Assembly: GCA_038061755.1 (NCBI GenBank)
Contig: JBBTYN010000004.1
Location: 3,198-67,197 of the forward strand
Reading direction: 5' to 3'
Length of the DNA stretch: 64,000 nucleotides
Source: Patescibacteria group bacterium
Lineage (GTDB): Bacteria; Patescibacteriota; Minisyncoccia; Phycocordibacterales; UBA9973
How positions within the stretch are numbered: the first letter of the stretch is position 1; each line of letters starts with the position of its first letter. A program made the translations under genes and the position numbers. The notes under the pieces are model-generated. The model ran no database searches. It saw only the letters and a list, made by a program, of their open reading frames with translations, and was not told the origin of the DNA. Positions 1 to 64,000 of this stretch are shown piece after piece.

Positions 1-1
1 T

Positions 2-421
2 ACACAATCCGATCAAACAAATTATGGTGGAAACGCTGACCATCACAATCTGCACTATCGCCCGCATGCAAAAGAAGAAAGCAAAGAATTGGCTTTATGT
101 AGCGTTCTTTCTACTGACGATGTAAAACCTATTGCTCGCATGGTGTATACTGAAAAAAATTATGATCATAAGCGAGCATCACTTTTTCTTGTGGGTGAAA
201 TGTTTGGTAAAGTGCCAGCGTCGCTTCATGTTATTCTCGACGATGAAGACAGTCCAAATAGTGGTGGTATTGTTGTAGATGCCATTAGAGCTGCTAGAGT
301 TTTGATAGAAAAGAACGCAACAGAAAAAGCCACAGAACTCGGAGCCTCGCTTATGAAAGCACCTTTTAAACAATTATCTGAAGAAGAATCGTATAGAAAA
401 TTTTCTGAAATTTTGGGTTAG
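2..421 (+). CDS. Hypothetical protein, 5'-partial. The ORF stays open to the window edge (the ORF track starts it at TTG 89 only because of that edge). It is GC-richer than its surroundings.
   Basis: Frame 2 has no stop from nt 2 to TAG at 419-421. I see no recognisable motifs. GC is about 40% versus about 32% in flanking DNA. Confidence 0.4.
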   Translation, partial: TQSDQTNYGGNADHHNLHYRPHAKEESKELALCSVLSTDDVKPIARMVYTEKNYDHKRASLFLVGEMFGKVPASLHVILDDEDSPNSGGIVVDAIRAARVLIEKNATEKATELGASLMKAPFKQLSEEESYRKFSEILG

Positions 422-440
422 AATACACTAAAAGGTATTC

Positions 441-1658
441 TTATTCTTTGTTCTTAAGATTACGCCTTATCTCATGAAGATTATTTCCAATATAGCAAAA
501 AAGCCTGTAATAATATCCTAATGACATTTTTGAATCTTTAGCTTCTATTTTAAACTCTTGTGGTAGATGTTTTTTTTTAAAAAGTAATGAAATAATCTGG
601 TCAGGAGGCATGCGCTCGAGTTCATCCCAAAGAGCGTATCCTTTTATGAGAATGATACAGCGTGCAAGTCTGGTAGCGTATTTCTTAAGGTAGGCAAGTT
701 TATATTCAAAACTATGATTGTTTGAATAATATACCTTTCTAACTAATTGTAAGTATTCCACAGAACGTATAAATATACTTTCAATGTATTGTTCTTTTGT
801 TACTTTTTTATACTGTTCGTGTAATATATCTTTTCCATAGATACATAAACCTTTTGTCACATATTCTAAAACAAATTCTCTTGTGAAAAAAGAAAGGTCG
901 TTTTTTATTTCAGTATTGGTATAAATATGAAAATCAAGATTTTCAAAATATTTTTCAAGAAAAACAAGTAAAGGTGTAATATCTACCTTGTCATCCTTAA
1001 TGACAATAGTCATATCGGTATCATGTATGTCGGCCTTGTGTATTTTTTTGTAAATAGAACCATAAAGAAAAATACAAGTAATATTAGATGCACATGGAAA
1101 TTTTGAAATGTCAGCGCTAATTTTTTCTACAGCAATATTAACTAATCTATTTACCTGATTTACTGATTTAATAAATATATTATAGGCTCGCTTAAGTTCA
1201 GTTTTATTAAAAGTGATAACATTTAAGGCGTCCCGATAAGTATACCATTCTGCAGATTCAATCTTTTTATTTACATCATTCCAATCGGCAGATGTTGGAG
1301 CAAGCTTATTCTCTACGCTAAACACATTAATATATAATTCTTTAAATAGAGTATGTTTTTCATCTAGGTCATAGCTATAACTGTCTGTGGCACAAAGGTC
1401 AATATATTTTAGTTGATCATATTCAATTCCAACTTCTTCTTTTATCTCCCTAAAAGCTGCATCAATTTGGCTTTCTTCCGGTTCTAATTTGCCTTTTGGA
1501 ATCCAAATCTCACCATTACTATGCTTTATTAGAAGTATATAAACACAAAAAGTTTCTTTATCCATGTAGAATATAAAACCACCCGAGGAAACTTTCTTTA
1601 CTATTTCTTTTTGTAACCCAGTTTCTTTTTTAGATTTTTTCAACTTATTTTTTTTCAT
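441..1658 (-). CDS. Fusion protein: N-terminal NUDIX hydrolase domain plus C-terminal Pol-beta-superfamily nucleotidyltransferase domain.
   Basis: The Nudix box GKLEPEESQIDAAFREIKEEVGI is a perfect match to G-x5-E-x7-REUxEExGU. A downstream motif, hGS-x11-DTD (LYGSIYKKIHKADIHDTDMTIV), is typical of minimal/CD-NTase-like nucleotidyltransferases. A helical tail of about 180 aa follows. Confidence 0.6.
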   Translation of the reverse strand: MKKNKLKKSKKETGLQKEIVKKVSSGGFIFYMDKETFCVYILLIKHSNGEIWIPKGKLEPEESQIDAAFREIKEEVGIEYDQLKYIDLCATDSYSYDLDEKHTLFKELYINVFSVENKLAPTSADWNDVNKKIESAEWYTYRDALNVITFNKTELKRAYNIFIKSVNQVNRLVNIAVEKISADISKFPCASNITCIFLYGSIYKKIHKADIHDTDMTIVIKDDKVDITPLLVFLEKYFENLDFHIYTNTEIKNDLSFFTREFVLEYVTKGLCIYGKDILHEQYKKVTKEQYIESIFIRSVEYLQLVRKVYYSNNHSFEYKLAYLKKYATRLARCIILIKGYALWDELERMPPDQIISLLFKKKHLPQEFKIEAKDSKMSLGYYYRLFCYIGNNLHEIRRNLKNKE

Positions 1659-1797
1659 GAATGAATTATATCAATGAATCAAAGAAAGTAAATAGCTACA
1701 TATTGCTGAATTCAATAGCAATAAGTTAATATAGTAAATATATATTATTACTGATACAATCTTTATATGCCCAACGAACTCCAAAACCCAATTTCGT

Positions 1798-1846
1798 ACT
1801 AGCAAGGACAGTTCTTACTAGCAAGGACAGTTCTTGCTAGTAAGAA
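1798..1846. repeat. A 19-bp unit (ACTAGCAAGGACAGTTCTT) repeated twice in tandem, followed by its partial inverse. Together they form a hairpin with a 14-bp stem and the near-palindrome AGCAAGgAC-a-GTTCTTGCT.
   Basis: Direct reading of the sequence. It lies in the divergent promoter region between the NUDIX-NTase gene (minus strand) and ORF 1982 (plus strand). Confidence 0.8.
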
Positions 1847-1981
1847 AAACTGGACACATGGTTTCGTATACAAAAATTTAATCTAATAAGCCCTTGAAAT
1901 AATTTCGTGCAAAAGTTATAATTAGATCATTAGAACTAGAAAATATTGTATTTCAGTTATTATTTATTATAATAGATATAT

Positions 1982-2371
1982 ATGGAAAATTCACAACCAC
2001 AAGGGAAAGAAGGCGCTACATCAGATAAGGTTTTTAATAAAAGAAAGGTGTTTGCCGCAGAAGATAGAGCTAATTCATTAATTGAGCAAGCTAAATTTAA
2101 TGAAGCAATAGAAATCGTAGAACAACTTGAGGTAGAAGTGAACAATATGGTAATGCCTGACAGATTTAGTAAAACAGCAAAGCCTTCTGAGGGTGTATAT
2201 AGTTCCTTTAATGGTGGATTAAATGCTGCAATTTTAAAAGGTTTAACAGAGGATGAATACAAAAGACAAATTTTGTTAATTAATTTACGTGATATAAAAA
2301 ATAAAATTCTTCAGGCAATATCTGATCTTGACTCGGTAATAATAGATATTGAAGCGACAAAACAGGAGTAA
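1982..2371 (+). CDS. Hypothetical protein.
   Basis: ORF of 129 aa with no recognisable motifs. It is transcribed divergently from the NUDIX-NTase gene. Confidence 0.4.
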   Translation: MENSQPQGKEGATSDKVFNKRKVFAAEDRANSLIEQAKFNEAIEIVEQLEVEVNNMVMPDRFSKTAKPSEGVYSSFNGGLNAAILKGLTEDEYKRQILLINLRDIKNKILQAISDLDSVIIDIEATKQE

Positions 2372-2440
2372 TTGTTTAAAATTTGCATCTGAAATATTTT
2401 TCATTTATACTATAAGAAAGGCTAAACACCTTTTATTTTT

Positions 2441-2734
2441 GTGAGTAAAATAGAAAACAATCAAAATAGTTCTGGTCCGTGGTGGAAACCAGCGATGGAG
2501 ATACTGGGTGAAGTTTCGACATGGATTGTCGTGCCTATTGTGTTGGCATTAGTTTTTGGCAAAATGCTTGATGTGCGTTTCGGAACAAAGCCAGTTATAT
2601 TTTTAGTGTTTGCCGGAATTGGTTTTTTAGTCACTTGTTTTGGTATGTATAGGGTTGTAAAGAATTATATAAAAAAATTACAAGACATTAGTCCCGACAA
2701 AAGTCGGGATCTCGACAAAAGTCGGGAAATATAA
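2441..2734 (+). CDS. atpZ: AtpZ/AtpI-like small membrane protein; putative F0F1-ATPase-associated subunit.
   Basis: Two TM helices with the pattern W...G..LD.RFGTKP. It sits immediately upstream of atpB and uses a GTG start. Confidence 0.55.
   Translation: MSKIENNQNSSGPWWKPAMEILGEVSTWIVVPIVLALVFGKMLDVRFGTKPVIFLVFAGIGFLVTCFGMYRVVKNYIKKLQDISPDKSRDLDKSREI
2692..2727 (+). repeat. Two tandem 18-bp hairpin units (tcccgacaaaagtcggga / tctcgacaaaagtcggga) at the 3' end of atpZ. They encode the repeated peptide PDKSRDLDKSRE.
   Basis: Seen directly: a 6-7 bp stem, CCCGAC/GTCGGG, with an AAAA loop, present twice. Confidence 0.75.
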
Positions 2735-2737
2735 TAT

Positions 2738-3583
2738 ATGGAAAAGATATCTCAAGAAATTACACTTTTTGCCGAACCAATATTTCATGCTGGAAGTTTT
2801 ACTGTTACCAATGCTCTTCTAACTTCTTGGGTTGTTGTTGCTATTATTATAATTTTATCTTTCGTTTTACGTTCAAGACTTAAAACAGTTCCTGGTAAAT
2901 TGCAAAATATTTTTGAATTAATAATTGAAAATGCTCTTGGTCTTTGTGACCAAGTTACAAATAGCAGAGCTCTCTCTGTAAAAATTTTTCCAATCGCTAT
3001 ATCAGTTTTTTTCTTTATTTTAATTAATAATTGGTTGGGGATACTTCCTTTCGGTGGTTTTGGAATCATAGAAAAAAGCGAGGAAGGTCTGGCATTTATT
3101 CCATTTCTTCGTGGAGGTACAGCTGATGTAAATACCACAATCGCGCTTGCAGTAATGGCAGTTGTTGGGGCAAATGTCTTTGGTGTTTTTTCGATCGGCC
3201 TATGGAAAACTTTTAATAAATATGTTAATCTAAAGGTGCTCGGGCAAATATTTACAAAAATAAGAGAAGACAAAACTGTAATTATTGTAGCTCCAATCAC
3301 GTTCTTTGTTGGTTTAATTGAAATTATTGGTGAATTTGCAAAAGTTGCTTCGCTTTCATTTCGTCTTTTTGGAAATGTATTTGCTGGAGAAGTCCTTTTG
3401 GTATCGATGGCAGCCCTAGTGGCTTATATCGTTCCGATACCTTTTCTTTTTCTAGAATTACTTGTGGGAGTTATCCAAGCATTGATTTTTTCAATTTTAT
3501 TGGTGGTTTATTTTACTATTGGAGCTACGGACCATGATGAGCATGAATCTGAACACAAGAAACATGCAATAGCCACAGTTTAA
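2738..3583 (+). CDS. atpB: ATP synthase F0 subunit a.
   Basis: Conserved SLSFRLFGNVFAGE motif containing the essential Arg, multiple TM helices, and operon context. Confidence 0.9.
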   Translation: MEKISQEITLFAEPIFHAGSFTVTNALLTSWVVVAIIIILSFVLRSRLKTVPGKLQNIFELIIENALGLCDQVTNSRALSVKIFPIAISVFFFILINNWLGILPFGGFGIIEKSEEGLAFIPFLRGGTADVNTTIALAVMAVVGANVFGVFSIGLWKTFNKYVNLKVLGQIFTKIREDKTVIIVAPITFFVGLIEIIGEFAKVASLSFRLFGNVFAGEVLLVSMAALVAYIVPIPFLFLELLVGVIQALIFSILLVVYFTIGATDHDEHESEHKKHAIATV

Positions 3584-3647
3584 TTTATTATAAATTATTA
3601 GTCGAAATTATTAGCTTGATTAACCCGCTTTGCCGAGGCTTCGGTGA

Positions 3648-3899
<252 letters not shown>

Positions 3900-3910
3900 A
3901 ATTATTATTT

Positions 3911-4024
3911 GAAAATTTAAAATAGTTTCTTTCAAAAAGCAATCTATCTAGCAAAGCTTTGCTAGCGAACTGCTCGGCTCGTCAGCCTGCGCAAGGCTTT
4001 TCTTAAGAACTATTTTAAATTTTC
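3911..4024. repeat. A ~114-bp intergenic element bounded by perfect 17-bp inverted repeats (gaaaatttaaaatagtt / aactattttaaattttc). Inside it is the perfect 18-bp palindrome ctagcaaagctttgctag (3948..3965).
   Basis: Direct reading of the sequence. It fills the atpE-atpF intergenic region. Confidence 0.7.
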
Positions 4025-4035
4025 AAAAACTACCC

Positions 4036-4482
4036 ATGGATTCAATTATTTCAACATTTCATATAGATTGGAAAATTATTATTGCTCAAGCAATCAATTT
4101 CGGAGTTGTTTTTGTTGTTTTATATATTTTTGCTCTTAAGCCACTTTCCAAGCTGATGGTAGAACGTAGTGAAAGAATTTCTAAAGGAATTGATGATGCA
4201 AAAAAATCTAATGAATTGTTGCAACAATCTGCCGAAGAATATAAACAAAATACAATAAAATTAAGACAGATAGCAATTGATTCTCAAAAAGAACTTACTA
4301 AAGAGTTAGATCAATTGAGAGTAAAAAATCTAGATAGAATAAAAGCAGATAATAATGAATGGACAAAAAAGAGAGCGGAGCAGATGGAAATTGATAAAAA
4401 AGTTTTGGTTGAATCAGCAAAAAACGAACTCGTTACACTTGCGATGCTAGCCGTTAAAAAAATTATGGCAGAAAAAAAATAA
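4036..4482 (+). CDS. atpF: ATP synthase F0 subunit b.
   Basis: N-terminal TM helix followed by a long charged coiled coil, plus operon position. Confidence 0.85.
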   Translation: MDSIISTFHIDWKIIIAQAINFGVVFVVLYIFALKPLSKLMVERSERISKGIDDAKKSNELLQQSAEEYKQNTIKLRQIAIDSQKELTKELDQLRVKNLDRIKADNNEWTKKRAEQMEIDKKVLVESAKNELVTLAMLAVKKIMAEKK

Positions 4483-4500
4483 GTAAAAACAAATAAAATA

Positions 4501-4911
4501 ATGGCAAAAATTTCTCCCAAAAATATAGCAGAAGCAGTGTATGAGGCAACAAAAAACAAGTCGGGACAGGGCTTGGCGTTTGTACTTAAACGCTCGGCTC
4601 AAATAATAAAAGAGAAAAGAATGTTGGGTAAGTCTAATGAAGTCTTAAGTGCTTTGCAAAATATTTTTGATAAAAAAACTGGTACTGTTAGAATGAAAGT
4701 AACAACTACGAATAATATAGGGATAGAGGAGAAAAGTAAATTAGAGAGTGAAATTAAAGAAAAATATAAGGCGCAAATTGTGATAGGTGAATTTTTTAAA
4801 AAAGAAGAATTATTAGGCGGAATGAAGATTGAGGTTGGAGATGAAATATTGGATAATACATACAAAAATAAACTTCAGAAATTAGAAAAATTTTTAATAC
4901 AAGAAAAATAA
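4501..4911 (+). CDS. atpH: ATP synthase delta (OSCP) subunit, short form.
   Basis: C-terminal motif ELLGGMKIEVGDEILDNTYKNKLQKL matches the delta C-terminus, plus operon position. At 136 aa it is shorter than typical delta subunits. Confidence 0.75.
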   Translation: MAKISPKNIAEAVYEATKNKSGQGLAFVLKRSAQIIKEKRMLGKSNEVLSALQNIFDKKTGTVRMKVTTTNNIGIEEKSKLESEIKEKYKAQIVIGEFFKKEELLGGMKIEVGDEILDNTYKNKLQKLEKFLIQEK

Positions 4912-4920
4912 AATAAATAT

Positions 4921-6415
4921 ATGTCAAACCATATCGTAGAAATTTTAAAAAAAGAAATAGAAAATTTTAAAACAGAAATTAAGGTTGAAAAAGTGGGTAA
5001 AGTATTAGAAGTTTTTGATGGCATTGCAAAAGTTTCTGGACTTTCAGATATTAAATCTTCTGAAATGGTAACTTTTTTGAATGGTGAGACGGGGGTGGCT
5101 CTTAACTTAGAGGAAGATACAGTCGGGGTAATTATTTTCGGGGAATTTTCTGCTATTAAAGAAGGGGATGAAGTAAAAGCTACTGGAAAAATTCTTGAAA
5201 TTCCAGTTTCTGATAGTATTTTAGGGAGAGTAGTAAATGCCATTGGTGTTCCTATTGATGGCAAGGGCGCTATAAAAGCCGGAAAAAACGGTTTGCAAAC
5301 TTATCCAATTGAAAAAGTGGCTTCAGGTGTTATTACTCGCTTATCTGTCTCAGAACCAGTTTCTACTGGTATAAAGGTTATTGATGCGATTATTCCTATT
5401 GGTCGTGGGCAACGCGAACTTATTATTGGTGATCGCCAAACTGGAAAAACCGCAATCGTTATTGATACAATTCTTAATCAAAAAGGTCAAGATATGATAT
5501 GCGTGTATGTCTCTATTGGTCAAAAAGATTCTAAATTGAGAAAGATTGAAGCGCGATTAGAAGAAGGCGGAGCGATGGCTTATACAGTTATCGTATCAGC
5601 TGGCGCTTCAGAAGCTGCTTCACTTTCTTATGTTGCGCCATATACAGGAGTAACTATTGCGGAATATTTTATGGATCAAGGTAAAGACGTTTTGATTATT
5701 TATGATGATCTTTCTAAACACGCTGTCGCTTATCGTGAAATTTCTCTTTTGCTCCGTCGTCCACCAGGTCGCGAGGCATACCCAGGAGATGTTTTTTATT
5801 TGCATTCTCGTTTGCTTGAACGCGCTTGTCGTAGAAATAAAGAATATGGCGGAGGTTCCATCACAGCTTTGCCTATTATTGAAACACAGGCTGGCGATGT
5901 GTCAGCATATATTCCAACAAATGTTATTTCTATTACTGATGGACAAATTTTTCTAGAAACTGATCTTTTTTATAAAGGTATTAGGCCTGCGGTAAATGTT
6001 GGTCTTTCTGTTTCTCGTGTTGGTTCTAGTGCTCAGATTAAAGCAATGAAAAAAGTGGCTGGGACATTAAAACTCGATTTAGCGCAGTTTCGTGAGCTTG
6101 AAGCATTTGCTCAATTTGGTTCTGATCTTGATGATGCCACCAAGCGCCAGCTTGAACGCGGAAAGAGAGCGGTAGAAGTATTAAAACAGCTTCAATATGC
6201 GCCAGTAAAAATTGAACACCAAATTGTCACGCTTTATGCTCTTACTAAAGGTTTTATGGATGATGTAGCAATTGATAAAATAAAAGAATTTGAACAAGGA
6301 TTCATGGAATATAGTGAACGTAATGCAAAAGTTTTTTATAAACAAATTGCTGAGAAAAAAATGTGGGATGATAAAGGCGAGGAGGAATTAAAAAAAGCAA
6401 TTGAGGATTTTAAAA

Positions 6416-6429
<14 letters not shown>
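4921..6429 (+). CDS. atpA: ATP synthase F1 alpha subunit.
   Basis: Walker A GDRQTGKT and the conserved alpha-subunit core. Confidence 0.95.
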
Positions 6430-8729
<2,300 letters not shown>

Positions 8730-8730
<1 letters not shown>

Positions 8731-8840
8731 AAATTTTGAATAGTTACTTTTAAAAACCCGCATAAAATTCTACTGAATTTTTGCTTAGACTTTGGCCCGT
8801 CGGCCTTCGTATGATTTTAAAAAGTACTATTCAAAATTTT
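8730..8840. repeat. A ~110-bp intergenic element bounded by 15-bp perfect inverted repeats (aaaattttgaatagt / actattcaaaatttt). The ends are related to those of the element at 3911..4024.
   Basis: Direct reading of the sequence. It fills the atpD-atpC intergenic region. Confidence 0.7.
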
Positions 8841-8849
8841 AAAAAATAT

Positions 8850-9296
8850 ATGTCAAAACAATTAAAACTTAAAATAGTAACTCCAGAACGTCTCGTCTTA
8901 GAAGAAATTGTAGACCAAGTAAGTTTGCCGACCACTCTTGGTGAGATAACAGTTTTGCCAGACCATATCTCTTTGATTACTGGTCTTGTGTCTGGAGATG
9001 TTGTTGCGTTCATAAACGGTGAGCATGTGCCAATGGCTGTTGTTGGTGGATTTGTGGAAATAAAGAAGAATAAAGAAGACCAAACAGAAGTTGCTGTACT
9101 AGCAGACTTTGCTGAACATATTACTGAAATTTCAGATATTGCAATAGAGAAAGCAAAAACTCGCGCGGAAGAGTTGAAGAAGTTGATGGAAAATAAAGAA
9201 CATGTGGACTTTGAACACTTTGAAGCTGAACTCGAACGCTCACTTACTCGTGTAAAAATTGCAGACAAATGGAGAACTAGGAAGTATAGGAAATAA
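8850..9296 (+). CDS. atpC: ATP synthase F1 epsilon subunit.
   Basis: Starts MSKQLKLKIVTPERLV, a beta-sandwich plus C-terminal helices. I chose ATG 8850 over the upstream in-frame ATG 8781 of the ORF track. Confidence 0.85.
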   Translation: MSKQLKLKIVTPERLVLEEIVDQVSLPTTLGEITVLPDHISLITGLVSGDVVAFINGEHVPMAVVGGFVEIKKNKEDQTEVAVLADFAEHITEISDIAIEKAKTRAEELKKLMENKEHVDFEHFEAELERSLTRVKIADKWRTRKYRK

Positions 9297-9339
9297 ATTT
9301 ATATTGAGTTATATTTTAAAATTGAGTAGAATTAGGTGA

Positions 9340-9540
9340 GTGAAAAAGGGAAAATTAAAATTTAAAAAAATCATTAAAGATAGAATAGAAAGATCGTGTG
9401 TTGTTTGTGGTAAAAAAATTAAAATTATTTTATACAATGATTATTCATATAGAGGCGGACATTATTTTGCGTTTGGGGACAAAAAACCTAAAGACCCTAA
9501 AAAAGAATATTGGGAATGTTCAAAATGTTATAAAAATTAA
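9340..9540 (+). CDS. Small zinc-ribbon protein with two CxxC pairs.
   Basis: CVVCGKK...CSKCYKN in a 66-aa ORF with a GTG start. Confidence 0.4.
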   Translation: MKKGKLKFKKIIKDRIERSCVVCGKKIKIILYNDYSYRGGHYFAFGDKKPKDPKKEYWECSKCYKN

Positions 9541-9556
9541 ATCTAATTAATAATTT

Positions 9557-10270
9557 ATGTCTAAATTTTATGTGGTGGCGACACCGATAGGAAATATGGG
9601 AGACATTACACTCCGAGCTATCGAAACACTAAAAAGTGTGGATTTGATATTGTGTGAAGATACTCGAGAGACTAAGAAGATTTTAGATAAATATGGTATC
9701 AGTAAAATAACTATGAGTTATCCATCCGATGATGTAATCGGAAAAAACTACAGACAAAGTAAGCTTGCAAAGATTTTAAGATTACTAGAAGAAGGGAAAA
9801 ATTTAGCATTAGTTTCAGACGCTGGTACACCAGGGATTTCTGATCCGGGAGCTTTACTTGTTTCTCAAATCAAAGAGCATTTTAATCCAGCAAGGGGAGT
9901 CCTTGCTGGAAAAGTGCAAGTTATTCCAATTCCGGGTCCTTCAGCCGTTATCGCTGCGCTCTCGGCCTCAGGATTACCAATTCATGAATTCACTTTTCTA
10001 GGTTTTTTGCCACACAAAAAAGGTAGGGAAACATTATTTAAAGAAATTTCGCAAGCAAAAAGAACGATGGTATTTTATGAATCTCCGCATAGAATATTAA
10101 AAACGCTAGAATCTCTTATAAAATATACCCCAAATAAAAAAGTCTGTATTGCTCGAGAATTGACAAAAATTTATGAAGAATTTAAAACAGGTACACCTGT
10201 TGAAGTTTTGGAATATTTTCAAAAGAATAAAGAGAAGCAAAGAGGGGAGTTTGTTGTTATAGTTTCTTGA
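9557..10270 (+). CDS. rsmI: 16S rRNA (cytidine1402-2'-O)-methyltransferase; tetrapyrrole-methylase fold.
   Basis: N-terminus LYVVATPIGNMGDITLRAIETLKSVDLILCEDTRETKKIL is diagnostic of RsmI. Confidence 0.85.
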   Translation: MSKFYVVATPIGNMGDITLRAIETLKSVDLILCEDTRETKKILDKYGISKITMSYPSDDVIGKNYRQSKLAKILRLLEEGKNLALVSDAGTPGISDPGALLVSQIKEHFNPARGVLAGKVQVIPIPGPSAVIAALSASGLPIHEFTFLGFLPHKKGRETLFKEISQAKRTMVFYESPHRILKTLESLIKYTPNKKVCIARELTKIYEEFKTGTPVEVLEYFQKNKEKQRGEFVVIVS

Positions 10271-10273
10271 AAA

Positions 10274-10317
10274 GCCAAAGGGCATCTTTGACACACTTGT
10301 CAAAGATGCCCTTTGGC
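10274..10317. repeat. Nested palindromic element, copy 1, variant A: gccaaagggcatctttgaca-cact-tgtcaaagatgccctttggc. It lies between the convergent genes rsmI and priA.
   Basis: Perfect 20-bp arms. Sits between two converging genes. Confidence 0.9.
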
Positions 10318-10322
10318 AGGAT

Positions 10323-12275
10323 TTACAACAAATCTTCGGGATCTACAAATATTTCAAAAGATGATGGAAGAGAAAGAAGTTTAGCTAGAAGATTTTTATC
10401 TATAGAAGAATTAGTGGAAATTTCTGGAAGAGACCATTCTTGAGTATTTATTTTTATTAATGTGTTTGTTACATATTTATTTTTATTTTTAGTTATAAAT
10501 CCACTGAAGATTTCAGGATTGTATTCTTTAAAAAGTTCTTTTAATGTTTTTTTAGCTTCAATAGACTCTTCTTTATCACCAAAATAGGTAATTTTTATAA
10601 AACGTTTATATGGTGGATAGAATAATTTACGTCTATCTTCTAATTCTTCTCGCACAAAAGATAATAAATTTCCTGCTTTAATTGCAAGGATTGCTGGATC
10701 ATTCTCATTTTTTATTTGGATGATAAGTAATTCTTTTGTGTTATTAATTATTGAAAGTACAATTTGGATAATTTTTTCACTCATTTTAAAATTTGGTATG
10801 CTCCAAAGTGAATCAAAAGAAGCGATAATTGAAAGTGACACTTTGTTTTTTAAGTAGAAAAATGCCATTTCTGTACCTATTAATATTGACCCCTGATTAT
10901 CTTCAAATTCTTTTATGATTTTTTTGGCACCACTTTCTGTTTTTGCAGATTCTTTGTCTAATCTAAAAATTTTTGTTTTTGGAAATTTATTTTTAATTTC
11001 TTCGAAAACAGTTTCTGTTCCTATTCCAAGAGGCATTAAATTCCAACTTCCACAAGTTGCACAAGCAATGTCTCCGTCTATATTTATTTCACATCTATTA
11101 CATACGAACGCCCTTTTTTTATTTTGGTGTGACATATAAAGTACTAATGGTGCTCCACATTTTTCACAGCTCATTGTTTCATTGCAGTCTTTACAAAGAG
11201 TCATAGTTGCTAAACCTTTCCTTAATGAGAAAATAAAAATACTTTTTTTATTTTCTAATGTAGATTTTATTTCTTTTATACTTTCATCATTTAATATTTG
11301 GAATTTTTTATTACCTCTCCCCCCATCGCCTGGTAATTGGCGGGCAGGCTTACCTAAAACTTCTATTTTTCCATCAAAATCAATTCTAAAAGATAACGGA
11401 TATAAGGGATTTAAATTATCCATATCTTTTCTTCCAATTGTCTCGTAGCGTAATATTTCATCAGCTATAATAAATCTAGCATTTATTTTTGAAGCATAAA
11501 TCTCTACAAAAACTCTTAAATCAATATGTGTTTTCGTAATTATTTTATAAATATTAGAATTTTCGTGTTCTAAAATTATAGTGCCAATATTTTTTTTAGG
11601 AATAGACAAAAATGGCGGAGTGCTGATGATTAAGACTGGGTGAGTGGAATTTATTATTTTTTCATAAGTTATTAATTTTTTTTTTGCATTTATTCCACCA
11701 TGTATAGAAAAAGTAAATTTTTCAATTCCTTTTGATAATTGAAGAGTAAATTTTTCTATATCAAACTGAGTTGGTAAAACCAAAAAAATAGATTTATTTC
11801 TTGCAAAAGATTCTCGAACAAGTGTTTTGTATATAGATATGCGATCTTGTAATGGATATTGAAATAATAATTTTTCAGATTTTAGATTTTGTTGTTTTTC
11901 AAGCGAGGTAAAAGGTGGGGTAAGGTGCATTATCTTATCATATTTTTCTATAAAAATATTTGGAATTAATGAAGCAATGGCACTGTTTTTATTTTGGGCA
12001 AAATATTTACTTGTATCAAAAATTGTATCAAGAAATTCTTTTAAAAAAAAAGAACTTCCTTTGTCTTTTGTAACTTTTTTTAAGTTAAAATCCATATTTT
12101 TTACATTGCTTTTTTCCCCTTTTAGTTCTTCACTAGAAGTAACTAGCGCCAGGGTTTCCTTGTTTCTTATTGGAACAGATACAATATTTCCAACAGCTAT
12201 GTTCAAACTGGTAAAATAAGTTAAATCACCTTTCAATATACATTTTTTTAGTGGTATGACGGATATTATTTTCAT
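10323..12275 (-). CDS. priA: Primosomal protein N' (PriA)-like. The Cys-rich zinc region and C-terminal lobe are intact, but the Walker A and DEEH motifs are degenerate.
   Basis: Cys-rich region CKDCNETMSCEKCGAPL...CNRCEINIDGDIACATCGS and lobe-2 motifs are present. No GxGKT is seen, and the DEEH position reads IILEHENS. Confidence 0.7.
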   Translation of the reverse strand: MKIISVIPLKKCILKGDLTYFTSLNIAVGNIVSVPIRNKETLALVTSSEELKGEKSNVKNMDFNLKKVTKDKGSSFFLKEFLDTIFDTSKYFAQNKNSAIASLIPNIFIEKYDKIMHLTPPFTSLEKQQNLKSEKLLFQYPLQDRISIYKTLVRESFARNKSIFLVLPTQFDIEKFTLQLSKGIEKFTFSIHGGINAKKKLITYEKIINSTHPVLIISTPPFLSIPKKNIGTIILEHENSNIYKIITKTHIDLRVFVEIYASKINARFIIADEILRYETIGRKDMDNLNPLYPLSFRIDFDGKIEVLGKPARQLPGDGGRGNKKFQILNDESIKEIKSTLENKKSIFIFSLRKGLATMTLCKDCNETMSCEKCGAPLVLYMSHQNKKRAFVCNRCEINIDGDIACATCGSWNLMPLGIGTETVFEEIKNKFPKTKIFRLDKESAKTESGAKKIIKEFEDNQGSILIGTEMAFFYLKNKVSLSIIASFDSLWSIPNFKMSEKIIQIVLSIINNTKELLIIQIKNENDPAILAIKAGNLLSFVREELEDRRKLFYPPYKRFIKITYFGDKEESIEAKKTLKELFKEYNPEIFSGFITKNKNKYVTNTLIKINTQEWSLPEISTNSSIDKNLLAKLLSLPSSFEIFVDPEDLL

Positions 12276-12369
12276 AAATTTTTTGTGGCGTTAAGCTCGT
12301 AGTTTTTGTGACATTAAGCTAGTAGTTTATACATTTCATTCTAGCATAAATGTGTGTTATATTACTTCC

Positions 12370-13383
12370 ATGAGATTTTTTTCACGTAAATTAGGAATAG
12401 ATTTAGGTACAGCCAATACTTTAGTATTTATACCTGGTAAGGGTATTGTTTTAAATGAGCCTTCAGTTGTGGCAGTTTCTGAACAGGATAATAAAATTAT
12501 AGCGATTGGTTTTGAGGCGAAAGACATGATAGGCAAAACTCCAGATTCAATAATTACTTATTGTCCTATGAAAGATGGAGTTATTGCAGATTATAGAGTG
12601 ACCGAAGCAATGCTTCGTTATTTTATAAGTAAGGCAATGGGTAAATTTAGTTTTTTTAAGCCAGATGTAATGGTTTCTGTTCCTGCTGGTGTTACCTCTA
12701 CTGAAAGACGAGCTGTGATTGAAGCAGCAATACGCGCGGGCGCTAAAAATGCTTATGTGGTTAAGGAGCCAATATTGGCAGCGATTGGCGCTGGAATTCC
12801 TATTTATGAATCAAAAGGTTATATGGTAGTTGATATTGGCGGAGGCACAACAGATGTAGCTGTAATATCCTTAGGTGGGATTGTCGCATCAACTTCAGTT
12901 AAATTTGCTGGAAATAAAATAGATATTGCGATAGCAGATTATATTAAAAAAACTTTTAATCTTGCAATTGGCGATAGGACAGCCGAAGAAGTTAAAATTA
13001 AAATTGGTGCGGCGGTACCTTTAGAAGAAGAGCTTCGTGTGACAATCAAGGGTAGAGATTTTATTCAAGGATTACCTCGAAGCGCTCAAGTAGGAACTAA
13101 TGAAATAGTAAAAGCCATAGATGCAGAATTAAGGCAAATTATAAAAGCAATCAAAGATGTCTTACAAGAAATTCCACCAGAGCTTGCTTCCGACATTATT
13201 GATCATGGAATTATTATGACGGGTGGTTCTTCTCAATTACGAAATCTTACAGATTTGGTTTATAGAAAAACTGGAGTTAAAGCTACTTTAGCTGAAGATC
13301 CTCTTTTTTGTGTGGTTAAAGGCACAGGTATTGCTTTGGAACATTTAAGTGTTTATAAGAAAACAGTTTTAAGTAAGAAATGA
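12370..13383 (+). CDS. mreB: Rod-shape-determining protein MreB.
   Basis: Actin-fold signature GIDLGTANTLVF... Start chosen at MRFFSRKLGIDLG. Confidence 0.9.
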   Translation: MRFFSRKLGIDLGTANTLVFIPGKGIVLNEPSVVAVSEQDNKIIAIGFEAKDMIGKTPDSIITYCPMKDGVIADYRVTEAMLRYFISKAMGKFSFFKPDVMVSVPAGVTSTERRAVIEAAIRAGAKNAYVVKEPILAAIGAGIPIYESKGYMVVDIGGGTTDVAVISLGGIVASTSVKFAGNKIDIAIADYIKKTFNLAIGDRTAEEVKIKIGAAVPLEEELRVTIKGRDFIQGLPRSAQVGTNEIVKAIDAELRQIIKAIKDVLQEIPPELASDIIDHGIIMTGGSSQLRNLTDLVYRKTGVKATLAEDPLFCVVKGTGIALEHLSVYKKTVLSKK

Positions 13384-14165
13384 TTTCAAAACATTTAGAT
13401 AAGAATAATTTACACCATGCGTACTTGATAGAAGGCGCACAAAGTAAAATTATTCCGGATATCATAAAATTTTTAAAAAGTTTAGGTATAAACACTGTTG
13501 GTAATCCTGATTTTGTTAATATCTCAATTGATAATTTTAAAATTGATGAGGCTTTTAGTTTACGTTCCATGTCATCAGATAAAGGATTTTCTTCTGCTCT
13601 ATCTGCGCAGGCAGGAAAAAAGATATTTATGATTTGCGTTAACAATGTATCTTTAGATGCTCAAAATGTATTGCTAAAAATGTTTGAAGAGCCAATAGAA
13701 AATACACACTTTTTTTTGATAGTACCAGACGTTAATGCTCTTCTAAAAACTTTAGTCTCTAGATTTTATTTTGTTTCAGCTAGGCAAGATCTAGCTGAAA
13801 CAGAAGAAACGAGAAAGGCAGAAAAATTTATTACTATGTCGTTAAAAAGCAGAATTGATTTCATTAAAGAATTATTAGTAGAAGAGGAAACAGAAGATGA
13901 AGATGGAAATGAAATAGTTGTTTTAAATTCCACTCGTTCTAAAGCTTTAAAGTTTTTAAATGCGCTAGAGTTTGTTTTGCATAAAAAAATCTTAGATGTG
14001 TCCTTTAATATAAGTTTCTTTGAACATTTTTTTAAAGTTCGTAAATATTTACGTATGCCAGGTTCGTCCGCTAAAAGTTTAATGGAGTCAGTGGCATTAA
14101 TTATACCAAATATGTTACAATATGGAGTACCATATAAAAATGGCATTCGGACATTAAACAAATAA
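13380..14165 (+). CDS. holB: DNA polymerase III delta' subunit.
   Basis: HAYLIEG, LLKMFEEP and TLVSR motifs of the clamp-loader delta' subunit. Confidence 0.75.
   Translation: MISKHLDKNNLHHAYLIEGAQSKIIPDIIKFLKSLGINTVGNPDFVNISIDNFKIDEAFSLRSMSSDKGFSSALSAQAGKKIFMICVNNVSLDAQNVLLKMFEEPIENTHFFLIVPDVNALLKTLVSRFYFVSARQDLAETEETRKAEKFITMSLKSRIDFIKELLVEEETEDEDGNEIVVLNSTRSKALKFLNALEFVLHKKILDVSFNISFFEHFFKVRKYLRMPGSSAKSLMESVALIIPNMLQYGVPYKNGIRTLNK
13773..13801. repeat. Inverted repeat gtttcagctag-gcaagat-ctagctgaaac (11-bp arms) inside the holB coding region.
   Basis: Seen directly. It shares the core AGCTAGGCAAGAyCTAGC with the palindrome at 28161..28208. Confidence 0.7.
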
Positions 14166-14200
14166 ATTTGTTTATGCTCCTCATTTAATTTTATAAAACT

Positions 14201-14752
14201 ATGCAATATAATTTTTCAAATTTTAAAAATGAACTTAAAAAAGTAGAAGAATTTTTGAGTAAAGAATACAGTCAGTTGAATATCGGACGGGCATCGCCGA
14301 TGATTTTGGACGGAGTGTTCGTTGAATCATACGGTTCTTATGTTCCACTTAAGAATGTAGCTTCTGTGTCTATTGAAGATCCTAAGACATTGCGTATTGC
14401 ACCTTGGGATAAAAGTCAGGTAAAAGGTATTGAAAAGGCTATTGTTGATTCAAATTTAGGATTATCTGTGGCGACTGATGACTTAGGTATAAGAGTTATT
14501 TTTCCACAATTAACGACTGATACAAGAAAAACTCTTGTAAAAGTTTTAAAAGAAAAATTAGAAGAACAAAGAATTACTGTGCGTAAAGAACGTGAGGTGG
14601 TGTTTCGTGACATAGAAGTGAAAGAAAAAGAAGGCAAAATGACTGAAGACGAGTTGTTTCGCGCAAAAGAAGAATTACAAAAAATTATTAATGAAACCAA
14701 TGACAATCTTGAAGCAATTTTTGAGAAAAAAGAAAAAGAAGTAATGGGTTAA
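14201..14752 (+). CDS. frr: Ribosome recycling factor.
   Basis: LNIGRASPMILDGV...RIAPWD and the Frr helical bundle. Confidence 0.9.
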   Translation: MQYNFSNFKNELKKVEEFLSKEYSQLNIGRASPMILDGVFVESYGSYVPLKNVASVSIEDPKTLRIAPWDKSQVKGIEKAIVDSNLGLSVATDDLGIRVIFPQLTTDTRKTLVKVLKEKLEEQRITVRKEREVVFRDIEVKEKEGKMTEDELFRAKEELQKIINETNDNLEAIFEKKEKEVMG

Positions 14753-14756
14753 TGAT

Positions 14757-15911
14757 ATGAGCATTATAATTTTTATCATAATACTTTTGGTGCTGGTGTT
14801 GGTTCATGAGTTTGGACATTTTTTTACAGCGAAAAAATTTGGTATTAGGGTGGATGAATTTGGTTTTGGTTTTCCGCCTAAATTATTTAGTTTTAAGAAA
14901 GGGGAAACAGAATATTCTTTTAATTTATTGCCACTAGGCGGTTTTGTAAAAATATTTGGCGAGAATGTTGATGAAGCTGATTTTGTGGAAGTTGGGTTTT
15001 TAGATAAAAAAGAAACTTCTGAAAAAATTGAATTAGCAAAAAGAAGTTTAGCAAACAAACCAAAATGGCAACAAGCCATAGTACTTTTTGCTGGGATTTT
15101 TGCTAATTTTTTATTGGCATGGATTTTATTTTCTATTGGTTTTATGTCCGGACTTCCGACATCGGTTGGTAGTGAAGTTGCTGGTTATAAACTTCAAGAT
15201 GTGCATTTAGTAATTGTTTCTATTTTGCCAAAATCCCCCGCTGAAAATGCCGGACTTAAAATTGGTGATAAAATAATAAATATACAGAGTTTACCCGCCG
15301 GAGGCGTCAGTGGTGGTAATTTCACTACTTACATAAACCCTGAAATTATAAAAGATTTTATAGTTTCAGGGAAAGGCAAAGAAATTGATATTGGATATAT
15401 TCGAGGAAAAAATTCTGAAGTAAATATTGCTAAAGTAAGTCCAAAAGAAAATAATGGACAATTTACTATTGGAATTTCAATGGACGAGATTGGTACGGCT
15501 AAATTACCCTTTTTTACGGCACTTTGGGAAGGAATGAAGTTGAACTGGTTTATGATTAAAAATACTGCTGTAGGGCTTTATACGCTTATAAAAGAAGGCA
15601 TACAAGGAAAAGGAAGCTTCGCTTCCGTTACTGGTCCTGTCGGCATAGTGGGTATTGTTGGTGATGCTTATCAGTTTGGTTTTGTTTACCTTTTGTCTTT
15701 TACCGCCCTAATTTCAATAAATCTCGCAATTATAAATTTAATACCATTTCCAGCTCTTGATGGTGGAAGACTTTTCTTTCTATTGATTGAAAAAATAAAA
15801 GGATCACGTATTAGTCCAAAAATTGCAAATACTGTAAACATGATTGGTTTTGGTATTTTGATATTGCTTATGGTTGTTATTACTTTTCATGATGTAGCTA
15901 AGTTGTTTTAG
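14757..15911 (+). CDS. rseP: Site-2 protease of the RseP family (zinc metalloprotease with a PDZ domain).
   Basis: HEFGHFF zinc motif, PDZ region, and LNLIPFPALDGG. Confidence 0.85.
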   Translation: MSIIIFIIILLVLVLVHEFGHFFTAKKFGIRVDEFGFGFPPKLFSFKKGETEYSFNLLPLGGFVKIFGENVDEADFVEVGFLDKKETSEKIELAKRSLANKPKWQQAIVLFAGIFANFLLAWILFSIGFMSGLPTSVGSEVAGYKLQDVHLVIVSILPKSPAENAGLKIGDKIINIQSLPAGGVSGGNFTTYINPEIIKDFIVSGKGKEIDIGYIRGKNSEVNIAKVSPKENNGQFTIGISMDEIGTAKLPFFTALWEGMKLNWFMIKNTAVGLYTLIKEGIQGKGSFASVTGPVGIVGIVGDAYQFGFVYLLSFTALISINLAIINLIPFPALDGGRLFFLLIEKIKGSRISPKIANTVNMIGFGILILLMVVITFHDVAKLF

Positions 15912-15912
15912 T

Positions 15913-16881
15913 ATGAAAAAGAAAAAAATAAAAATCGGGGTGCTTTTTGGGGGAAAATCAGCAGAACATGAGGTGTCGCTTAAATCTGCCAGCAATGTAA
16001 TTAAAGCTCTAGATAAAACAAAATATCACATAACCTCAATAAAAATAAATAAAGACGGAAAATTTGATTTTAATAATCTCAAGAATTTTGATGTGATTTT
16101 TCCAGTGATGCATGGACCTTTTGGCGAAGATGGTAGTATGCAAGGGCTTTTAAAGCTTGCAAATATTCCTTTTGTGGGACCTGGTGTGTTAGGTTCAGCG
16201 GTTGGAATGGACAAAGATGTTACAAAAAGACTTTTACAAGATGCTGGTATTCCTATTGGAAAATTCACTACTTTTAAATTTGGCGATAAAATAAATTTTA
16301 GTAAAGCAAAAAAAGAACTTGGTTTACCACTTTTTATAAAACCGGCAAACATGGGTTCGTCAGTTGGAGTCAGTAAAGTGCGAAATGAAAAAGAATTTAA
16401 AAAAGGTATTAACGAAGCTTTTAAATTTGACACAAAAGTAATTATTGAAGAATTCATCGATGGACGGGAAATAGAATGTGCATTACTTGGCAACGATACA
16501 CCTATGGTATCTATCCCGGGTGAAATTATCGCCAATCAGGATTTTTATTCTTACGACGCAAAATATATAGATGAAGGATCGGTCGCAGAAATTCCAGCAA
16601 AAATTAATAAAAAAATAATAAAAAGAATTCAGGAATTGGCAATTAAGACATTCCAGGCGCTTAATTGCGAAGGGATGAGTCGGGTAGATTTTTTTCTTAA
16701 AAAAAATGGAGATATTTTTGTAAATGAAATAAATACAATTCCAGGATTTACTGATATTAGTATGTATCCAAAATTATGGGAAACGAGCGGTATTTCTGTA
16801 TCAAAACTTTTAGATAGGTTGATTGAATTAGCAATAGAGCGATTTGAAAAAGAACAAAAATTACAAACAACAGTTAAATAA
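15913..16881 (+). CDS. ddl: D-alanine--D-alanine ligase.
   Basis: KIGVLFGGKSAEHEVSL N-terminus and ATP-grasp motifs, next to alr. Confidence 0.9.
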   Translation: MKKKKIKIGVLFGGKSAEHEVSLKSASNVIKALDKTKYHITSIKINKDGKFDFNNLKNFDVIFPVMHGPFGEDGSMQGLLKLANIPFVGPGVLGSAVGMDKDVTKRLLQDAGIPIGKFTTFKFGDKINFSKAKKELGLPLFIKPANMGSSVGVSKVRNEKEFKKGINEAFKFDTKVIIEEFIDGREIECALLGNDTPMVSIPGEIIANQDFYSYDAKYIDEGSVAEIPAKINKKIIKRIQELAIKTFQALNCEGMSRVDFFLKKNGDIFVNEINTIPGFTDISMYPKLWETSGISVSKLLDRLIELAIERFEKEQKLQTTVK

Positions 16882-16883
16882 TT

Positions 16884-18020
16884 GTGAAGAATAATTTATC
16901 CCTATCTTATCTTGAGCTATCTAAAAAGAACCTGATTTATAATATCAAGCAGTTTAAAAATTTAGCCAAAAAAGGCACAAGATTTTCTGTGGCTATAAAG
17001 GGGAACGCTTACGGTCATGGACAAAATGAGATAGCTCAGATTCTTGATCCGTATGTAGATTATTTTCAAGTGGATAGTTTTGAAGAGTTGAAATTATTAA
17101 GAAAAGTAAGTAAAAAAGAAACTTTAGTTTTAGGATATGTACAAAAGTCAAACTTAAAGGAAGTTTTTAAACTAAAATGTATTTTATCTGTTTTTTCTAT
17201 AGAGCAATTACAAGCAATCTCCGCTATGGCGGAGATTGCTGAAAAAGTTCAAGAAATTCATTTACCTATAGATGCATACCTTGGACGGGAAGGATTTTTA
17301 TTAAATGAATTACTTAAAGTTTTTAAAGAAATAAAAAAGTGTAAGTTTATAAAAATTACTGGTATTTATGCACATTTTGCAAACATAGAAGATACTTCGA
17401 ATTTTATTCATGCGCAGAAACAAATCAAAGAATATCAGAAAGCTTTAATGTTGGCAAAAGAATTTGATTTTAAAAATTTACAGACTCATATTTCAGCCAC
17501 TTCTGGACTTTTAGTTTATGAAAAAAATCAGGGAATTAATTCAATCATACGTTTGGGTATTGGAATTTATGGTATTTGGCCTTCAGTAGATTTAAAATCT
17601 AGGTACAACAATAAAATTAATTTAAAACCAGTACTTGCGTGGAAAACAAAAATCGCACAAATTAAAACTTTACCAAAGGAGAGAACTATTGGTTACGGGT
17701 TAACTTATAAAACAAAAAAAGAAACTAAAATTGCCATTATTCCGCAAGGTTATGCAGACGGATTTGATCGAGGTTTTTCCAATAACGGTTTTGTTTTAAT
17801 TGGTGGTACTAGATGTAAAATATTGGGTAGAGTTTCTATAAATATGTTTGTGGTAGATATAAGCCATTTAAATAAAGTTAAAATTGAAGATGAAGTGATA
17901 ATTTTAGGTAAGCAGAAAAAAGAGGAAATCACTGCAGAAGAGATGGCAGGAAGAATAAATACTATTAACTATGAGATAACGACGCGCATTAGCACTCTAT
18001 TGCCGAGAGTTATTGTATAG
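16884..18020 (+). CDS. alr: Alanine racemase.
   Basis: PLP-binding motif SVAIKGNAYGHG. Confidence 0.85.
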   Translation: MKNNLSLSYLELSKKNLIYNIKQFKNLAKKGTRFSVAIKGNAYGHGQNEIAQILDPYVDYFQVDSFEELKLLRKVSKKETLVLGYVQKSNLKEVFKLKCILSVFSIEQLQAISAMAEIAEKVQEIHLPIDAYLGREGFLLNELLKVFKEIKKCKFIKITGIYAHFANIEDTSNFIHAQKQIKEYQKALMLAKEFDFKNLQTHISATSGLLVYEKNQGINSIIRLGIGIYGIWPSVDLKSRYNNKINLKPVLAWKTKIAQIKTLPKERTIGYGLTYKTKKETKIAIIPQGYADGFDRGFSNNGFVLIGGTRCKILGRVSINMFVVDISHLNKVKIEDEVIILGKQKKEEITAEEMAGRINTINYEITTRISTLLPRVIV

Positions 18021-18023
18021 CCC

Positions 18024-18064
18024 TGCCCCGTACTGAGTTTGCTCTAGTTCGGGGTTGCTTTTTA
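18024..18064 (+). terminator. Putative intrinsic terminator after alr.
   Basis: Stem CCCCG...CGGGG followed by TTGCTTTTT. Confidence 0.45.
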
Positions 18065-18089
18065 GGCTTTTTTATACTAATCTATATAT

Positions 18090-18248
18090 ATGTCACAAGA
18101 TAGACTTATAAAACTTGCCTGTGGAACTTGCAAACGCATAAATTACTGGTCCAGTAAGAACAAAAAACTCGTCACAAAAAAGATTGAGCTTAAAAAATTC
18201 TGCAAATGGTGCCGAAAGCAGACTAAACATAAAGAGACCAAAAAGTAG
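18090..18248 (+). CDS. rpmG: 50S ribosomal protein L33. This 52-aa gene is absent from the ORF track because it falls below the track's size cutoff.
   Basis: MSQDRLIKLACGTCKRINYWSSKNKK...IELKKFCKWCRKQTKHKETKK; zinc ribbon with two CxxC pairs. Confidence 0.85.
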   Translation: MSQDRLIKLACGTCKRINYWSSKNKKLVTKKIELKKFCKWCRKQTKHKETKK

Positions 18249-18313
18249 ATTTTCTCTGTTTTTCTGTTATACTAAAGACGGCCATTGGTCGTTTTTTTAT
18301 TTAGTTATTATAA

Positions 18314-18386
18314 GGGCGATTAGTTTAGTGGTAGAACGAAGGCCTCCAAATCCTTTGGCGGGGGTTCGATTCCCTCATCGCCCGCA
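18314..18386 (+). tRNA. tRNA-Trp (anticodon CCA).
   Basis: Cloverleaf: acceptor GGGCGAT/ATCGCCC, T-loop TTCGATT, anticodon loop CTCCAAA. One C-U mismatch at the loop-closing pair. No 3' CCA is encoded. Confidence 0.7.
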
Positions 18387-18455
18387 TGCAAAAAAATTAT
18401 AAATATTTAAGCGCAATTTTTAATCCGTTTGCAATAAAAGAATAATTTTTAAAAA

Positions 18456-18797
18456 TTATTCCTCTCTGTCAAATATTTCCAAAATCCAGTTTACTATTGC
18501 AAGTACTATACCAAATAAAAGTGCATACCAGAAACTATCTACTGTAAATCCGAGTACGATATAGCTTGCAAGCATAACAAGTAGTCCATTGATAACTAAT
18601 ACAAAAAGTCCAAGCGTTAAGATTGTAATAGGCAAGGTTAAAAATATAAGTATTGGACGCAAAATTAGATTAATAGCTCCAAGAACAACTGCCAGAACAA
18701 ATGCCGCAAGTAAACTACTTACATGAACTCCGGGTAAAATATAAGCTGTTATTAATATAGCGATAGTCGAAACAATAAAATGTATAAATGTTTTCAT
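18456..18797 (-). CDS. DUF360/YvlD-family small membrane protein (phage_holin_4_2-like).
   Basis: 113 aa with four TM helices in the pattern typical of this family. Confidence 0.6.
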   Translation of the reverse strand: MKTFIHFIVSTIAILITAYILPGVHVSSLLAAFVLAVVLGAINLILRPILIFLTLPITILTLGLFVLVINGLLVMLASYIVLGFTVDSFWYALLFGIVLAIVNWILEIFDREE

Positions 18798-19645
18798 AGT
18801 TTATTTATTGTAGCAGATTTTGATGCGTCAATCCACTTTATTTCTTTATCTCGTTTAAACCACGTCATTTGACGTTTGGCGTATTTAAGAGTTTCTGAAA
18901 TTACTTTTTCTGGCGTTGGATTATAATATTCAAAACCTAATTCTTTTAACCTTTTTTTCGAGACACCGGAACGTTTTAATTTTTTTATTTCATTAAGTAA
19001 ACCCATTTTGAACATTTTTTTTACTCTTTTTTCTACTTTTTTCTTTAATTTTTCTTCTGGTAAATATAATCCAATTTTTATAAATTTATACGGAGGAGTT
19101 TTTTCCGTAATTTTTGGGACTTTACCGAGAGCCTTTGCTATTTCAATCGCCCTAATTATCCTGACCTTATTATTTTGTTCATTTTTATTTTTTATATTTT
19201 TTGCTCGAGTCTTATCTAATTTAAATAATATATGAAATAATGCGGTCGCATCTTTTCGTAGCATCTCTTTGCGAAGTTTTATATCTGGCGGGACTTCTGG
19301 GAAAATTATTCCTTTAGTTATTGCATCAATATAAAATCCTGTGCCTCCGCAAATTATAGGAATATTACTGCGAGCTAATATTTCTTTTATTTTTTCTTCT
19401 GCAAGTTTTTTATATTCTGCAACTGTAAATCTATGCCTAGGATTTACCACATCAAGCAAGTGATGAGGTACACCCTTCATTTCTTTTTTGGTAATTTTAC
19501 CGGTGCCAATATCAAGACTTTTATATACTTGTCTAGAATCAGCAGAGATAATTTCCCCATTTATTTTTCGGGCGATTTTAACCGCTAAATTACTTTTACC
19601 AGTAGCGGTTTGACCTAGAATTATTATTACTTTTGGCTTTTGCAT
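18794..19645 (-). CDS. miaA: tRNA dimethylallyltransferase.
   Basis: P-loop GQTATGKS followed by ADSRQVYKSLDIGTGK. Confidence 0.9.
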   Translation of the reverse strand: MQKPKVIIILGQTATGKSNLAVKIARKINGEIISADSRQVYKSLDIGTGKITKKEMKGVPHHLLDVVNPRHRFTVAEYKKLAEEKIKEILARSNIPIICGGTGFYIDAITKGIIFPEVPPDIKLRKEMLRKDATALFHILFKLDKTRAKNIKNKNEQNNKVRIIRAIEIAKALGKVPKITEKTPPYKFIKIGLYLPEEKLKKKVEKRVKKMFKMGLLNEIKKLKRSGVSKKRLKELGFEYYNPTPEKVISETLKYAKRQMTWFKRDKEIKWIDASKSATINKL

Positions 19646-19647
19646 GT

Positions 19648-20970
19648 TTACTTTAAAATCTTAATATCTGCACCGATAGAGTTTAGTCTTTGAGCTATTT
19701 CTTCATAACCACGATTTATCATATACACATTACGAAGGATTGAGGTTCCTTGAGCTGCTAACATAGAAATAAGAATAACCATTGATGGGCGAAGGGCTGG
19801 TGGACATACTACTTGAGCCGCTTTGAGTGGTGTACCACCTTGAATATAAACTCTATGAGGATCTGCAAGAGTAATATTGGCACCTAGGCGATTTAACTCG
19901 GTAAAATAAATTGCGCGATCTTCGTAAACCCAATCGTGAATCATGGTTTGACCTTTTGCTCGAATAGCTATAGGCACAAAAAAAGGCAGATTGTCTATAT
20001 TTATTCCAGGATAAGGGTTTGAGTGAATTTTATCATCTAAGGCTTTTAACTTACTGGGGAATATTTCAATATCGGCGAGTTTAGTGCGACCATTGTATGA
20101 ATAATATTTTTTTAGTATTTTATATTTTAAATTCATTCTTTTTAATTTTTCAAGTTCTAAAGAAAGAAAATCTATTGGGCATCTAGTTATTGTGAGTTTT
20201 GAATCTGTAACAATGCAAGCAGAAATAAACATCATAGATTCAATTGGGTCTTCACTATTCCAATATTCAATATCTTTATTTATTTCTTTTATTCCATGAA
20301 CAACTAAGGTAGCTGTACCTATGCCATCTATTTTTACTCCTAATGCTTCAAGGAAGAAACAAATTTCTTGAACCATGTAGTTTGCGCTGGCAAAAGAAAC
20401 AGTTGTAATTCCAGGGATTAGAGCTGCTGCTGTTAAAATATTTTCACAAGCAGTATCTCCAGATTCATACATAACTATTTCGGCTGGCTTTAATTTTTTT
20501 GCAGTAATTTCATAATTTTTTGCTGTAGTTTTTATATTTACTCCTAAAGTTTCTAAAGCGTAAATATGAGCAGCAACTGTGCGTTTTCCTAGATTACACC
20601 CTTGCGCATGAGGTAAAGAAAAAAAAGAAAGGGCATGGATTAATGGCCCCATCAACATAACCACTGAACGTGTCTTAATAGCTGACTCAATATTTATTTT
20701 TTTTAAATTAAATTGTTTAGGAGGCGTGATTATCACTGTATTTTGATCTTGCCATTTGATTTTTACACCGATACTTTCTAGTATTTCAATTACCCTGTTT
20801 ACTTCTTCAATCCTAGCAATACCATGGAGGGTAGTAGTGCCTTTGTTTAATAAAGAAGCGCAAAGAAGCCCCACTGAGCCATTTTTAGAAAAATTTGTTT
20901 TTATAGTTCCACTCAATTTTTTCCCGCCATTTACCTGAAAATCAATTGAATCATTTCGTTGTAATTTCAT
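19648..20970 (-). CDS. murA: UDP-N-acetylglucosamine 1-carboxyvinyltransferase.
   Basis: Enolpyruvate-transferase fold with an active-site Cys region; 440 aa. Confidence 0.85.
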   Translation of the reverse strand: MKLQRNDSIDFQVNGGKKLSGTIKTNFSKNGSVGLLCASLLNKGTTTLHGIARIEEVNRVIEILESIGVKIKWQDQNTVIITPPKQFNLKKINIESAIKTRSVVMLMGPLIHALSFFSLPHAQGCNLGKRTVAAHIYALETLGVNIKTTAKNYEITAKKLKPAEIVMYESGDTACENILTAAALIPGITTVSFASANYMVQEICFFLEALGVKIDGIGTATLVVHGIKEINKDIEYWNSEDPIESMMFISACIVTDSKLTITRCPIDFLSLELEKLKRMNLKYKILKKYYSYNGRTKLADIEIFPSKLKALDDKIHSNPYPGINIDNLPFFVPIAIRAKGQTMIHDWVYEDRAIYFTELNRLGANITLADPHRVYIQGGTPLKAAQVVCPPALRPSMVILISMLAAQGTSILRNVYMINRGYEEIAQRLNSIGADIKILK

Positions 20971-20997
20971 TTTTTTAACATTTTTTTATTATTAATG

Positions 20998-21081
20998 TGC
21001 CCAAGGAGAGAATCGAACTCTCATGATGTTGCCATCAATAGATTTTGAGTCTATCGCGTCTACCAATTCCGCCACCTGGGC
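20998..21081 (-). tRNA. tRNA-Leu (anticodon CAA), class II with a long variable arm.
   Basis: Reverse complement begins GCCCAGGTGGCGGAATTGGTAGACGC. Anticodon loop CTCAAAA, a 15-nt variable arm, and T-loop TTCGATT. Confidence 0.85.
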
Positions 21082-21127
21082 TTTTCCACATTTACACTTT
21101 ACTAAATTTTTGTGTTAAAATCAATCC

Positions 21128-22138
21128 ATGTCAAATCTATATTCCAATTCAATTTTTTGGATTGATACTGATAAAATAAAACCAAATCCTTTTCAACCAA
21201 GACGAGATTTTGATGAAGCTCGTTTGCAAGACTTAGCTGATTCAATAAAACAATATGGAGTTCTTCAGCCACTTATAGTTTCTCGAGTAGAGGTAGAAAA
21301 AGATGGTGGCGGACTTGTAACTGAATATGAATTAATAGCTGGAGAGCGCAGGCTTCGAGCTGCTAAGATTGCAATGGTATCGCAAGTGCCAGCTGTAATT
21401 CGTGCAGGAGATACAGCTTTAATGAAACTTGAGCTTGCGATTATTGAAAATTTACAGCGCGAAGATTTAAACGTCATTGATAGGGCTCGAGCTTTTTTTC
21501 GCTTAGTTACTGAATTTAAATTTACCCACAATGAAGTAGCAAAAAAGATGGGCAGAAGCAGGGAATATGTTTCAAATACTTTGCGTATTTTAACCCTACC
21601 AGAAGAAATTTTAAATGGTTTATCCGAAGGAAAAATTTCCGAAGGACATACTAGGCCTATTTTGATGCTCGCAGACCATCCTCAAGAACAATTAGTTTTA
21701 TTTAAAGAAATTGTTTACAAAAAAATTACCGTACGTGAGGCAGAAAGATTAGCGAGAAAAATAGCTTATGATCGTGTACGCAAGAAAGAATTTATGCCAG
21801 ATCCAGAAATTACGGAACTGGAAGAAGAATTTCAAGAAAAATTAGGCACTCGTGTTCACATAGATAGAAAAGAATTAGGTGGACAAATTAAAATTGATTT
21901 TTTTTCTACCGAAGATTTGCGAACAATTTTAGATTTAATTCATAAAGGAGAAGTTGAAAAAAAACCTGAAGAAATGATGGATAATTATATTACAAATTCA
22001 GAGGTTAAATCTTTGGAGTTTGGACGTCCAGAATCCGAATTTTTAACATCAAAAGAAGCTCCAGTTGACGACAGATCCAAAGAAGAAGCAGAAAAAGACG
22101 AGACTGATTTATATAATATTTCTAATTTTAGCGTTTAA
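21128..22138 (+). CDS. parB: ParB/Spo0J chromosome-partitioning protein.
   Basis: ParB box GERRLRAAK plus an HTH, with an acidic C-terminal extension. Confidence 0.85.
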   Translation: MSNLYSNSIFWIDTDKIKPNPFQPRRDFDEARLQDLADSIKQYGVLQPLIVSRVEVEKDGGGLVTEYELIAGERRLRAAKIAMVSQVPAVIRAGDTALMKLELAIIENLQREDLNVIDRARAFFRLVTEFKFTHNEVAKKMGRSREYVSNTLRILTLPEEILNGLSEGKISEGHTRPILMLADHPQEQLVLFKEIVYKKITVREAERLARKIAYDRVRKKEFMPDPEITELEEEFQEKLGTRVHIDRKELGGQIKIDFFSTEDLRTILDLIHKGEVEKKPEEMMDNYITNSEVKSLEFGRPESEFLTSKEAPVDDRSKEEAEKDETDLYNISNFSV

Positions 22139-22154
22139 GTAAATTGCCAAAGAT

Positions 22155-22199
22155 GCCAAAGATGCCCTTTGACACTGAGTGTCAAAGGGCATCTTTGGC
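22155..22199. repeat. Nested palindromic element, copy 2, variant B: gccaaagatgccctttgacac-tga-gtgtcaaagggcatctttggc. It is preceded by a partial direct duplicate, gccaaagat. It lies between the convergent genes parB and rel.
   Basis: Perfect 21-bp arms. Confidence 0.9.
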
Positions 22200-22204
22200 A
22201 AACA

Positions 22205-23674
22205 TTAGCTACGACCAAAAGACATCAGCTTTGAGAGAAGACTATTTTTTTCTAAATATGATTTTATATGTTTTTTTGCAACAGAGGTTTTAACATACTC
22301 AAGCCATTTACTGGATGGCCTTGAATCTTTTTTTGTGATTATCTCAACTATATCTCCATTTTTTAATTTTGTAAAAATATGAGACATTTTACTGTTTATT
22401 TTAGCCCCAGAAATATGATTTCCAATATCTGTATGTATTGAATAAGCAAAATCTATTGGGCTTGAGTCTTCTGGTAAGTCTACAACATCTCCCTTTGGTG
22501 TAAAAATAAAGATACGATTATTAAAAAAATCCATTTTTAGGTGGTCGATAAAACTTTTCGGATCACCCGGAGAATAATTTAATTCTTTTAATTCCTCAAT
22601 CCATTTGAATTTATCTTTATCGTCCTTAGTTTTTTTTACGCCTTGTTCTTTGTAGGCGAAATGCGCAGCTATACCATAGGCTGCTTCAGTATGCATTTCT
22701 TTTGTCCTTATTTGTATTTCTGCAACACCTCCTAAACCAGTAAAAACAGTTGTGTGAATAGAGCGATAGCCATTTGGCTTTGGAATAGCAATAAAATCTT
22801 TTATTCTTCCAGGCAATGGATTCCAAATAGAATGTATTAATCCTAAAACTCGATAACAATCTTCGATACTGTCTACGACAACACGAAGTGCAACAACATC
22901 GTAAATTTTATCCAAATCCATACCATATTTTAATAATTTTTTATATAAACTATATTTATGTTTGATTCGATAATCAATTTCCACAACTTTTATATTATTT
23001 CTTAATAGTTCTTTTTTCAACACTTCACTGACTTCTGCAAGATTTTTTTCGTATGAATCTTTTTTTTCTTTAATTATTTCTTCTACTTGTGCATATTCTT
23101 TTGGGTAAGCATATGGAAAAGCAGCATTTTCCAAATCACCTTTTAATTTACCCATTCCTAGACGATCAGCTAAACGAGCGTGAATCTCAATTGTCTCCAA
23201 AGCTATACGTTTTTGTTTTTCTGGTTTTTTGTATTCCAGAGTTTGTGCATTATGTAATCTGTCGGCAAGCTTGATAATCACCACCCGAAGATCTCTTGCC
23301 ATCGCCAGGAAGAATTTTCGCAAACTTTCTACGTGGCGGTCGTCTCCTCGGTATTTTATATTACTTAATTTGGTAATTCCTTTTACCAAAAAAGCAATTT
23401 CTTCGCCGAATTCTTTTTTTATATCTTCTTCGGTTGTTTCTGTGTCTTCAACTGTGTCGTGCAAAAAACCGGCGGCAATCGTTTCCGCATCCATTTGAAG
23501 TTTGGTTAGATTCTTCGCAGTTTCAAAAGCATGTGTAAAGTATAGTTCTCCAGAATCACGTTTCTGTCCAGCGTGTGCATTTACAGCAAAATCATAAGCT
23601 TTTTTTAAAAGAACTTTTTCGCCTTCGGTAAATGGTTGCTTTTTTAGTTTATATAATTCCTCAATGTTATTCAT
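22205..23674 (-). CDS. rel: Bifunctional (p)ppGpp synthetase/hydrolase Rel, short form (HD, synthetase and TGS domains; no ACT domain).
   Basis: HD motif HDTVEDT, the synthetase domain, and a TGS region. Confidence 0.85.
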   Translation of the reverse strand: MNNIEELYKLKKQPFTEGEKVLLKKAYDFAVNAHAGQKRDSGELYFTHAFETAKNLTKLQMDAETIAAGFLHDTVEDTETTEEDIKKEFGEEIAFLVKGITKLSNIKYRGDDRHVESLRKFFLAMARDLRVVIIKLADRLHNAQTLEYKKPEKQKRIALETIEIHARLADRLGMGKLKGDLENAAFPYAYPKEYAQVEEIIKEKKDSYEKNLAEVSEVLKKELLRNNIKVVEIDYRIKHKYSLYKKLLKYGMDLDKIYDVVALRVVVDSIEDCYRVLGLIHSIWNPLPGRIKDFIAIPKPNGYRSIHTTVFTGLGGVAEIQIRTKEMHTEAAYGIAAHFAYKEQGVKKTKDDKDKFKWIEELKELNYSPGDPKSFIDHLKMDFFNNRIFIFTPKGDVVDLPEDSSPIDFAYSIHTDIGNHISGAKINSKMSHIFTKLKNGDIVEIITKKDSRPSSKWLEYVKTSVAKKHIKSYLEKNSLLSKLMSFGRS

Positions 23675-23732
23675 TCATTTGATTATACTACAAATATAGT
23701 TTTTGTGATCATAAAATTGTAGGACTATAAAT

Positions 23733-25946
23733 TTAAGCTTCTATTTTTGGTATTTTATGAGGATTGTGCATTTTGCAAGCTTTGTTTGAACAACGTTCCG
23801 GAATAGTTTTTGTGCCTTCCATCATTAAACTTCCACATTCTTTACATATATTGCCAGTGGGTTTTGCTTTAATTGCAAATTTGCAATCTGGATAATTTGA
23901 ACAAGAATAAAAAATTCCAAAGCGTCCGCGCCTCTCTGAAATGTCTCCTTTTTTGCAAATTGGACAAATAATTCCAGTACGTTTTTTTGCCTCTTCGGCT
24001 TCATCTTTTTTTATAAATTTACATTTAGGATAACGTGAACAAGAGATGAAGGTACCTGTACCGTCACGTCTTTCTTTTATAACCAATTTTCCCCCACCGG
24101 ATTTACCTTTCTTTTCGCCACACTCTGGACATATTTCACCAGTTTCTTCAGGGCCCTTTAGCTCTGTGCCATCGAGCATTAAAGCCCCTTCACAATCTGG
24201 GTATTTTGAACAGGAATAAAATTTTCCTCCCCGAGAAAGTTTGATAATCATAGAATTACCACATTTCGGGCATTTTATATTTTCTGGCGCATCACCTAAA
24301 TTTGTCGCTTTTTCTAATTTTTCTTTTAACTTTACATCTTTTGAAAAAGGTATATAAAAATCTTTTAATGTTTTTTCATATTCACGTTCGCCTCTAGATA
24401 TTTCATCTAATTCATCTTCCATTTCAGCAGTAAATGTATCAGAAATATAGTTAGCAAAATGTTTTTCAAGAAAATCTGATACTACTTCGCCGACATCGGT
24501 TGGAAATAGTGTTTTGCCTTCTTTTCTAACATACCCTCTGTCTTCGATTGTCCTCATTATAGATGCATAAGTCGAAGGTCTTCCAATACCTCTTGCTTCA
24601 AGTTCTTTAATTAGTCCTGCTTCAGAATATCTGCCAAGAGGTTCAGTAAATTTTTCTTCTCCATTTAATTCTATGAGTTTTAATTTTTCTCCTGGTGTGC
24701 AAAGTGGAAGTTCTAGATCTTCACCTCGTGCGCCAGTATCTACAGCTAACCAACCAGGAAAAAGTAAACGGGAACCAGTTGCTGTAAAATCGGGAATTTT
24801 TGCTTCCGCAATGTTCGCAGTTATTTTTGTTTTAAGTAATTTTGCATCAGCCATTTGGGACGATATAGCGCGTTCCCATATCAACCGATAAAGCTTGCTT
24901 TGATCATCTGTTCCGGCATGTAATTTTTCTATATGAGTCGGACGAATAGCTTCGTGAGCTTCTTGAGCATTTTTTGATTTTGTTTTATAAATGTGCATTT
25001 CCGCATATTTATCTCCATATTCCTTTTTTACAAATGATATGATTTGAGCTTGAGCGGTAGATGAAAGGTTAGTACTATCTGTTCGCACATAGGTGATGTG
25101 TCCAGCTTCGTAAAGTTTTTGAGCTATTTGCATTGTGCGTGAAGGGGAATATCCAAGTCGTGAAGATGCTGTTTGTTGTAATGTAGAAGTAGTAAAAGGT
25201 GCGCGAGGAGAGCGTTTTTGTTCAGATTCTTTTACACCATTTATAATCCAAGAACCTTTTTTACCCTCAGTCATTATTTTCTCAAATAATTTTTCGTCTC
25301 GTGGTTCTTCGGAGCAAGCTAGAGTAATTTTTTCTTTTTTTAGTGTTTCAAATAATCCTAATATTTTCCAAAATTTTTCAGGAAGAAAAGCGCGAATTTC
25401 ACGTTCACGCTCCATTATTATGCGAAGCGCAGGGGATTGGACACGTCCAGCAGAAAGTCCATATCTTACTTTTTTCCAAATAAGTCCGCTTAAATCGTAT
25501 CCTACCAATCTATCAAGTACTCGACGCGCTTCTTGAGCTTTGCGTAAATTTGTATCAATTTTTCGTGGATGTTTTAATGCTTCTTCTACTGCTTCTTTAG
25601 TAATTTCATGAAAGGCAACTCTTGAGATTGGAGCTTTAATCTTTTTGTCTTGATTAAGAAGCGTTTCTATGTGCCAAGCAATAGCTTCTCCTTCACGGTC
25701 GGGGTCTGTCGCTAAAAGTATTTCATTTGCTTTTTCCGCAAGTCCCTGAAGCTCATGCACAATTTTTTCTTTACCTTTTGAAATTTCATAATGCGGAATA
25801 AATCCTCCCTCAATATCTATCGCTTGTTTATTTGATTTTGGCAAATCACGAATATGTCCGACAGATGCACGCACAGTAAATGCGCCTTCAAGATATTTCT
25901 CAATAGTTTTCGCTTTTGATGGAGATTCAACAATTAATAATTTCAT
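23733..25946 (-). CDS. topA: DNA topoisomerase I.
   Basis: TOPRIM N-terminus (LLIVESPSKAKTI), an active-site Tyr region, and C-terminal Cx2C zinc ribbons. Confidence 0.95.
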   Translation of the reverse strand: MKLLIVESPSKAKTIEKYLEGAFTVRASVGHIRDLPKSNKQAIDIEGGFIPHYEISKGKEKIVHELQGLAEKANEILLATDPDREGEAIAWHIETLLNQDKKIKAPISRVAFHEITKEAVEEALKHPRKIDTNLRKAQEARRVLDRLVGYDLSGLIWKKVRYGLSAGRVQSPALRIIMEREREIRAFLPEKFWKILGLFETLKKEKITLACSEEPRDEKLFEKIMTEGKKGSWIINGVKESEQKRSPRAPFTTSTLQQTASSRLGYSPSRTMQIAQKLYEAGHITYVRTDSTNLSSTAQAQIISFVKKEYGDKYAEMHIYKTKSKNAQEAHEAIRPTHIEKLHAGTDDQSKLYRLIWERAISSQMADAKLLKTKITANIAEAKIPDFTATGSRLLFPGWLAVDTGARGEDLELPLCTPGEKLKLIELNGEEKFTEPLGRYSEAGLIKELEARGIGRPSTYASIMRTIEDRGYVRKEGKTLFPTDVGEVVSDFLEKHFANYISDTFTAEMEDELDEISRGEREYEKTLKDFYIPFSKDVKLKEKLEKATNLGDAPENIKCPKCGNSMIIKLSRGGKFYSCSKYPDCEGALMLDGTELKGPEETGEICPECGEKKGKSGGGKLVIKERRDGTGTFISCSRYPKCKFIKKDEAEEAKKRTGIICPICKKGDISERRGRFGIFYSCSNYPDCKFAIKAKPTGNICKECGSLMMEGTKTIPERCSNKACKMHNPHKIPKIEA

Positions 25947-25996
25947 AACTCATCAAGTATTACACGAAATAGTTTTTCAATGCAAATTTTTTTAAT

Positions 25997-26857
25997 TTAA
26001 GCCAATCTTATTTCTCCTAGTTCTTCTTTAATTAATCCTTTAATTTCCATTACTGACAAAAGTGCATTGGCATTTGGTGTTGGCATTTTCATTGCGCGGA
26101 TTAAATCATCTCGAGGTATCGGTTCACGTAAAAAACTCACAACTTTTTTTTCTTCAGGCAATAAATCTAAAAATAATTTAGCTTGTTTTTCTTTGTTTTC
26201 TGGAAGCTCAAAACCTAATGCTTCTAAAACATCTTCTGCGCAAGTAACAGGTGTTGCGCCTTGATGTAGTAATTTATTTACGCCTTTTGAATTTGGAGAA
26301 AAAATTGATCCAGGCACTACTAACAGATCTCTATTATATTCTGTCGTAAGTCGCGCAGTGATAAGGGTTCCAGATCTTTCTTCTGCTTCTATTATAAGCA
26401 CTGCTTTTGAAATCCCAGCCATGAGTCTATTTCTCATCGGGAAGCTCCATTGGGTCGCTTTGAAATCAGGTTCAAATTCTGAAATTAAACATCCGCCATT
26501 TTCTACAATCTCACTTATCAGTCTGACATTAGTTTTTGGATACATTGCTTCATTTGATAATCCTGAACCAGGAAAAACTAAAGTTTTTAATCCCACTTGC
26601 ATCGCTTTTTTGTGAGCAATAGTATCTATGCCCATAGCAAAACCAGAAACTATTACTATTGGATAACCCTTTAGGCCAGCAATTATTTTTTCGCAGGCTT
26701 CGCGTCCATAAGATGTAAATTTTCTTGAACCTACGACACAAAGATATATTAAATTTTCCGAAAGCATTTCACCGATAACCCAGAGATCTTCTGGCGGTTG
26801 GGGAATTTCTAATAGCGCTTTAGGAAATTTATTTTTTGGTAATTTCTTGATTTGCAT
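25997..26857 (-). CDS. dprA: DNA processing protein DprA (Smf).
   Basis: Rossmann-like DprA core (GxARGID-like region GFAMGID). Confidence 0.8.
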   Translation of the reverse strand: MQIKKLPKNKFPKALLEIPQPPEDLWVIGEMLSENLIYLCVVGSRKFTSYGREACEKIIAGLKGYPIVIVSGFAMGIDTIAHKKAMQVGLKTLVFPGSGLSNEAMYPKTNVRLISEIVENGGCLISEFEPDFKATQWSFPMRNRLMAGISKAVLIIEAEERSGTLITARLTTEYNRDLLVVPGSIFSPNSKGVNKLLHQGATPVTCAEDVLEALGFELPENKEKQAKLFLDLLPEEKKVVSFLREPIPRDDLIRAMKMPTPNANALLSVMEIKGLIKEELGEIRLA

Positions 26858-26899
26858 AAAAGTTTTGTATTTGTAATTATTTTATTGTATACTATTTAT

Positions 26900-28171
26900 A
26901 TGTTAGACATCAAATTTATTCGTGAAAATAAAGATATTGTGCAGGCGGGTGCGAAGAAAAAAAATATTGAGATAGATATTGATGCTTTGATTGTGCTTGA
27001 TGATAATCGCTTAAAAGAACTTAAAGAAGTAGAAGAACTTCGTAGTGAAGTAAATAGAGTTTCAAATGATATATCTCGCGATCAAGATCCAGCATCCAAA
27101 ATTCAACTAATTGAAGAAATGCGCGCAGTGAAAGAAGACATTAAAGCAAAAGAAGAAAAATTAAAAATAACCATAGAAGAATGGCAGAAAATTATGGTGC
27201 AAGTGCCTAATGTGCCAGATATGTCTGTACCAGATGGAAAAACAGATGTGGAAAACAAAGAAGTAAAAGTTTGGGGTGAAATTCCAAAATTTGATTTTAC
27301 TCCTAAAAATCATATTGAGCTTATGGAAAATTTAGGAATACTTGATATGGCTAGAGGTGTAAAAGTTGCTGGTTTTCGTGGATATTTTTTAAAGGGTGAT
27401 GGAGCTCTTCTTGAATTTGCTTTATGGCAGTTTGTGCAGGATTTCTTTTCTAAAAAAGGAGGCTTTATTCCGATGATTGTTCCTTCTCTTTTGAAACGAG
27501 AAGTATTTTTAGGTACTGGTTATCTTCCGCAAGGTGAAGAAGATTTATACAAAACGCAAGATGGCGAGTATTTATCAGGTACAGCAGAAGTTGCAATGAT
27601 GGGGCACTATATGGGTGAAATTTTAGAAAAAAAAGATCTGCCAATAAAAATGCTTGGATTTTCTTCTGCTTTTCGTCGTGAGGCGGGAAGTCATGGTAAA
27701 GATACAAAAGGTATTCTTAGAGTTCATGAATTTTTTAAATTTGAACAAGTTGTACTTTGTGAAGCACAACATACAGAATCAGTAAAATTTCATGAAGAAA
27801 TACAACGTAATACTGAAGAAATTATGGAGGCATTAGGATTGCCTTATCATGTGGTAATAAACTGTGCTGGAGATCTTGGTTTGGGTCAAGTTAAAAAATA
27901 TGACATTGAAGCTTATTTGCCATCTGAAAATACCTATCGGGAAACTGGTTCTGCTAGTTATTTTCATGATTTTCAAACAAGACGATTAAATATCCGTTAT
28001 CGTGATGAAAATGGTAAATTAAAATTTGTTCACTCTTTAAATAATACTGCTCTTTCTGGTAGACCACTCATTATGATAGTAGAAAACTACCAACAAGCAG
28101 ACGGATCTATAAAAATTCCAGAAGTTTTACGCAAATACATGGGAGGTAAGGAATTTATAAAAAATAGCTAG
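26900..28171 (+). CDS. serS: Seryl-tRNA synthetase.
   Basis: N-terminal coiled coil MLDIKFIREN and class II motifs. ATG 26900 preferred as the start. Confidence 0.9.
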   Translation: MLDIKFIRENKDIVQAGAKKKNIEIDIDALIVLDDNRLKELKEVEELRSEVNRVSNDISRDQDPASKIQLIEEMRAVKEDIKAKEEKLKITIEEWQKIMVQVPNVPDMSVPDGKTDVENKEVKVWGEIPKFDFTPKNHIELMENLGILDMARGVKVAGFRGYFLKGDGALLEFALWQFVQDFFSKKGGFIPMIVPSLLKREVFLGTGYLPQGEEDLYKTQDGEYLSGTAEVAMMGHYMGEILEKKDLPIKMLGFSSAFRREAGSHGKDTKGILRVHEFFKFEQVVLCEAQHTESVKFHEEIQRNTEEIMEALGLPYHVVINCAGDLGLGQVKKYDIEAYLPSENTYRETGSASYFHDFQTRRLNIRYRDENGKLKFVHSLNNTALSGRPLIMIVENYQQADGSIKIPEVLRKYMGGKEFIKNS

Positions 28172-28208
28172 GCAAGACCTAGCATGCTAGGTCTTGCCTA
28201 GCTATTTT
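28161..28208. repeat. Perfect 48-bp palindrome aaaatagctaggcaagacctagcatgctaggtcttgcctagctatttt. It overlaps the serS stop codon.
   Basis: Seen directly. Likely a terminator or attenuator hairpin between serS and the downstream gene. Confidence 0.85.
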
Positions 28209-28213
28209 ACACA

Positions 28214-29101
28214 ATGCAAAAAAGAAATGTTTTAAATTCTCCTGGTCTTTTAGAATTAAAAAAAAGAAGGCATAGAGTTTTTTTTAATAAAGTTTTAATT
28301 TTTTTGTTTGGAGTTTTAGTAATTTTCTTATTATTAGTTTATCTTTCTTGTCTTAATAAATTAAATATTAGTGAAGTGGAGATTCTTGGTAATAAAGTTT
28401 TAGATACAGAAAAATTAAATAATGCAGTAGAAAAGCAAATTGCTGGAAAATATTTATGGCTTTTCCCTAAGACTAATATTTTAATATATCCCCAAAATAC
28501 TATTAAGAACGAACTTCAAAATGAGTTTAAGAGAATTAAAGATATTAATTTGAAGATTAAAAATACTAAAATATTAGAAGTATTATTGACTGAAAGAGAA
28601 GCGAAATATACTTGGTGCGGGATAATTTTTTCTGGTGTTGGAATCCCACAGGGAAGTCCAATACCCGAAAAAAAAGAAGAAAATTGTTATTTTATGGATG
28701 AAGATGGTTATATTTTTGATGAAGCGCCATATTTTTCTGGTGAAATTTATTTTAGGTTTTATGGTCAGGTAAATAGTAATCCTATTGGATTTTATTTTTT
28801 TGAACAAAATTTTAAACAATTAGTTGCTTTTAGAGATATTCTTATTAGTATTGGATTAAAACCTATAGCATTAAATATTTTGAATATTGAAGACGCAGAA
28901 ATTATTCTTTCAAGTGAAACTTCTTTAATAAATGAACCTAAAATTATTTTTAGATTAAATGCTGATTTTCAAAATGTTGCAGAAAATTTACAAACAGCTT
29001 TAAATACCGAACCCCTAAAATCAAAATTTAAAAATAAATATTCAATGTTGCAATATATTGATTTGCGATTCAAAAATAAAGTTTATGACAAATTCCAATA
29101 A
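28214..29101 (+). CDS. ftsQ: FtsQ/DivIB-like cell-division protein (TM helix plus POTRA domain).
   Basis: N-terminal TM helix and a POTRA-like segment (ISEVEILGNKVL...LLTEREAKYTW). Confidence 0.5.
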   Translation: MQKRNVLNSPGLLELKKRRHRVFFNKVLIFLFGVLVIFLLLVYLSCLNKLNISEVEILGNKVLDTEKLNNAVEKQIAGKYLWLFPKTNILIYPQNTIKNELQNEFKRIKDINLKIKNTKILEVLLTEREAKYTWCGIIFSGVGIPQGSPIPEKKEENCYFMDEDGYIFDEAPYFSGEIYFRFYGQVNSNPIGFYFFEQNFKQLVAFRDILISIGLKPIALNILNIEDAEIILSSETSLINEPKIIFRLNADFQNVAENLQTALNTEPLKSKFKNKYSMLQYIDLRFKNKVYDKFQ

Positions 29102-30137
29102 AAAAAATTTCTGGAAAAATCTTGAAAAACCATTTTTTTGTTTAGCGCCAATGTCGGACGTTACCGATATTGCTTTCCGCTCCATATTGATGAAATATAG
29201 CAAGGATAGAGAAAATAAAAACAGTGTTGTTTTTTGGACAGAATTTGTTGCAGCTGATGGTTTGTGCAATAAACTTGCTAGAAAAAAACTAGCGCATATA
29301 TTAAAATTTAAAGAGAGCGAAAGACCAATTGTAGCTCAAGTTTTTGGTGCTAATCCTGATAATATGAAGTATGCTTGCCAATATATTGCTAGCCTTGGTT
29401 TTGATGGGATAGATATAAATATGGGTTGTCCAGATAAATCTGTGGTAAGCCAAGGAGCAGGTTCTGGTTTGATTAAAAATCCATTACTTGCCAGAAAAAT
29501 TATACAGGCGGCACACGCTGGGATAGATTCTGCTGGTCTACATATCCCAGTATCTATTAAAACAAGAATTGGTTTTAATAAAGAAGAAATTGATATTTGG
29601 ATAGGGGAATTGTTAAAAGAGGATATTTCTGCTTTAACAATTCATTTGCGTACCACTAAGGAATTATCACTTGCACCGGCACATTGGGATTTAATGAAAA
29701 GAATTATTGAATTACGAAATAAAATAAGCCCAGAGACTTTAATAATTGGCAATGGAGATGTAAAAGATTTAAAAGATGGGGAGGAAAAAGCTCTAAAGTA
29801 TGGTTGTGATGGAGTTATGATCGGTCGTGGAGTTTTTGGTAATCCTTGGTTTTTTAAAAGCCAAAGGGCACCTTTGACACACTTGTCAAAGGTGCCCTTT
29901 GGCAATGAGGAATCAAATGTTAAAGAAAAATTAAAAATTTTAGTAGAGCACACACAGATTTTCGAAAAGGAACTTTCAGGACCTAAACATAAAAGTTTTG
30001 CCGTTATGAAAAAGCATTTTAAAGCGTATGTGAATGGTTTTGAAGATGCAAAAGAGCTTCGAGTAAAATTAATGGAAACAGAAAATGCTAAAGAAGTTGA
30101 GAAGATAGTTAATGATTTTTTAACTCGCCTACATTAA
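29058..30137 (+). CDS. dus: tRNA-dihydrouridine synthase. It carries an in-frame copy of the palindromic element at 29860..29903.
   Basis: FFCLAPMSDVTD, VAQVFG, INMGCP and GVMIGRG motifs of Dus. The start may instead be ATG 29085. Confidence 0.85.
   Translation: MICDSKIKFMTNSNKKNFWKNLEKPFFCLAPMSDVTDIAFRSILMKYSKDRENKNSVVFWTEFVAADGLCNKLARKKLAHILKFKESERPIVAQVFGANPDNMKYACQYIASLGFDGIDINMGCPDKSVVSQGAGSGLIKNPLLARKIIQAAHAGIDSAGLHIPVSIKTRIGFNKEEIDIWIGELLKEDISALTIHLRTTKELSLAPAHWDLMKRIIELRNKISPETLIIGNGDVKDLKDGEEKALKYGCDGVMIGRGVFGNPWFFKSQRAPLTHLSKVPFGNEESNVKEKLKILVEHTQIFEKELSGPKHKSFAVMKKHFKAYVNGFEDAKELRVKLMETENAKEVEKIVNDFLTRLH
29860..29903. repeat. Nested palindromic element, copy 3, variant A. It lies inside the dus ORF and is translated as QRAPLTHLSKVPFG.
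   Basis: Perfect palindrome with the ORF left open. Relative to copy 1 it has the compensatory change t/a to c/g. Confidence 0.9.
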
Positions 30138-30177
30138 AACTATGGCGAGGCAAGATAAAATTTGATATAGTAAACTT

Positions 30178-31212
30178 ATGCATGATTTAGCTTTATATCG
30201 CAAATACAGACCGAAAAGCTTCGCTGAAGTTTTAGGGCAGGATCATATTGTAAAGGTCTTAGAAAGTTCAGTAGAAACGAATAAAGTCTCCCACGCTTAT
30301 CTTTTTGTCGGTAGCCGCGGTACGGGCAAAACTTCTGTTGCCAGAATTTTTGCGGAAAATATCGGTGTATCGGTTAATGATCTTTATGAAATAGATGCCG
30401 CTTCCAACCGAGGGATTGAAAACATCAAAGAATTGAGAGATGGCACACGAGTTTTGCCTTTTGATTCAAAATATAAAGTTTACATCATAGACGAGGTGCA
30501 TATGCTTTCTAAAGACGCTTGGGGAGCTCTTTTGAAGACTCTGGAAGAGCCACCCAAGCATGTTATTTTTATCTTAGCCACGACCGAATTTCATAAAGTT
30601 CCTGAAACAATCATTTCTCGCTGTCAGATTTTTACATTTAAAAAAGCTTCTGACGCAGTATGTAGGAAAATGTTGCTTGATGTTGCAAAGTCTGAAGGGT
30701 TTGAATTAGATGCTGGAAGCGCGGAGCTTTTATCTATTTTAGCTGATGGATCATTTCGGGATGGCTTAGGAGAACTGCAAAAAATTCTTAATTTTAGCAA
30801 GAGTAAAAAAATTAAAAAAGAAGATGTGGAGAAGATAACTGGCGCGCCGAAAACGACCTTGGTAAATGATTTTATTTCCGCTATTGCAGAAAAAGATTTA
30901 GAGAAGGGTATTGAGGCTGTGCGAATGGCCGCCGGGGAAAATTTGGATATGAAATTATATTTAAAACTTATAATTCAAAAATTTCGAATGGCAATAATTT
31001 TACGTTATGCGCCGAAATTAGAAAAAGAAATGACAGGGGATTTGGGAGAAACTGATTTAGAATTTTTGAAAGCCTTAATTAAAAAAGATTCAGAGGGAAT
31101 GCTCCGTTCTGGGGCTCTGGCTGTGCTCCTAGAAGCGTATCAAAATATGGACAATGCTTTTATTACTGAATTACCACTAGAGCTTGCATTGGTGGAAATA
31201 ATAGGGAAATAA
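30178..31212 (+). CDS. dnaX: DNA polymerase III gamma/tau subunit, short gamma-like form.
   Basis: Walker A GSRGTGKTS and a clamp-loader AAA+ core. At 344 aa it has no tau C-terminal domains. Confidence 0.85.
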   Translation: MHDLALYRKYRPKSFAEVLGQDHIVKVLESSVETNKVSHAYLFVGSRGTGKTSVARIFAENIGVSVNDLYEIDAASNRGIENIKELRDGTRVLPFDSKYKVYIIDEVHMLSKDAWGALLKTLEEPPKHVIFILATTEFHKVPETIISRCQIFTFKKASDAVCRKMLLDVAKSEGFELDAGSAELLSILADGSFRDGLGELQKILNFSKSKKIKKEDVEKITGAPKTTLVNDFISAIAEKDLEKGIEAVRMAAGENLDMKLYLKLIIQKFRMAIILRYAPKLEKEMTGDLGETDLEFLKALIKKDSEGMLRSGALAVLLEAYQNMDNAFITELPLELALVEIIGK

Positions 31213-31391
31213 AAAAGTGTGCAAAATTGATAAAAATATGATAATCTTCAATATATTTCTTCACCAGACTCATAAAAATAAAGTGGAAGAAGTAAGACAA
31301 TATTGGTCTAAAGTTACAGGCTTTTCTTTAAATAATTTTTCTACGGTATATTGGAAAAAGTAAAAGATATGCAATGAATTGTCGCTACTGC

Positions 31392-31462
31392 TGGGAGATC
31401 GTCTAATGGTAGGACACCTCCCTTTGAAGGAGGTTATCTTGGTTCGAATCCAAGCCTCCCAG
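31392..31462 (+). tRNA. tRNA-Gln (anticodon UUG).
   Basis: U1-A72 pair as in bacterial tRNA-Gln. Anticodon stem CCTCC/GGAGG with loop CTTTGAA, T-arm CTTGG-TTCGAAT-CCAAG, one A-C mismatch at positions 7-66. Confidence 0.75.
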
Positions 31463-31497
31463 CAGTGGTGAGAATTAACAAGATCTTTGAAGCCGTG

Positions 31498-31534
31498 GTA
31501 TAGCAAGGTATAGCAAGAACGGTTCTTGCTATAC
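31498..31534. repeat. Perfect 27-bp palindrome gtatagcaagaac-g-gttcttgctatac, preceded by a direct duplicate of its first 10 nt.
   Basis: Seen directly. It has the same AGCAAGAAC half-site as the repeat at 1798..1846. Confidence 0.85.
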
Positions 31535-31542
31535 CAAATAAT

Positions 31543-32088
31543 TTATTTATTAATTTCCTCCATAAGACTTTCAACACTTTGTCCTGTATAAAGAATAGTC
31601 TTTAAATTTGGATATTTTTTAAAATCAAGATTTTCAAAGTGCTTTACTTTATCATCAATAAATATTACCTTTTCATTTTTATGTTTTGCGCATATTTTTT
31701 CTACAGATTCCTTTTTGCTTCCTTGAACGACAATAATTTTAGAAAATAGGGAAGTAATATCTGTTTTTTTTATTTTATCTAATTGCCATTCCTCGCCTCC
31801 ATGGGTTACGATATAGCAATTTTCTTTTCCTAATTTCTTTATTTCATTTACTAAATCTTTATTCAAAAAATTCTCACTCCTTTCTAAAATTTTTTCATAC
31901 CAATCTTCTTTAAGAGAAAAATGACTTAGCATTTCTTTTAACCAAAATCCACTTATCCTTACTCCTTTATAATATTCTTTGGCTTGAGTACGAGGTATAC
32001 CTGCTTTTTCTAAACACGCATACATATGATCCTTAAATTGTTTTGTATTATTAAACAAGACATCATCAAAATCAAAAATATATTTCAT
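31543..32088 (-). CDS. HAD-superfamily hydrolase.
   Basis: N-terminal DxD motif (FDFDDVLF), a C-terminal Asp motif (IFIDDK), and an overall HAD topology. Confidence 0.6.
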   Translation of the reverse strand: MKYIFDFDDVLFNNTKQFKDHMYACLEKAGIPRTQAKEYYKGVRISGFWLKEMLSHFSLKEDWYEKILERSENFLNKDLVNEIKKLGKENCYIVTHGGEEWQLDKIKKTDITSLFSKIIVVQGSKKESVEKICAKHKNEKVIFIDDKVKHFENLDFKKYPNLKTILYTGQSVESLMEEINK

Positions 32089-32094
32089 ATTGTA

Positions 32095-33081
32095 TTAAGG
32101 CTGTTTGTTTATTATTCTTTTAATACAATTAGCCAATTTTGTAGAATTATGACGTATGAAAGATCTATGTTTGGCTATAGCATCTCTAGGGTTTTCCGTA
32201 TAAATTAAATCCGAAATAAGAGAAGTTCTTATTATTTTTTTATCATTACTAAAATCATCTTTAATTAAAACTCCGTCACCTTCCTTTATTTTATATTTTT
32301 TTATCTGTTTTTTAGAAGGACTCTTGTTATTTATAATAATAAAGTCAATTTTTTTATCTAGATATTTTTCTATATCTTTTACATAATCACTTGCTTTCCA
32401 ATTAGTTGTTTGACCTAATTTATTGGTAAGATTAACAGGCATTATAATTTGCGCCCTACTTTTTCTAAGTGCTTCTTTGAAACCACTTACGATCAAATTT
32501 GGCAACAAAGAACAATAATAATTTCCAGGACCTAATATTATATAATCTGCTTTTAAAATTGCGTTCTTCGCATGGGTATTTAATTTTACTTTATTTTTAT
32601 AAAATATTTTTTTAACAGGTAAATCTCGTAAACCATTTCTATATATATTGTCTTCTCCTACAATTATTGATCCGTCTATTAGTTCAACTACAAGTTTTGC
32701 CTTATCCCTAGTAATAGGTACTACTTTACCTTTAACCTTAAGTATTTCAGAAGCTATCTCTACTCCTTTATTAAAATTACCAGTCATTTTTTCCAAAGCT
32801 GCAAGAAAAATATTTCCAAAACTATGCCCCTTTAACCCTCCGTTAGTAAACCTATAATTCATGAGTTCTCGTACAACATCACTGTGTTCAGAAAGGGCAA
32901 CAAGGCATTGCCTGACATCTCCTGGAGGCAAAACCCCAAGCTCATCCATGAGTACACCAGTTGAACCACCATCATCTGCCATAGAAACAAGAGCAGTCAA
33001 AGAAACATCAGGAATGTTTTTAAGTCCAGATAAAACAGTATAGCTTCCAGTCCCTCCACCAATAGTTACAATATTTTTCAT
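32095..33081 (-). CDS. YvcK/CofD-family protein (UPF0052; gluconeogenesis-factor-like).
   Basis: TIGGGTGSYTVLSGLK...SMADDGGSTG N-terminal signature. Confidence 0.7.
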   Translation of the reverse strand: MKNIVTIGGGTGSYTVLSGLKNIPDVSLTALVSMADDGGSTGVLMDELGVLPPGDVRQCLVALSEHSDVVRELMNYRFTNGGLKGHSFGNIFLAALEKMTGNFNKGVEIASEILKVKGKVVPITRDKAKLVVELIDGSIIVGEDNIYRNGLRDLPVKKIFYKNKVKLNTHAKNAILKADYIILGPGNYYCSLLPNLIVSGFKEALRKSRAQIIMPVNLTNKLGQTTNWKASDYVKDIEKYLDKKIDFIIINNKSPSKKQIKKYKIKEGDGVLIKDDFSNDKKIIRTSLISDLIYTENPRDAIAKHRSFIRHNSTKLANCIKRIINKQP

Positions 33082-33139
33082 GATATTAATATGTTAACGT
33101 AAACTACTAAATTTTACTAATAGCTTATTAAAAACAAAG

Positions 33140-33175
33140 AACCCACTTTACGACGACTAAATCGTAAGGTGGGTT
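33140..33175 (-). terminator. Long hairpin (14-bp stem) followed by a T-run on the minus strand, downstream of the GT2 gene.
   Basis: aacccactttacga...tcgtaaggtgggtt, then ttctttgttttt on the minus strand. Confidence 0.6.
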
Positions 33176-33191
33176 TTAAGATAATGACAGA

Positions 33192-33986
33192 TTACCTCAT
33201 TTTCTCTCGCCTTTTTGACATTTCCTGATCTACGCCAGGATAGTGTCGTTTTACATCTTCGATAGCCTGGAGGATATGGAGAGCATGGGTACCGAACCTC
33301 TCTACGCGTGCCTCTTGGTTACTAGGGGAATACTCCCGAGTAAGGAGAGGAAGATTTCCGTGGTTTCCGTAGATTGCCGGGTGGGCCACCTCTACCAACT
33401 TTGGTCGAGGATTGCTAAGATACCAGAATTTCACCAAGTGTTCAAGGTGAATTCCGTACCTCTCCTGATTTCCATGCTCGAGAGCAAACTCGAAGCAATG
33501 GCGACGCATCATCCAGAAACCAGACAATGGATCAGTGGTCTCCCAGCCAGTTGCAACCTGCATCTGAGCAGTAACTGCTACGTTTAGGAAGTCCCGATCA
33601 AGTGGTACCTGAATCCGTTCTGAATCTGGATGATATCGTGATGCAATCACAATATCGGCACCATCCTTAATCTTTTCGAACATCGTTATGAGAAAATTCT
33701 CATCATGCTGTCCGTCAGCATCCATAGTGGCCACTAAATCATAACTACCTTTTACTGCTTCATGATAACCTCGACGAAGACTATTACCTATACCCTTATT
33801 CTCGTGGTTTTGTAAAACTATGCATTCATGTTTCCTACAAATCACAGCAGTATTGTCTAACGATCCGTCGTCGATCACAAGGATATCAGACAGTAAATAG
33901 TCTGCAACTTTTTGAAGCCTAGGTAAAAACTGATCAAGCGACGCTGCTTCATTACAAGCAGCAATAACTATCAACATTTTTAACAT
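33192..33986 (-). CDS. Family-2 glycosyltransferase (DPM1-like). It is markedly GC-rich and probably horizontally acquired.
   Basis: GT-A fold with a DxD motif (VIDDGSLD ... MDADGQHD). GC is about 50% versus about 30% in neighbouring genes. Confidence 0.75.
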   Translation of the reverse strand: MLKMLIVIAACNEAASLDQFLPRLQKVADYLLSDILVIDDGSLDNTAVICRKHECIVLQNHENKGIGNSLRRGYHEAVKGSYDLVATMDADGQHDENFLITMFEKIKDGADIVIASRYHPDSERIQVPLDRDFLNVAVTAQMQVATGWETTDPLSGFWMMRRHCFEFALEHGNQERYGIHLEHLVKFWYLSNPRPKLVEVAHPAIYGNHGNLPLLTREYSPSNQEARVERFGTHALHILQAIEDVKRHYPGVDQEMSKRREKMR

Positions 33987-34061
33987 ACTCGTAATCCTCC
34001 TTTTTATTAATTAAGAACAATTTTTTTGTTAGCTTTTATCATAACATATTTTTAGTCATTG

Positions 34062-34910
34062 TCAAAATTTTTTGGTTAAGATTTTTATTTTGGTAACTGC
34101 CCGTTCTATATCATCATTAATTATAAGGATAACATCAATTTTTTTATTTATAGAATCTAATACTGATTTAAATTCACTTAATTGTCTTGTGCCCAAAGTT
34201 GAAACAATAGCTGACCTAAAGTCATCGTTCGTTTTTTGACACCTATCAGCTAGTCGTGCCGCGAGATGGAGTAAAATAGGTGCAGGAGGTAAAATATAAA
34301 CCAAAATAAATTCATAATCTTTATAAATTTTGAAATATTCAGCTAAGCTTGTTAGGTTGATCGGATTTTCTTCAATTAATATTATTTGTGATTTTTGCAA
34401 AACTTTTTCTATATCATGTTTTTGAATTCCATATTTTCCTCTTTTTTTTCTATTCATACATATTGCAAAACCATTTTGAGCAGCAATTTTTTTAAATTGA
34501 GCTTCATCAATGAAGTGGTAGTTTTTACCGTTTTTTTCATTCTTTCTTTTTTTTCGTGTAGTTGTATTAACAACTGTATTAAAACCCAAAGCATTTTTTA
34601 TAGTTTCCTTACCAACTGCACCAGGTCCAGCTATTCCAAAAATAATTTTTTTAATATTTGTTTTAAATAATTTTTTTTGAACTTTATTAAATAAAACTTG
34701 TTCAAGTTTATAAGGAATCTCATTAATATTACTATTCTTAATTCCTAATTCTTTTGCAAAAACATAAAGTGCTTGTTCCCAAGCCCTATAATGTATTAAT
34801 AATAAATCTATATTGTCTTCAACTAACCTAAAAACCTCTCTAGAATAAATATTCTCTAAAACCAGTAAATCCTTTTCGAAAGAAGATTTTAATGTTGGCT
34901 TTTTTCTCAT
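34062..34910 (-). CDS. gmk: Guanylate kinase-like protein with an N-terminal extension of about 95 aa.
   Basis: P-loop GPGAVGKET and TTRKKRKNEKNGKNYHFID (compare the canonical TTRPPRPGEVDGVDYHF). Confidence 0.6.
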   Translation of the reverse strand: MRKKPTLKSSFEKDLLVLENIYSREVFRLVEDNIDLLLIHYRAWEQALYVFAKELGIKNSNINEIPYKLEQVLFNKVQKKLFKTNIKKIIFGIAGPGAVGKETIKNALGFNTVVNTTTRKKRKNEKNGKNYHFIDEAQFKKIAAQNGFAICMNRKKRGKYGIQKHDIEKVLQKSQIILIEENPINLTSLAEYFKIYKDYEFILVYILPPAPILLHLAARLADRCQKTNDDFRSAIVSTLGTRQLSEFKSVLDSINKKIDVILIINDDIERAVTKIKILTKKF

Positions 34911-34979
34911 TATTAAATGTTTATATCATAAAAAATACTATTTGTCTTTAATTCTCACATATTATAATATATCTATATT

Positions 34980-37886
34980 ATGATTTCCCGAATATATGTG
35001 ACACCTAAAGGCAAAGCTAATTTCATTAATTCTTATTTAATTTCACATAAATTTGCAAGTGATCAAAGAGATAAAATCCTTAAAATAGCCAAGGCTTTAA
35101 CTAACCCCATCCTCGAAGAATTTTTTATAAATAAATTCCCAAAAACAAAGAAATTTACTTATGTAATAGAAATAGGTTTTAAACCTGGGGTCACAGACAA
35201 TGTCGGGCATACTGTAGAAGAAACTATAATTGATTTACTGGGTGTTGTCGGGTGTCCAACACCCGACAACATAGCAGTCTATACTTCTAAGATTTTTTTA
35301 GTTTCCAATTCTAAATTAGAAGAAGTAAAAAAGATTGCTCTCTCGCTTCACAATCCTCTCATTGAGCGTTCTTATGTCGCGAGTTTTGCTGAAATAAAAA
35401 AAAATGGCTTACCCTTAAAGGTTCCTAAGGTTATTTTAAAAAAGGCTATTCCTGTAATTAATGTTTCTCTTAATGTGTCTGATGAAGAACTTAAAAAAAT
35501 CGGAAAAGAGGGGATAATGGACGAAACAAATATTAGACGAGGTCCTTTGGCTCTTGATTTGACATCAATGAAAGTAATCCAAGAACATTTTAAAAAATTT
35601 AAAAGAGATCCGACCGATATTGAGCTGGAGTCTCTTGCGCAGACTTGGTCTGAACATTGTAAACATACTATTTTTGCAAATCCTATTGACGACATCAAAG
35701 ACGGTTTATATAAAACATACATAAAAAGCGCAACAAATCTAATCAGAAAAAATAAAGGCAAAAATGATTTTTGTATTTCTGTATTTTCTGATAATTCTGG
35801 AGGAATAATTTTTGATAAAGATTATTTAATAACGCATAAAGTTGAAACACACAACAGCCCTTCAGCCTTAGATCCATTTGGAGGTGCTATCACAGGTATT
35901 GTGGGTGTAAATCGAGACACGATAGGTTTTGGCTTAGGTGCTAAACCAGTAGCTAATGTTTATGGTTTTTGTTTTGGAAACCCAGAAGATAAAAGCTTAC
36001 TTTTTCGCGACAAAAATTTAACACAAAAAATGCTTTCACCAAAAAGAATAATGGAAGGGGTGGTAAAAGGTATAAATGTAGGAGGAAACTGTTCCGGAAT
36101 ACCGACTCTTTCTGGTTTTGTTCATTATGATGATAGATATAGGGGCAAGCCTCTAGTTTTTGCTGGCACAGTCGGATTAATTCCAAGAAAAATACAAGGA
36201 AAATTATCACACAAAAAACAGGCACAAGTTGGAGATTATATCGTTGTTGTTGGCGGAAGAGTAGGGCTTGATGGTATTCATGGGGCAACTTTTTCTTCTG
36301 TGGTAATGGATTCAAGTTCCCCAGCGACCGCAGTGCAAATCAGTGACCCAATTACTCAAAAAAAATTAAGTGATGCAATAATTAAAGAAGCGCGTTATAT
36401 GAATTTATATAATAGTATTACTGATAATGGTGCTGGTGGAATTTCTTGTTCAGTTGCTGAAATGGCAAAAGAATGCGGGGGAGCAAAAGTTTTTTTGGAA
36501 AAAGTACCACTAAAATACCTGAGTCTTCGTCCATGGGAAATTTGGATTTCAGAATCACAAGAACGTATGACTTTATCGGTGCCAAAGAAAAAGTGGAGTA
36601 CATTCAAAAAATTAATGGAGAAAAGGGGAGTGGAAGCGACAGTAATAGGTGAATTTACAAATTCTAAAAAATGTATTGTAGAATATAGTGGTAAAAAAAT
36701 CATGGATATTGATATGGAATTTTTACATGAAGGACTTCCAAAACAACATTTAATTACTTCTTCAGTTATTTATAAAAATATTGAACCAATACTTGAAATA
36801 AAAAAATCTTTTACTGCAATTCTAGAAAAATTACTAAGTAATAAAAATCTTAGTGGATTTTCTTTTATTTCCGAACAATATGACCATGAAGTGCAAGGGT
36901 CTTCTGTTCTAAAACCACTTTCTGGGAGAGGTCGTATAAATACCGATGCACAAGTTTTTCAACCAGTTTTAAATTCAAATAAAGGAGTTATTTTGTCTTC
37001 TAGTACTTATCCTTCATATGGAGATATTAGCACTTATCATATGGCTTCTTGCGCGATAGATACTGCTATTAGAAATACTGTTTGTTCTGGTGGAACACTT
37101 TCGCATTTAGCAATTTTAGATAATTTTTGTTGGTGTTCATCCAATGACCCAAAACGTTTAGCGCAGTTAGTAGATTCAGTGAAAGCTTGTTATGAATATG
37201 CTGTAGGTTTTGGTACACCTTTTATTTCTGGCAAAGACAGTATGTTTAATGATTTTAAAGGTTATGATGAAAAAGGGGAGCCTATGGCTGTTTCTATACC
37301 ACCGACACTTCTTATTTCAGCGATCAGCGTTATGCCTGACTTAAATAAAACTGTTTCTCCAGAATTTAAAAAAATTGGCGATATAATTTATTTATTAGGA
37401 GAAACGAATGATGAACTTGGTGGGGGAGAATATTATAAAACACTTGGCGTTGTTGGTAGTAATGTACCAAAAGTAGATTTAAAGAAAAATATAAAAACTT
37501 ATCGCGCTTTAGAAAAAGCAATTCAAAAAGAATTAATAGCTTCGGCAATATCTGTAAATTCTGGCGGACTTGCAATAGCACTCGCCAAAGCCTGTGTGGG
37601 AGGAATGGTAGGTTGTAATGTTTCCCTAAAGAGCCAGATAGCGCCTAAGGCGCTATCTGTAGAAGTAAAATTATTTTCTGAAAGTCAGGGAAGAATTTTA
37701 GTTTCTGTTTCCCATCAAAATGTTGCTAAATTTGAGCAAATAACCGCTACTTTACCAAGGGTTACCCTTGGTAAAGTAATAAAAGATGGGAAATTTATAA
37801 TTACCAATGGTAAAAATAAAGTAGTAGAAACAAATATTAAAAAGTTGTATGATGCATACCATAAATTTTCTAACTCACAAAAATGA
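34980..37886 (+). CDS. purL: Phosphoribosylformylglycinamidine synthase, a PurS-like N-terminal domain and linker fused to a PurL synthetase. The glutaminase is encoded separately downstream.
   Basis: PurS-like segment VIEIGFKPGVTDNVGHTVEETI, then PTDIELESLAQTWSEHCKHTIF and the AIR-synthase-related FGAM domains. 968 aa. Confidence 0.85.
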   Translation: MISRIYVTPKGKANFINSYLISHKFASDQRDKILKIAKALTNPILEEFFINKFPKTKKFTYVIEIGFKPGVTDNVGHTVEETIIDLLGVVGCPTPDNIAVYTSKIFLVSNSKLEEVKKIALSLHNPLIERSYVASFAEIKKNGLPLKVPKVILKKAIPVINVSLNVSDEELKKIGKEGIMDETNIRRGPLALDLTSMKVIQEHFKKFKRDPTDIELESLAQTWSEHCKHTIFANPIDDIKDGLYKTYIKSATNLIRKNKGKNDFCISVFSDNSGGIIFDKDYLITHKVETHNSPSALDPFGGAITGIVGVNRDTIGFGLGAKPVANVYGFCFGNPEDKSLLFRDKNLTQKMLSPKRIMEGVVKGINVGGNCSGIPTLSGFVHYDDRYRGKPLVFAGTVGLIPRKIQGKLSHKKQAQVGDYIVVVGGRVGLDGIHGATFSSVVMDSSSPATAVQISDPITQKKLSDAIIKEARYMNLYNSITDNGAGGISCSVAEMAKECGGAKVFLEKVPLKYLSLRPWEIWISESQERMTLSVPKKKWSTFKKLMEKRGVEATVIGEFTNSKKCIVEYSGKKIMDIDMEFLHEGLPKQHLITSSVIYKNIEPILEIKKSFTAILEKLLSNKNLSGFSFISEQYDHEVQGSSVLKPLSGRGRINTDAQVFQPVLNSNKGVILSSSTYPSYGDISTYHMASCAIDTAIRNTVCSGGTLSHLAILDNFCWCSSNDPKRLAQLVDSVKACYEYAVGFGTPFISGKDSMFNDFKGYDEKGEPMAVSIPPTLLISAISVMPDLNKTVSPEFKKIGDIIYLLGETNDELGGGEYYKTLGVVGSNVPKVDLKKNIKTYRALEKAIQKELIASAISVNSGGLAIALAKACVGGMVGCNVSLKSQIAPKALSVEVKLFSESQGRILVSVSHQNVAKFEQITATLPRVTLGKVIKDGKFIITNGKNKVVETNIKKLYDAYHKFSNSQK

Positions 37887-38635
37887 AAAAGCCAAAAATA
37901 ATAATAATATCAGGATATGGATTAAATTGCGAAGAGGAAACAAAATTCGCTTTTGAGTTGGCGGGAGGGATTGCAAATATAGTACATATCAATGATTTAA
38001 TAAAAAAACCGAAAATGCTTAAAGAATATCAAATCTTAGTTTTTCCTGGAGGATTTTCTTATGGAGATGATACTGGTAGTGGAAAAGCCTATGCGAATAA
38101 ATTTAAAAATCATTTAGCGAAAGAGTTAACAGAATTTTTATCTCGCAATACTCTCACAATTGGTATTTGTAATGGATTTCAAATTATAACTAATTTAGGA
38201 ATTTTGCCTGGCGGGCTTACCTATAATAAAAATGGAAAATATATAGACAGATGGGTTGATTTAGAAGCAAAAGGAAACAGTCCCTGGCTCAAAGGTATTA
38301 AAAAAATATCACTGCCAATAGCGCATGGCGAAGGACATTATGTTATTTCCAAAAAAGAATACAAAAAAATGAGAAAAAATAAAGAAATTGCTTTTGTTTA
38401 TACAAATGGAGAAATTTGTAAGTTTCAAAATCTTGAAAAAAACCCAAACGGATCAGAATATGACATCGCAGGAGTTTTAGCATATAATGGCAGAGTGCTA
38501 GGTATGATGCCACATCCAGAACGTGCAATGTTTTCGCACCAAAGTCCAATATGGCAGATGGATAAGAATGTTCAAAAAGAGGGGGTAGGATTACAGATTT
38601 TTAAAAACGCAATTAATTATTTTTTAAATTCATGA
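37883..38635 (+). CDS. purQ: Phosphoribosylformylglycinamidine synthase glutaminase subunit.
   Basis: Class-I glutamine amidotransferase motif GICNGFQ and an HPE triad region. Confidence 0.85.
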   Translation: MKKPKIIIISGYGLNCEEETKFAFELAGGIANIVHINDLIKKPKMLKEYQILVFPGGFSYGDDTGSGKAYANKFKNHLAKELTEFLSRNTLTIGICNGFQIITNLGILPGGLTYNKNGKYIDRWVDLEAKGNSPWLKGIKKISLPIAHGEGHYVISKKEYKKMRKNKEIAFVYTNGEICKFQNLEKNPNGSEYDIAGVLAYNGRVLGMMPHPERAMFSHQSPIWQMDKNVQKEGVGLQIFKNAINYFLNS

Positions 38636-40029
38636 GCGAACTAAAAGAAAAATGTGGAATCGTAGGAATATACGGTAAAGATTTACCTATTTCTCGGTTA
38701 GCTTTTTTTGCTTTATTTGCATTACAACACAGAGGACAAGAAGCATCAGGCATCACCACTAATGATGGAAAAAAATTTCGTACTCATAAAGGCGCAGGAC
38801 TCGTATCTCAAGTATATACAGAAAAAACAATAAAAAAACTGACAGGGTATATAGCCATAGGGCACAATAGATACTCCACTTCCAAAGGGGGAGCACTTCA
38901 TCATGCTCAGCCAGTTGTAAACAAGGATGCTTCTTTTGCCTTAGCGCATAATGGCAACTTACCAAGTATAAAAGCATTAGAAAATTTTCTTTCTTCAAAA
39001 AAAATATTAAAAAAAGATCGTAATGACTCAGAACTTATAGCTGATGCTATAGATTTTTATATAAAAGAGGGTAACTCACTACCAAAATCTATTGAAAAAG
39101 CTTTTCCTTTATTTACTGGGTCTTTTTCTTTAATAATGATGAGTAAAGATACCTTAGTTGCTGTGCGAGACACTTATGGAATGCGTCCACTTGCGATAGG
39201 GAAACTTAATAAAGGTTATGTTATAGCTTCAGAAACATGCGCAATCCAAACTATCGGCGCAACATTTTTAAGAGAAGTAAAACCAGGAGAAATGATTATT
39301 ATAAATAAGGCTGGAATAAAAAGTATACAGTTAGCGCCATCAAATCCAAAACATGACATATTTGAATATGTTTATTTCGCTCGACCAGACAGCTCACTAA
39401 ATGGTAAATTAATTTATGAAGTCAGAAAAAACTTTGGAAAAGCACTTGCTCATGAGTTTAAGAAAAAAGTCGACATTATTGTACCTGTGCCTGATACAGC
39501 AATGCCTGTTGCCTTAGGGTATAGTCAAGCATCTGGCATTCCAATAGAAATGGCTTTGGTGAAAAATCGCTATGTCCATAGAACTTTTATTGAACCCGAT
39601 CAAAAATCTCGCCGGAATAGTGTTGCGCTTAAACTTATACCACTTCCACAAATTTTAAAAGGTAAAAAAATAGTAGTGATAGATGATTCTATAGTTAGGG
39701 GACACACGTGTAAAAAATTAGTTAAAACGTTTTTTAAAGCAGGCGCCAAAGAAGTGCATCTTTTGATCTCTTCTCCACCTATCCGTTATCCAGATTTTTA
39801 TGGTATGGACACACCTAATCAAAATGAATTAATTGCATCATATAAAACAGTAGAGGAAGTTCGTAAATTCATGGGAGCTACATCACTACATTATCTTTCA
39901 CTTGAAGGTTTAATAAAAGCTATTGGCTTACCTAAAGATAAATTATCCACATCATGCTTTACAGGTATTTACCCTATTGATTTAAAAGAACGAAAAAGTG
40001 AAGTACGATACGATGTCTCAACAAAATAA
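38632..40029 (+). CDS. purF: Amidophosphoribosyltransferase.
   Basis: Ntn-hydrolase N-terminus MSELKEKCGIVGIYG and a PRTase domain. Confidence 0.9.
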   Translation: MSELKEKCGIVGIYGKDLPISRLAFFALFALQHRGQEASGITTNDGKKFRTHKGAGLVSQVYTEKTIKKLTGYIAIGHNRYSTSKGGALHHAQPVVNKDASFALAHNGNLPSIKALENFLSSKKILKKDRNDSELIADAIDFYIKEGNSLPKSIEKAFPLFTGSFSLIMMSKDTLVAVRDTYGMRPLAIGKLNKGYVIASETCAIQTIGATFLREVKPGEMIIINKAGIKSIQLAPSNPKHDIFEYVYFARPDSSLNGKLIYEVRKNFGKALAHEFKKKVDIIVPVPDTAMPVALGYSQASGIPIEMALVKNRYVHRTFIEPDQKSRRNSVALKLIPLPQILKGKKIVVIDDSIVRGHTCKKLVKTFFKAGAKEVHLLISSPPIRYPDFYGMDTPNQNELIASYKTVEEVRKFMGATSLHYLSLEGLIKAIGLPKDKLSTSCFTGIYPIDLKERKSEVRYDVSTK

Positions 40030-40633
40030 ACTAAAATTAGTTATATTAATTTCTAATACTGGTACAGGTACCAATCTAAAAGCTATAATTGATGAAGTTA
40101 ATTCTGGTACAATTAAAGCTGAGATTTGTGCGATAATTTCAGATACAAAAGAAGCTCAAGGACTAGAACATGCGCGAAAAAATAATTTAAAAATTGAAAT
40201 TTGTGAAGCCAAAGAAGACCTATTGTCACTTTTAAATAAAATAAGTCCAAATTATATTTGCCTAGCTGGCTGGAAACAAATTATTACAGACGAAGTAATT
40301 TTGGCTTTTCCAAATAAAATTTTAAATTTGCATCCTGGCTTAATTCCAGACATAATTAATGAAAGTGTAAAAAATCCTGATGACACAGAAGCTCTTTGGA
40401 ATAAAGGAATGATGACCATTAAAGCGATCCAGAATTTCTTAGATAAAAAAGCCACCTTCGCTGGTTCTAGTGTTCATTTTTTAACTTTAGAATTTGATTT
40501 TGGTCCTGTGCTGGGAAGAACTTTTGAAAAAATTGAAGATAATGATGATATTGAATCTTTATATGGAAGACTAAAGAAAAAAGAAAATAAGTTATATGTA
40601 GAAGTATTAGAAAAATTGTGTCAAAATAAATAA
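40013..40633 (+). CDS. purN: Phosphoribosylglycinamide formyltransferase.
   Basis: Formyltransferase fold (LVILISNTGTGTNLKAI ... NLHPGLIP). Confidence 0.8.
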   Translation: MSQQNKLKLVILISNTGTGTNLKAIIDEVNSGTIKAEICAIISDTKEAQGLEHARKNNLKIEICEAKEDLLSLLNKISPNYICLAGWKQIITDEVILAFPNKILNLHPGLIPDIINESVKNPDDTEALWNKGMMTIKAIQNFLDKKATFAGSSVHFLTLEFDFGPVLGRTFEKIEDNDDIESLYGRLKKKENKLYVEVLEKLCQNK

Positions 40634-40634
40634 T

Positions 40635-41930
40635 ATGCAAAAACAAAAAATTTTAATAATAGGTTCCGGTGGAAGGGAACATGCTATAGGGTGGAAAGTA
40701 GCGCAATCACCCAAGGCGGGACAAATTTTCTTTGCGCCTGGAAATGGGGGGACAAGTAAAATAGGAATTAATGTAGATATAAAAGCAAATGATATAAAAG
40801 GATTGTTAGAATTTGCAAAAAAAGAAAAAATAGATTTAACATTGGCTTTACCTGACGACCCACTTGCGCTTGGAATTGTAGACGAATTTAAAAAAAATAA
40901 TTTACGTATTTTTGGCCCGACAAAACAAGCTAGTAAAATTGAATGGTCTAAAGCTTTTTCAAAAAATTTTATGCATCAACACAATTTATTAACAGCAAAA
41001 TTTGAAATATTTAATAATTTTGAAAAAGCAAAAAAATATATATCAGAACAATCTTTCCCAGTTGTTATAAAAGCAAGTGGTTTAGCATTGGGAAAAGGTG
41101 TAATCATTTGCCAAAATCTAGAGGAAGCGAATGAAGCGCTAGAAAATATGTTTATAAAAAAAGTTTTTGGGGATGCTGGCAGTATTGTAGTAATAGAAGA
41201 ATTTTTAACTGGTCCAGAAATTTCTATTCATGCATTTTCAGATGGGAAAAATTACAAAATGTTTCCAACTTCTCAGGACCATAAAAAGATAGGAGAAAAT
41301 AATACTGGTTTAAACACTGGTGGAATGGGCACGATCGCTCCGCTCCCTTTTGTGACTGATAAACTTTTAAAAAATATTGAAAAAGATATTGTTATTCCAA
41401 CTATTGAATCAATGAATAAAGATGATAATCCATTTTTAGGTGTGATTTATCCAGGATTAATGCTAACAAAAGATGGCCCAAAAATTCTTGAATACAATGC
41501 GCGTTTTGGCGACCCAGAAACTCAAACATATATGCGACTTTTAGATACAGATATTTTGGATATTTTTAATGCATGTGTTGATGAAAAACTTGATCAAATA
41601 GAGATAAATTGGAGTAAAAAATTCGCTTGCACAATAGTGCTTGCTTCAGGAGGATATCCAGAAAATTATGAAAAAGGTAAAGTAATTTCAGGTATTGAAG
41701 AAGCAGAAATGCAATCTGATATAGTTGTCTTCCACGCTGGCACAAAAATTGTGAGGCAAGACCTCACAACTAATGGCGGGCGAGTATTAGGAGTTTCAGC
41801 TATTGGAAATACTCTAGAAGAAGCACTACAAAAAGCTTACAAAGCTATAGAAAAAATTTCTTTTGAAGGTATGCAATACCGCAAAGATATCGGTCAATCT
41901 GCATTAAAAATACCTATTTATCCCAATTAA
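40635..41930 (+). CDS. purD: Phosphoribosylamine--glycine ligase.
   Basis: ATP-grasp GARS domains (ILIIGSGGREHAIGWK). Confidence 0.9.
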   Translation: MQKQKILIIGSGGREHAIGWKVAQSPKAGQIFFAPGNGGTSKIGINVDIKANDIKGLLEFAKKEKIDLTLALPDDPLALGIVDEFKKNNLRIFGPTKQASKIEWSKAFSKNFMHQHNLLTAKFEIFNNFEKAKKYISEQSFPVVIKASGLALGKGVIICQNLEEANEALENMFIKKVFGDAGSIVVIEEFLTGPEISIHAFSDGKNYKMFPTSQDHKKIGENNTGLNTGGMGTIAPLPFVTDKLLKNIEKDIVIPTIESMNKDDNPFLGVIYPGLMLTKDGPKILEYNARFGDPETQTYMRLLDTDILDIFNACVDEKLDQIEINWSKKFACTIVLASGGYPENYEKGKVISGIEEAEMQSDIVVFHAGTKIVRQDLTTNGGRVLGVSAIGNTLEEALQKAYKAIEKISFEGMQYRKDIGQSALKIPIYPN

Positions 41931-43263
41931 AGAATTGTTCTCGATCTGGTCCTGTACCAACGGAGATGATTTTTATATTTAGGTCAGAAAGTTTATTTTT
42001 TATATATTTCAAATAAGAGATAAGTTCTTTGGAAACCTTTTTTTTATTATTCACCCCATAATTTTTCTCACCCCAGCCATTTATATTATCTGTTACCACT
42101 TCTGTCACCTGATTTAAATAAAGTGGAAATTCTTTTAGAGTTTTTGTTTTATTTTTTTCTTTAGTTTTATATCCAGTTACAACTTTTATTTTATCACTCA
42201 AACAAATATCAGCTTTATTGATAAAAATTCTATTAGCGCCAGAAAGTTCTATGGCATAACGTAAAGCAAATAAATCAAGCCAACCACACATTCGCGGACG
42301 GCCAGTGGTCGATCCAAATTCCTGCCCAGCATTTTGAAAAAGTTTCTCTAAAGTTTCGTCTTTTATTCTAGCTGGAAAACTTCCACCACCTACTTTTGTT
42401 GTGTAAGCTTTTATCACACCATATATATTCCGTATGTAAGTATGAGGAACACCCAAGCCTAAACATACACTAGCTGGTAGGGTATTAGAACTTGTCACAT
42501 TTGGATAATCTCCAAAATCAATATCAAGCATCACAGCCTGCGCGCCTTCAGCTAAAATATTTTTTCCTTCTTTCAGCTTTTTTTGTATTAAAGAAGATAA
42601 AATACAAATCTTAAGTTTCTTTATTTCTTTTACAGCTTTCCACCATTTTTCCTTTGCTTCTTTTATTTTTTTAAAATCAATTTCAAAACCATATTTTTCT
42701 TGATACATCTTTAAAACATTAATATGAAATTCTGACAAAATTTCTTCTTTTTGTTTAAAATCTGGTGACAATATATCGCCAATTAAAAACGCTCTTCTTG
42801 CTCGGACATCACTATAAGCTGGGCCTATGCCCCTTAAAGTAGTTCCTACTTTTGTTTCTAATTTTCCACTCAATTTACCTCTGCGATATTCCTCTGCTTG
42901 ATCTAAAAATGGATGCAAATATGAGACTAACTTTGCGCGGTTTGAAATATAAAGACGAGAAATAACATTGAACCCCAGACTTTTTAATTGGGAAATTTCT
43001 TCGACTAAAGATACTGCATCCACCACAACACCATTACCGATATATAATTCTATATCCTTATGGAGACAACCAGACGGAAGAATATGTCCAATAAAAGTAG
43101 TCTTGCCTAATTTAAGAGTGTGTCCTGCATTTGCCCCTCCTTGAAAACGCGCTACCCCGGAATAAATACCAGAAGACAAAAGTTGATCTATATTTTTACC
43201 TTTTCCTTCATCTCCCCACTGAAGACCTACAACCACATCTATAAAACCATTTTTATTATTCAT
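41914..43263 (-). CDS. purA: Adenylosuccinate synthetase.
   Basis: GDEGKGK P-loop and GGANAGHT motif. Confidence 0.9.
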   Translation of the reverse strand: MNNKNGFIDVVVGLQWGDEGKGKNIDQLLSSGIYSGVARFQGGANAGHTLKLGKTTFIGHILPSGCLHKDIELYIGNGVVVDAVSLVEEISQLKSLGFNVISRLYISNRAKLVSYLHPFLDQAEEYRRGKLSGKLETKVGTTLRGIGPAYSDVRARRAFLIGDILSPDFKQKEEILSEFHINVLKMYQEKYGFEIDFKKIKEAKEKWWKAVKEIKKLKICILSSLIQKKLKEGKNILAEGAQAVMLDIDFGDYPNVTSSNTLPASVCLGLGVPHTYIRNIYGVIKAYTTKVGGGSFPARIKDETLEKLFQNAGQEFGSTTGRPRMCGWLDLFALRYAIELSGANRIFINKADICLSDKIKVVTGYKTKEKNKTKTLKEFPLYLNQVTEVVTDNINGWGEKNYGVNNKKKVSKELISYLKYIKNKLSDLNIKIISVGTGPDREQFFNWDK

Positions 43264-43277
43264 ATAAAAAATAAAAA

Positions 43278-44780
43278 TTACTGTCCTACACTATAATTAG
43301 GAGACTCTTTGGTAATTATAACATCATGAGGATGACTTTCTTTTATACCAGAATTAGTAATCCTGACAAATCTTGCTTTATCTTGAAGAGTTTTTATATT
43401 TTCCGCTCCGCAATATCCCATACCAGCTCGAAATCCTCCCACAAGCTGATAAATTACTTCTGAAAGTCCGCCCTTAAAAGAAACTCTACCAACAATTCCT
43501 TCTGGCACAAGTTTTTTTATGTCATCTTCCATATCTTGAAAATATCTATCTTTAGAACCTAGTTGCATAGCCTCAATAGAACCCATCCCGCGATAAGTTT
43601 TATATTTTCTAGATTCAAAAATGATTACCTCCCCAGGAGATTCTTCAACTCCAGCAAATAAGGAACCAACCATAACAGAACTTGCTCCTGCTGCTATTGC
43701 TTTAGTAATATCTCCTGTGTGTTTTATGCCACCATCAGCGATAACTGGCACACCTGAACCCTTTATAGCTTTCGCTACCTCATACACAGCAGAAAATTGA
43801 GGATAGCCTACACCAGCAATTATCCGAGTAGTACAAATTGAACCTGGGCCAATACCAACTTTTACGGCATCTGCTCCAGCTTTAACTAAAGCTAACGCCG
43901 CTTCTTCTGTAGCGATATTCCCAACAATAACTTCTAATTTAGGAAATTCTTTTTTTATTTTCTTCAACATTTCAATTACTCCTTTTGAGTGACCATGAGC
44001 AGTATCAATAACTATTACATCCACTCCATTTTGCACAAGTGCTTTAACTCTCTCTCCTGTATCATTTGATACTCCTATCGCTGCGCCAACACGCAAACGA
44101 CCTAAATTATCTCGAGAAGATTTTGGGCGAGACCTTACTTTCATTATATCTTTATAAGTAATTAGACCAATAAGTCTGTTTTTATTATCAACTAAAGGCA
44201 ATTTTTCAACTTTATATTCTGTTAAAATCTTTTCAGCTTCTTTTAAATCCGTGCCGATACTACCAGTTATTAAGTTTGTTTTTGTCATCACTTCTCCCAC
44301 AGAAAGTTCTAAATTTTCTTGAAATCTCAAATCACGATTAGTTAAAATTCCCTTTAATTCCATATTTTTACCAACTATTGGAATTCCGCCAATTTTATTT
44401 TCTTTCATTATGGTTAAAGCTTCACGAAGCAAAGCTTCTTCCGTTAAAGTTATAGGGTCATGAATCATCCCGCTCTCAGAACGCTTTACCTTACGCACTT
44501 CAGCTGTCTGTTTTTCAATAGTCATATTCTTATGAATAATTCCTATCCCTCCCTCTTGAGCCATTGCTATTGCCATATCTCCTTCAGTTACCATATCCAT
44601 AGCAGCAGAAACAATCGGAACACTGAGTGTTATTTTTTTAGTAAGCTTTGAAGAAATATCAACATCGCGAGGTAAAACTTCAGAGTATTGTGGCACAAGT
44701 AAAACATCGTCATACGTCAAGCCTTCTTTAAAATTTTCTCGCTGTATTTTTATTTTGTTTTTTTCTACTTTCAAAGCCAT
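43278..44780 (-). CDS. guaB: IMP dehydrogenase.
   Basis: TIM barrel with a CBS pair; active-site loop [11 protein letters not shown]. Confidence 0.95.
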
Positions 44781-44805
44781 AATATATCGTGTATACTACC
44801 ATACT

Positions 44806-46362
44806 ATGAATGATATACAAATCCTTATTGTGGACTATGGGTCGCAATATACACTAATTATCGGTAGAACTTTGCGGGAACTCGGAGTACGAAGCATAAT
44901 ATTACCACTAAACAAAGTTGACGGGTGGCTTAAAAATAATATACCTAAAGCGGTCATTCTCTCTGGTAGTAATTGGAGCGTTCACAACGAAGGTGCGCCA
45001 GAGCTTCCTAAAATACTTAATGCTACTCTCAAAAATAATAACAAAAAATATTTAATTCTAGGAATCTGTTATGGTATGCAACTTCTAGCGCACAAACAGG
45101 ACGGCATCGTCGCAAGACCACTTGATCATCGTGAATATGGACCAGCTACAGTAACATTAAATACAACACATCCTCTTTTTAATGGTGTTCCAAAAAAGAC
45201 CAAAGTCTGGGCAAGCCATGGAGACACTGTCACCAAACTTCCTAAAGGTTTTACTTCTATCGCCACCTCAGGTGGAATTGCTGCTATGAGCAACAAAGAC
45301 AATAATATATTTGGAATCCAATTTCATCCAGAAGTTGTTGATACCAAAGAAGGAAAAAAAATATTACAGAATTTTTTAAATATGGCTAATTGTAAAAAAG
45401 ATTGGAATCCGATAAATTTAATTCATGAAATTCAAAAAGAAGTATTGGATATTGTAGGAGAAAAACCTGCCCGCCGTGGCGGGGAAAAAGTTATCTTAGG
45501 AGTTTCAGGTGGAGTAGATTCCACTACTTTAGCTGCAATCCTTGCACCAGTTTTAGGGCGTAGGCTCATTTGTATAGCCATAGATACTGGGGGACTAAGG
45601 CAAGGTGAGATAATAGAATTAAAAAGTAATACTAAAAGTGCCGGCATAACAAGTCTTAAAATAATTTCTGCTGGAGATAAATTTATAAAAAATATTAGTA
45701 CCACAATTGATGGGGAAGAAAAACGCGCGAAATTTCGTAATGTATATAAAAGAATATTTGAAGAACAAATAAAAAAAGCGGGCGCAAAGTTTATAGTTCA
45801 AGGAACTTTAGCAACAGATATTATTGAGAGTGGAAAAATAGGGGAGTCAGCAATGATTAAGACTCATCACAATGTAGGTCTTAATTGGAAAGTAGAAGAT
45901 TTGCATCCTTTTAGAAATTTATTTAAATATGAAGTACGAGAATTAGCTCGCGTACTAAAACTTCCAAAGGTCATCTCTGAGCGCAATCCCTTTCCTGGTC
46001 CTGGTTTGTTTTTAAGAATTGTTGGCACGCCAGTCTCAAAAGAAAAACTTAATCTTGTACGAGAAGCGGATAAAACTGTAGCAGATATATTAAAAAAATA
46101 TGATATCGACAAAGATATTTCCCAACTCATTGTCGCCCTTCTTGGTGTTAATTCTGTCGGCGTAAAAGGCGACGAACGTGTTTATGGACACTCACTCGCT
46201 ATTCGTGCTGTGCAAACAGTAGATTTTATGACAGCCAAAGGCTATTATTTTCCGGAAGTGGTAATGGAAGAAATTACAAATACTCTCACTAAACATAAAG
46301 ACATAGTTCGTGTATTTTTTGACATGACCCCTAAACCTCCAGCAACAACCGAATTTGAGTAA
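44806..46362 (+). CDS. guaA: GMP synthase (glutamine-hydrolysing).
   Basis: GATase N-terminus (ILIVDYGSQYT...GICYGMQ) and an ATP-PPase SGGVDS motif. Confidence 0.95.
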   Translation: MNDIQILIVDYGSQYTLIIGRTLRELGVRSIILPLNKVDGWLKNNIPKAVILSGSNWSVHNEGAPELPKILNATLKNNNKKYLILGICYGMQLLAHKQDGIVARPLDHREYGPATVTLNTTHPLFNGVPKKTKVWASHGDTVTKLPKGFTSIATSGGIAAMSNKDNNIFGIQFHPEVVDTKEGKKILQNFLNMANCKKDWNPINLIHEIQKEVLDIVGEKPARRGGEKVILGVSGGVDSTTLAAILAPVLGRRLICIAIDTGGLRQGEIIELKSNTKSAGITSLKIISAGDKFIKNISTTIDGEEKRAKFRNVYKRIFEEQIKKAGAKFIVQGTLATDIIESGKIGESAMIKTHHNVGLNWKVEDLHPFRNLFKYEVRELARVLKLPKVISERNPFPGPGLFLRIVGTPVSKEKLNLVREADKTVADILKKYDIDKDISQLIVALLGVNSVGVKGDERVYGHSLAIRAVQTVDFMTAKGYYFPEVVMEEITNTLTKHKDIVRVFFDMTPKPPATTEFE

Positions 46363-46377
46363 TCTAATCAAAATAAA

Positions 46378-47925
46378 ATGATAAAAGAAAATAAAAAAAT
46401 AAAATCAGCTTTAATTTCAGTTTTTAATAAAGATGGACTTGAAGAAATTGTAAAACTTCTTCATAGGCATAATGTAAAAATTATTTCTACTGGTGGTACG
46501 GCAGAATTTATTCGCAAACTTAGTGTACCAGTAACTGAAGTAGAAGAAATCACAAATTATCCTGCCTTATTTGGTGGTAGAGTTAAAACACTGCAACCAC
46601 AAATTTTTGGCGGGATTTTAAATCGCCGAGATAATGTAAATGATATAAAAGAAAAAGTGGAGCACAAAATAGAAGACATTGATTTGGTAATCGTAGACCT
46701 ATATCCATTTGAAGAAACTCTAGCTAGTGGAGCTAATGAGGAAGAAATTATTGAAAAAATAGACATCGGCGGAGTATCTTTAATTCGCGCAGCGGCGAAA
46801 AATTTTAATGATGTCGTAGTGATTCCTTCAAAACATCAATATGAAGAATTAAAAAATATTTTAAAAATAAGTGACACTACGACATTAGAACAACGCAAAA
46901 AATTTGCAGGCAATGCATTTGAAGTGACAAGTATTTACGATAGTGCTATTCGTGGGTATTTTCAACCTTTGCCAAAGATGCCCTTTGACATATTGATGTC
47001 AAAGGGCATCTTTGGCAATATCCCGCTGCGCTATGGAGAAAACCCACACCAAAGAGCAAAATTTATAGGTAATTTAGAAGAGAGTTTTATACAACTTCAT
47101 GGAAAAGAGCTTTCTTATAATAATTTGATGGATACTGAAGCTGCCATTATGACCGTTTATGATTTTAGAGATCCTGCTTTCGCTATTGTTAAACATATGA
47201 ATACTTGCGGTCTGGCTGTTAGGGAAGAAGGACATTTATTTGAGGCGTATCAAGCAGCTTATAATGCCGACCCACTTTCAGCTTTTGGTGGAGTATTAAC
47301 AGCTAATAGAATTATTGAGGAAGACATCGCTAAACTTATCAAGGAACAAAAACTTTTTATAGAAGTAATTATTGCGCCAGATTTTTCAAAAGAAGCTTTA
47401 AATATTTTAATGGAGAAAAAGGATTGTAGAATTTTGAGGTGGAAAAAACCAAACCTTCCGCTAAAACAAAACAAGACTTGCTTTACTGGAATTCTGTCGC
47501 AAGATCGAGATACTCATATAGAAAGTGAGACAGATTTAAAAGTGACAACTAAGCGTGAACCAACAGAGCAAGAGAAAAAGGATTTACTCATTGCTGCAGT
47601 AATAACGAAACATTTAAAATCTAATGCTATCGCTTTAGTAAAAGATGGAACACTTCTTTCAATGGGTTGTGGACAAACTTCACGCATTGATGCATTAAAA
47701 CAAGCTATTGATAAAGCCAAAAAATTTAAATTTTCACTCAAGGGTGCTGTTATGTCATCTGAAGCATTTTTCCCATTTCCTGATTGCGTAGAGATGGCAG
47801 GGGAAGAAGGTATAACTGCTGTACTTCATCCTGGAGGTTCAAAGAATGATCAAACATCCATAGATATGGCAAATAAATACAAAATGGCAATGGTAACAAC
47901 TGGCTTTAGACATTTTAAGCATTGA
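46378..47925 (+). CDS. purH: Bifunctional AICAR transformylase / IMP cyclohydrolase. It carries an in-frame copy of the palindromic element at 46971..47016.
   Basis: MGS-like N-terminal domain and an AICARFT domain (LRYGENPHQ). Confidence 0.9.
   Translation: MIKENKKIKSALISVFNKDGLEEIVKLLHRHNVKIISTGGTAEFIRKLSVPVTEVEEITNYPALFGGRVKTLQPQIFGGILNRRDNVNDIKEKVEHKIEDIDLVIVDLYPFEETLASGANEEEIIEKIDIGGVSLIRAAAKNFNDVVVIPSKHQYEELKNILKISDTTTLEQRKKFAGNAFEVTSIYDSAIRGYFQPLPKMPFDILMSKGIFGNIPLRYGENPHQRAKFIGNLEESFIQLHGKELSYNNLMDTEAAIMTVYDFRDPAFAIVKHMNTCGLAVREEGHLFEAYQAAYNADPLSAFGGVLTANRIIEEDIAKLIKEQKLFIEVIIAPDFSKEALNILMEKKDCRILRWKKPNLPLKQNKTCFTGILSQDRDTHIESETDLKVTTKREPTEQEKKDLLIAAVITKHLKSNAIALVKDGTLLSMGCGQTSRIDALKQAIDKAKKFKFSLKGAVMSSEAFFPFPDCVEMAGEEGITAVLHPGGSKNDQTSIDMANKYKMAMVTTGFRHFKH
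46971..47016. repeat. Nested palindromic element, copy 4, variant B. It lies inside the purH ORF at the inter-domain linker and is translated as LPKMPFDILMSKGIFG.
   Basis: gccaaagatgccctttgacat-attg-atgtcaaagggcatctttggc with 21-bp perfect arms. The ORF is left open. Confidence 0.9.
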
Positions 47926-47974
47926 CATTTCAATAAAAGTGTGACACAATGCTCAGAGAATAGCGATTTGAGAT

Positions 47975-48000
47975 AATCTCAGAAATGAGATTTTATTTTT
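47975..48000 (+). terminator. Intrinsic terminator after purH.
   Basis: aatctca-gaaa-tgagatt followed by ttttattttt. Confidence 0.6.
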
Positions 48001-48028
48001 GTTCTACATAATAAAAAAGGAGAGTGAA

Positions 48029-48613
48029 ATGAAAAAATTATTTTTAACGGTGGTGGTTGTGGCCATATTAGCATTTTCAATTTCTTGCCGGGCGGACGAA
48101 GTGTCACTAGTGAGAATTAATGTTGTCAAAAAAACCGCTGGATTTGTCGCTGGATTTGCGTCCGGATTAGGTTTTCACGAGCTTGGACATGAAGCCATGG
48201 CTAAACTTGAAGGAGCGGAAATGCACTGGAGTGATACGAACTGGAGTACCAATGCATCCCCAGCGACCTTGCGAAACATTGCCATTGCCGGTTTCGGGGC
48301 TCAAATATTGAGCACTGAAGTTATGCTGGGAACTAACATCATCCCAAAAGACAACTCGTTTGTCTTGGGATGGTTGACTTTCAACATACTGAATACCGTA
48401 CAGTATGTTGTAACAGATAATTTGCGAAATGGAGGTTACGGAGATTTTGAGACTCTCCGTAATAACGGAGGAAATACGGATTTGGTAAAAATCGGACTAT
48501 TGGTGCACGCAGTATTGAGCGCCTACCGACTCTATAAAAATCCAAAATTTATTCCGTATGTCAGCGCGACCAAGGATGAGTTTGTCCTTGGACTAGCATG
48601 GAAATGGGATTAA
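48029..48613 (+). CDS. Secreted or lipoprotein-like protein with an HExxH motif (putative Zn-metallopeptidase-like). It is GC-rich and inserted between purH and purE.
   Basis: Strong SD AAAGGAG. Signal peptide with a Cys (MKKLFLTVVVVAILAFSISC) and a HELGHE motif. GC is about 43% versus about 32% locally. Confidence 0.6.
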   Translation: MKKLFLTVVVVAILAFSISCRADEVSLVRINVVKKTAGFVAGFASGLGFHELGHEAMAKLEGAEMHWSDTNWSTNASPATLRNIAIAGFGAQILSTEVMLGTNIIPKDNSFVLGWLTFNILNTVQYVVTDNLRNGGYGDFETLRNNGGNTDLVKIGLLVHAVLSAYRLYKNPKFIPYVSATKDEFVLGLAWKWD

Positions 48614-48709
48614 TCTTAACTATCAAACAGCCAGTACACTCGAAAGGAGGAAAATGTATTGGCTGTTTTAATTTGTTTTATATTGAAAAAATGATAAGAT
48701 AAAATTACT

Positions 48710-49246
48710 ATGAAAAATCTAAAAGTTGGTATAGTTATGGGTTCAGATTCAGATTTGGAAATAATGACGGAAGCGGCAAAAATTCTTGAAGAATTTAATG
48801 TGCATTATGAAATGACTGTAGCTTCTGCGCATCGAAGTCCTGATTTAGTACATAAATACACAACCAGTGCAAAATCTCGCGGATTGAAAATTATTATTGC
48901 TGGTGCAGGTGGAGCAGCGCATTTAGCAGGAGTTATCGCATCACTGACGACTCTTCCTATTATCGGTGTCCCAATTAAATCAAAATATTTAAAAGGACTT
49001 GATTCTTTATTTTCTACTGTCCAAATGCCTCCAGGTGTACCAGTAGCCACTGTCGGAATTAATGCAGGGAAAAATGCTGGACTTTTAGCTTTACAAATAC
49101 TTGCAACAGGTGATAAAAATTTAGAAAAAAAATTAGTTGCCTATAAAAATAAAATGAGTAGTGAAGTGAAAGCAAAAGGAGAAAAACTTTTAAAAGTTGG
49201 ATATAAAAAATATCTATCTGCGCAGGAAAGTTTAGAAAATAAATAA
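48710..49246 (+). CDS. purE: PurE (N5-CAIR mutase or class II AIR carboxylase). No purK is found in the window.
   Basis: [14 protein letters not shown] motif. Confidence 0.9.
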
Positions 49247-49247
49247 G

Positions 49248-50288
49248 ATGAGCGATTTGTATAAACAAGCTGGTGTAAACATAGAAGCTGGTAATGAAGT
49301 CGTAAGACGAATTAAAAAAAAAGTGGCAAGTACTCACACTAGTGCTGTACTTACAAATATCGGACACTTTGGCGGACTATATGATTTAGGAGAAATTATT
49401 AAAAATTACAAACATCCAATCTTAGTTCAAAGTATTGATGGCGTTGGGACAAAACTCTTGGTGGCTAAAATGGCTAACAAGTATGACTCTGTGGGTGAAG
49501 ATATCGTCGGACATAGTTGTGGAGACATTTTAGCAATGGGTGCACGACCTATTACATTTCTAGATTATGTCGCTAATGAAACGCTTATACCAGAAGAAAT
49601 GGAACAAATGGTTTCTGGTATGGTCAAAGCTTGCAAAGAAGCAGGAGTCGCAATTGTTGGTGGTGAAACCGCTGAAATGCCTGGAGTATATATGAAAGGT
49701 GAACATGATATTGCTGGATGCATTACTGGTATAGTTGAAAAAGATAAAATAATAACTGGGGAAAAAATTAAAGAAGGGGATATTTTACTAGGTCTCGCTT
49801 CTTCAGGACTGCATACAAATGGATTCTCTCTTGCTAGAAAATTAATTTTTGAAAAAGCAGGGCATACTATAGGTGAAAAAATTCCTGAACTTGATATGAC
49901 TGTAAGAGAAGCACTTTTACAAGTTCACACGAATTACACTAAGCCAATCTTAGAAATACTTGATTCCGACATTGAAATAAAAGGCATAGCACATATAACC
50001 GGCGGAGGATTTATTGAAAATATTCCACGAATACTTCCTAAAAATCTTGATGCAGAAATTAAAAAAAGGACATGGCCAATCCTTCCAATTTTTCCTTTTA
50101 TGCAAAAAATTGGAAATGTTAGTGAACAGGAAATGTATACCGCCTTTAATATGGGTATTGGAATGGTTTTAGTGTCTCCAGTATCAGAAAAAATAAAAAT
50201 CACAAAAATTTTTAAAAAGTATCCAGATTATAAAATCTATGAAATTGGTAAAATTATTAAAGGTTCAGGCAAAGTACAACTAAAATAA
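49248..50288 (+). CDS. purM: Phosphoribosylformylglycinamidine cyclo-ligase (AIR synthetase).
   Basis: PurM N-terminus YKQAGVNIEAGNE and core. Confidence 0.9.
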   Translation: MSDLYKQAGVNIEAGNEVVRRIKKKVASTHTSAVLTNIGHFGGLYDLGEIIKNYKHPILVQSIDGVGTKLLVAKMANKYDSVGEDIVGHSCGDILAMGARPITFLDYVANETLIPEEMEQMVSGMVKACKEAGVAIVGGETAEMPGVYMKGEHDIAGCITGIVEKDKIITGEKIKEGDILLGLASSGLHTNGFSLARKLIFEKAGHTIGEKIPELDMTVREALLQVHTNYTKPILEILDSDIEIKGIAHITGGGFIENIPRILPKNLDAEIKKRTWPILPIFPFMQKIGNVSEQEMYTAFNMGIGMVLVSPVSEKIKITKIFKKYPDYKIYEIGKIIKGSGKVQLK

Positions 50289-50295
50289 AATATTT

Positions 50296-51225
50296 ATGAA
50301 CATTTTAGAAAAAACAGATTTCAAAAACTTGGGAGAAAAATATACTGGTAAAGTGAGAGATGTATACAGCCAAAAAGATAAAGTTATTATGATTTCTACA
50401 GACCGATATTCAGCTTTTGACCGTAATTTAGCGTTAATATCGTGCAAGGGACAAGTATTAACCCAAGTCAGTAAATTTTGGTTTGAGAATACAAAAGATA
50501 TTGTAAAAAATCATGTCCTAGATTTTCCTGATCCAAATGTGGTGATAGGTAAAAAATGTAAAGTAATACCAATAGAATGGGTAGTACGCGGATACATCAC
50601 AGGAATTACAAGCACATCTCTTTGGACACATTACAAAGAAGGCAAGAGAAACTTTGGTAATTTTGTTTTAACTGAAGGACTTAAAAAAAATCAAAAACTA
50701 GCAGAAATAGTTTTTACTCCGACAACAAAAGATGAACACGATAGGCCGATAACTCCCAAAGAAATTGTGACTGAAGGAATTCTCCCGGAGGAGATGGTAA
50801 TAGAATTAGAAAGAATTGCAAAAACTTTATTTAAAAGAGGACAAGAAATAGCTCTTGCTCATGGATTAATTTTAGTAGATACAAAATATGAGTTTGGTTT
50901 AGATGAAAATAATGAAATAATTTTGATTGATGAAATTCATACCCCGGATTCTTCTAGGTATTGGCAAGCTGATTCATATCAAGCTAGAATAGACCAGGGT
51001 TTAGAGCCAGAGAATTTTGATAAAGAATTTTTACGTTTATGGTTTAAGGAAAATTGCGACCCATATAAAGATGAGATAATACCTGAGGCACCACACGAGT
51101 TAGTTCTTGAATTATCTAGAAGATATATTAAAATTTGTGAACAAATTACTGGAATTCCTTTTATGGTTGAAACTGGAGATATTTCCAAACGAATAGAAAA
51201 TAATTTAAAAAAATATGAAATCTAA
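50296..51225 (+). CDS. purC: SAICAR synthetase, long form (309 aa).
   Basis: GKVRDVY motif and a SAICAR synthetase fold, longer than the ~237-aa bacterial form. Confidence 0.85.
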   Translation: MNILEKTDFKNLGEKYTGKVRDVYSQKDKVIMISTDRYSAFDRNLALISCKGQVLTQVSKFWFENTKDIVKNHVLDFPDPNVVIGKKCKVIPIEWVVRGYITGITSTSLWTHYKEGKRNFGNFVLTEGLKKNQKLAEIVFTPTTKDEHDRPITPKEIVTEGILPEEMVIELERIAKTLFKRGQEIALAHGLILVDTKYEFGLDENNEIILIDEIHTPDSSRYWQADSYQARIDQGLEPENFDKEFLRLWFKENCDPYKDEIIPEAPHELVLELSRRYIKICEQITGIPFMVETGDISKRIENNLKKYEI

Positions 51226-52588
51226 AATTTTAGAAAACACAATAAATCCATTAGACGGAAGATATTTTGATAAAACTCGGGTACTTGTGCCATATTTTTC
51301 AGAAGAGGCATTAATGAAATATCGAATAAGGGTGGAAACAGAATACCTAATTGCTTTATCTGAAAAGAAAATACTTCGCAAATTTACGCCAAATGAAATA
51401 AAAATAATTAGAAATCTTTATGAAAAATTTAACGAAAACTCATACAGAAAAATAAAAAAAATAGAAGCAACAACCAACCATGATGTAAAAGCAGTTGAAT
51501 ATTTAATAAAAAAAGAACTTTCCAAAACATCTTTAAAAGACAGCATTGAGTGGGTACATTTTGCCCTCACTTCCGAGGATACGAACAATCTGGCTTATGC
51601 TTTGATTTTATCTGATTCCTTAGATCAAGTTATTATTCCAGAAATAAATAAAATAATTTCTGAATTAAATGGTCTTGCAAAAAAATACAAAAATTTACCA
51701 ATGCTTGCTCGAACCCATGGGCAACCAGCATCACCAACTACTTTTGGAAAAGAAATGAGAGTTTTCGGAGCTCGTATAGAAAAAAGAGTTACTGGTCTAA
51801 AAAGTATAAAAATACAAGCTAAATTAGATGGAGCAAGCGGAAACTGGAATGCTCATACAGTAGCTTATCTAAATATAAATTGGATTGAATTCAGTAAAAA
51901 ATTTATTGAAAATTTTAATAAAGATCGCTCACAAAAACTCGAAGCAAATTTAATTACCACTCAGATTGAATGTCACGATAGTTATGTCGCAGTTTTCGAT
52001 GCATTAAGAATGATAAACACAATTCTATTAAACTTCAATCAAGACATGTGGAGATATATTTCTGATAATTGGATAACTCAAAAAACAAAGGAAGGGGAGA
52101 TCGGTTCTTCAACCATGCCACACAAAATAAATCCGATTGATTTTGAAAATAGTGAAGGGAATCTCGGTCTCGCAAATGCATTTTTTGAATTTTTTGCTAG
52201 AAAATTACCAATCTCACGTCTTCAACGCGATCTTTCAGATTCTACTGTAGAACGCGCTTTTGGCACGGCTTTTGGGCATTCATATTTATCTTATGTTTCT
52301 CTCCTCAAAGGATTAAGTAAAATCAATATAAATGAAATAAAGATAAAAGAGGATTTAAACAATCATCCAGAAGTAATTACTGAAGCTATTCAAACCATCT
52401 TGCGACGCGAAGGTGTAGCTATGCCATATGAAAAATTAAAAGAATTAACCCAAGGGAAACAAATTACACTTCTTGATATTCATAATTTTATTAATACGCT
52501 TGATGTAAGTGAAAAAATAAAAAAAGAACTTAAAAAAATTACTCCGGAAAATTATACCGGCCTTGCTTCAAAACTTGCTTCAAAGTAA
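51215..52588 (+). CDS. purB: Adenylosuccinate lyase.
   Basis: Fumarase/ASL family with the signature region GSSTMPHKINP. Confidence 0.9.
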   Translation: MKSKILENTINPLDGRYFDKTRVLVPYFSEEALMKYRIRVETEYLIALSEKKILRKFTPNEIKIIRNLYEKFNENSYRKIKKIEATTNHDVKAVEYLIKKELSKTSLKDSIEWVHFALTSEDTNNLAYALILSDSLDQVIIPEINKIISELNGLAKKYKNLPMLARTHGQPASPTTFGKEMRVFGARIEKRVTGLKSIKIQAKLDGASGNWNAHTVAYLNINWIEFSKKFIENFNKDRSQKLEANLITTQIECHDSYVAVFDALRMINTILLNFNQDMWRYISDNWITQKTKEGEIGSSTMPHKINPIDFENSEGNLGLANAFFEFFARKLPISRLQRDLSDSTVERAFGTAFGHSYLSYVSLLKGLSKININEIKIKEDLNNHPEVITEAIQTILRREGVAMPYEKLKELTQGKQITLLDIHNFINTLDVSEKIKKELKKITPENYTGLASKLASK

Positions 52589-52597
52589 GATAAGTAA

Positions 52598-52858
52598 ATG
52601 ATATACAGAATTTTAACTTCTCTTTTACTTTTATTTTCTATACTTTTTATGCCTTTCTGGATATCTGTTATTTTAGCATTAGCAAGTATGATTTATTTCT
52701 CCGTCTTTTGGGAAGTGACTGTTTTATTTCTTTTATCAGATTTACTTTTTGGAGTAAAAGAAGCAAAATTTTCGGGTGCAGTTTTTATTTCTTTTGTTTT
52801 TTCCATAATAATTCTTTTAATAATAGAGATTATAAAAAAGAAAACGCGATTTCGTTAA
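52598..52858 (+). CDS. Small multi-TM membrane protein, possibly MreD-like given its position upstream of PBP2.
   Basis: 86 aa with three predicted TM helices. The call is from context only. Confidence 0.35.
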   Translation: MIYRILTSLLLLFSILFMPFWISVILALASMIYFSVFWEVTVLFLLSDLLFGVKEAKFSGAVFISFVFSIIILLIIEIIKKKTRFR

Positions 52859-52862
52859 ATCA

Positions 52863-54575
52863 ATGATAAAAAATAAATTAAAAAATAAAAATTCTTTTGT
52901 AGAACCCGACGAAATTTTTTTGGACTCAAAAAATTTACAAAATTTTGATCGCCAGCAATTTGAAGGACGAATAGAACGTCCCATCTCAAAAAAAACTATT
53001 TTAATGTTAAGTATTTTGTTTTTATTTTTTACAGGAATTTTTGGGATGCGTCTTTTTTATCTTCAAATACAAAAGGGAGAAATAAATTTTAACCGAAGTC
53101 AAAACAATATATTAGAAAAAACTATTATTTTTACGGATAGAGGGATAATTTACGATCGAAACAAAAAGGAATTAGTATGGAATAAAAAAGAAAATACAGA
53201 AACTGAATTCACCGTTGAAAACACAGCTCCAAACCCTCCCACTCGCGCATATTTATCACCAGGATTTTCACATCTTTTAGGCTACGTTAGCTATCCATCA
53301 AAAGATAGTACAGGAAATTATTGGCAAAGCGACTTTATAGGCAAAGACGGATTAGAAAAACAATATAATAACATATTAAAAGGTGAAAATGGAACAAAAA
53401 TAGTAGAAACAGATGCATTTGGAAAAATATATTCAGAAAATATTGTAAATACTCCAAAACAGGGAACTGATTTAATAACAACAATTGACGCACAATTACA
53501 GAAAGAACTATTTACCATTATTAAAAATCTGTCAGCAGATAGAACTTTTACCGGCGGGTCAGGAATAATAATGAATGCTATAAATGGAGAAATCATAACC
53601 ACTACAAGTTTTCCTGAATATAATTCGGAAGTTTTATCATTAGGAAAAGATGTATCAACAATTAATAACTACCTAACAGATAAAAAAAAAGTTTTTGTGG
53701 ATAAAAATATCTCAGGACTTTACACTCCAGGCTCAATCGTAAAACCTTTTTTTGCCTTAGGAGCTTTAGCAGAAGGGGTAATTGATCCATATAAAAAAAT
53801 CCTTTCAACGGGTTCCATTTCTATTCCAAATCCTTATTTTCTAGACCAAAAAACTGTTTTCAAAGACTGGCAAGTAAATGGTTGGACAAACATGATGGAG
53901 GCAATAGCAGTGTCTTCGGATATTTATTTTTATGAAATCGGAGGAGGATTTGAAAATCAAAAAGGACTTGGAATAACAAATATAGAAAAATATGCAAAAC
54001 TTTTTGGTTTTGGAGACAAAACTGGAATTGATTTACCAGATGAAAAAAAGGGGACAATACCAAACCCAGAATGGAAAGCTTTAAACTTTAAAAATGATCC
54101 TTGGCGCATCGGAGACACTTATCATACCGCCATTGGACAATACGGATTTCAAGTGACTCCGATAGAGATGGTTCGCGCGGTAGCAACTATCGCTAATAAA
54201 GGTAAAATATTAACTCCTCACTTAATATTAAATAACGTAGAAAAAGAAAATCAAAATACTATACTAAATTTAAATAAAGAATATTTTGATATAATTCATC
54301 AAGGGATGAGGTTAGCAGTAACTTCTGGAACTGCTGTATCACTAAACGTACCATACATACAAGTTGCCGCCAAGACTGGTACAGCACAAGTTAATTTGGC
54401 AAAAAATAAAGTGAACTCTTGGGTTATTGGTTTCTTTCCGTACCAAAATCCAAAATATGCTTTTGCAATAATGATGGAATCGGGACCATCCACTACCGGC
54501 AGTAGCGCAGCTACGTCAATTATGCGCCAACTTTTAGACTGGATGTCTGTAAATACTCCAGAATACTTTAAATAA
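52863..54575 (+). CDS. mrdA: Penicillin-binding protein 2-class transpeptidase (PBP2 or FtsI-like).
   Basis: SIVKPF (SxxK), SSD (SxD) and KTGTA motifs; N-terminal TM helix and dimerisation domain. Confidence 0.85.
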   Translation: MIKNKLKNKNSFVEPDEIFLDSKNLQNFDRQQFEGRIERPISKKTILMLSILFLFFTGIFGMRLFYLQIQKGEINFNRSQNNILEKTIIFTDRGIIYDRNKKELVWNKKENTETEFTVENTAPNPPTRAYLSPGFSHLLGYVSYPSKDSTGNYWQSDFIGKDGLEKQYNNILKGENGTKIVETDAFGKIYSENIVNTPKQGTDLITTIDAQLQKELFTIIKNLSADRTFTGGSGIIMNAINGEIITTTSFPEYNSEVLSLGKDVSTINNYLTDKKKVFVDKNISGLYTPGSIVKPFFALGALAEGVIDPYKKILSTGSISIPNPYFLDQKTVFKDWQVNGWTNMMEAIAVSSDIYFYEIGGGFENQKGLGITNIEKYAKLFGFGDKTGIDLPDEKKGTIPNPEWKALNFKNDPWRIGDTYHTAIGQYGFQVTPIEMVRAVATIANKGKILTPHLILNNVEKENQNTILNLNKEYFDIIHQGMRLAVTSGTAVSLNVPYIQVAAKTGTAQVNLAKNKVNSWVIGFFPYQNPKYAFAIMMESGPSTTGSSAATSIMRQLLDWMSVNTPEYFK

Positions 54576-54621
54576 CTTAATAAACTTGCATATGCCCGTA
54601 CTTTATTGATACAATATACTT

Positions 54622-54855
54622 ATGCAAAAAGCACGTATATTTTTATTTTTAGGCATTTGGATAACGGTGTTGCCATATTTAGGTTTTCCATATTCTTGGA
54701 AAGATATATTAACAACTCTTTCTGGACTTGGAATTATTTATATAAGTTTTATGTTATATAAAGAATTTAAAACAGAAGGAACAAAAAAAGAAAAAACTTT
54801 TGATAATTTTAGAGAAAATGATTTTAGAGAAGAATCTAAGAAAGAAGAAATATAA
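54622..54855 (+). CDS. Small two-TM membrane protein, hypothetical.
   Basis: 77-aa ORF with two hydrophobic helices and a charged tail. Confidence 0.35.
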   Translation: MQKARIFLFLGIWITVLPYLGFPYSWKDILTTLSGLGIIYISFMLYKEFKTEGTKKEKTFDNFRENDFREESKKEEI

Positions 54856-54866
54856 TATATAATCTT

Positions 54867-56096
54867 ATGCAAAATTTTTTAAAAACAAAACGTATTGCTA
54901 TTGTTTTTCTTTTTATTTCTTTGTTTTTTCTTACTTTTATTGTAGGTGTTTATACTGGCAACTCAAATCGACCTGAGATAGATAAAATCATAGGTATTTC
55001 TAATAAAGAAACACAAGTTATGACAAAGACAGACTTTTCTCCATTTTGGAAAGTTTGGAATACTATTAATGAGAAAAATCCATCTGCTAGTAAAATAACT
55101 GACCAAGATAAAGTATATGGAGCAATTGGAGGGCTTGTAAGCTCATTAAACGACCCATATAGCGTATTTTTCACACCAAACGAGACAAAGTCTTTTGAGG
55201 AAGAAATAGCTGGTAATTTTGATGGTATTGGTATGGAAGTTGGAATGAAGGATAAAATTCTTACTGTCATCGCTCCACTTAAAAATACTCCTGCCTATAG
55301 GGCAAATATTAAATCTGGTGATAAAATTCTAAAGATTGATACAATTGTTACTTCTGGATTAAATATTGAAAAAGCAATTAAATTGATACGAGGACCCAAA
55401 GGAACAACTGTCACACTCACAATTTTTAGAGAGGGAAGTCAGAAACCAGAAGAAATAAAAATCGTGCGAGATTCTATAAATATACCAACTCTAGATACAG
55501 AATTAAGAAAAGATGGAATTTTTGTGATTAAACTTTATAGTTTTTCTGCTAATTCTACTAATCTTTTCCGTAATGCGATGAAACAATTTGTAGAATCTGG
55601 AACTGATAAACTTTTGCTTGATTTGCGAGGAAATCCTGGTGGCTACCTGGATGCATCTGTGGATATAGCAAGCTGGTTCTTAAAAGAGGGAAAAATTGTA
55701 GTGACTGAAGACTACGGCAATAGTAAAACAGCAGAAATATTTAGAAGTAAGGGTTATAATATTTTTAATGAAAAATTAAAATTTATAATTTTAATTGATA
55801 GTGGTTCTGCCTCAGCTTCTGAAATTCTCGCAGGCGCAATGCGAGACAATGGGCGAGCAAAATTAGTAGGAAGTCAAAGTTTCGGTAAAGGATCAGTACA
55901 AGAAGTTATTAATGTAACTCCAGATACGATTTTGAAAATTACAGTAGCAAAATGGCTAACACCTAATGGAACTTCTATTTCTGAAAAAGGCCTAACTCCA
56001 GACTATCCTGTAGAAATTACTCAAAAAGATCTAGATGCAAAAATAGATCCACAATTAAATAAAGCCGTGCAATTATTACTAGCAACTAGAACCTAG
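54867..56096 (+). CDS. ctpA: Carboxy-terminal processing protease (S41 family).
   Basis: PDZ domain plus an S41 catalytic domain (GSASASEIL...K). Confidence 0.85.
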   Translation: MQNFLKTKRIAIVFLFISLFFLTFIVGVYTGNSNRPEIDKIIGISNKETQVMTKTDFSPFWKVWNTINEKNPSASKITDQDKVYGAIGGLVSSLNDPYSVFFTPNETKSFEEEIAGNFDGIGMEVGMKDKILTVIAPLKNTPAYRANIKSGDKILKIDTIVTSGLNIEKAIKLIRGPKGTTVTLTIFREGSQKPEEIKIVRDSINIPTLDTELRKDGIFVIKLYSFSANSTNLFRNAMKQFVESGTDKLLLDLRGNPGGYLDASVDIASWFLKEGKIVVTEDYGNSKTAEIFRSKGYNIFNEKLKFIILIDSGSASASEILAGAMRDNGRAKLVGSQSFGKGSVQEVINVTPDTILKITVAKWLTPNGTSISEKGLTPDYPVEITQKDLDAKIDPQLNKAVQLLLATRT

Positions 56097-56106
56097 CACC
56101 TAATTT

Positions 56107-56550
56107 ATGAAAGTAATATTTTTACAAGATGTACCAAGAGTTGGTAAAAGACATGCTGTAAAAGATGTTAATGATGGCTACGCCATGAATTTTCTAATTC
56201 CAAGAAAATTAGCTGAACTTGCAACATTAAAAGCAGTGGCAGAACTTGAAATTCAAAAAAAAGAAATTGTTATTGAAAGGGAAGTACAAGAGAGTTTACT
56301 CTTAAAAAATTTAGAAGAAATAAAAGGCAAAACTATCATTATAAAAGCTAAAGCGGATAAAAAAGGGCATTTGTTTTCTGGTATCAAAAATAAAGAAATA
56401 GTGGAAGAAATGAAAAAACAACATCACGCCGACATCAGCGAAGAATTTATTGTCTTAGAAAAACCGATTAAAGAAATAGGGGAGTTTGAAATCCCAATTT
56501 CCATAAAAGACAAAAAGTCTTCATTTAAGCTTATAGTGGAGAAAACTTAA
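56107..56550 (+). CDS. rplI: 50S ribosomal protein L9.
   Basis: [36 protein letters not shown]. Confidence 0.9.
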
Positions 56551-56822
56551 ATTATTACATTTACTACTTTTTTGACAACCATATTGCCGTTGAAGGATGT
56601 TTTGCGTTTAGAGCCGAATTTGACTATGCCGTCTTTGAGTGCGAAAAGGGTATGATCCTTGCCTGTGGATACATTTGTACCAGCCATAATAGCCGTACCA
56701 CGCTGACGAACTATAATAGAGCCAGATTGAGCCTTCTGACCGCCAGAAAGCTTTATTCCAAGGTATTGTGGATTCGAATCTCTTAAGTTTTTCGCGGTTC
56801 CTCCCGCTTTTCTATGTGCCAT
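56547..56822 (-). CDS. rpmA: 50S ribosomal protein L27.
   Basis: [24 protein letters not shown]... Confidence 0.9.
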
Positions 56823-56844
56823 AAAATATAGTATAATTTATTTT

Positions 56845-57225
56845 ATGGAAAAAATCAAGTCATTTATAGAGAGTGAGAAAGGGAAAGATATTTTGATAGT
56901 TCTCATTGTTATTTTGGTTGGTTTAGGATCATTTGAGCTAGGTAGGCTATCAAAAGAAAATGACTCGGGAAGCATAAAAATAGAATATCCGAATCAAGAT
57001 TTCAACCAAGAAGCCAGCACTATTTCAGCTATAAGTAATGTGCCAAAGACAGTCTTTGATACAAATTCATTTAGAAAAACTTTTTTCGCTTCAAGCAAGG
57101 GAACTAAATATTATACAATAAGCTGTTCTGCCGGTAAAACTATCAAACAAGAAAACAGAGTTTATTTTACAACAGGGGAGGAGGCGCAAGCGGCCGGGTA
57201 TACTCTTTCTAGCTCGTGTCAATAA
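56845..57225 (+). CDS. Membrane-anchored protein with a C-terminal Ada-like metal-binding domain.
   Basis: N-terminal TM helix. The C-terminus YYTISCSAGKTIKQENRVYFTTGEEAQAAGYTLSSSCQ resembles the Ada_Zn_binding pattern (YC...C...F.s..eA.aaGyrpC). Confidence 0.45.
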   Translation: MEKIKSFIESEKGKDILIVLIVILVGLGSFELGRLSKENDSGSIKIEYPNQDFNQEASTISAISNVPKTVFDTNSFRKTFFASSKGTKYYTISCSAGKTIKQENRVYFTTGEEAQAAGYTLSSSCQ

Positions 57226-57254
57226 AAATAATATTGTTTGTAGTATGGTAATAA

Positions 57255-58232
57255 TTATTTATTATCAAATTCCTTTCCTCCATGAAATTTTTCATGTATA
57301 TCTCTTAGTCCCTTATTTGTTACGTGAGTATAAATCTGTGTTGTGGCCACATTTTTATGACCTAAAAGCTCCTGCACGCTTCGTAAATCAGCTCCATGAC
57401 TCAAAAGATCAGTAGCATAACTATGGCGAAGTGTGTGAGGTGTTACTTTTTTTGAAATTCCTGCAAGCATTGCACATCTTGAAATCATCTTCTGTATTGA
57501 ACGGGGAGTAAGTCTATGATCATCATCTATATCTTTTCCGTGATAATTTATAAATAAAGGCTTCTGAATATCTGTTCTAGATGCTAGATAGATCCGAAGC
57601 CATAAAGCCGCACGAGGGGAAATAAAAATGGTTCGTATATGTTTTCCTTTTCCAACAATAGAAAGCTCAAAGGTGCGCTTCGGATTTTTATCTTTTAAAA
57701 ATGACATCTGGTCTACATTGATTGCTACCAATTCCGAAATACGCATACCGGATGAAAAAAACAGTTCCATAATTGTACGATCCCGAAGGCCAATAGAGGT
57801 TTTTATGTCAGGAATCTTTAACATCTCTTCAATGTCGCGGACTTCTAGAAAAGAAATAGTTTCGTCGGTTTTTTGCTTGGCTAATTTCACCTTAGAGGAA
57901 GATATTGTCTCTATGTCGCGGTCAGCGAGAAAGTCAAGAAGCGCACGTACTGCAATCAAGTAATAATTTTGAGATTTTTTACCTAAATATTCACCAGAAC
58001 GGGTTTTATAACTTCGAGCTAAATATAATCGATAATCCCAAATATGGTTTGCTGTTAAATCATGCGGGAGTAAATCTTCATTATTAGTTTTCTTTAGCCA
58101 ATCAATAAATAGTTTTAGATACTGTTTATAATTACGTTGTGTATTGCTAGATAATCCTTTTTCAATCTCACAGTAATCAAGAAAGGGAAGGATGTATTTG
58201 ACTATTGGTTGAATCGTTTTCTTTGTCTCCAT
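57255..58232 (-). CDS. xerC: Tyrosine recombinase XerC/XerD-like.
   Basis: R...HxxR...Y catalytic region (HTLRHSYATDLL...LGHKNVATTQIYTHV). I prefer ATG 58232 over the upstream GTG 58256. Confidence 0.8.
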   Translation of the reverse strand: METKKTIQPIVKYILPFLDYCEIEKGLSSNTQRNYKQYLKLFIDWLKKTNNEDLLPHDLTANHIWDYRLYLARSYKTRSGEYLGKKSQNYYLIAVRALLDFLADRDIETISSSKVKLAKQKTDETISFLEVRDIEEMLKIPDIKTSIGLRDRTIMELFFSSGMRISELVAINVDQMSFLKDKNPKRTFELSIVGKGKHIRTIFISPRAALWLRIYLASRTDIQKPLFINYHGKDIDDDHRLTPRSIQKMISRCAMLAGISKKVTPHTLRHSYATDLLSHGADLRSVQELLGHKNVATTQIYTHVTNKGLRDIHEKFHGGKEFDNK

Positions 58233-58261
58233 ATGATATAGTATAGTAGTTCGCACAATAT

Positions 58262-58291
58262 ATGTAAAGCGAATAACTATTCGCTTTACAT
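58262..58291. promoter_or_regulatory. Perfect 30-bp palindrome atgtaaagcgaata-ac-tattcgctttacat immediately upstream of xer; candidate operator or dif-like site.
   Basis: Seen directly. A second, imperfect hairpin lies at 58295..58331. Confidence 0.5.
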
Positions 58292-58395
58292 AACGCAGAT
58301 TTTACGACACCGAAGGTTCGTAATAATCTGCTCAAAGCGAACTTATCCACATATATAAATATATTCTATATATTAACAAGTCCCTTCCCAGATTA

Positions 58396-58725
58396 CTACT
58401 GAATTTTTAGATTATTAGCTGCATTATCAAAATCTGTGGGCTTTCCATCACGAATACGCTCCATGTTGGAAATAAAACCTTTCCAAAAAATATTTACCCA
58501 GACATCATTCCAGAGATACGAAGCCGGCTCCGCTAAATATGTAATCCATAAACTTTTAGTCCCCTCCTTGACATAATTTACATTTTCTTGGCCAGTCGGA
58601 CTATTAACAACAGATTTAATACTTATATTAAAATAACTAAGAATTAAAATAAGAATAATCCCAAAAACAAGAAATCCTAATATACTTATTCCATCTTGCT
58701 TGTTATTATTGTTTTTCATAAGCAT
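58396..58725 (-). CDS. Hypothetical membrane-anchored protein.
   Basis: 109 aa with an N-terminal TM helix (ISILGFLVFGIILILILSYF). Confidence 0.4.
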   Translation of the reverse strand: MLMKNNNNKQDGISILGFLVFGIILILILSYFNISIKSVVNSPTGQENVNYVKEGTKSLWITYLAEPASYLWNDVWVNIFWKGFISNMERIRDGKPTDFDNAANNLKIQ

Positions 58726-58728
58726 AAT

Positions 58729-58884
58729 TTATTTTAAAACACTTCCAAAAAACGATGAAAACCAATTGAAAACTCCAGAAATAGTTATCCCGAAATATTT
58801 CATTATAAGTAAAGCAACAATAATAAGAATTATAATTTGTAAAAAACCACTTTGTTTCCCACCACGGCAAGTAAAATTTTTCAT
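58729..58884 (-). CDS. Small membrane protein (51 aa), not in the ORF track. Likely co-transcribed with the 58396..58725 gene.
   Basis: ATG-initiated ORF MKNFTCRGGKQSGFLQIIILIIVALLIMKYFGITISGVFNWFSSFFGSVLK, ending 3 nt before the next gene's start. Confidence 0.3.
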   Translation of the reverse strand: MKNFTCRGGKQSGFLQIIILIIVALLIMKYFGITISGVFNWFSSFFGSVLK

Positions 58885-58929
58885 ACTTTTATTTTATCAC
58901 ATTAAATTTGATTAAGACAATGTTGTAAG

Positions 58930-60231
58930 TTATTTAAACATGCTTGGATTTGTAAAAGGTAAATAATACATTGGGTCAAGATAAGCATTTATAGGAGCAA
59001 GAGGCTGAGTTAATATCCTTCCAGGACAAGATTTACTAGGAATACTTTTCACCTCAACAGCATTAGGAGCATAGACTGTAACATGTAGATGTGGCCCCGT
59101 AGAATAGCCTGTATTGCCACTATAACCTACTTCTGTGCCCCTTTCTACTCTATTCCCCACCCCTACTTTAATCAAAGATAAATGCCCATAAGCACTAGAT
59201 AAGCCATTGTCATATTTAATAAAGACAAATTTACCAAAAGAAACACCCGGACATTGTGCATCAGTATCTCCAGTTCCAGCCACCACCCCTCCTGCCATAG
59301 ATTTAACGGGTGTACCAATGGCAGCTCTAAAATCTACTCCACCATGAGAACCAGAAACATATAGCCTTTTTGAATCTACGGTTCTTCCGAAAAGTTGGGT
59401 TATAAAAATGTAATCAAATGGCCAAGAAAATACTCCAGCATTAGGTAATTTAGATGGGTCTAAAATATATTTAAGTTGTGACTCATAATCACGCAGTTCT
59501 TTTTCTAATGCGTCTTTTTGAGCTAACCGATCTTTTAAAATCTTTTGGTAATTAGCTTCGCTATTCTTTGTTTGTTTCAAAAGTTTATTCTTTTCATTTG
59601 TATTTTGCACAACTATTTTCCGCTGATCAGAAAGTTGGGAATAAAGCTTAGTAAGTTGGTTTTTAGCATTAATAGTTTGCTGTCGGGTATTTTCTAATTC
59701 ACTTTTAACTTGTTTTAAATTAAAAATGTTTTCTCTGATTTTATTGCGCACGCTCACAATATTATCAATATCGTTCCAGACAACAGTAAAATTATTTTGG
59801 GATAATAGTGTTTGCAGTATCCCATTCTGTTCTGTTTCGTTCATTTGCTTAATACCCAGCCTAATTGCTTCTGTATCATTGTTTATATGATCTTGCTTGT
59901 TGCCTATATCAGAACTTAGGTTTTGTATTGTAAGATTTGTTTTATCAATTTTATTTTGGGTAACGGCAATGTCCGCATTTAATTTTTTTTTAGTTAAATC
60001 AAGTTGTTTTAAAGAGCTATTTAAAGAAGTTTTCTGCTGACCTAGATCGTTTAGTTGTGCTTGATAAGCAACTATTTCTTGTTCTAATTTTTGGATGTCA
60101 GAATCTTTTTGATTTATTTTATTTTGAATTTCCTGAGCAGTTACTGCATAAGAAAAAGCTATCGGAATTAGAAGTAATGAAAATAAAACTATTATATTAA
60201 ATAGCTTTTTGTAATCTGGAAATAGTTTCAT
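58930..60231 (-). CDS. M23 peptidase with an N-terminal coiled coil (EnvC/LytM-like murein hydrolase activator).
   Basis: HGGVDF...GHLSLIKVG...GPHLHV M23 motifs and a long Q/K/E-rich coiled coil. Confidence 0.8.
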   Translation of the reverse strand: MKLFPDYKKLFNIIVLFSLLLIPIAFSYAVTAQEIQNKINQKDSDIQKLEQEIVAYQAQLNDLGQQKTSLNSSLKQLDLTKKKLNADIAVTQNKIDKTNLTIQNLSSDIGNKQDHINNDTEAIRLGIKQMNETEQNGILQTLLSQNNFTVVWNDIDNIVSVRNKIRENIFNLKQVKSELENTRQQTINAKNQLTKLYSQLSDQRKIVVQNTNEKNKLLKQTKNSEANYQKILKDRLAQKDALEKELRDYESQLKYILDPSKLPNAGVFSWPFDYIFITQLFGRTVDSKRLYVSGSHGGVDFRAAIGTPVKSMAGGVVAGTGDTDAQCPGVSFGKFVFIKYDNGLSSAYGHLSLIKVGVGNRVERGTEVGYSGNTGYSTGPHLHVTVYAPNAVEVKSIPSKSCPGRILTQPLAPINAYLDPMYYLPFTNPSMFK

Positions 60232-61624
60232 TTTTTCCTATAATAGAGGCTATAATAAACGGATCCGGAGATTTATCAAGCCCTGACAGAGCAAAACGCA
60301 CCGGATGAAGGAGCTCTCCCCTGCTATCTAGTTTGTCAGCAACAGTCATCAATGCATTTTTAATATTTTCTTGACTAAAATTATTTTCATCTAAATCTGT
60401 TAATATTTTTATAGCTAATTCTAAATTTTTTTTAATTTTTTCTATCGGGGTATTTTTATAAATTAGTTTGCTTTTATCATATTCCGGTGCCTTGAAGAAA
60501 AGGTTCAACTCCCCTCTCGCAATCATATCTTTCACGTCTCCCCATTTTGAAATTCGTTCTAAAATTAAAGGAACAAGTTTTAGATTACGCATATTTTCTG
60601 GAAGTTGTTCTAAAATATTTTTTTCAATTTCTTCTTTAGGAAGCAATTTTATATGCTCTTTGTTCAGCCAATTCAGTTTATCATCACTCCACTGCGCCCC
60701 AGAACGCTGAATTTTAGTTAAATCAAATACTTTAATTAATTCTTCTCTTGTATACACTTCCTTTTCTCCACCGGGATTAAAACCAAGAAATGTTAAATAA
60801 TTTACCATTGCGTCTGGTAGATATCCTTCTTTTTCATAATCTAAAACATCTTTAGCGCCGTCACGTTTGCCAAGTTTCTTCTTTCCATCAATTCCCATTA
60901 TCGGTGGAGTGGTTACAAAATGTGGTGGCGTAACACCAAGTGCTTCATAAATAGATAAAAATTTCGGAGTGGAAGAAATAAATTCTTGTCCTCTCACCAC
61001 ATGAGTCACACCCATCTCTATATCATCCACAATGTGCGCAAAATTATACGTCGGATATCCGTCGCTTTTTATTAAAATAAAATCATCCAACGCTTCGGAG
61101 CCAGCAGATAGTTCTCCCCAAACAATATCATTCCAAACAGTTTGCCTTAACTCCAAAATCTTAAATCGTAATGGTGTAGTTCCATCCCAAACAGGTGGAT
61201 TCGTAGGTCTGTACTCACGATATAAAAAAGGTTTTTTTTCTAGTTCAGCTTTTTGTCTAAATTTTTCAATTTCTTCTTCTGTATAAGGATCTGCATATGC
61301 TAAACCTTTTTTTATTAAAATTTCTGCATATTTTTTATATAATTCAAGTCTCTCTGATTGAATATATGGCGCATATAACCCTCCAATATCCGGCCCTTGA
61401 TCCCAATTTAAACCAAGCCATTTTAATGATTTTTGAATATGTTCAATTGAACCCACCACTTCCCTTTCCTTATCAGTGTCTTCAATTCGTAAAATAAATT
61501 GACCATTGTTTTTTCTCGCTAAAAGCCATGCATAAAGGGCAGTCCGAATATTTCCAACATGAATAAAGCCCGTCGGACTTGGCGCAAATCTAGTCACAAC
61601 TTTTTCTGTAGTTTTTCCTAGCAT
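60197..61624 (-). CDS. gltX: Glutamyl-tRNA synthetase.
   Basis: Class I HIGH-like motif FAPSPTGFIHVGNIRTALYAW and a KMSKS-like KLGKRDG. Confidence 0.9.
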   Translation of the reverse strand: MLGKTTEKVVTRFAPSPTGFIHVGNIRTALYAWLLARKNNGQFILRIEDTDKEREVVGSIEHIQKSLKWLGLNWDQGPDIGGLYAPYIQSERLELYKKYAEILIKKGLAYADPYTEEEIEKFRQKAELEKKPFLYREYRPTNPPVWDGTTPLRFKILELRQTVWNDIVWGELSAGSEALDDFILIKSDGYPTYNFAHIVDDIEMGVTHVVRGQEFISSTPKFLSIYEALGVTPPHFVTTPPIMGIDGKKKLGKRDGAKDVLDYEKEGYLPDAMVNYLTFLGFNPGGEKEVYTREELIKVFDLTKIQRSGAQWSDDKLNWLNKEHIKLLPKEEIEKNILEQLPENMRNLKLVPLILERISKWGDVKDMIARGELNLFFKAPEYDKSKLIYKNTPIEKIKKNLELAIKILTDLDENNFSQENIKNALMTVADKLDSRGELLHPVRFALSGLDKSPDPFIIASIIGKNETISRLQKAI

Positions 61625-61646
61625 GCTATTATTTTAGCATATTTTT

Positions 61647-62777
61647 CTATTTTTCGTGACTCAAAGCTATGTCTACTAATTCACGAGCTATTTTTTCGGC
61701 AGCACCTTCTTTACTGAAAGCTTTTGCATTTTCTGCCATTTTTTTATAATCTTCCTTATTTTCTATTATTCTATCAATCTCTGAACTTAAAATATTAGCT
61801 GTCATATTCGCCTCTTCGATTACACTGCAAGCCCCAGCTCGCGCATAATTGAAAGCATTTTTTCTTGAGTGATCAGCATTCGAATTTTTAAAAGGAATTA
61901 AAATTGATGGTACGCCCCAAGAAGCTATTTCAAATAAAGTTGATCCAGCGCGAGAAATAATAATAGTTGCAGCACCAGCAACCATTTTCAGTTGTAAAGA
62001 ATTTAAAAAAGGTAAAGGTAAGTATCTTGTCTTATATTTATTTTCTATTAAAATAACTTCAGCTTGCCCAGAAACTGTTTTAAATTTCTTAATCCCAGTT
62101 TGGTGAATAATCTGATAATTTTTTATTAATGTTGGTAATGCGTCCAGAACAACATTATTTATAAGTTCTGCTCCTTGAGAACCACCAAGTATAACAATTA
62201 TAGGTGTTCTTTCTTCTAATTTAAAATATTCAAATGCTTCTTTCCGCGGTGACCCATGCTCTATTTCAGTTCTTATTGGTTGTCCTATCCAAGCAACAGT
62301 TTTTTTAGGAAAAAAAACGGCAGCCTCCGAAAAAGACACAGCAACTTTTTTAGCAAAATGTCCAGCCCAAAGATTTACACGTCCAGGGGCAGAATCTGAT
62401 TCGTGGATTAAAACAGGAATACGTAAAATTCTAGCTGCAAAAATTGTCGAAAAAGATGCATATCCTCCTTTACCAAAAACAACATCTGGATAAATTGAAT
62501 ACAATTTATAAATTGCATTAATTGTGCCAAAGAAAATTTTGAAAATATCAAAAAAATTTTGAAATGAAAAGTAAGTACGTATTTTCCCGGCGCTTATTTC
62601 TTCATACAAAAGTTCATTTTCAACAAGCATTTTTTTATCATAAGGACTATCAGAAAAATAATAGAGTTTTGCCCCTATAATATGTTCATGATCTATTATT
62701 TGATTAACTTTTTGGGCGACAGCAATAATTGGATAAAAATGCCCGCCCGTCCCTCCGCCTGTAAAAACTATTTTCAT
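61647..62777 (-). CDS. murG: Undecaprenyl-PP-MurNAc-pentapeptide-UDPGlcNAc GlcNAc transferase.
   Basis: GT-B fold with N-terminus FTGGGTGGHFYPIIAV. Confidence 0.9.
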   Translation of the reverse strand: MKIVFTGGGTGGHFYPIIAVAQKVNQIIDHEHIIGAKLYYFSDSPYDKKMLVENELLYEEISAGKIRTYFSFQNFFDIFKIFFGTINAIYKLYSIYPDVVFGKGGYASFSTIFAARILRIPVLIHESDSAPGRVNLWAGHFAKKVAVSFSEAAVFFPKKTVAWIGQPIRTEIEHGSPRKEAFEYFKLEERTPIIVILGGSQGAELINNVVLDALPTLIKNYQIIHQTGIKKFKTVSGQAEVILIENKYKTRYLPLPFLNSLQLKMVAGAATIIISRAGSTLFEIASWGVPSILIPFKNSNADHSRKNAFNYARAGACSVIEEANMTANILSSEIDRIIENKEDYKKMAENAKAFSKEGAAEKIARELVDIALSHEK

Positions 62778-62786
62778 AAATTTAAT

Positions 62787-63890
62787 TTAACTATTTTTAC
62801 GCTGAAATTTTGATATATTAAACACAATACCTATTGCCATCATATAAACCATAAGCGCAGTGCCTCCTTGGCTCATAAATACTAATGGGACCCCCGTTAA
62901 AGGAAAAACTCCAACCACAGAAGCAATATGCATAAATGATTGCGCTGTAATTAGTATAACAATTCCATAAACTAAAAGTCCACTAAAAGCATCTGGAGAG
63001 CGATTGGCAATACGGAAACCGCGTAAAATAAAAAATAAATAAAGAAATATTGTAATAGTTGATCCAACAAAACCTAATTCTTCGCCCAAAACTGCAAAGA
63101 TAGAATCTCCTTGCGGTTCAGGAAGATAACTAAATTTTTGAATACTTTGACCAAATCCATGCCCCCAAATACCACCTGACCCTAAAGCAATAAGCGATTG
63201 TTGAATTTGATAAGAAGACCCTTGCGCGTCTTGCGATGGATTTATAAAAGTTTTTACTCGTTCTTGTAGATAAGGCGTAAAATAAACAAGAGTTCCGAGT
63301 AGTAATACTGTCCCTAAAATTGAACCGAAAATATATCTAACGGGAACACTTGAAATAAAAAGCATCGATATTCCAACAATAGTAATCAAAATGAAACTTT
63401 TTGTATCTGGCTGTTTAAATAAAATAAAAGCAATAACTCCAATCATTACTAAAAATGGTAAAATTCCAAATTTAAAATCTTGCACTCTATTTTTTGCCCA
63501 CGACAGCCATGCTGCAAAATAAATTACAAAAGCAAATTTTAAAAATTCCACTGGTTGGAAATTAAATCCACCTATGTGTATCCATCTTTGCGCTCCGCCA
63601 TGACTCCACCCAATAGAAGGAATAAAAACCGCTGCTGTTAATAATATAGATCCTAAAAAAAAGAAAAAAGAAAATTTACGCCAAAATTTATAATTTATCT
63701 TAGAACAAAAATACATACCTACTAAACCGAAACCGAGACCAAGAACTAATTGACTAAAAAGCACTGAATAAAAAATTTTCTCATTTTTTGCCAAAATTCC
63801 CAAAGATGCAGAAATAAACATAGCAACTCCAAATGTTAATAAAAGAAATATAATTATAAGAAAAAATTTATCTACTTTTTTTTCTGTCAT
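62787..63890 (-). CDS. ftsW: SEDS-family peptidoglycan glycosyltransferase (FtsW/RodA).
   Basis: Ten-TM SEDS topology with a conserved C-terminal region, located between mraY and murG. Confidence 0.85.
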   Translation of the reverse strand: MTEKKVDKFFLIIIFLLLTFGVAMFISASLGILAKNEKIFYSVLFSQLVLGLGFGLVGMYFCSKINYKFWRKFSFFFFLGSILLTAAVFIPSIGWSHGGAQRWIHIGGFNFQPVEFLKFAFVIYFAAWLSWAKNRVQDFKFGILPFLVMIGVIAFILFKQPDTKSFILITIVGISMLFISSVPVRYIFGSILGTVLLLGTLVYFTPYLQERVKTFINPSQDAQGSSYQIQQSLIALGSGGIWGHGFGQSIQKFSYLPEPQGDSIFAVLGEELGFVGSTITIFLYLFFILRGFRIANRSPDAFSGLLVYGIVILITAQSFMHIASVVGVFPLTGVPLVFMSQGGTALMVYMMAIGIVFNISKFQRKNS

Positions 63891-63893
63891 GTT

Positions 63894-64000
63894 TTACCGG
63901 CTAATAATTACTAAAATTATACCAATAATAGCAAACACAACTGAAAGAATCCAAAAACGCATTACTACCTTATAAGATGGCCAGCCAAGTGCTTCAAAAT
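63894..64000 (-). CDS. mraY: Phospho-N-acetylmuramoyl-pentapeptide transferase, 3' end only; continues beyond the window.
   Basis: C-terminal sequence ...MRFWILSVVFAIIGIILVIISR* resembles the MraY C-terminus, and it is in the mraY-ftsW-murG order. Confidence 0.55.
   Translation of the reverse strand, partial: FEALGWPSYKVVMRFWILSVVFAIIGIILVIISR

Follow-up and report, generated by a model that had tools for sequence, protein, structure and literature searches.

A small hairpin-forming repeat of REP/REPIN-like appearance in Patescibacteria, located between genes and in frame within them

Based on a recheck of coordinates and arms, we confirmed that the window, by which we mean the whole stretch of 64,000 nucleotides that was analysed, contains four perfect palindromes that occur as two flipped isomers, as the preliminary description had claimed; they measure 44-50 nt. 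The palindromes, a fifth related site and the surrounding genes are:

9557-10270, + strand: ORF encoding a TP_methylase family protein, RsmI-like
10274-10317, no strand: copy 1, 20-nt perfect arms and a 4-nt loop; inverted doublet GC-CAAAG-GGCAT-CTTTG-ACA / cact / TGT-CAAAG-ATGCC-CTTTG-GC
10323-12275, - strand: ORF of 650 aa without a Pfam match
21128-22138: parB
22145-22153, + strand: 9-nt tandem duplication GCCAAAGAT, which repeats the start of the left arm of copy 2
22154-22200, no strand: copy 2, 23-nt perfect arms with 1 nt at the centre; the other doublet configuration, TGC-CAAAG-ATGCC-CTTTG-ACA / ctgag / TGT-CAAAG-GGCAT-CTTTG-GCA
22205-23674: relA/spoT
29058-30137, + strand: dus, tRNA-dihydrouridine synthase (Dus), which hosts copy 3 in frame
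about 29860-29904, no strand: copy 3, 20-nt perfect arms and the 4-nt loop cact; core GGCAC/GTGCC
46378-47925, + strand: purH, bifunctional PurH, which hosts copy 4 in frame
46969-47018, no strand: copy 4, 23-nt perfect arms with 4 nt at the centre; doublet TGC-CAAAG-ATGCC-CTTTG-ACA / tattga / TGT-CAAAG-GGCAT-CTTTG-GCA
56845-57225: Ada_Zn_binding ORF
57041-57061, + strand: solo unit TGC-CAAAG-ACAGT-CTTTG-ATA

Copy 1 takes up the 52 nt that separate the convergent stop codons of its two neighbouring ORFs and copy 2 lies between the convergent stops of parB and relA/spoT, with 2-15 nt separating these palindromes from the stop codons. Copy 3 is translated in Dus as KSQRAPLTHLSKVPFG (peptide segment spanning the site, KSQRAPLTHLSKVPFGN), in the linker after the TIM-barrel domain, and copy 4 is translated in PurH as LPKMPFDILMSKGIFGN, which separates the IMP-cyclohydrolase part from the AICAR-transformylase part. 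The solo unit is likewise in frame (PKTVFD), just N-terminal of the Ada_Zn_binding domain, and is probably a singlet remnant or a single-unit insertion. The in-frame location of copies 3 and 4 and the stop-codon proximity of copies 1 and 2 were absent from the preliminary description.

The 15-mer CAAAGGGCATCTTTG or its reverse complement was found eight times (with at most 1 mismatch), each time within copies 1-4. The looser pattern CAAAG-N5-CTTTG occurs 9 times in the window against 0.12 expected, the ninth being the solo unit at about 57044, and 8/9 of these units are arranged in doublets. In the 5' arm the core reads GGCAT or GGCAC in copies 1 and 3, and ATGCC, the flipped form, in copies 2 and 4. 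Copies 1 and 3 are the same, including the loop, except for a T to C change in one arm and a compensating A to G change in the other, so that the single compensated pair reported earlier was found again. On folding, copies 1-4 each gave a stable hairpin; the energies lay between -37 and -46 kcal/mol and the z-scores relative to shuffled sequences between -8 and -11. Perfect hairpins with a stem of at least 13 bp numbered 10 in the window and 0.05 in the shuffles; these ten represent several unrelated sequences. By eye, several unit cores contain type IIS-like pentamers, which prompted a restriction-site reading of the cores that was then set aside. An Rfam scan of the window at the gathering threshold gave three tRNAs only and no family over the palindromes. 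A promoter reading was also rejected: the scan flagged no copy, and a TTGACA within the arm lacks a -10 partner. An assembly artefact was ruled out: 15 contigs, which stem from independent samples and independent assemblers, show the purH copy unchanged, and a 99 % strain variant sampled in another well also has copies 2 and 3. In L029, a 99 % strain variant, the 9-nt duplication beside copy 2 contains a SNP.

A quasi-palindrome of 21 nt, TG-N-CAAAG-N5-CTTTG-N-CA, and not the 44-nt element, is the repeating unit. It has a stem of 5-8 bp around a 5-nt asymmetric core that forms the loop, falls within the range of REP stem-loops (palindromes of 20-50 nt) and has compensated stem variants, e.g. 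CAAGG/CCTTG. The window elements are inverted doublets of this unit, with the two units 1-10 nt apart and able, when single-stranded, to pair into a perfect hairpin of ~20 bp; single units exist too. Since the palindrome of the unit is imperfect, its doublets can take two configurations, and these are the two isomers. The flipped forms described earlier thus stand, but they correspond to the two doublet configurations described for REPINs (PMC3337134), and in-place inversion of the core need not be assumed. Similarly, the compensated pair between copies 1 and 3 had been read as a sign of hairpin constraint or gene conversion; the pair is real, but GGCAC is a widespread master variant, the commonest core beside the transposase genes described below, and a local double mutation need not have taken place. 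Both configurations are present in the window and also beside transposase genes (loci L021 and L057), and the inverted-doublet hairpin that characterizes REPINs was seen, with exactly complementary cores, in all four window copies.

The repeat is not limited to the four copies of the window, as a search of related genomes detected it in more than 15 other Patescibacteria metagenome-assembled genomes (MAGs). When the collection was scanned with the cores left free, 24 loci were obtained, almost all of them from Patescibacteria MAGs, and in 28/29 matches the two cores were exactly complementary although the search pattern did not demand this. The 5-nt core often differs between genomes, whereas the outer ends 5'-TG-N...N-CA-3' are present in nearly all copies. 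Copy numbers are modest, with 4 in the 64-kb window and 1-8 exact matches per MAG elsewhere. Many intergenic copies in other genomes are 2-20 nt away from a stop codon, and 14/27 family copies are intragenic and in frame in long ORFs, so that the family departs from the high copy number and near-exclusive extragenic location of REPs. The translated inserts add 7-17 residues, e.g. CQRxSLT..SKxxFD or [MV]SKxxFDT. Other palindrome-derived peptides were seen in the same linkers. Altogether the family looks like a small hairpin-forming, REP/REPIN-like repeat of ultra-small groundwater bacteria (Patescibacteria). A literature search gave no link of RAYT, REP or MITE elements to Patescibacteria, and a search with the motif itself gave primer noise only.

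Insertion polymorphism, as expected of mobile REPINs, was evident from orthologous sites: empty sites were found at all three loci compared with close relatives (copies 2, 3 and 4; relatives of 80-88 % identity). The stops of parB and relA abut in L030 and L032 (81-82 % identity), compared to a distance of ~66 nt with copy 2 in the window. Relatives were observed whose convergent genes abut or overlap and that have no hairpin there. At dus, L030 and the majority of 120 orthologues have an empty site, relative to which copy 3 is a net insertion of ~45 nt, and the dus gene of L032 has a copy whose core is different and which is inserted six codons away. A single ancient, vertically inherited insertion at dus was rejected, since the insertion points are several codons apart. 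The purH site is empty in 92/120 orthologues, with YF-QG-xx-LRYGENPHQ as the empty state, and filled in 22/120, by doublets or single units with various cores. Insertions were also found at different codons within one linker among orthologues.

Some filled purH genes are far closer to an empty gene than to any filled one (e.g. P0170, 90 % vs 81 %), and the purH codon is occupied by a repeat with core GCGGG (peptide MSKAGFDT) in several lineages that are interleaved with empty ones. A single ancient, vertically inherited insertion may nevertheless apply at purH, where the neighbour-joining tree is star-like and the best filled and best empty relatives are in most cases separated by only 1-2 % in identity. 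That many lineages have a repeat at exactly this purH codon could be due to a filled allele spreading by recombination and not to repeated transposition. The alignment to element-free loci proposed in the preliminary description yielded the empty sites but no target-site duplication: at the parB/relA, dus and purH filled/empty pairs, where the comparators are 74-85 % identical and the linkers vary in themselves, we found neither a target-site duplication nor a target motif, cleavage dinucleotide or conserved flanking tetranucleotide. The window and the 99 % variant L029 do not differ in palindrome presence, and the four breaks in their alignment are two N-run scaffold gaps and two divergent segments that do not involve the palindromes; recent activity was thus not demonstrated by this strain pair.

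A transposase gene flanked by the repeat was discovered in related genomes. Locus L021, from a MAG with eight copies that all have the core GGCAC, contains a 207-aa ORF that encodes a Y1 (HUH) transposase, with a doublet 16 nt before the start codon and a single unit directly after the stop codon; the arm of this doublet is identical to that of window copy 3 at 19/20 positions. In this MAG, binchicken_co274_39, the 8 dispersed copies and the Y1 transposase gene are thus present in one genome. Eight further Y1 homologues were examined, and all of them have nested CAnnG-N5-CnnTG hairpins adjoining the gene (7/8 on both sides). The Y1 HUH gene immediately flanked by the repeat, which defines a REPtron, was hence found for 9/9 genes from other Patescibacteria genomes, with the repeat on both sides in 8/9; in L063 it is downstream only because the upstream flank is coding sequence. 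The cores beside the nine genes were GGCAC in five and GGCAT in one, and the stems vary by genome (CAAAG, CGATG, CAAGG, CAATG) while the architecture is kept. In 4/9 lineages the gene has the synteny DUF4012-(x)-transposase-lepA, and the identity of the transposase (61 %) is comparable to that of LepA (62 %), a pattern that may point to a domesticated gene.

The L021 protein scores 41.4 bits against the Pfam family Y1_Tnp (PF01797; cut-off 23). Among NCBIfam models it fits best to 'REP-associated tyrosine transposase' (NF047646 equivalog), with 55.3 bits and thus below the cut-off of 80, and no solved Y1 relative was found in the PDB by phmmer or with a 43-sequence profile; the protein therefore belongs to a divergent clade. 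Among 120 homologues, conservation of the HUH (YCLMPNHFH) and Tyr (YI..NP) motifs reaches 90 % or more. In the AlphaFold model (pLDDT 87.7), the top Foldseek match was 4ER8, the E. coli REP-associated tyrosine transposase with REP hairpin (E 1e-6, TM 0.55/0.67), which ranked ahead of IS608, IS200 and ISDra2 TnpA (E about 3e-4 to 1e-3). The protein thus has the motifs of RAYT/TnpA-REP and a predicted fold closest to TnpA-REP, at a score below the curated family threshold. In the organism of the window, no Y1 gene was found in the 64-kb window and ~40 kb of extra sequence, and tblastn with the L021 protein gave no match in the window or other loci. These ~100 kb thus lack the gene, and its presence in this particular genome is presumed.

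The preliminary description had suspected a REP/RPE-type mobile or structural repeat family, which is supported by the presence in more than 15 other MAGs, the empty sites and the repeat-flanked RAYT-like Y1 gene. We consider it probable that the elements are REPIN-like doublets of a REP-like unit, that they belong to a REPtron-type system (REP/REPIN with a RAYT-like transposase) and that their in-frame insertions are RPE-like. Under this model, a single-copy, vertically inherited Y1 HUH transposase of RAYT/TnpA-REP-like type would bind the folded single-stranded unit, and its HUH metal site and catalytic tyrosine would cut and rejoin single-stranded DNA. Doublets would be copied or moved to new sites without target-site duplication, and selection would purge all insertions except harmless ones. 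The surviving doublets would then be those placed in the short gaps between gene ends, or those in frame and stop-free in permissive inter-domain linkers, where they would be translated as 7-17 extra residues. Catalysis on the hairpins and the single-stranded route are presumed here.

REP/BIME/REPIN sequences together with RAYT (TnpA-REP) are known as the REPtrons of Proteobacteria (PMC3116915, PMC3337134, PMC3333891, PMC8266576, PMC6006769), and REPINs are characterized by inverted hairpin doublets in two configurations, singlets as remnants and REPIN-flanked RAYT genes (PMC3337134, PMC8266576). The Patescibacteria family shares with these systems a short palindromic unit, inverted doublets that fold into a long hairpin, the two configurations, singlets alongside doublets and repeat variants that are often genome-specific. 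It also shares the Y1 HUH gene flanked by cognate repeats and a protein whose predicted fold best matches E. coli TnpA-REP (4ER8); vertical inheritance of the gene at a single locus may be a further parallel. In classical REPs the palindrome is preceded on its 5' side by a conserved foot of four nucleotides, GTAG in most cases or else CGTC (PMC8266576, PMC3733652). In contrast, no GTAG or CGTC adjoins any copy of our family, in which the outer TG-N / N-CA is part of the palindrome. The stem is AT-rich, with only ~50 % GC, whereas REP stems are GC-rich, and the doublets are perfectly paired and measure 44-52 nt compared to ~90-110 nt for REPINs. Moreover, the copies are few, and roughly every second one lies in frame within a gene, while REPs are by definition extragenic; the protein scores below the NCBI RAYT cut-off, and the hosts are Patescibacteria, for which no REPtron was reported in the literature searched.

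Rickettsia palindromic elements (RPEs) are ~100-150 bp long, encode 30-50 residues, are imperfect and occur in Rickettsia only (Ogata et al. 2000, summarised in PMC10969869). As with RPEs, the palindromes are found in a reduced genome, in frame in unrelated housekeeping genes and also between genes, and are translated as an extra peptide at positions tolerated by the fold. Unlike RPEs, which have no known transposase, the present elements are 21-52 nt, perfect, Y1-linked and unrelated in sequence; the resemblance is functional, i.e. in-frame intragenic insertion, and not homology. IS200/IS605 elements and their palindrome-associated miniature derivatives have in common with our system the Y1 HUH transposase, subterminal single-stranded DNA hairpins, the lack of target-site duplication and the fold superfamily. 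However, in IS200/IS605 the left and right hairpins differ, the whole unit of gene plus ends is multicopy and mobile, and the protein has 130-150 aa, whereas the Patescibacteria gene lies at a conserved DUF4012-transposase-lepA locus, encodes ~207 aa and has its hairpins alone dispersed.

It is unlikely that the palindromes are instead host-kept functional RNA or DNA hairpins that are not mobile, e.g. bidirectional terminators or stabilisers of mRNA 3' ends between convergent genes. Copies 1 and 2 are exactly between convergent stops with gaps of 2-15 nt, many intergenic copies elsewhere are close to a stop, the folds are very stable, and REPs of other bacteria have been co-opted for mRNA stability and attenuation (PMC3337134, PMC8266576); some intergenic copies may have been co-opted as terminators or stabilisers. 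However, 14/27 copies are in long ORFs, where termination would be harmful, relatives with abutting or overlapping convergent genes do without a hairpin, and the same sequence flanks a transposase gene. Intrinsic (Rho-independent) terminators, which the preliminary description had named as an outcome that would count against it, were rejected: the stem is not followed by a T/U tract, a terminator scan flags no copy and 2/4 copies are inside ORFs.

A local origin without a dedicated enzyme, by template switching or snap-back synthesis at quasi-palindromes followed by spread of the alleles through transformation and recombination, is quite unlikely. It could account for the perfect arms, which are expected if one arm templated the other, and is in line with the slippage-type 9-nt duplication beside copy 2, the unrelated sequences among the 10 perfect window hairpins, the interleaved purH lineages with MSKAGFDT and the presence of competence genes such as dprA. 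Yet it cannot bring one 21-mer to loci that are unrelated and to different Patescibacteria classes, and it leaves the repeat flanking of the Y1 gene (9/9) unexplained. Arm-to-arm correction and allele spread may act as secondary processes.

We regard as very improbable that the elements are TIR-only MITEs of a classical DDE insertion sequence with TG...CA ends as in IS3-like elements, moved by cut-and-paste with target-site duplication. The outer ends 5'-TG-N...N-CA-3' and the fact that the elements are hardly more than two inverted arms agree with this, but a direct duplication of the kind expected for MITEs flanks no copy with an empty-site comparator, no IS with such ends was found in any locus, the single 21-nt insertions are not predicted by a model of TIR pairs, and the sole transposase found adjoining the repeat is a Y1 HUH enzyme. 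Bacterial MITEs that make in-frame fusions are known (ERIC, Correia, QMITE and cyanobacterial MITEs; PMC10969869). These are, like our family, small non-autonomous repeats able to sit in ORFs, but their TIRs around an internal segment and DDE-made target-site duplications were not found here.

The uptake sequences of Neisseria and Haemophilus are often inverted pairs at gene ends. That our unit is such a recognition site, for the DNA-uptake machinery or for a DNA-binding protein (operator), is hardly credible, although TGTCAAAG-N5-CTTTGACA is laid out like a dimer-binding operator. Uptake sequences have a far higher density and occur mostly as single sites, and we rejected this idea because the window units almost never do (8/9 in doublets). 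Protein binding needs no exactly complementary second core, yet 28/29 are complementary, and the stem sequence beside the transposase gene varies by genome with the architecture kept.

Returning to the REPtron-type reading, how REPs and REPINs are spread by the associated transposase is still unresolved (PMC8266576). It is possible, and we propose it tentatively, that the Patescibacteria elements represent an undescribed, divergent REPtron lineage in which hairpins routinely colonise coding genes, with repeated landings at one permissive codon in conserved enzymes (e.g. PurH, Dus or a TypA/BipA-like GTPase), by a quasi-site-specific 'homing' through the Y1 transposase or by recombinational spread of alleles.

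REPs and REPINs are textbook extragenic repeats of Proteobacteria, and genomes of the Candidate Phyla Radiation (CPR), at ~1 Mb, are thought to have little room for selfish DNA. Here a probably related system is found in the CPR, with roughly every second copy forming a translated portion of an essential enzyme. This joins two phenomena that have been separate, RAYT-driven spread of REPs and RPE-like palindromes in genes; for the latter we know of no enzyme. The many natural filled/empty pairs in highly conserved genes are ideal for deriving insertion-site rules. Palindrome-derived inserts will recur in protein alignments, structure predictions and gene calls of the CPR, and have to be recognised as repeat-derived. 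If the proposed lineage is confirmed, such elements would systematically contribute to how linkers and loops evolve in ultra-small genomes and would provide the first enzyme-linked model of RPE-type 'selfish DNA in genes'.

An inverted-repeat scan recovered the four palindromes of the preliminary description at the positions claimed and with perfect arms. The repeat elements of the window are listed below.

Repeat elements in the window; copies 1 to 4 are as delimited by the inverted-repeat scan
10274-10317: copy 1, 20-nt perfect arms, 4-nt loop
22154-22200: copy 2, 23-nt perfect arms, 1 nt at the centre
29860-29903: copy 3, 20-nt perfect arms, 4-nt loop
46969-47018: copy 4, 23-nt perfect arms, 4 nt at the centre
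57041-57061: solo unit, in frame within an Ada_Zn_binding ORF

All four copies have the layout (T)GC-CAAAG-core-CTTTG-ACA, loop, TGT-CAAAG-complementary core-CTTTG-GC(A), with a core of 5 nt. In the 5' arm, copy 1 has the core GGCAT and copy 3 the core GGCAC, whereas both copy 2 and copy 4 have ATGCC, so the inner core is indeed flipped between copies. As had also been claimed, copies 1 and 3 differ by a single compensated pair and are otherwise identical, including the loop. The motif CAAAG-N5-CTTTG was counted 9 times in the window (GC content 33 %) compared to 0.12 expected, and each element was predicted to fold into a stable hairpin (-37 to -46 kcal/mol, z-scores of -8 to -11). The window originates from Hainich groundwater, namely a metagenome of the 0.1 µm fraction of well H43. 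Independent samples and assemblers yielded 15 contigs in which the copy in purH (copy 4) has the same sequence; the elements are therefore real, and the finding goes beyond chance.

Copies 1 and 2 both lie where two reading frames converge: copy 1 fills the space from the stop of a TP_methylase-family ORF (RsmI-like) to that of a 650-aa ORF, and copy 2 separates the stop of parB from that of relA/spoT. Copies 3 and 4 are located within long ORFs with the reading frame preserved: dus reads ...GNPWFF-KSQRAPLTHLSKVPFG-NEESNVKEKL... and purH reads ...RGYFQP-LPKMPFDILMSKGIFGN-IPLRYGENPHQ.... Alignment of Dus and PurH to solved structures mapped both copies to inter-domain linkers of variable length. 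That the arms are ordinary terminators, the alternative named in the preliminary description, can be set aside, as none of copies 1 to 4 has a T tract and a terminator scan flagged 0 of them. No Rfam family matched these copies.

Filled and empty orthologous sites were then compared. Among the closest 120 Dus orthologues (72-99 % identity, Paceibacteria/Nomurabacteria) the linker is empty in most, with a length of 330-335 aa, and about 14 carry the family insert as CQRxSLT...SKxxF[DG]. At the DNA level dus is empty in L030 (82 % relative) and filled in L032 (81 % relative), where the core is GGAAT, the loop is 10 nt and the insert lies six codons further on, which makes it an independent event. 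The parB and relA stops adjoin or overlap each other in these two relatives, whereas about 66 extra nucleotides, including copy 2, are present there in the window and in L029, its strain variant at 99 %; the latter two show no presence/absence polymorphism of the copies. The purH site is empty in 92 of 120 orthologues (a tight YF-QG-xx-LRYGENPHQ), and 22 have the family at exactly the same place. Three types of filled purH are doublets, and the others are single 21-nt units, [MV]SKxxFD[TI], corresponding to TGTCAAAG-N5-CTTTGACA. DNA of 22 metagenomic purH orthologues confirmed single units with the cores GCGGG and ACGGT; the stem of one unit has a compensated change (TGTCAAGG...CCTTGACA). Filled and empty purH genes are interleaved in a tree that is star-like, and the interleaving is therefore robust only for some pairs, such as P0170, whose identity is 90 % to an empty gene and 81 % to the closest filled one. 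A further orthologue, P0123, has two adjoining single units with unrelated cores (VSKTVFD and MSKAGFD) at this site, which suggests insertion of a unit beside an existing one or a site that was hit twice. The repeat unit is thus a 21-nt nested palindrome, of which the window elements are inverted doublets, and its sites have been gained and/or lost repeatedly, with gene ends and permissive linkers as the survivors. Aligning orthologous loci, as the preliminary description proposed, gave empty sites for dus, parB/relA and purH; no cleavage site, target motif or target-site duplication was definable from these three comparisons.

Other palindromes were observed in the same DNA. A loopless 48-nt perfect palindrome (28161-28208), intergenic and just upstream of ORF 28214-29101, has the same nested design in an unrelated sequence (GCTAGG-CAAGA-CCTAGC, 6-bp stem and 5-nt core); L029 has it, the 81-82 % relatives do not have it in this form, and it is possibly a second REPIN-like family. 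The perfect hairpins at 1812-1846 and 31507-31535, the latter just downstream of tRNA-Gln (31392-31463), have a common arm, TAGCAAG[G/A]AC...GTTCTTGCTA, and form a further small repeat family. Two perfect hairpins inside the 968-aa purL ORF (34980-37886), at 37748-37778 (15-bp stem, in frame as TLPRVTLGKV) and 35243-35271 (13-bp stem), are candidate palindromic insertions in coding DNA. An imperfect (79 %) palindrome at 22001-22050 in the 3' part of parB, centred on GGACGTCC and translated as EVKSLEFGRPESEFLTS, may be an old, decayed one. A minus-strand gene for a XerC/D-like tyrosine recombinase has a perfect AT-rich hairpin with a 15-bp stem (58261-58292) directly upstream. In the closest 120 Dus orthologues, seven or more further families of inserted peptides resemble translated palindromes (KRQDLENSKRSCL, SPPTPLLDKERG, NFSSLRP..DPREQKI, KNVLSEVEG, LKYFEDGRF..MSKNIS, QKPGFKNLEKPGF and GEGLGVRS), and PurH linkers hold CPQVRPVEPTGQTCGQ and SSFAKASADKQ. 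Based on these peptide families (P0001-P0240), it seems that these genomes generally carry palindromic insertions in their coding linkers.

A family scan of a single genome for each species, in which the 5-nt cores could be any sequence and core complementarity was not required, extended the repeat from the window copies to 24 loci, nearly all in Patescibacteria MAGs (Doudna-, Nomura- and Paceibacterota, 'Saccharibacteria' and two Hainich bins). The cores were exactly complementary in 28 of 29 matches, although the pattern did not demand it, and the outermost three positions were TG-N...N'-CA with N compensated. The core frequently varies by genome (GGCAT, GGCAC, GGAGT, AGACA, GCGGG, ACCGT, AGTCC and others), the commonest recurring in several. 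In one MAG with eight copies it is uniformly GGCAC, and one of the eight is in the flipped configuration. Fourteen of 27 true family members are located in frame inside long ORFs, and most of the remaining ones are 2-20 nt from a stop codon. In a TypA/BipA-like GTPase gene (L022, 3250-3310, minus strand) the fragment tttgacacaaag directly follows the doublet and resembles the remains of a further unit.

Annotation of the genes neighbouring intergenic copies led to a 207-aa ORF in the eight-copy MAG (locus L021) with the motifs LMPNHFHLV and YVHQNP. It matched Pfam Y1_Tnp with 41.4 bits (cut-off 23), and its top NCBIfam model was 'REP-associated tyrosine transposase' (55 bits, under that model's cut-off of 80). 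At 16 nt before the ORF start there is a doublet whose arm matches window copy 3 except at a single outer position, and a single unit directly follows the stop. Like the window hairpin at 58261-58292, the gene neighbours a tyrosine recombinase gene. Sequence searches gave no solved relative of the protein; the closest fold to its AlphaFold model (pLDDT 87.7) was 4ER8 (E 1e-6), a structure of the REP-associated tyrosine transposase of E. coli with a bound REP hairpin, followed by IS608, IS200 and ISDra2 TnpA (E 3e-4 to 1e-3). Homologues of about 207 aa number in the thousands; in 120 of them the HUH and Tyr motifs are at least 90 % conserved, and the taxon-named ones among the top 120 are all from Patescibacteria MAGs. 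The MAG itself, binchicken_co274_39 (L008, L016, L018, L021, L023, L026), is labelled 'uncultured Gammaproteobacteria', a label that looks doubtful because its Y1 transposase and repeats have relatives only in Patescibacteria. Nested CAnnG-N5-CnnTG hairpins adjoin the gene in all 8 further homologues whose DNA was retrieved, in 7 of them on both sides.

Hairpins beside further transposase genes
L057/L058 (Doudnabacteria): doublet CAAAG-GTGCC/GGCAC-CTTTG upstream, single unit at the 3' end
L061: core GGCAT, both sides
L060: CAAGG-GGGAC-CCTTG, both sides
L059, L064: CGATG-GGCAC-CATCG
L062: CATG-GGCAC-CAT
L063: CAATG-TGCGT-CATTG, downstream only, as the upstream flank is coding sequence

Beside these genes GGCAC is the commonest core (5 of 9), and both doublet configurations occur (L021 versus L057). 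Four of the nine genes (L059, L061, L062, L064; Taylorbacteria, Yanofskybacteria and two further lineages) share the locus DUF4012-(small ORF)-transposase-lepA, and for a pair of such loci the identity is 61 % for the transposase versus 62 % for LepA. The kept locus and the similar divergence may point to a vertical, housekeeping-like inheritance of the transposase. No Y1 gene was found in the 64-kb window or in about 40 kb of further sequence of the same organism.

In a REPtron, cognate REPs flank the gene of a Y1 HUH transposase and more copies are dispersed through the genome (PMC8266576, PMC6006769), and a REPIN is a hairpin-forming doublet of inverted REPs (PMC3337134). The repeat-flanked Y1 gene and dispersed copies in related Patescibacteria resemble this organisation. 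The GTAG foot of classical REPs is absent and, with about half of the family members in ORFs, the location is not purely extragenic; the system was therefore filed as divergent and REPtron-like rather than as a canonical REP family. The REP/RPE-type reading of the preliminary description is supported. What is shared with Rickettsia palindromic elements is solely the behaviour, namely in-frame insertion into housekeeping genes (PMC10969869). Its two strand-isomers both exist; since a REP is an imperfect palindrome it gives two doublet configurations, with singlets taken as remnants (PMC3337134), and this explains the isomers without inversion of the core in place. As GGCAC is the commonest core beside transposase genes, the compensated pair of copy 3 more likely represents another master variant than a double mutation that arose locally. 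The perfect arms fit a model where intact hairpins alone are substrates; template switching, with correction of one arm by the other, may also play a part.

In the literature searched we found no report of REP, REPIN, RAYT or MITE-like elements in Patescibacteria, and a large survey of Y1 proteins makes no mention of Patescibacteria phyla. The REPtron organisation itself is known; new is a REPtron-like system in Patescibacteria. The Y1 transposase would act catalytically on these hairpins, judging from homology, and we consider it likely that they form a REPIN family of Patescibacteria that a RAYT-like Y1 transposase mobilises and that is unusual in being so often located in frame within essential genes.

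Follow-up and report, generated by a model that had tools for sequence, protein, structure and literature searches.

Four copies of a short palindromic element occur in the DNA analysed here (the window, a 64,000-nucleotide stretch of a contig from a Patescibacteria group bacterium), and two of them, copies A and B, lie between convergent genes. These two copies are most probably REPIN-type palindromic repeats that were inserted between convergent stop codons and survive there at permissive sites, and not canonical terminators. The coordinates of the elements and of the flanking genes are listed in Table 1.

Table 1. Coordinates of the element copies, the neighbouring genes and a comparator palindrome in the window.
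Feature	Coordinates	Strand	Description	Location
rsmI	9557..10270	+	RsmI (TIGR00096); C-terminus ...GEFVVIVS-stop, as in relatives	
Copy A	10274..10317		44-bp perfect palindrome, 20-nt arms, loop CACT	rsmI/priA convergent junction
Copy A units	10274-10293 and 10298-10317		inverted doublet of two 20-21-nt units	
priA	10323..12275	-	PriA; C-terminus ...VDPEDLL-stop, as in relatives	
parB	21128..22138	+	ParB; C-terminus DLYNISNFSV-stop, conserved in relatives	
Tandem partial duplication	22146..22154		gccaaagat, repeats nt 1-9 of copy B	in front of copy B
Copy B	22155..22199		45-bp perfect palindrome, 22 + 1 + 22 nt, central G	parB/rel convergent junction
rel	22205..23674	-	RelA/SpoT, 489 aa, clade-typical length; C-terminus SFGRS-stop, conserved	
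Comparator palindrome, not of the family	28161..28208		48-bp perfect, A4 tract upstream, T4 downstream; terminator-like on both strands	
Copy C	29860..29903	+	encodes SQRAPLTHLSKVPFG	in frame inside dusB
Copy D	46969..47018	+	encodes LPKMPFDILMSKGIFG; arms 23 nt	in frame inside purH

Two copies between convergent genes

The original prediction placed both intergenic copies of the element between convergent gene pairs, and the coordinates of both are confirmed to the base. Direct reading shows that copy A, GCCAAAGGGCATCTTTGACA-CACT-TGTCAAAGATGCCCTTTGGC, starts 4 nt past the last base of the rsmI stop and ends 6 nt short of the priA stop, which leaves 3 bases to the former (TGA, 10268-10270) and 5 to the latter (TTA, 10323-10325). 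Copy B, GCCAAAGATGCCCTTTGACACT-G-AGTGTCAAAGGGCATCTTTGGC, was also read directly. It lies between the stops of parB (TAA, 22136-22138) and rel (22205-22207, TTA on the plus strand), has the predicted gccaaagat partial duplication in front, and has arms of 23 nt if the flanking T/A at 22154 and 22200 is counted. The order of its units is opposite to that of copy A, with the ATGCC core first. Zero matches to the 45-mer of copy B were found in shuffled versions of the window.

It had also been predicted that such a perfect palindrome would fold into the same long hairpin when transcribed from either strand. RNA folding in contexts of 86-96 nt agrees, with energies from -38.7 to -46.9 kcal/mol: -39.9 and -38.7 kcal/mol for the two strands of copy A (z about -8) and -40.9 and -46.9 kcal/mol for those of copy B (z = -8.2 and -10.0). 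The stems of 20-22 bp stand 3-5 nt from the stop codons at copy A and 5-16 nt at copy B.

The identities of the four flanking genes were confirmed by NCBIfam. The last residues of RsmI, PriA, ParB and Rel are the same whether the element is present or absent, and therefore no gene is truncated. Truncation by the element had been considered for rsmI (237 aa against a 275-position profile) and for rel (489 aa against 687) and was rejected in both cases because close relatives share the length and the C-terminus; close Rel homologues all have about 489 residues.

A recombination breakpoint at copy B was also considered for strain L002 from well H52, in which ParB is identical and Rel 85% identical to the window proteins, and was rejected, since the diverged patch is at 22828-23827. 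Outside this 1-kb patch (36-87% identity), which consists of the 5' half of rel and the rel-topA spacer and looks like a recombination tract, the strain is about 100% identical to the window. Smaller diverged patches are found at 19028-19227 and 21628-21827, and there is one SNP in the gccaaagat duplication.

Insertion into very short spacers

The junctions of related genomes show what these sites look like when they are empty. The window reads TGA-aaa-(44 nt)-aggat-TTA at rsmI/priA. The same junction in L171 (RsmI 75% and PriA 60% identical to those of the window) is TAA-t-TTA, with 1 base between the stops, and in L129 (RsmI 83% identical, 42% GC) it is filled and reads TAA-ggagt-(44 nt)-atgaga-TTA. 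Within the compared set, the RsmI of the window is closest to that of L129 and vice versa, and therefore one ancestral insertion at rsmI/priA is the simplest reading. The order parB/rel is conserved in four relatives (L186-L189) and the element is present in none of them; the two stops overlap by 4 nt in L186, L188 and L189 and are 10 nt apart in L187. These element-free orthologous junctions with spacers of about zero show that copies A and B are lineage-specific insertions.

Target-site duplications were not seen at the flanks AAA/AGGAT (copy A), GGAGT/ATGAGA (L129) or GTAAATT/AAACA (copy B), in a comparison for which the empty sites are only orthologues at 71-79% identity. Because chance insertion would rarely meet two spacers of only about 1-10 nt, there may be a preference for insertion sites close to stop codons, or positive selection for a hairpin there.

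The rsmI/priA copies of the window and L129 have arms that are identical at 40 of 40 positions, and their loops and flanks are unrelated. For comparison, these two genomes share 53% identity at third codon positions over the neighbouring 150 nt of rsmI and priA. Set against these third positions, the identity of the arms shows a constraint on, or homogenisation of, the element at the sequence level. The same arm sequence is kept at coding sites in other genomes.

On the reverse strand of L133 (7200-7422), rsmI is followed by a 42-nt spacer and then by a relic of the priA 3' end (TTACAACAAATCTTCTGGGTCTAC), and the intact priA is at another place on this contig. A decayed element may make up the spacer (..ATCTTTATTTGTTCAAAGCTTGACTTTAAAC..).

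The element is a doublet of a smaller unit

The element is an inverted doublet of a 21-nt unit, TGTCAAAG-N5-CTTTGACA, with the outer ends GCCAAAG in this genome, and every arm is itself a small palindrome made of CAAAG, a 5-nt core and CTTTG. Only copies A and B are intergenic; copies C and D lie in frame within genes. In copy C alone, the core has one compensated change (GGCAC/GTGCC). The element occurs in two forms, GGCAT-first (A and C) and ATGCC-first (B and D), and these are head-to-head and tail-to-tail arrangements of two inverted units, not strand flips. Two of the three reading frames of the unit are open on both strands (QRxxLT and SKxxFD) and the third contains TGA.

Neither of the 10-kb flanks of the window holds a further copy, and the count over about 84 kb (the window plus both flanks) is about 8 units, in 4 doublets. 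A lone degenerate unit with a different core, GCCAAAGACAGTCTTTGATA, is located at 57042-57061 inside a small Ada-Zn-binding-like ORF (56845-57225). A search of Rfam at gathering thresholds found only three tRNAs in the window and no family matching the element. Each unit includes TTGACA, and a promoter reading was rejected, as there is no -10 box at the right spacing in the sequence.

A scan of metagenomes for the doublet with any core gave 58 loci, and viral contigs gave zero matches to the family pattern. A looser scan of GTDB genomes used CAAAG-N5-CTTTG twice as the pattern, which is too general; the doublet architecture is also present in several CPR lineages among the matches listed. Palindromes of Thiomargarita, Caldilinea and Prevotella from this looser scan belong to unrelated families and were set aside. 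The looser pattern also caught an abundant unrelated palindromic repeat, GGAGTCCAAAGCGAAGCTTTG...CAAAGCTTCGCTTTGGACTCC (L004-L123, e.g., L008, L009, L019 and L068), in MAGs labelled Thiomargarita, Marithrix, Parabeggiatoa and Caldilinea. Proteins identical to those of the window are encoded on contigs from 0.1-µm filtered Hainich groundwater, and the closest homologues of the window proteins are annotated as Nomurabacteria, Paceibacterota or Patescibacteria.

Among 39 unique elements, 34 have exactly complementary cores, of 16 types, and five (L124, L131, L133, L148 and L157) have cores in the same orientation or different cores. All 8 variable stem pairs change on both sides, 96.8% of the stem cells are paired and only 2 cells are G-U. 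Such strict Watson-Crick symmetry, together with the mixed-core elements, is what an inverted doublet of independent units, formed at the level of DNA, predicts.

Copies inside genes

The intragenic position of copies C and D is common in the family. When genes in the fetched loci were called with a crude home-made ORF caller, 45 of 69 family copies were in frame in ORFs; 12 were at tandem, 6 at convergent and 3 at divergent junctions, and 3 were at contig edges. Several intragenic copies recur at the same position, for example in a TypA-like GTPase (about 14 loci), DusB (7), a HolB-like protein (5), MnmA (4), RsmI (2) and PurH (2). The PurH site that is occupied by copy D in the window holds an element with an AGACA core in L163.

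The DusB site was compared in the 120 closest homologues. The loop that follows GNPWFF has 18-21 residues in its base state. It carries the peptide of the element family in about 14 of the 120, and in other proteins it takes at least four unrelated types of insert. As the loop holds several insert types, it is therefore a permissive site that has been hit repeatedly by several palindromic families. The other inserts at this site (29850-29910 in the window) include SPPTPLLxKERGAExGERS, SLRPSP..DPREQKIER, KRxDLxxSKRxxL and LEYFEDxRFxPEAG, which resemble peptides translated from palindromic repeats of other families.

A probable link to a RAYT transposase

The arrangement that defines REP/REPIN-RAYT systems is a single-copy Y1 transposase flanked by a repeat that is dispersed as hairpin-forming doublets (PMC3116915, PMC3337134, PMC5581495). 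Judged from related sequences, the window elements are REPIN-like doublets that appear to be linked to a transposase of the RAYT type. A RAYT gene is absent from the window and its 10-kb flanks, and therefore the link rests on related genomes.

The clearest case is L169, where an ORF of 212-236 residues is flanked on both sides by full doublets of the exact GGCAT type found in the window. This ORF matches Pfam Y1_Tnp with 46.6 bits (cut-off 23), and its best NCBIfam match is REP_Tyr_transpos (68.6 bits, E = 5e-19, below the curated 80-bit cut-off). It has an HUH-like motif, NHFHLLL, and a tyrosine motif, AYIHMNPV. More than 7000 homologues were found at E ≤ 1e-10; the best 120 of them are 64-74% identical, come from Nomurabacteria/Paceibacterota and bear the JGI name 'REP element-mobilizing transposase RayT'.

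The locus is also conserved. The gene order methyltransferase, RAYT, 0-1 gene and gyrA is found in five contigs from different samples, and the RAYT gene of L169 adjoins gyrA as well. The RAYT gene of L192/193 has single units, TGTCAAAGAGACACTTTGACA, 10 nt before its start and over its stop codon, and their AGACA core is that of dispersed elements in L103, L126, L144, L156, L161, L163 and L165. In L194 the gene has TGTCAAGG-ATGCC-CCTTGACA upstream and the inverse downstream, and in L195/196 a related unit is present upstream only. A tblastn search of all fetched DNA found RAYT homologues 32 and 43 nt from the genome's own doublet in the Saccharibacteria L066 and L116, and about 700 nt from a doublet in the Parcubacteria L058.

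By analogy with the REP-RAYT systems that have been studied, the transposase likely copies the doublets through single-stranded hairpin DNA. Copies A and B are lineage-specific insertions into the near-zero space between two convergent stop codons. They probably persist at the junctions for the same reason as their in-frame sister copies persist in protein loops, presumably because a genome that is about 95% coding offers few sites that tolerate an extra 45 bp. A transcribed copy would place a 20-22 bp hairpin close behind both stop codons, and this hairpin, like E. coli REPs, probably protects 3' ends and at most hinders read-through weakly and depending on context.

Other palindromes in the window

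The window has 14 distinct perfect palindromes with stems of at least 12 bp, far above chance. A second group of perfect palindromes consists of 28161-28208, 13772-13802, 1812-1846 and 31507-31535, which share the motifs CTAGGCAAGA(C/T)CTAG or TAGCAAG(A/G)AC. The arms of the first are also nested mini-palindromes (CTAGG-CAAGA-CCTAG), and the second lies inside a HolB-like ORF. The palindrome at 31498-31535, GGTATAGCAAGAAC-G-GTTCTTGCTATACC, is unrelated to the element family and has tRNA-Gln on one side and a convergent gene on the other. A tandem partial duplication, GTATAGCAAG, repeats its first 10 nt directly in front of it. The one-sided duplications before copy B and before this palindrome suggest a shared mechanism of slippage or insertion at palindromes. 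Finally, a perfect palindrome with a 15-bp stem, TATGTAAAGCGAATA-AC-TATTCGCTTTACATA, is found at 58261-58292, just upstream of a tyrosine-recombinase (Phage_integrase) gene (57255-58256), and another assembly (L182, 15599-15630) has the two bases at its centre inverted.

Terminators, recognition sites or repeats

Copies A and B are probably not canonical intrinsic terminators. A terminator scan called neither copy on either strand, and it did call a canonical hairpin with a T-run at 18274-18296 and at 28163-28206 in the same window, the latter within the comparator palindrome of Table 1. A U-tract does not follow the stem on each strand; the tails of the two copies are AGGAUUUA, UUUUCAAG, AAACAUUA and AUCUUUGG. 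On the priA strand, UUUUC comes after copy A, and the other three of the four strand-sides are without a U-tract. In the family as a whole, one of 18 tails has at least 5 T in 8 nt, the other 17 being without a U-tract, and T makes up 38% of the 8-nt tails.

The element is present at 2 of 8 convergent and 0 of 54 other junctions in the window (Fisher p = 0.015), and 5 of 16 unique intergenic family loci are convergent, against a window background of 8 of 62 (p = 0.046). When the two window copies are left out, 3 of 14 intergenic loci are convergent, which is not significant (p = 0.27). The four other convergent protein-gene pairs in the window, with spacers of 19, 29, -4 and -17 nt, have no hairpin. 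Family copies at tandem junctions are nearer to the upstream stop than to the next start in 9 of 10 cases (p = 0.011).

These results bear on the original suggestion that the elements were co-opted as bidirectional terminators; on that reading, the hairpin would have been selected for stopping antisense run-on between convergent genes. The part of it that stands is the strong symmetric hairpin on both strands just behind both stops, and several other observations agree with it: the rsmI/priA copy has been kept in two genomes that differ at about half of their synonymous sites, the tandem-junction copies hug the upstream stop and, as noted above, UUUUC follows copy A on one strand. There are also precedents in the REPs of E. 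coli (bioRxiv 10.64898/2026.03.23.713779) and in the paired uptake signals of Neisseria, which were co-opted as terminators with long stems and few Ts (PMC1852404). However, the missing U-tracts, the negative scan and the loss of convergent enrichment outside the window all argue against it, as do the relatives, whose orthologous junctions have overlapping or abutting stops and lack a hairpin, and the other convergent pairs of the window, which have none either. Equally perfect hairpins are found in frame inside dusB and purH, and the arms are conserved in sequence, a property shared with the coding copies, whereas a terminator needs structure only. We therefore consider selection as a terminator to be unlikely. 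A more modest effect as a terminator or 3'-end stabiliser, of the kind known for E. coli REPs, is plausible, and by the same analogy the hairpins likely influence mRNA 3' ends in the manner of REPs, as a side effect. About 60% of E. coli REPs lie between convergent genes and about 40% of those are in mapped bidirectional terminators; they cause measurable, partly Rho-dependent attenuation and protect mRNA, and REP325 is both a partial terminator and an mRNA stabiliser (bioRxiv 10.64898/2026.03.23.713779).

A related possibility is that CPR bacteria of the Nomurabacteria type carry a vertically inherited RAYT gene beside gyrA together with REPINs that, in contrast to all those described, reside mostly in frame within housekeeping genes and in zero-length gaps separating convergent stops, and that the junction copies were exapted as the sole hairpin insulators or 3'-end protectors of convergent genes, in genomes with no other terminators at such sites. 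This would explain why all 40 arm bases were kept at rsmI/priA while neighbouring synonymous sites are half-saturated; we regard it as doubtful. It is much less probable that the element serves at the DNA level as a recognition site of another kind, not read by a transposase, for example an uptake signal, a site for a nucleoid or segregation protein or a recombination site, with the hairpin being incidental. The sequence conservation of the arms across genomes of 33-44% GC, at coding and non-coding sites, would fit such a role, and so would the presence of dprA and other competence-related genes in the window (DNA_processg_A is beside topA) and the pairing of Neisseria and Pasteurellaceae uptake signals into terminator-like hairpins (PMC1852404). 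Uptake signals, though, are 9-11 nt long, number about 1000 or more per genome and are mostly single, against the roughly 8 units in 84 kb found here, nearly all of them in doublets; moreover, the elements were inserted and did not evolve in situ as motifs. With RAYT genes flanked by the units, the transposase is indicated as their reader. We also take the element sequence to be unlike the parS, NBS or dif consensus sites. An artefact of assembly or sequencing, or a chance palindrome, has a negligible probability, since several independent Hainich assemblies show an identical locus, a diverged strain has it too, the coding copies are in frame, shuffled sequence gives zero matches and the family is found in ENA, JGI, Logan and NCBI data from different sites. 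RAYT-linked repeats that were inserted and tolerated are the reading that we prefer.

Comparison with known systems

Among the papers searched, there was no description of REPIN-RAYT systems or of in-frame palindromic repeats in CPR/Patescibacteria. REPIN-RAYT systems have so far been studied in large proteobacterial genomes. The streamlined CPR genomes, about 95% coding, offer a minimal setting for asking what REPINs cost or bring to their hosts. The palindromes add 14-17 residues to conserved proteins (DusB, PurH, TypA, MnmA, HolB and RsmI) and probably break assemblies, so that they are relevant to the annotation and phylogenomics of CPR bacteria.

Placement between convergent genes is a known habit of REP elements and, on its own, is unsurprising. 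The E. coli REP/BIME elements are likewise biased to convergent and tandem junctions, are almost absent from divergent ones and form hairpins without a classical U-tract (bioRxiv 10.64898/2026.03.23.713779). However, the E. coli hairpins are imperfect and never lie inside genes, and their role as partial terminators and mRNA stabilisers was measured, whereas the role considered here is proposed by analogy only. Canonical bidirectional intrinsic terminators share a symmetric hairpin between or behind genes, but they have a pair of A- and T-tracts that is absent from the element and present at 28161-28208 (PMC1852404). MITEs combine terminal inverted repeats with a target-site duplication, and no such duplication is evident at the element.

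We know of no RAYT partner of the Rickettsia palindromic elements. Those elements resemble the present ones in their in-frame insertion into unrelated housekeeping genes of a reduced genome, with a peptide that is tolerated, and differ in size (about 100-150 bp against 44-47 bp here) and lineage (PMC10969869, PMC1779305).

The closest likeness is to REPIN-RAYT systems. In both, a short palindromic unit is present in many dispersed copies per genome, two inverted units make one long hairpin, and the same units flank a Y1 (IS200-like) transposase at a conserved locus, here in related genomes. Both also lack a visible target-site duplication and have intergenic copies at the 3' ends of genes. The elements described here differ in that their spacer is very short (1-5 nt), which gives a near-perfect palindrome of 44-47 bp, and in that a conserved 5' tetranucleotide (e.g., GTAG) was not seen. 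By definition REPs lie outside genes, whereas two of the four window copies and 45 of the 69 family copies lie in frame in ORFs, and the host is an ultra-small CPR genome of the Nomurabacteria/Paceibacterota type.

Follow-up and report, generated by a model that had tools for sequence, protein, structure and literature searches.

The dus gene and the palindrome in its linker

The window, by which we mean the whole 64-kb stretch of DNA that was analyzed, contains an intact gene for a tRNA-dihydrouridine synthase (Dus) in which a palindrome is read in frame. The features at this locus are as follows:

29085-30137, + strand: dus, tRNA-dihydrouridine synthase, 350 aa, intact (Pfam PF01207, E = 1.2e-55, residues 20-346)
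29859..29903, + strand: 15 insert codons in Dus, S259-G273, SQRAPLTHLSKVPFG, from an ortholog alignment and an AlphaFold2 model
29860..29903, no strand: REP doublet (REPIN-like) in dus, composed of units 29859-29879 and 29884-29904 with N5 cores GGCAC and GTGCC

The sequence at 29860-29903, GCCAAAGGGCACCTTTGACA-cact-TGTCAAAGGTGCCCTTTGGC, is a 20+4+20 palindrome with arms that are 100% complementary, and its RNA fold has an energy of -40 kcal/mol (z = -9.5 versus shuffles). On the sense strand of dus, the hairpin is followed by AATGAGGAA, and the combination of a G+C-rich hairpin and a U run that characterizes an intrinsic terminator is not present.

The dus open reading frame begins with an ATG at 29085 and continues through the palindrome, as the initial annotation had claimed: the 350-aa frame is uninterrupted and reads exactly as written there, GNPWFF-KSQRAPLTHLSKVPFGNEE, that is, GNPWFF-K-SQRAPLTHLSKVPFG-NEESNVKEKL. 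The product is identical to MEK7471315.1 (Patescibacteria group bacterium MAG; 9 contigs), and two further alleles differ by 3 to 4 substitutions elsewhere with the insert unchanged, making three alleles recorded in all. The objection that the gene might be a pseudogene was also considered; with the frame intact, the residues that are invariant across Dus orthologs retained, and three alleles on record, dus does not look like a pseudogene as judged from its sequence.

The palindrome had further been proposed to represent an insertion into a linker, and alignment upheld this proposal. The best 120 Dus homologs (72 to 99% identical) show gap-free alignment on both sides of the linker, as far as GNPW(F/V/L)F and from (E/K)KLxxLxEH onward, and the spacing from the W to (E/K)KL is 26 residues in the window protein versus 11 to 14 in insert-free orthologs, whose linkers are exemplified by FFSGREIGSKE and FFSSKSNPEISLEE. 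The objection that insert-free orthologs might carry an unrelated linker of the same length thus does not apply, and relative to orthologs of 72 to 84% identity, 15 codons have been added. Subtraction of these 45 nt from the window gene leaves FFKNEESNVKE, with the 11-residue spacing that is likewise found in three homologs (P0014, P0083, and P0096). The nearest ortholog for which DNA is available (L003/L004; 82 to 84% identical, gene order conserved) is without the palindrome.

The inter-domain position assigned to the insert was examined with an AlphaFold2 model of Dus (built with 38 orthologs; pLDDT 78.9, pTM 0.80), and the model agrees with it. Residues 250-274 are predicted to form a coil that connects the last strand of the TIM barrel (243-246) to helix 275-297, with which the helical domain begins, and the only internal residues with a pLDDT of <50 are residues 261-272, all within the insert. 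The modeled protein has the TIM barrel and C-terminal helical domain of the Dus fold, and its best Foldseek matches are 3b0p, 1vhn, 4yco, and 6ei9 (E of 1e-14 or better). According to the model, therefore, the insert is a disordered inter-domain linker loop.

Copies, units, and hosts of the repeat family

The Dus palindrome (copy 3) belongs to a family represented in the window by four doublets and one single unit, compared with 0 to 0.6 expected by chance. The remaining copies are listed here:

10274..10317, no strand: doublet copy 1, core GGCAT, intergenic, between convergent genes
22145..22200, no strand: doublet copy 2 (22154-22200), with 9 nt of its outer end duplicated in tandem (22145-22153)
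46969..47018, no strand: doublet copy 4, 23+4+23, in frame in PurH (46378-47925, + strand)
57041..57061, no strand: single unit TGCCAAAGACAGTCTTTGATA, in frame (VPKTVFDT) in a small Ada Zn-binding-domain protein (56845-57225, + strand)

The 21-nt unit has 9 family matches in the window (11 hits at ≤3 mismatches) versus 0.56 expected, and the arm, when ≤3 mismatches are allowed, has 8 matches, equal to 4 palindromes, versus 0 in 100 dinucleotide shuffles. Copy 1 lies 3 nt past the stop codon of a TP_methylase gene (9557-10270, + strand) and 5 nt past that of the gene at 10323-12275 (- strand); the T runs beside copies 1 and 3 are on the antisense side only. Copy 2, located between convergent parB and relA/spoT genes, is a clean lineage-specific insertion of 66 nt, with overlapping stop codons (GTTTAAGAACG) in four syntenic relatives. 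Copy 4 adds 17 aa, (P)LPKMPFDILMSKGIFGN, between the YFQ and LRYGENPHQ of PurH, where the IMP cyclohydrolase domain meets the AICAR formyltransferase domain; among 120 PurH orthologs, about 95 are without an insert and about 22 have a single unit at this position (MSKAGFDT and similar), the remaining inserts being one doublet and one pair of units with unrelated cores.

Two other candidates were set aside. The adjacency of copy 2 to parB raised the idea of a parS centromere site (TGTTNCACGTGAAACA), but the search yielded chance-level matches only, and the 8+5+8 geometry and free N5 of the repeat are also unlike parS. A palindrome in the PurD gene of the window (41749-41769) was not counted as an insertion, as it is accompanied by no length difference from orthologs. 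An Rfam search of the whole window at the gathering threshold returned three tRNAs and no family that matches the repeat.

The repeat unit is 21 nt in length, TG-N-CAAAG-N5-CTTTG-N-CA, and constitutes a small stem-loop with a free 5-nt center; in most genomes it is fully symmetric. A doublet consists of two inverted units separated by 4 to 12 nt, measures 44 to 58 nt, and forms one hairpin of 20 to 23 bp, and RNA folds of family doublets range from -37 to -40 kcal/mol (z = -8 to -10.5). The N5 cores are exactly reverse complementary in 38 of 41 distinct doublets, with 14 different cores represented, and copies from a single genome have a common core. CQRxSLT and SKxxFD are the peptides of the two open reading frames; the third frame is closed by the TGA of CTT-TGA-CA. 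Across CTTTGACA, in-frame copies use the two stop-free frames only; where the right arm has a variant outer end (CTTTGCC, in L102 and L118), the third frame is read. Neither a target-site duplication nor a target motif was found at the copy 2 site or in the flanks of 41 doublets, which show a slight excess of A beside the element, and the GTAG/CGTC end tag is absent from the same flanks, the ends being only TG-N...N-CA.

When one genome per species was scanned for the exact pattern, the family was located at 34 loci in about 20 MAGs, with 1 to 8 hits per species representative. Going by record titles, all of the hits except two or three are from Patescibacteria (Nomura-, Doudna-, and Portnoybacteria and Saccharibacteria titles), the exceptions being one Prevotella, one Caldilineaceae, and one MAG titled Gammaproteobacteria. 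The related loci that were fetched (1.31 Mb) contain 91 units, as 42 doublets and 7 singles, versus 0 to 1 in shuffles. Viral contigs scanned with the family pattern gave no match, and there is thus no sign of a phage origin. About two-thirds of the exact-pattern copies (26 of 38) lie in long open frames and are themselves in frame, and at least 24 of these have Pfam-supported hosts, so that the predominantly extragenic location typical of REPs is not seen in the Patescibacteria family. Noncoding copies are mostly found 3 to 21 nt past a stop codon, and no out-of-frame splitting of a gene was observed among the 38 copies examined. Several of the housekeeping hosts are entered at domain boundaries. 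The hosts in related genomes are the following:

Dus: seven further genomes, at the linker site shared with the window Dus
TypA/BipA: three genomes, at one common site past the GTPase domain
RecG: two genomes, past the wedge domain
MnmA: twice
Other hosts: LeuRS, UvrA, PurD, ATP synthase gamma, HolB, UppP, RNase HII, PAP2, and GatC
Another host: a glycosyltransferase, with uncertain gene boundaries

The census bears on whether the insert might be a native, lineage-specific linker that is palindromic by chance, or an artifact of assembly. The Dus linker is indeed highly variable in both length and sequence among orthologs, as such an account would have it, but the arm is matched in none of the 100 shuffles, three more near-identical doublets occur in unrelated contexts of the same window, the family recurs in some 20 other genomes, and 9 contigs, assembled independently, encode an identical protein, with the same insert in two alleles. 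The palindrome is therefore the product neither of chance nor of assembly; the copy census has already refuted this explanation, to which we attach next to no probability.

The reading frames bear similarly on the possibility that the element is not translated, either because dus is inactivated or because the 44 to 45 nt are bypassed or are cut out of the RNA. Bypassing has precedents in T4 gene 60 and in the byp elements of Magnusiomyces mitochondria, and a perfect 20-bp stem within a coding sequence presents a strong obstacle and might be cleaved by RNase III. All intragenic copies found, however, keep the frame, are free of stops, and avoid the CTT-TGA-CA frame, none of which bypass or excision would require, and no copy has been seen to split a gene out of frame. 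The retained invariant residues of Dus, the three alleles with their few substitutions all outside the insert, and the conserved synteny further combine to make such an account very improbable.

RAYT genes flanked by the repeat, and comparison with known elements

The association of the family with a transposase emerged from locus L110 (MAG CAZGDX...), from a more distant member of the Patescibacteria that has the most copies, all with the core GGCAC. At this locus, a 207-aa open reading frame (1763-2386) is bracketed by the repeat, with a doublet (2402-2450) situated 15 nt upstream of the ATG and a single unit (1740-1760) situated 2 nt past the stop codon, and the GGCAC carried by these flanking repeats is the core of the window Dus copy. 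The protein matches Pfam Y1_Tnp (PF01797) at 41 bits (cutoff, 23), and its sole NCBIfam match is NF047646, REP-associated tyrosine transposase, at 55 bits (equivalog cutoff, 80); it contains the motifs YHVYNRGN, NHFHL, GHVFQDQF, and YVHQNP and carries the JGI name RayT. PDB sequence searches with the RAYT, both as a single sequence and as a profile, returned nothing, and a fold search was consequently needed for a structural match: the AlphaFold2 model (pLDDT 86.8) has its best PDB fold match in 4er8 (E = 9e-7), which is the E. coli RAYT with a REP hairpin, followed by the IS608 and ISDra2 TnpA proteins. RAYT homologs are abundant in Patescibacteria MAGs, and all 40 of the 40 that were aligned match NF047646 only. 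Three further RAYT loci (L125, L126, and L129) are each flanked by doublets of like architecture, inverted pairs of (C/T)AA(A/G)G-N5-C(T/C)TT(G/A) units. No RAYT gene was found in the 64-kb window by tblastn with the L110 protein.

A RAYT gene flanked by repeat units is the defining arrangement of REP/REPIN-RAYT systems, which are said to have been worked out in E. coli and Pseudomonas by Nunvar in 2010, Bertels and Rainey in 2011, and Messing in 2012. As in those systems, a palindromic unit of about 21 nt occurs mostly in inverted pairs that form one long hairpin, single units resemble remnants, extragenic copies lie just downstream of genes, and a Y1/HUH transposase gene is flanked by units. 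Since units of the same family flank RAYT genes, we call the element a REP doublet (REPIN-like) rather than a Rickettsia palindromic element (RPE). The resemblance is incomplete: the short unit, the inverted doublet, and the flanked RAYT are shared, whereas the end tag and the extragenic habit are not. The GTAG/CGTC tag defines two large REP superfamilies (Di Nocera 2013, PMC3733652), in place of which the Patescibacteria family has TG...CA ends; its spacer is only 4 to 12 nt, its copies number few per genome and not hundreds, and its transposase falls under the NCBIfam equivalog cutoff. In-frame intragenic REPs are known from Opitutus terrae, Thauera, and R. conorii (Di Nocera 2013, PMC3733652), but in the Patescibacteria family, intragenic, in-frame copies make up the greater part.

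The initial annotation had drawn a parallel with RPEs, and as an analogy of behavior this is fair, given that, in both cases, a reduced genome carries palindromic repeats in frame in many housekeeping genes that are unrelated to one another, with the open reading frames left intact, at permissive or surface sites of proteins, and with orthologous sites common to related genomes. The parallel does not extend to membership in the RPE-1 to RPE-10 sequence families. RPEs measure about 100 to 150 bp, are confined to Rickettsia, and are in some cases CGTC tagged (Ogata et al. 2000, 2002, summarized in PMC10969869); they are three times longer than the 44- to 58-nt doublet with its 21-nt unit, belong to another phylum, and differ from a family for which a RAYT partner has been identified. 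As judged by size, family, and taxon, the element is not an RPE.

Two further groups of elements were compared. MITEs (Correia/NEMIS, ERIC, RUP, Nezha, and others; PMC10969869) are small, nonautonomous elements with inverted termini that occasionally give in-frame fusions, but they derive from DDE insertion sequences, measure 70 to 300 bp, have terminal inverted repeats around an unrelated core, and generate target-site duplications, whereas the present element is palindromic throughout, is without a duplication at the copy 2 site, and has no conserved flank. The mitochondrial genes of Nematomorpha hold coding palindromes reaching 284 bp (PMC6649704), and these too are perfect inverted repeats that lie in translated genes and have stayed perfect without loss of protein function; unlike the Patescibacteria repeats, they encode conserved regions in both arms, are not dispersed in multiple copies, and have no transposase partner. 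In the literature that we searched, such elements are not described for Patescibacteria (candidate phyla radiation), but coverage was incomplete and an earlier report is possible. Of note are the link to a RAYT, the unusually large share of copies that lie in frame in essential genes, and the repeated use of sites at domain boundaries.

Probable origin of the Dus insert and possible roles of the hairpin

We consider that the dus palindrome is probably a copy of a short, nonautonomous REP/REPIN-type repeat that has been spread by a RAYT and is read as a tolerated linker. Enzymes of the RAYT (Y1/HUH) class bind and cut hairpins such as that formed by an inverted doublet in single-stranded DNA, and by this activity, the repeats would be spread; putative substrates for the candidate RAYT (P0241) are single-stranded TGTCAAAGGTGCCCTTTGACA, the doublet, and the TGTCAAAG-N5-CTTTGACA hairpin. 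With neither a target-site duplication nor a target motif to draw on, we infer the insertion chemistry from the class of the transposase alone. Genes abut or overlap in these genomes, which leaves very little noncoding room for selfish DNA, and because there is almost no intergenic space, copies would survive only past stop codons or in frame. Survival within a gene would call for an added length that is a multiple of three, a frame free of TGA, and a part of the protein that tolerates extra residues. The Dus copy would have inserted where the TIM barrel is joined to the helical domain, and its transcription and translation would give a disordered surface loop of 15 residues that does not destroy the enzyme; the parts of this scheme that we deduce from the observations are that a RAYT mobilizes the repeat, that the insert is translated, and that its effect on Dus is neutral or nearly so. 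With a RAYT partner that can be identified, the mechanism becomes testable by experiment.

The Dus linker is a hot spot for insertion. About 45% of the 120 orthologs have some insert at this site, and at least eight insert families are represented; apart from the present family, the site is empty or holds one of at least seven other, unrelated families. Others that can be read as DNA are also palindromes, namely, CCCTCTCCTT-gaa-AAGGAGAGGG (L086) and AAGGCAAGACCTT-11-AAGGTCTTGCCTT (L087). Copies of the present family in Dus linkers begin 1, 2, or 5 codons past FF and have different cores and loops of 4, 7, or 10 nt, and these differences point to several events or replacement rather than a single inherited copy. 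A neighbor-joining tree of the 120 orthologs was too star-like for gains and losses to be counted, and insert types are scattered across it. The simplest reading is that insertion has occurred repeatedly and that selection has retained copies at tolerated, in-frame sites; occupied sites may also undergo targeted reinsertion or gene conversion. A model in which the element is purely a neutral passenger does not predict sites that are shared but occupied by different, self-complementary N5 cores, and the shared sites need a selection filter together with reinsertion, replacement, or gene conversion.

What is conserved within the element can be judged from the eight Dus genes that bear it. Of 129 alignment columns in which the residue is invariant, 116 vary in codon, whereas within the element, Q, L, T, S, K, and F are each specified by one codon in eight of the eight genes, and the conserved object is thus the nucleotide sequence and not the peptide. 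Recognition by a transposase would explain this conservation, as would a function of the hairpin in the host. We therefore weighed the alternative that the hairpin is a selected cis-acting element and its association with a transposase secondary, acting either in mRNA, through ribosome pausing at domain boundaries in aid of cotranslational folding or through an effect on half-life (by RNase III or by exonuclease blockage), or in DNA as a site for a dimeric protein. The fixed synonymous positions across diverged Dus genes would fit such a role, as would arms that remain perfectly complementary while the N5 cores differ, the recurrence of inter-domain sites in Dus, PurH, TypA, and RecG across genomes, the very stable folds, and the finding that the arms of the window Dus copy are 40/42 identical to the RAYT-adjacent arms of a genome with which only 39 to 59% protein identity is shared. 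These observations must be set against the fact that most orthologs of each host are without the element and that the Dus site may be empty or hold unrelated inserts, which speaks against a requirement for it; copies also occur past stop codons and in unrelated proteins, insertion points in the Dus linker shift by 1 to 5 codons, and no Rfam family is matched. The sequence is, moreover, that of the RAYT gene flanks, and recognition by the transposase alone would hold TGTCAAAG and CTTTGACA constant. On balance, we regard a primary host function of the hairpin as unlikely and favor the spread of a RAYT-associated repeat.

If this interpretation is correct, the insert provides an origin at the DNA level for lineage-specific variation in protein length in ultrasmall bacteria, in the form of a transposase-associated hairpin repeat that is read as a linker, and it extends the "coding palindrome" phenomenon of Rickettsia to another lineage with reduced genomes. 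More speculatively, and in our estimation improbably, linkers may be the main niche of the RAYT hairpins of Patescibacteria, with the Dus, PurH, TypA, and RecG sites kept occupied across genera by perfectly paired copies for the effect of the mRNA or DNA hairpin; candidate roles at such boundaries may include ribosome pausing for cotranslational folding, control of mRNA decay, and transposase "homing." Were this to hold, the repeats would form a class of protein-coding, structure-constrained selfish or domesticated elements that helps to explain the lineage-specific inserts of Patescibacteria (candidate phyla radiation).

Perfect 20-bp stems in essential mRNAs pose a question for translation and for RNase III in these organisms. 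The shared CQRxSLT and SKxxFD peptides also constitute a hazard for alignment, giving spurious similarity between unrelated proteins and being liable to mislead both alignments and domain boundaries, and the inserts can serve as strain markers. A metagenome scan with a Dus profile recovered mostly distant Dus genes without inserts, which restricts the hot spot to the closer clade.

Insert families at the Dus linker and the PurH domain boundary

Across genomes, the Dus linker that follows GNPWFF carries, in orthologues P0002-P0120, at least seven insert families beyond the REP-like hairpin family under study, examples being SPPTPLLxKERGAEGGERS, GKRQDLxxSKRSCLE, KKNVLSEVEG, SNFSSLRPSP...DPREQKIER, LKYFEDGRFxPEAGVMSKNIS, and KPGFxNLEKPGFGE. 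Both of the nonfamily inserts examined at the DNA level, those of the Dus loci L086 and L087 from other genomes, are palindromes. At the boundary of the two PurH domains, orthologues P0122-P0240 likewise contain additional recurrent inserts at or beside the junction of YFQG with xxLRYGENPHQ; for example, CPQVRPVEPTGQTCGQ is present in P0128 and P0222, and a sequence resembling SSFAKASADKQ is present in P0162, P0169, P0174, and P0175. Such inserts may represent further translated repeat families.

Other palindromes and inverted repeats in the window

Palindromic sequences beyond the listed copies of the family under study were located within or overlapping four genes and in two intergenic regions:

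28161-28208, perfect loopless 24+24 palindrome, AAAATAGCTAGGCAAGACCTAGCA directly followed by TGCTAGGTCTTGCCTAGCTATTTT, spanning the 3' end of serS
37748-37778, TACTTTACCAAGGGT-t-ACCCTTGGTAAAGTA, a perfect palindrome (15+1+15) lying in frame close to the C-terminal end of PurL (34980-37886)
9886-9910, unit with a 10-bp stem, TCCAGCAAGG-GGAGT-CCTTGCTGGA, within the TP_methylase gene (9557-10270)
41749-41769, palindrome TTGTGAGG-CAAGA-CCTCACAA, within PurD (40635-41930)
58261-58292, significant inverted repeat TATGTAAAGCGAATA-tt-TATTCGCTTTACATA, intergenic, directly upstream of a XerC/D-like recombinase gene (57255-58256)
1792-1847, significant nested inverted repeat around ACTAGCAAGGACAGTTCTT, intergenic

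The serS palindrome overlaps the final codons and stop of that gene, together with the short gap ahead of the next gene. Its center, AGG-CAAGA-CCT, has the same 5-nt core as the AAGG-CAAGA-CCTT palindrome inserted in the L087 Dus linker, so that the serS palindrome probably represents a second REP-like family of the genome from which the window derives. The PurL palindrome reads as ATLPRVTLGKV, and cores of its type, CAAGG-N5-CCTTG, flank the genes for REP-associated tyrosine transposases (RAYTs) at loci L125 and L129; the TP_methylase unit reads as NPARGVLAG, and units of this type occur three times in the window against an expectation of 0.14. The PurD palindrome is probably not an insertion, there being no change in length relative to the two orthologues compared, and this case shows that small palindromes in the window need not all be inserted elements.

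Copy 2 and the adjacent parB gene

The outer end of copy 2, the doublet between the convergent parB and relA/spoT genes, is duplicated in tandem over 9 nt (TGCCAAAGA twice, 22145-22162), which suggests slippage at direct repeats internal to the element; slippage could also have provided a route from doublets to the single units of PurH orthologues. The neighboring parB gene (21128-22138) codes for full-length ParB, and no better-than-chance match to canonical parS was found anywhere in the 64-kb window.

Labels of other genomes and an inserted module

The CAZGDX01... metagenome-assembled genome (MAG; loci L093, L102, L105, L110, L115, and L118) bears the title "uncultured Gammaproteobacteria bacterium," which looks like a mislabel, since its genes have 39 to 59% identity to the Patescibacteria window and the homologues of its RAYT are all from Patescibacteria; several MAGs titled Saccharibacteria may be similarly mislabeled. 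In another MAG, a small inserted module adjoins dus/holB:

L085 4795-7058, encoding a serine recombinase (Resolvase/Recombinase) and a REP_ORF2-G2P rolling-circle initiator

This module is probably an integrated small replicon.

Follow-up and report, generated by a model that had tools for sequence, protein, structure and literature searches.

A GC-rich glycosyltransferase gene in a low-GC Patescibacteria genome is probably long resident and not recently acquired

Does a GC-rich gene that carries its own terminator within a very AT-rich genome mark a recently acquired island? The combination mimics the textbook case, and it is found at a GT2 glycosyltransferase gene (hereafter GT2) in a low-GC groundwater Patescibacteria genome, of which we analyzed a stretch of 64,000 nucleotides (the window; mean GC 33.0%). 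The initial annotation had put the gene at about 50% GC against about 30% in its flanks, with correspondingly different codon usage, and had taken it for a recent horizontal acquisition. It had also named two findings that would speak against that view: uniform GC on recomputation, and conservation of the gene at this locus across the lineage. GC in the window is not uniform. GT2 is its maximum, and the excess over the surroundings stands, but the recomputed value for the gene is 44.2%, and a single 300-bp segment (33250–33549) reaches 50.3%. Compared with other 795-bp segments (s.d. 3.2%), GT2 is the highest such stretch in the 64 kb (z ~3.5; runner-up 40.9%). The flanking genes have the low GC first ascribed to them (26.6% for the guanylate-kinase-like gene, 30.7% for YvcK, and 26.2% for the HAD gene). 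Codon usage differs as well: GT2 has a third-position GC (GC3) of 40.5%, the second highest among 59 genes, whose median is 21% (z 3.7).

The layout of the locus is given in Table 1. The gene product matches PF00535 (Glycos_transf_2) over residues 6–165 with an E-value of 6.3e-24 and a score of 85.2 bits (cut-off 23.3). The upstream guanylate-kinase-like gene, which scores below the NCBIfam equivalog cut-off and belongs to a small family of 15 clusters, has a host-like composition (GC3 15.6%), as does the downstream neighbor (GC3 18%), whose assignment to the YvcK family agrees with the initial annotation. The divergent purL gene served as both synteny anchor and divergence yardstick.

Table 1 Features of the GT2 locus in the window.
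Feature	Position	Strand	Details
GT2 glycosyltransferase gene, 264 aa	33192..33986	minus	ORF and PF00535
Promoter-like site for GT2	34038..34065	minus	TTGACA, 16-nt spacer, TATGAT, extended -10 TG
Shine-Dalgarno GGAGG	33996..34000	minus	~9 nt 5' of the GT2 ATG, read from the sequence
Predicted intrinsic terminator	33126..33175	minus	Hairpin 33140-33175, U-rich tail 33126-33139
Guanylate-kinase-like protein, 282 aa, N-terminal extension	34062..34910	minus	Upstream neighbor, PF00625 E 6e-14
YvcK/CofD-family protein, 328 aa	32095..33081	minus	Downstream neighbor, TIGR01826 E 6.5e-82, above cut-off
HAD-family hydrolase, 181 aa	31543..32088	minus	PF13419 E 2e-6; last gene of the minus-strand block
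purL (FGAM synthase)	34980..37886	plus	First gene of the divergent purine operon; Pfam architecture in L001
Antisense ORF, 114 aa	33243..33587	plus	Inside the GT2 gene; spurious

Judged from its sequence signals, GT2 appears to be a monocistronic gene equipped with a promoter-like site, a strong Shine-Dalgarno, and an intrinsic terminator of its own. The promoter-like site, recognized by consensus match in a consensus scan (11 of 12 positions), overlaps the stop of the upstream guanylate-kinase-like gene. The leader that contains the Shine-Dalgarno (~33990–34035, ~45 nt) aligns almost without difference to that of the related locus L110. Sixteen nucleotides past the GT2 stop lies a hairpin followed by the U-rich stretch UUCUUUGUUUUU, as expected of an intrinsic (Rho-independent) terminator. 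The 14-bp stem described earlier is present as 14 pairs with one mismatch (7+7 bp; arms 33140–33153 and 33162–33175) around a 6-nt loop, with a predicted folding energy of -18.7 kcal/mol (z -3.9 vs. shuffles). L110 has a homologous terminator (AAACCCAC...GTGGGTT) that is recognizably orthologous, and a strong hairpin with a T-tract lies 3' of the gene in nearly all family loci.

We partitioned the GC excess by codon position. Against the 58 other genes of the window, GT2 has a GC1 of 58.0% (host 45.3%), a GC2 of 34.5% (33.0%), and a GC3 of 40.5% (21.2%), while the values expected from its amino acids under host codon usage are 55.7, 34.6, and 23.7%, respectively. Amino-acid composition explains the whole GC1/GC2 excess, or ~43% of the 11-point total, and codon choice explains the rest. 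The protein is poorer in Lys, Ile, and Asn and richer in Arg, His, Asp, Gln, and Ala. The conserved ATP-synthase genes of the window combine a high GC1 with an ordinary GC3; conservation by itself therefore does not push GC3 up.

The codon-choice component is confined to one class of codons. GT2 favors G- or C-ending codons only in split boxes (GAG, CAG, AAG, AGG, TTC, and ATC), and AGA is not used. The G-ending fraction of NNR codons is 0.57 in GT2 vs. 0.18 in the host (p 4e-11), the C-ending fraction of NNY codons 0.39 vs. 0.18 (p 8e-5), and the ATC fraction of Ile codons 0.31 vs. 0.10; AGA accounts for 0 of 18 codons, compared with 33% in the host. Four-fold sites, in contrast, are close to the host in GC (27.8 vs. 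22.4%, p 0.12) and share its base spectrum (A.31, C.14, G.14, T.41 in GT2;.35,.11,.11, and.43 in the host). A gene recently imported from a GC-richer donor should show the reverse, with its largest excess at four-fold sites. The difference between split-box and four-fold GC is +0.17 in GT2, rank 1 of 54 in the window, and sampled host means range from -0.25 to +0.01. This contrast lies beyond every sampled host mean and fits no donor genome. An ORF at 31270..31506 with a high split-box GC is spurious and overlaps a tRNA.

The same anomaly recurs across the family. In four relatives, GT2 GC is 45.5–49.5% vs. 36–39%. Over 18 family loci whose hosts span a GC3 of 21–58%, the gene's GC3 follows that of its host (r = 0.80), with a mean excess of +10.2 points at GC1, +2.3 at GC2, and +8.5 at GC3. 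The largest GC3 excess of the 18 is that of the window GT2 (+19), and four loci (L018, L098, L100, and L113) show none. Paired tests over 16 loci give +15.3 for G-ending NNR codons (p.001), +19.9 for Ile ATC (p.0005), +9.3 for C-ending NNY codons (p.003), and +2.6 for four-fold sites (p.23). In 12 of 14 loci GT2 ranks 1–3 for split-box minus four-fold GC. Since the contrast recurs in hosts with a GC3 from 21 to 58%, it is a property of the GT2 gene. In comparisons with all relatives, synonymous sites are close to saturated, the same codon being used at 0.40–0.57 of identical residues with ~0.36 expected by chance; the bias is therefore a maintained state and not a relic.

The position of the gene is likewise shared. 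In five related genomes of Patescibacteria, GT2 adjoins the same divergent purine operon that begins with purL (beside purL in L011/L012/L101, L014/L015, L109, and L110), in a sample biased to carriers, as most relatives were found with GT2 as the query. In L110 it directly follows the same guanylate-kinase-like gene, and in L013 a YvcK/CofD gene comes directly downstream of it. GT2 has diverged about as far as the neighboring genes: identity between the window and L109 is 79.6% for GT2 and 79.2% for purL; to L110 it is 76.7% for both, with the guanylate-kinase-like ortholog at 87.8%; and to L014 it is 76.0% for GT2, 77.1% for purF, 73.9% for purQ, and 69.4% for purL. A GT2 protein 100% identical to that of the window occurs on 20 contigs, with the same context in all 10 places listed. 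Gene order by purL is nonetheless mosaic among lineages, with TrmB-GT2-NUDIX in some and guanylate-kinase-like-GT2-YvcK in others. The ranking of L011 and L014 differs among GT2, purL, and purF in pairwise identities from few loci (purF is 54% identical to that of L011), and these discordant rankings indicate that recombination among lineages has occurred here.

To escape the sampling of GT2 carriers only, a second search was made by the upstream neighbor. It returned a Ca. Nomurabacteria relative (L115–L117) in which purL, the guanylate-kinase-like gene, YvcK, HAD, and dnaX follow one another in the order of the window, with HAD in the same position. GT2 is missing at exactly this junction, and the gap from the guanylate-kinase-like gene to YvcK is 6 bp. 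The presence/absence check proposed in the initial annotation thus finds the gene lacking in one relative. By purL, L115 is 75% identical to the window (L011 77%, L014 71%), and it comes closest to L014 (77%), which carries GT2. Because L115 lies amid GT2-bearing genomes and GT2 stands beside purL in 5 of the 6 genomes at its depth, a single loss is more parsimonious than repeated gains, and lineage-specific loss would be the best reading of the absence. Relatives that have diverged further than L115 (P0132/P0138, P0135/P0023, and P0122/P0003) probably share the adjacency of the guanylate-kinase-like gene and GT2, as matching record sizes suggest. An allele replacement considered for P0124 (99% for the guanylate-kinase-like protein) and P0026 (57% for GT2) was discarded, the equal record size being coincidental. 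The short contig L114, from the same organism, ends in the guanylate-kinase-like gene.

How, then, did the gene come to stand out in this place? The initial annotation's account, in which a GC-richer donor recently supplied a GT2 cassette between the guanylate-kinase-like gene and YvcK that has not yet ameliorated to the host, draws on the gene's rank as the top outlier of the window in GC and GC3, on its absence at this very junction in L115–L117, and on the promoter-like site and terminator that it carries. With compositionally atypical genomic islands the gene shares a local peak in GC and GC3 and presence/absence variation in one relative. The strongest donor signal is expected at four-fold sites, yet these carry the host spectrum; the elevated GC1 and GC2 are accounted for by amino acids, and no sampled host has a genome-wide codon pattern like that of GT2. 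The atypical composition of an island would extend to all synonymous classes, whereas here split boxes are atypical, four-fold sites are host-like, and the excess is family-wide. No integrase or transposase lies beside the gene, whose neighbors are housekeeping genes. There is no tRNA at the boundary, the nearest (31392–31462) being 1.7 kb off, beyond YvcK and HAD, and flanking repeats around the cassette (target-site duplications and terminal inverted repeats) are at chance level (inverted repeats p 0.32, direct repeats p 0.80). Among close relatives, GT2 is missing from the locus only in L115–L117; elsewhere it is syntenic, with the divergence of purL, purQ, and purF and near-saturated synonymous sites, its terminator and leader have orthologs in L110, and the identical protein keeps its context wherever it is listed. 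The gene is conserved in place across the lineage, the second of the findings that had been named as speaking against recent acquisition; we regard such an acquisition as very unlikely.

An older event deserves more weight. Starting from an ancestral operon of the guanylate-kinase-like gene, YvcK, and HAD, a promoter-GT2-terminator cassette could have moved in before the window and L110 lineages split. Its source would be the TrmB-GT2-NUDIX arrangement of a related Patescibacterium and its route recombination in the conserved purL region. In that case too, the GC excess would be a family trait with no donor signature. The 6-bp junction in L115–L117 resembles an undisturbed operon rather than a deletion scar, GT2 is cassette-like in having its own promoter and terminator, the gene orders by purL and the L011/L014 rankings (with the low purF identity to L011) bespeak exchange, and a recombinase and a Rep gene lie a few kb away in L115–L117. 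On the other side, one loss in L115 takes fewer events than several gains would, GT2 is again next to YvcK in L013, the adjacency with the guanylate-kinase-like gene probably reaches deeper than L115, and no insertion scars are seen at GT2. We therefore hold such an old insertion or shuffling to be possible, if unlikely. Taken together, these results favor GT2 being a long-resident gene whose GC content comes from its amino-acid content and a family-wide split-box codon preference and not from a recent foreign origin (probability roughly 0.7). The main value of the locus is cautionary: conserved amino-acid composition combined with gene-specific codon choice can make a vertically inherited gene look like an island. 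Separating four-fold from split-box sites and following an anomaly across hosts could be used on other composition-based island calls.

If GT2 is a long-resident gene, its codon bias would be kept by selection on the GT2 mRNA or its translation. One version is that the split-box switch reflects selected translational control, with the GT2 mRNA read by C34/G34 tRNAs and thereby independent of wobble-U34 modification, or else responsive to the supply of those tRNAs. The boxes named in this connection are Glu, Gln, Lys, Arg-AGR, Leu-TTR, Phe, and Ile. We rate this as improbable; if true, organisms whose regulatory repertoire is minimal would couple synthesis of a putative envelope-glycosylation enzyme to their physiological state. 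Selection for translational accuracy (Akashi-type) was rejected, as conserved residues show no enrichment of GC-ending codons (OR 0.9, p 0.34). For an expression-linked bias the genes compared are divided: S15 and HU in L111 share the signature (+0.25), and L27 of the window, L19 of L016, and L19 of L113 do not. A second function in the same DNA might instead impose the GC richness, either through the 114-aa antisense ORF, which coincides with the GC-richest 3' half of GT2, or through a conserved RNA structure. The antisense frame, however, is interrupted by stops in L110, L011, L109, and L014, and it is open here because TTA, CTA, and TCA codons are absent from the GC-rich 3' half. Family members do not share a GC3 profile along the gene, and their synonymous sites are near saturation; per-column counts of GC-ending codons are slightly over-dispersed (s.d. 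1.29 vs. 0.83–1.14), as from shared ancestry alone; and Rfam gives no match within the gene. We accord this explanation almost no probability. A recombination mosaic with a recently imported 3' half was likewise dismissed, as codon identity is not raised with any sampled relative.

The protein belongs to a small, uncharacterized, TM-less, DPMS-like GT2 family of Patescibacteria. A protein search recovers a tight family of ~65 clusters, each of ~265 aa and 44–80% identical, beneath which scores fall steeply to generic GT2 matches. A comprehensive profile search reduces the core family to a single 50%-identity representative plus more distant full-length relatives; an annotation look-up for the latter found none annotated, and a literature search for the family found nothing. 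Scanning genome contigs with the full-length alignment gave 2 family loci among matches dominated by the generic DxD pattern, and scanning metagenomes with the C-terminal alignment gave 11. Proteins of the relatives are labeled Candidatus Nomurabacteria, Paceibacterota, or Patescibacteria, and the window itself matches metagenome contigs from Hainich groundwater, the longest of 143 kb. The protein has the GT-A Rossmann-like fold, and both the DxD motif (D89-A-D91 in DADGQHD) and D40-G-S (in DDGS) are invariant in 61 family sequences. The acceptor-loop motif D-P-x-S-G-F is present as DPLSGF. The C-terminal region (aa ~170–264) is family-specific and strongly conserved (RYGIHLE...HPAIY...RFGTHALHI). 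No TM segment was found in the 264 residues, the maximum Kyte-Doolittle value (19-residue span) being 1.19 at an N-terminal β-strand.

Among characterized enzymes, the closest to the family in sequence and structure, the acceptor-loop motif included, are polyprenyl-phosphate glycosyltransferases, with archaeal DPMS first, followed by ArnC and GtrB. The DPMS reference is that of Pyrococcus furiosus (PDB 5mlz/5mm1/9ep0), and its eukaryotic counterpart is DPM1. The label "DPM1-like" used earlier is a fair statement of resemblance, dolichyl-phosphate mannose synthase being the nearest solved relative by sequence profile and by structure. PfDPMS has 355–374 residues and a C-terminal membrane domain, whereas GT2 has no hydrophobic segment, and its own conserved C-terminal region is not covered when its profile is aligned to DPMS. 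GT2 also lacks the two TM helices of ArnC and GtrB, and its sequence matches to bacterial polyprenyl-phosphate enzymes cover the N-terminal ~125 residues only. Scores against the NCBIfam equivalogs are far below the cut-offs (PpgS 51.3 vs. 370, AglJ 40 vs. 325, DPhHxTase 33 vs. 375, and ArnC 30.7 vs. 529). GT2 lacks the C-terminal TM helices that anchor polyprenyl-phosphate glycosyltransferases in the membrane. Human DPM1 is also without a TM segment and is anchored by its partner DPM3, and TM-less polyprenyl-phosphate glycosyltransferases that work through partner proteins exist; the absence of a TM segment therefore does not exclude a polyprenyl-phosphate mechanism. No DPM3-type anchoring partner was identified for GT2 here. 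Glucosyl- and mannosyl-3-phosphoglycerate synthases (GpgS of GT81, and MpgS) and mannosylglycerate synthase give no significant PDB sequence-profile match to GT2, and the NCBIfam GpgS model scores 21 (cut-off 262). These three enzymes are retaining, whereas GT2 enzymes are inverting.

In relatives, the family recurs in the neighborhood of NUDIX, TrmB, and sugar-nucleotidyltransferase genes. TrmB, NUDIX, and DUF2914 partners were looked for in the 64-kb window and are absent from it, and the HAD gene next to the locus is not consistently found with the family. We infer that GT2, a soluble or peripheral GT-A glycosyltransferase, binds an NDP-sugar through its DxD motif and a divalent cation. The NDP-sugar would be made by the products of the sugar-nucleotidyltransferase and NUDIX genes that accompany GT2 in relatives. 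Polyprenyl phosphate or another acceptor with a phosphate group would probably receive the sugar, and the enzyme would work at the membrane although it has no TM anchor itself. The family is thereby a candidate for an envelope-glycosylation step in organisms with poorly known surface biology.

Within the window, a gene between purH and purE that matched no Pfam family is a better candidate for horizontal acquisition than the glycosyltransferase gene GT2. This orphan gene has a GC content of 42.6% and a GC3 of 43%, and encodes a product with a signal-peptide-like N-terminus. Four-fold (0.42) and split-box (0.38) sites alike are raised in GC, and it is this joint elevation that places the gene ahead of GT2, since a uniform rise is the signature expected for a foreign or inserted gene. 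Another compositional outlier, a 78-aa ORF at 31270..31506 (-), is spurious and lies across a tRNA gene read from the other strand.

The codon signature of GT2 recurs in L111, a relative. There, the genes for HU and ribosomal protein S15 combine G/C-rich split-box codons with host-like four-fold sites, as in GT2, giving a split-box minus four-fold GC difference of +0.25 compared to 0.00 for the L111 host. The signature is absent from the ribosomal genes of three other genomes.

Coordinates of the features discussed, by locus.
Feature	Locus	Position	Strand	Remark
Orphan gene	window	47999..48613	+	likely start ATG at 48029
purH	window	46378..47925		flanks orphan gene
purE	window	48710..49246		flanks orphan gene
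HU	L111	829..1104		GT2-like codon signature
Ribosomal protein S15	L111	11530..11790		GT2-like codon signature
GT2 leader	window	about 33990..34035	-	L110 counterpart about 1830..1892
“Guanylate kinase” neighbour	window	34062..34910	-	atypical
purF	window	38632..40029		compared with L011 120..1544
REP_ORF2-G2P replication-initiator-like gene and large serine recombinase	L115	17245..19508
REP_ORF2-G2P replication-initiator-like gene and large serine recombinase	L117	8685..10948
tRNA	window	31392..31462	+	overlapped by spurious ORF
tRNA	window	18314..18384	+
tRNA	window	20998..21081	-

The leader of GT2 (GCTAACA.AAAATTGTTCTTAATTAA...GGAGGATTAC) is almost identical in the window and in L110, a relative with the same guanylate-kinase-like/GT2 gene order, in contrast to the synonymous sites of the GT2 coding region, which are saturated between the two. 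A verbatim copy was not found in the other family loci. The leader may be an operator or a 5′UTR element.

In L016 and L113, which hold deeper members of the family at 51% identity, the GT2 gene is the last of a co-directional cluster, and a MJ0043_C-domain protein is encoded shortly downstream. The L113 cluster contains NTP_transferase, GAPDH, inositol monophosphatase, TrmB, GlmS, NTP_transf_4, a second NTP_transferase, and NUDIX genes. The L016 cluster comprises a glucosamine-6-P isomerase-family gene, TrmB, NTP_transf_4, and two NTP_transferases, and lacks GAPDH, inositol monophosphatase, GlmS, and NUDIX genes. These clusters may represent an ancestral sugar-activation operon.

The guanylate-kinase-like neighbour of GT2 carries an N-terminal extension of ~90 aa, scores 78 bits against the guanylate-kinase equivalog model (far under the 160-bit cut-off), and is one of a very small family, its 15 clusters all within this Patescibacteria group. 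In L115 and L117, relatives that lack GT2, the replication-initiator-like and serine recombinase genes lie downstream of the HAD gene at a distance of a few kb, so a mobile element is present close to the locus. The purine-cluster genes have mosaic histories among the window, L011, and L014 lineages, as the window and L011 share only 54% identity in purF, where the adjoining purL and purQ reach 73-78%, and the window and L014 share 77% in purF.
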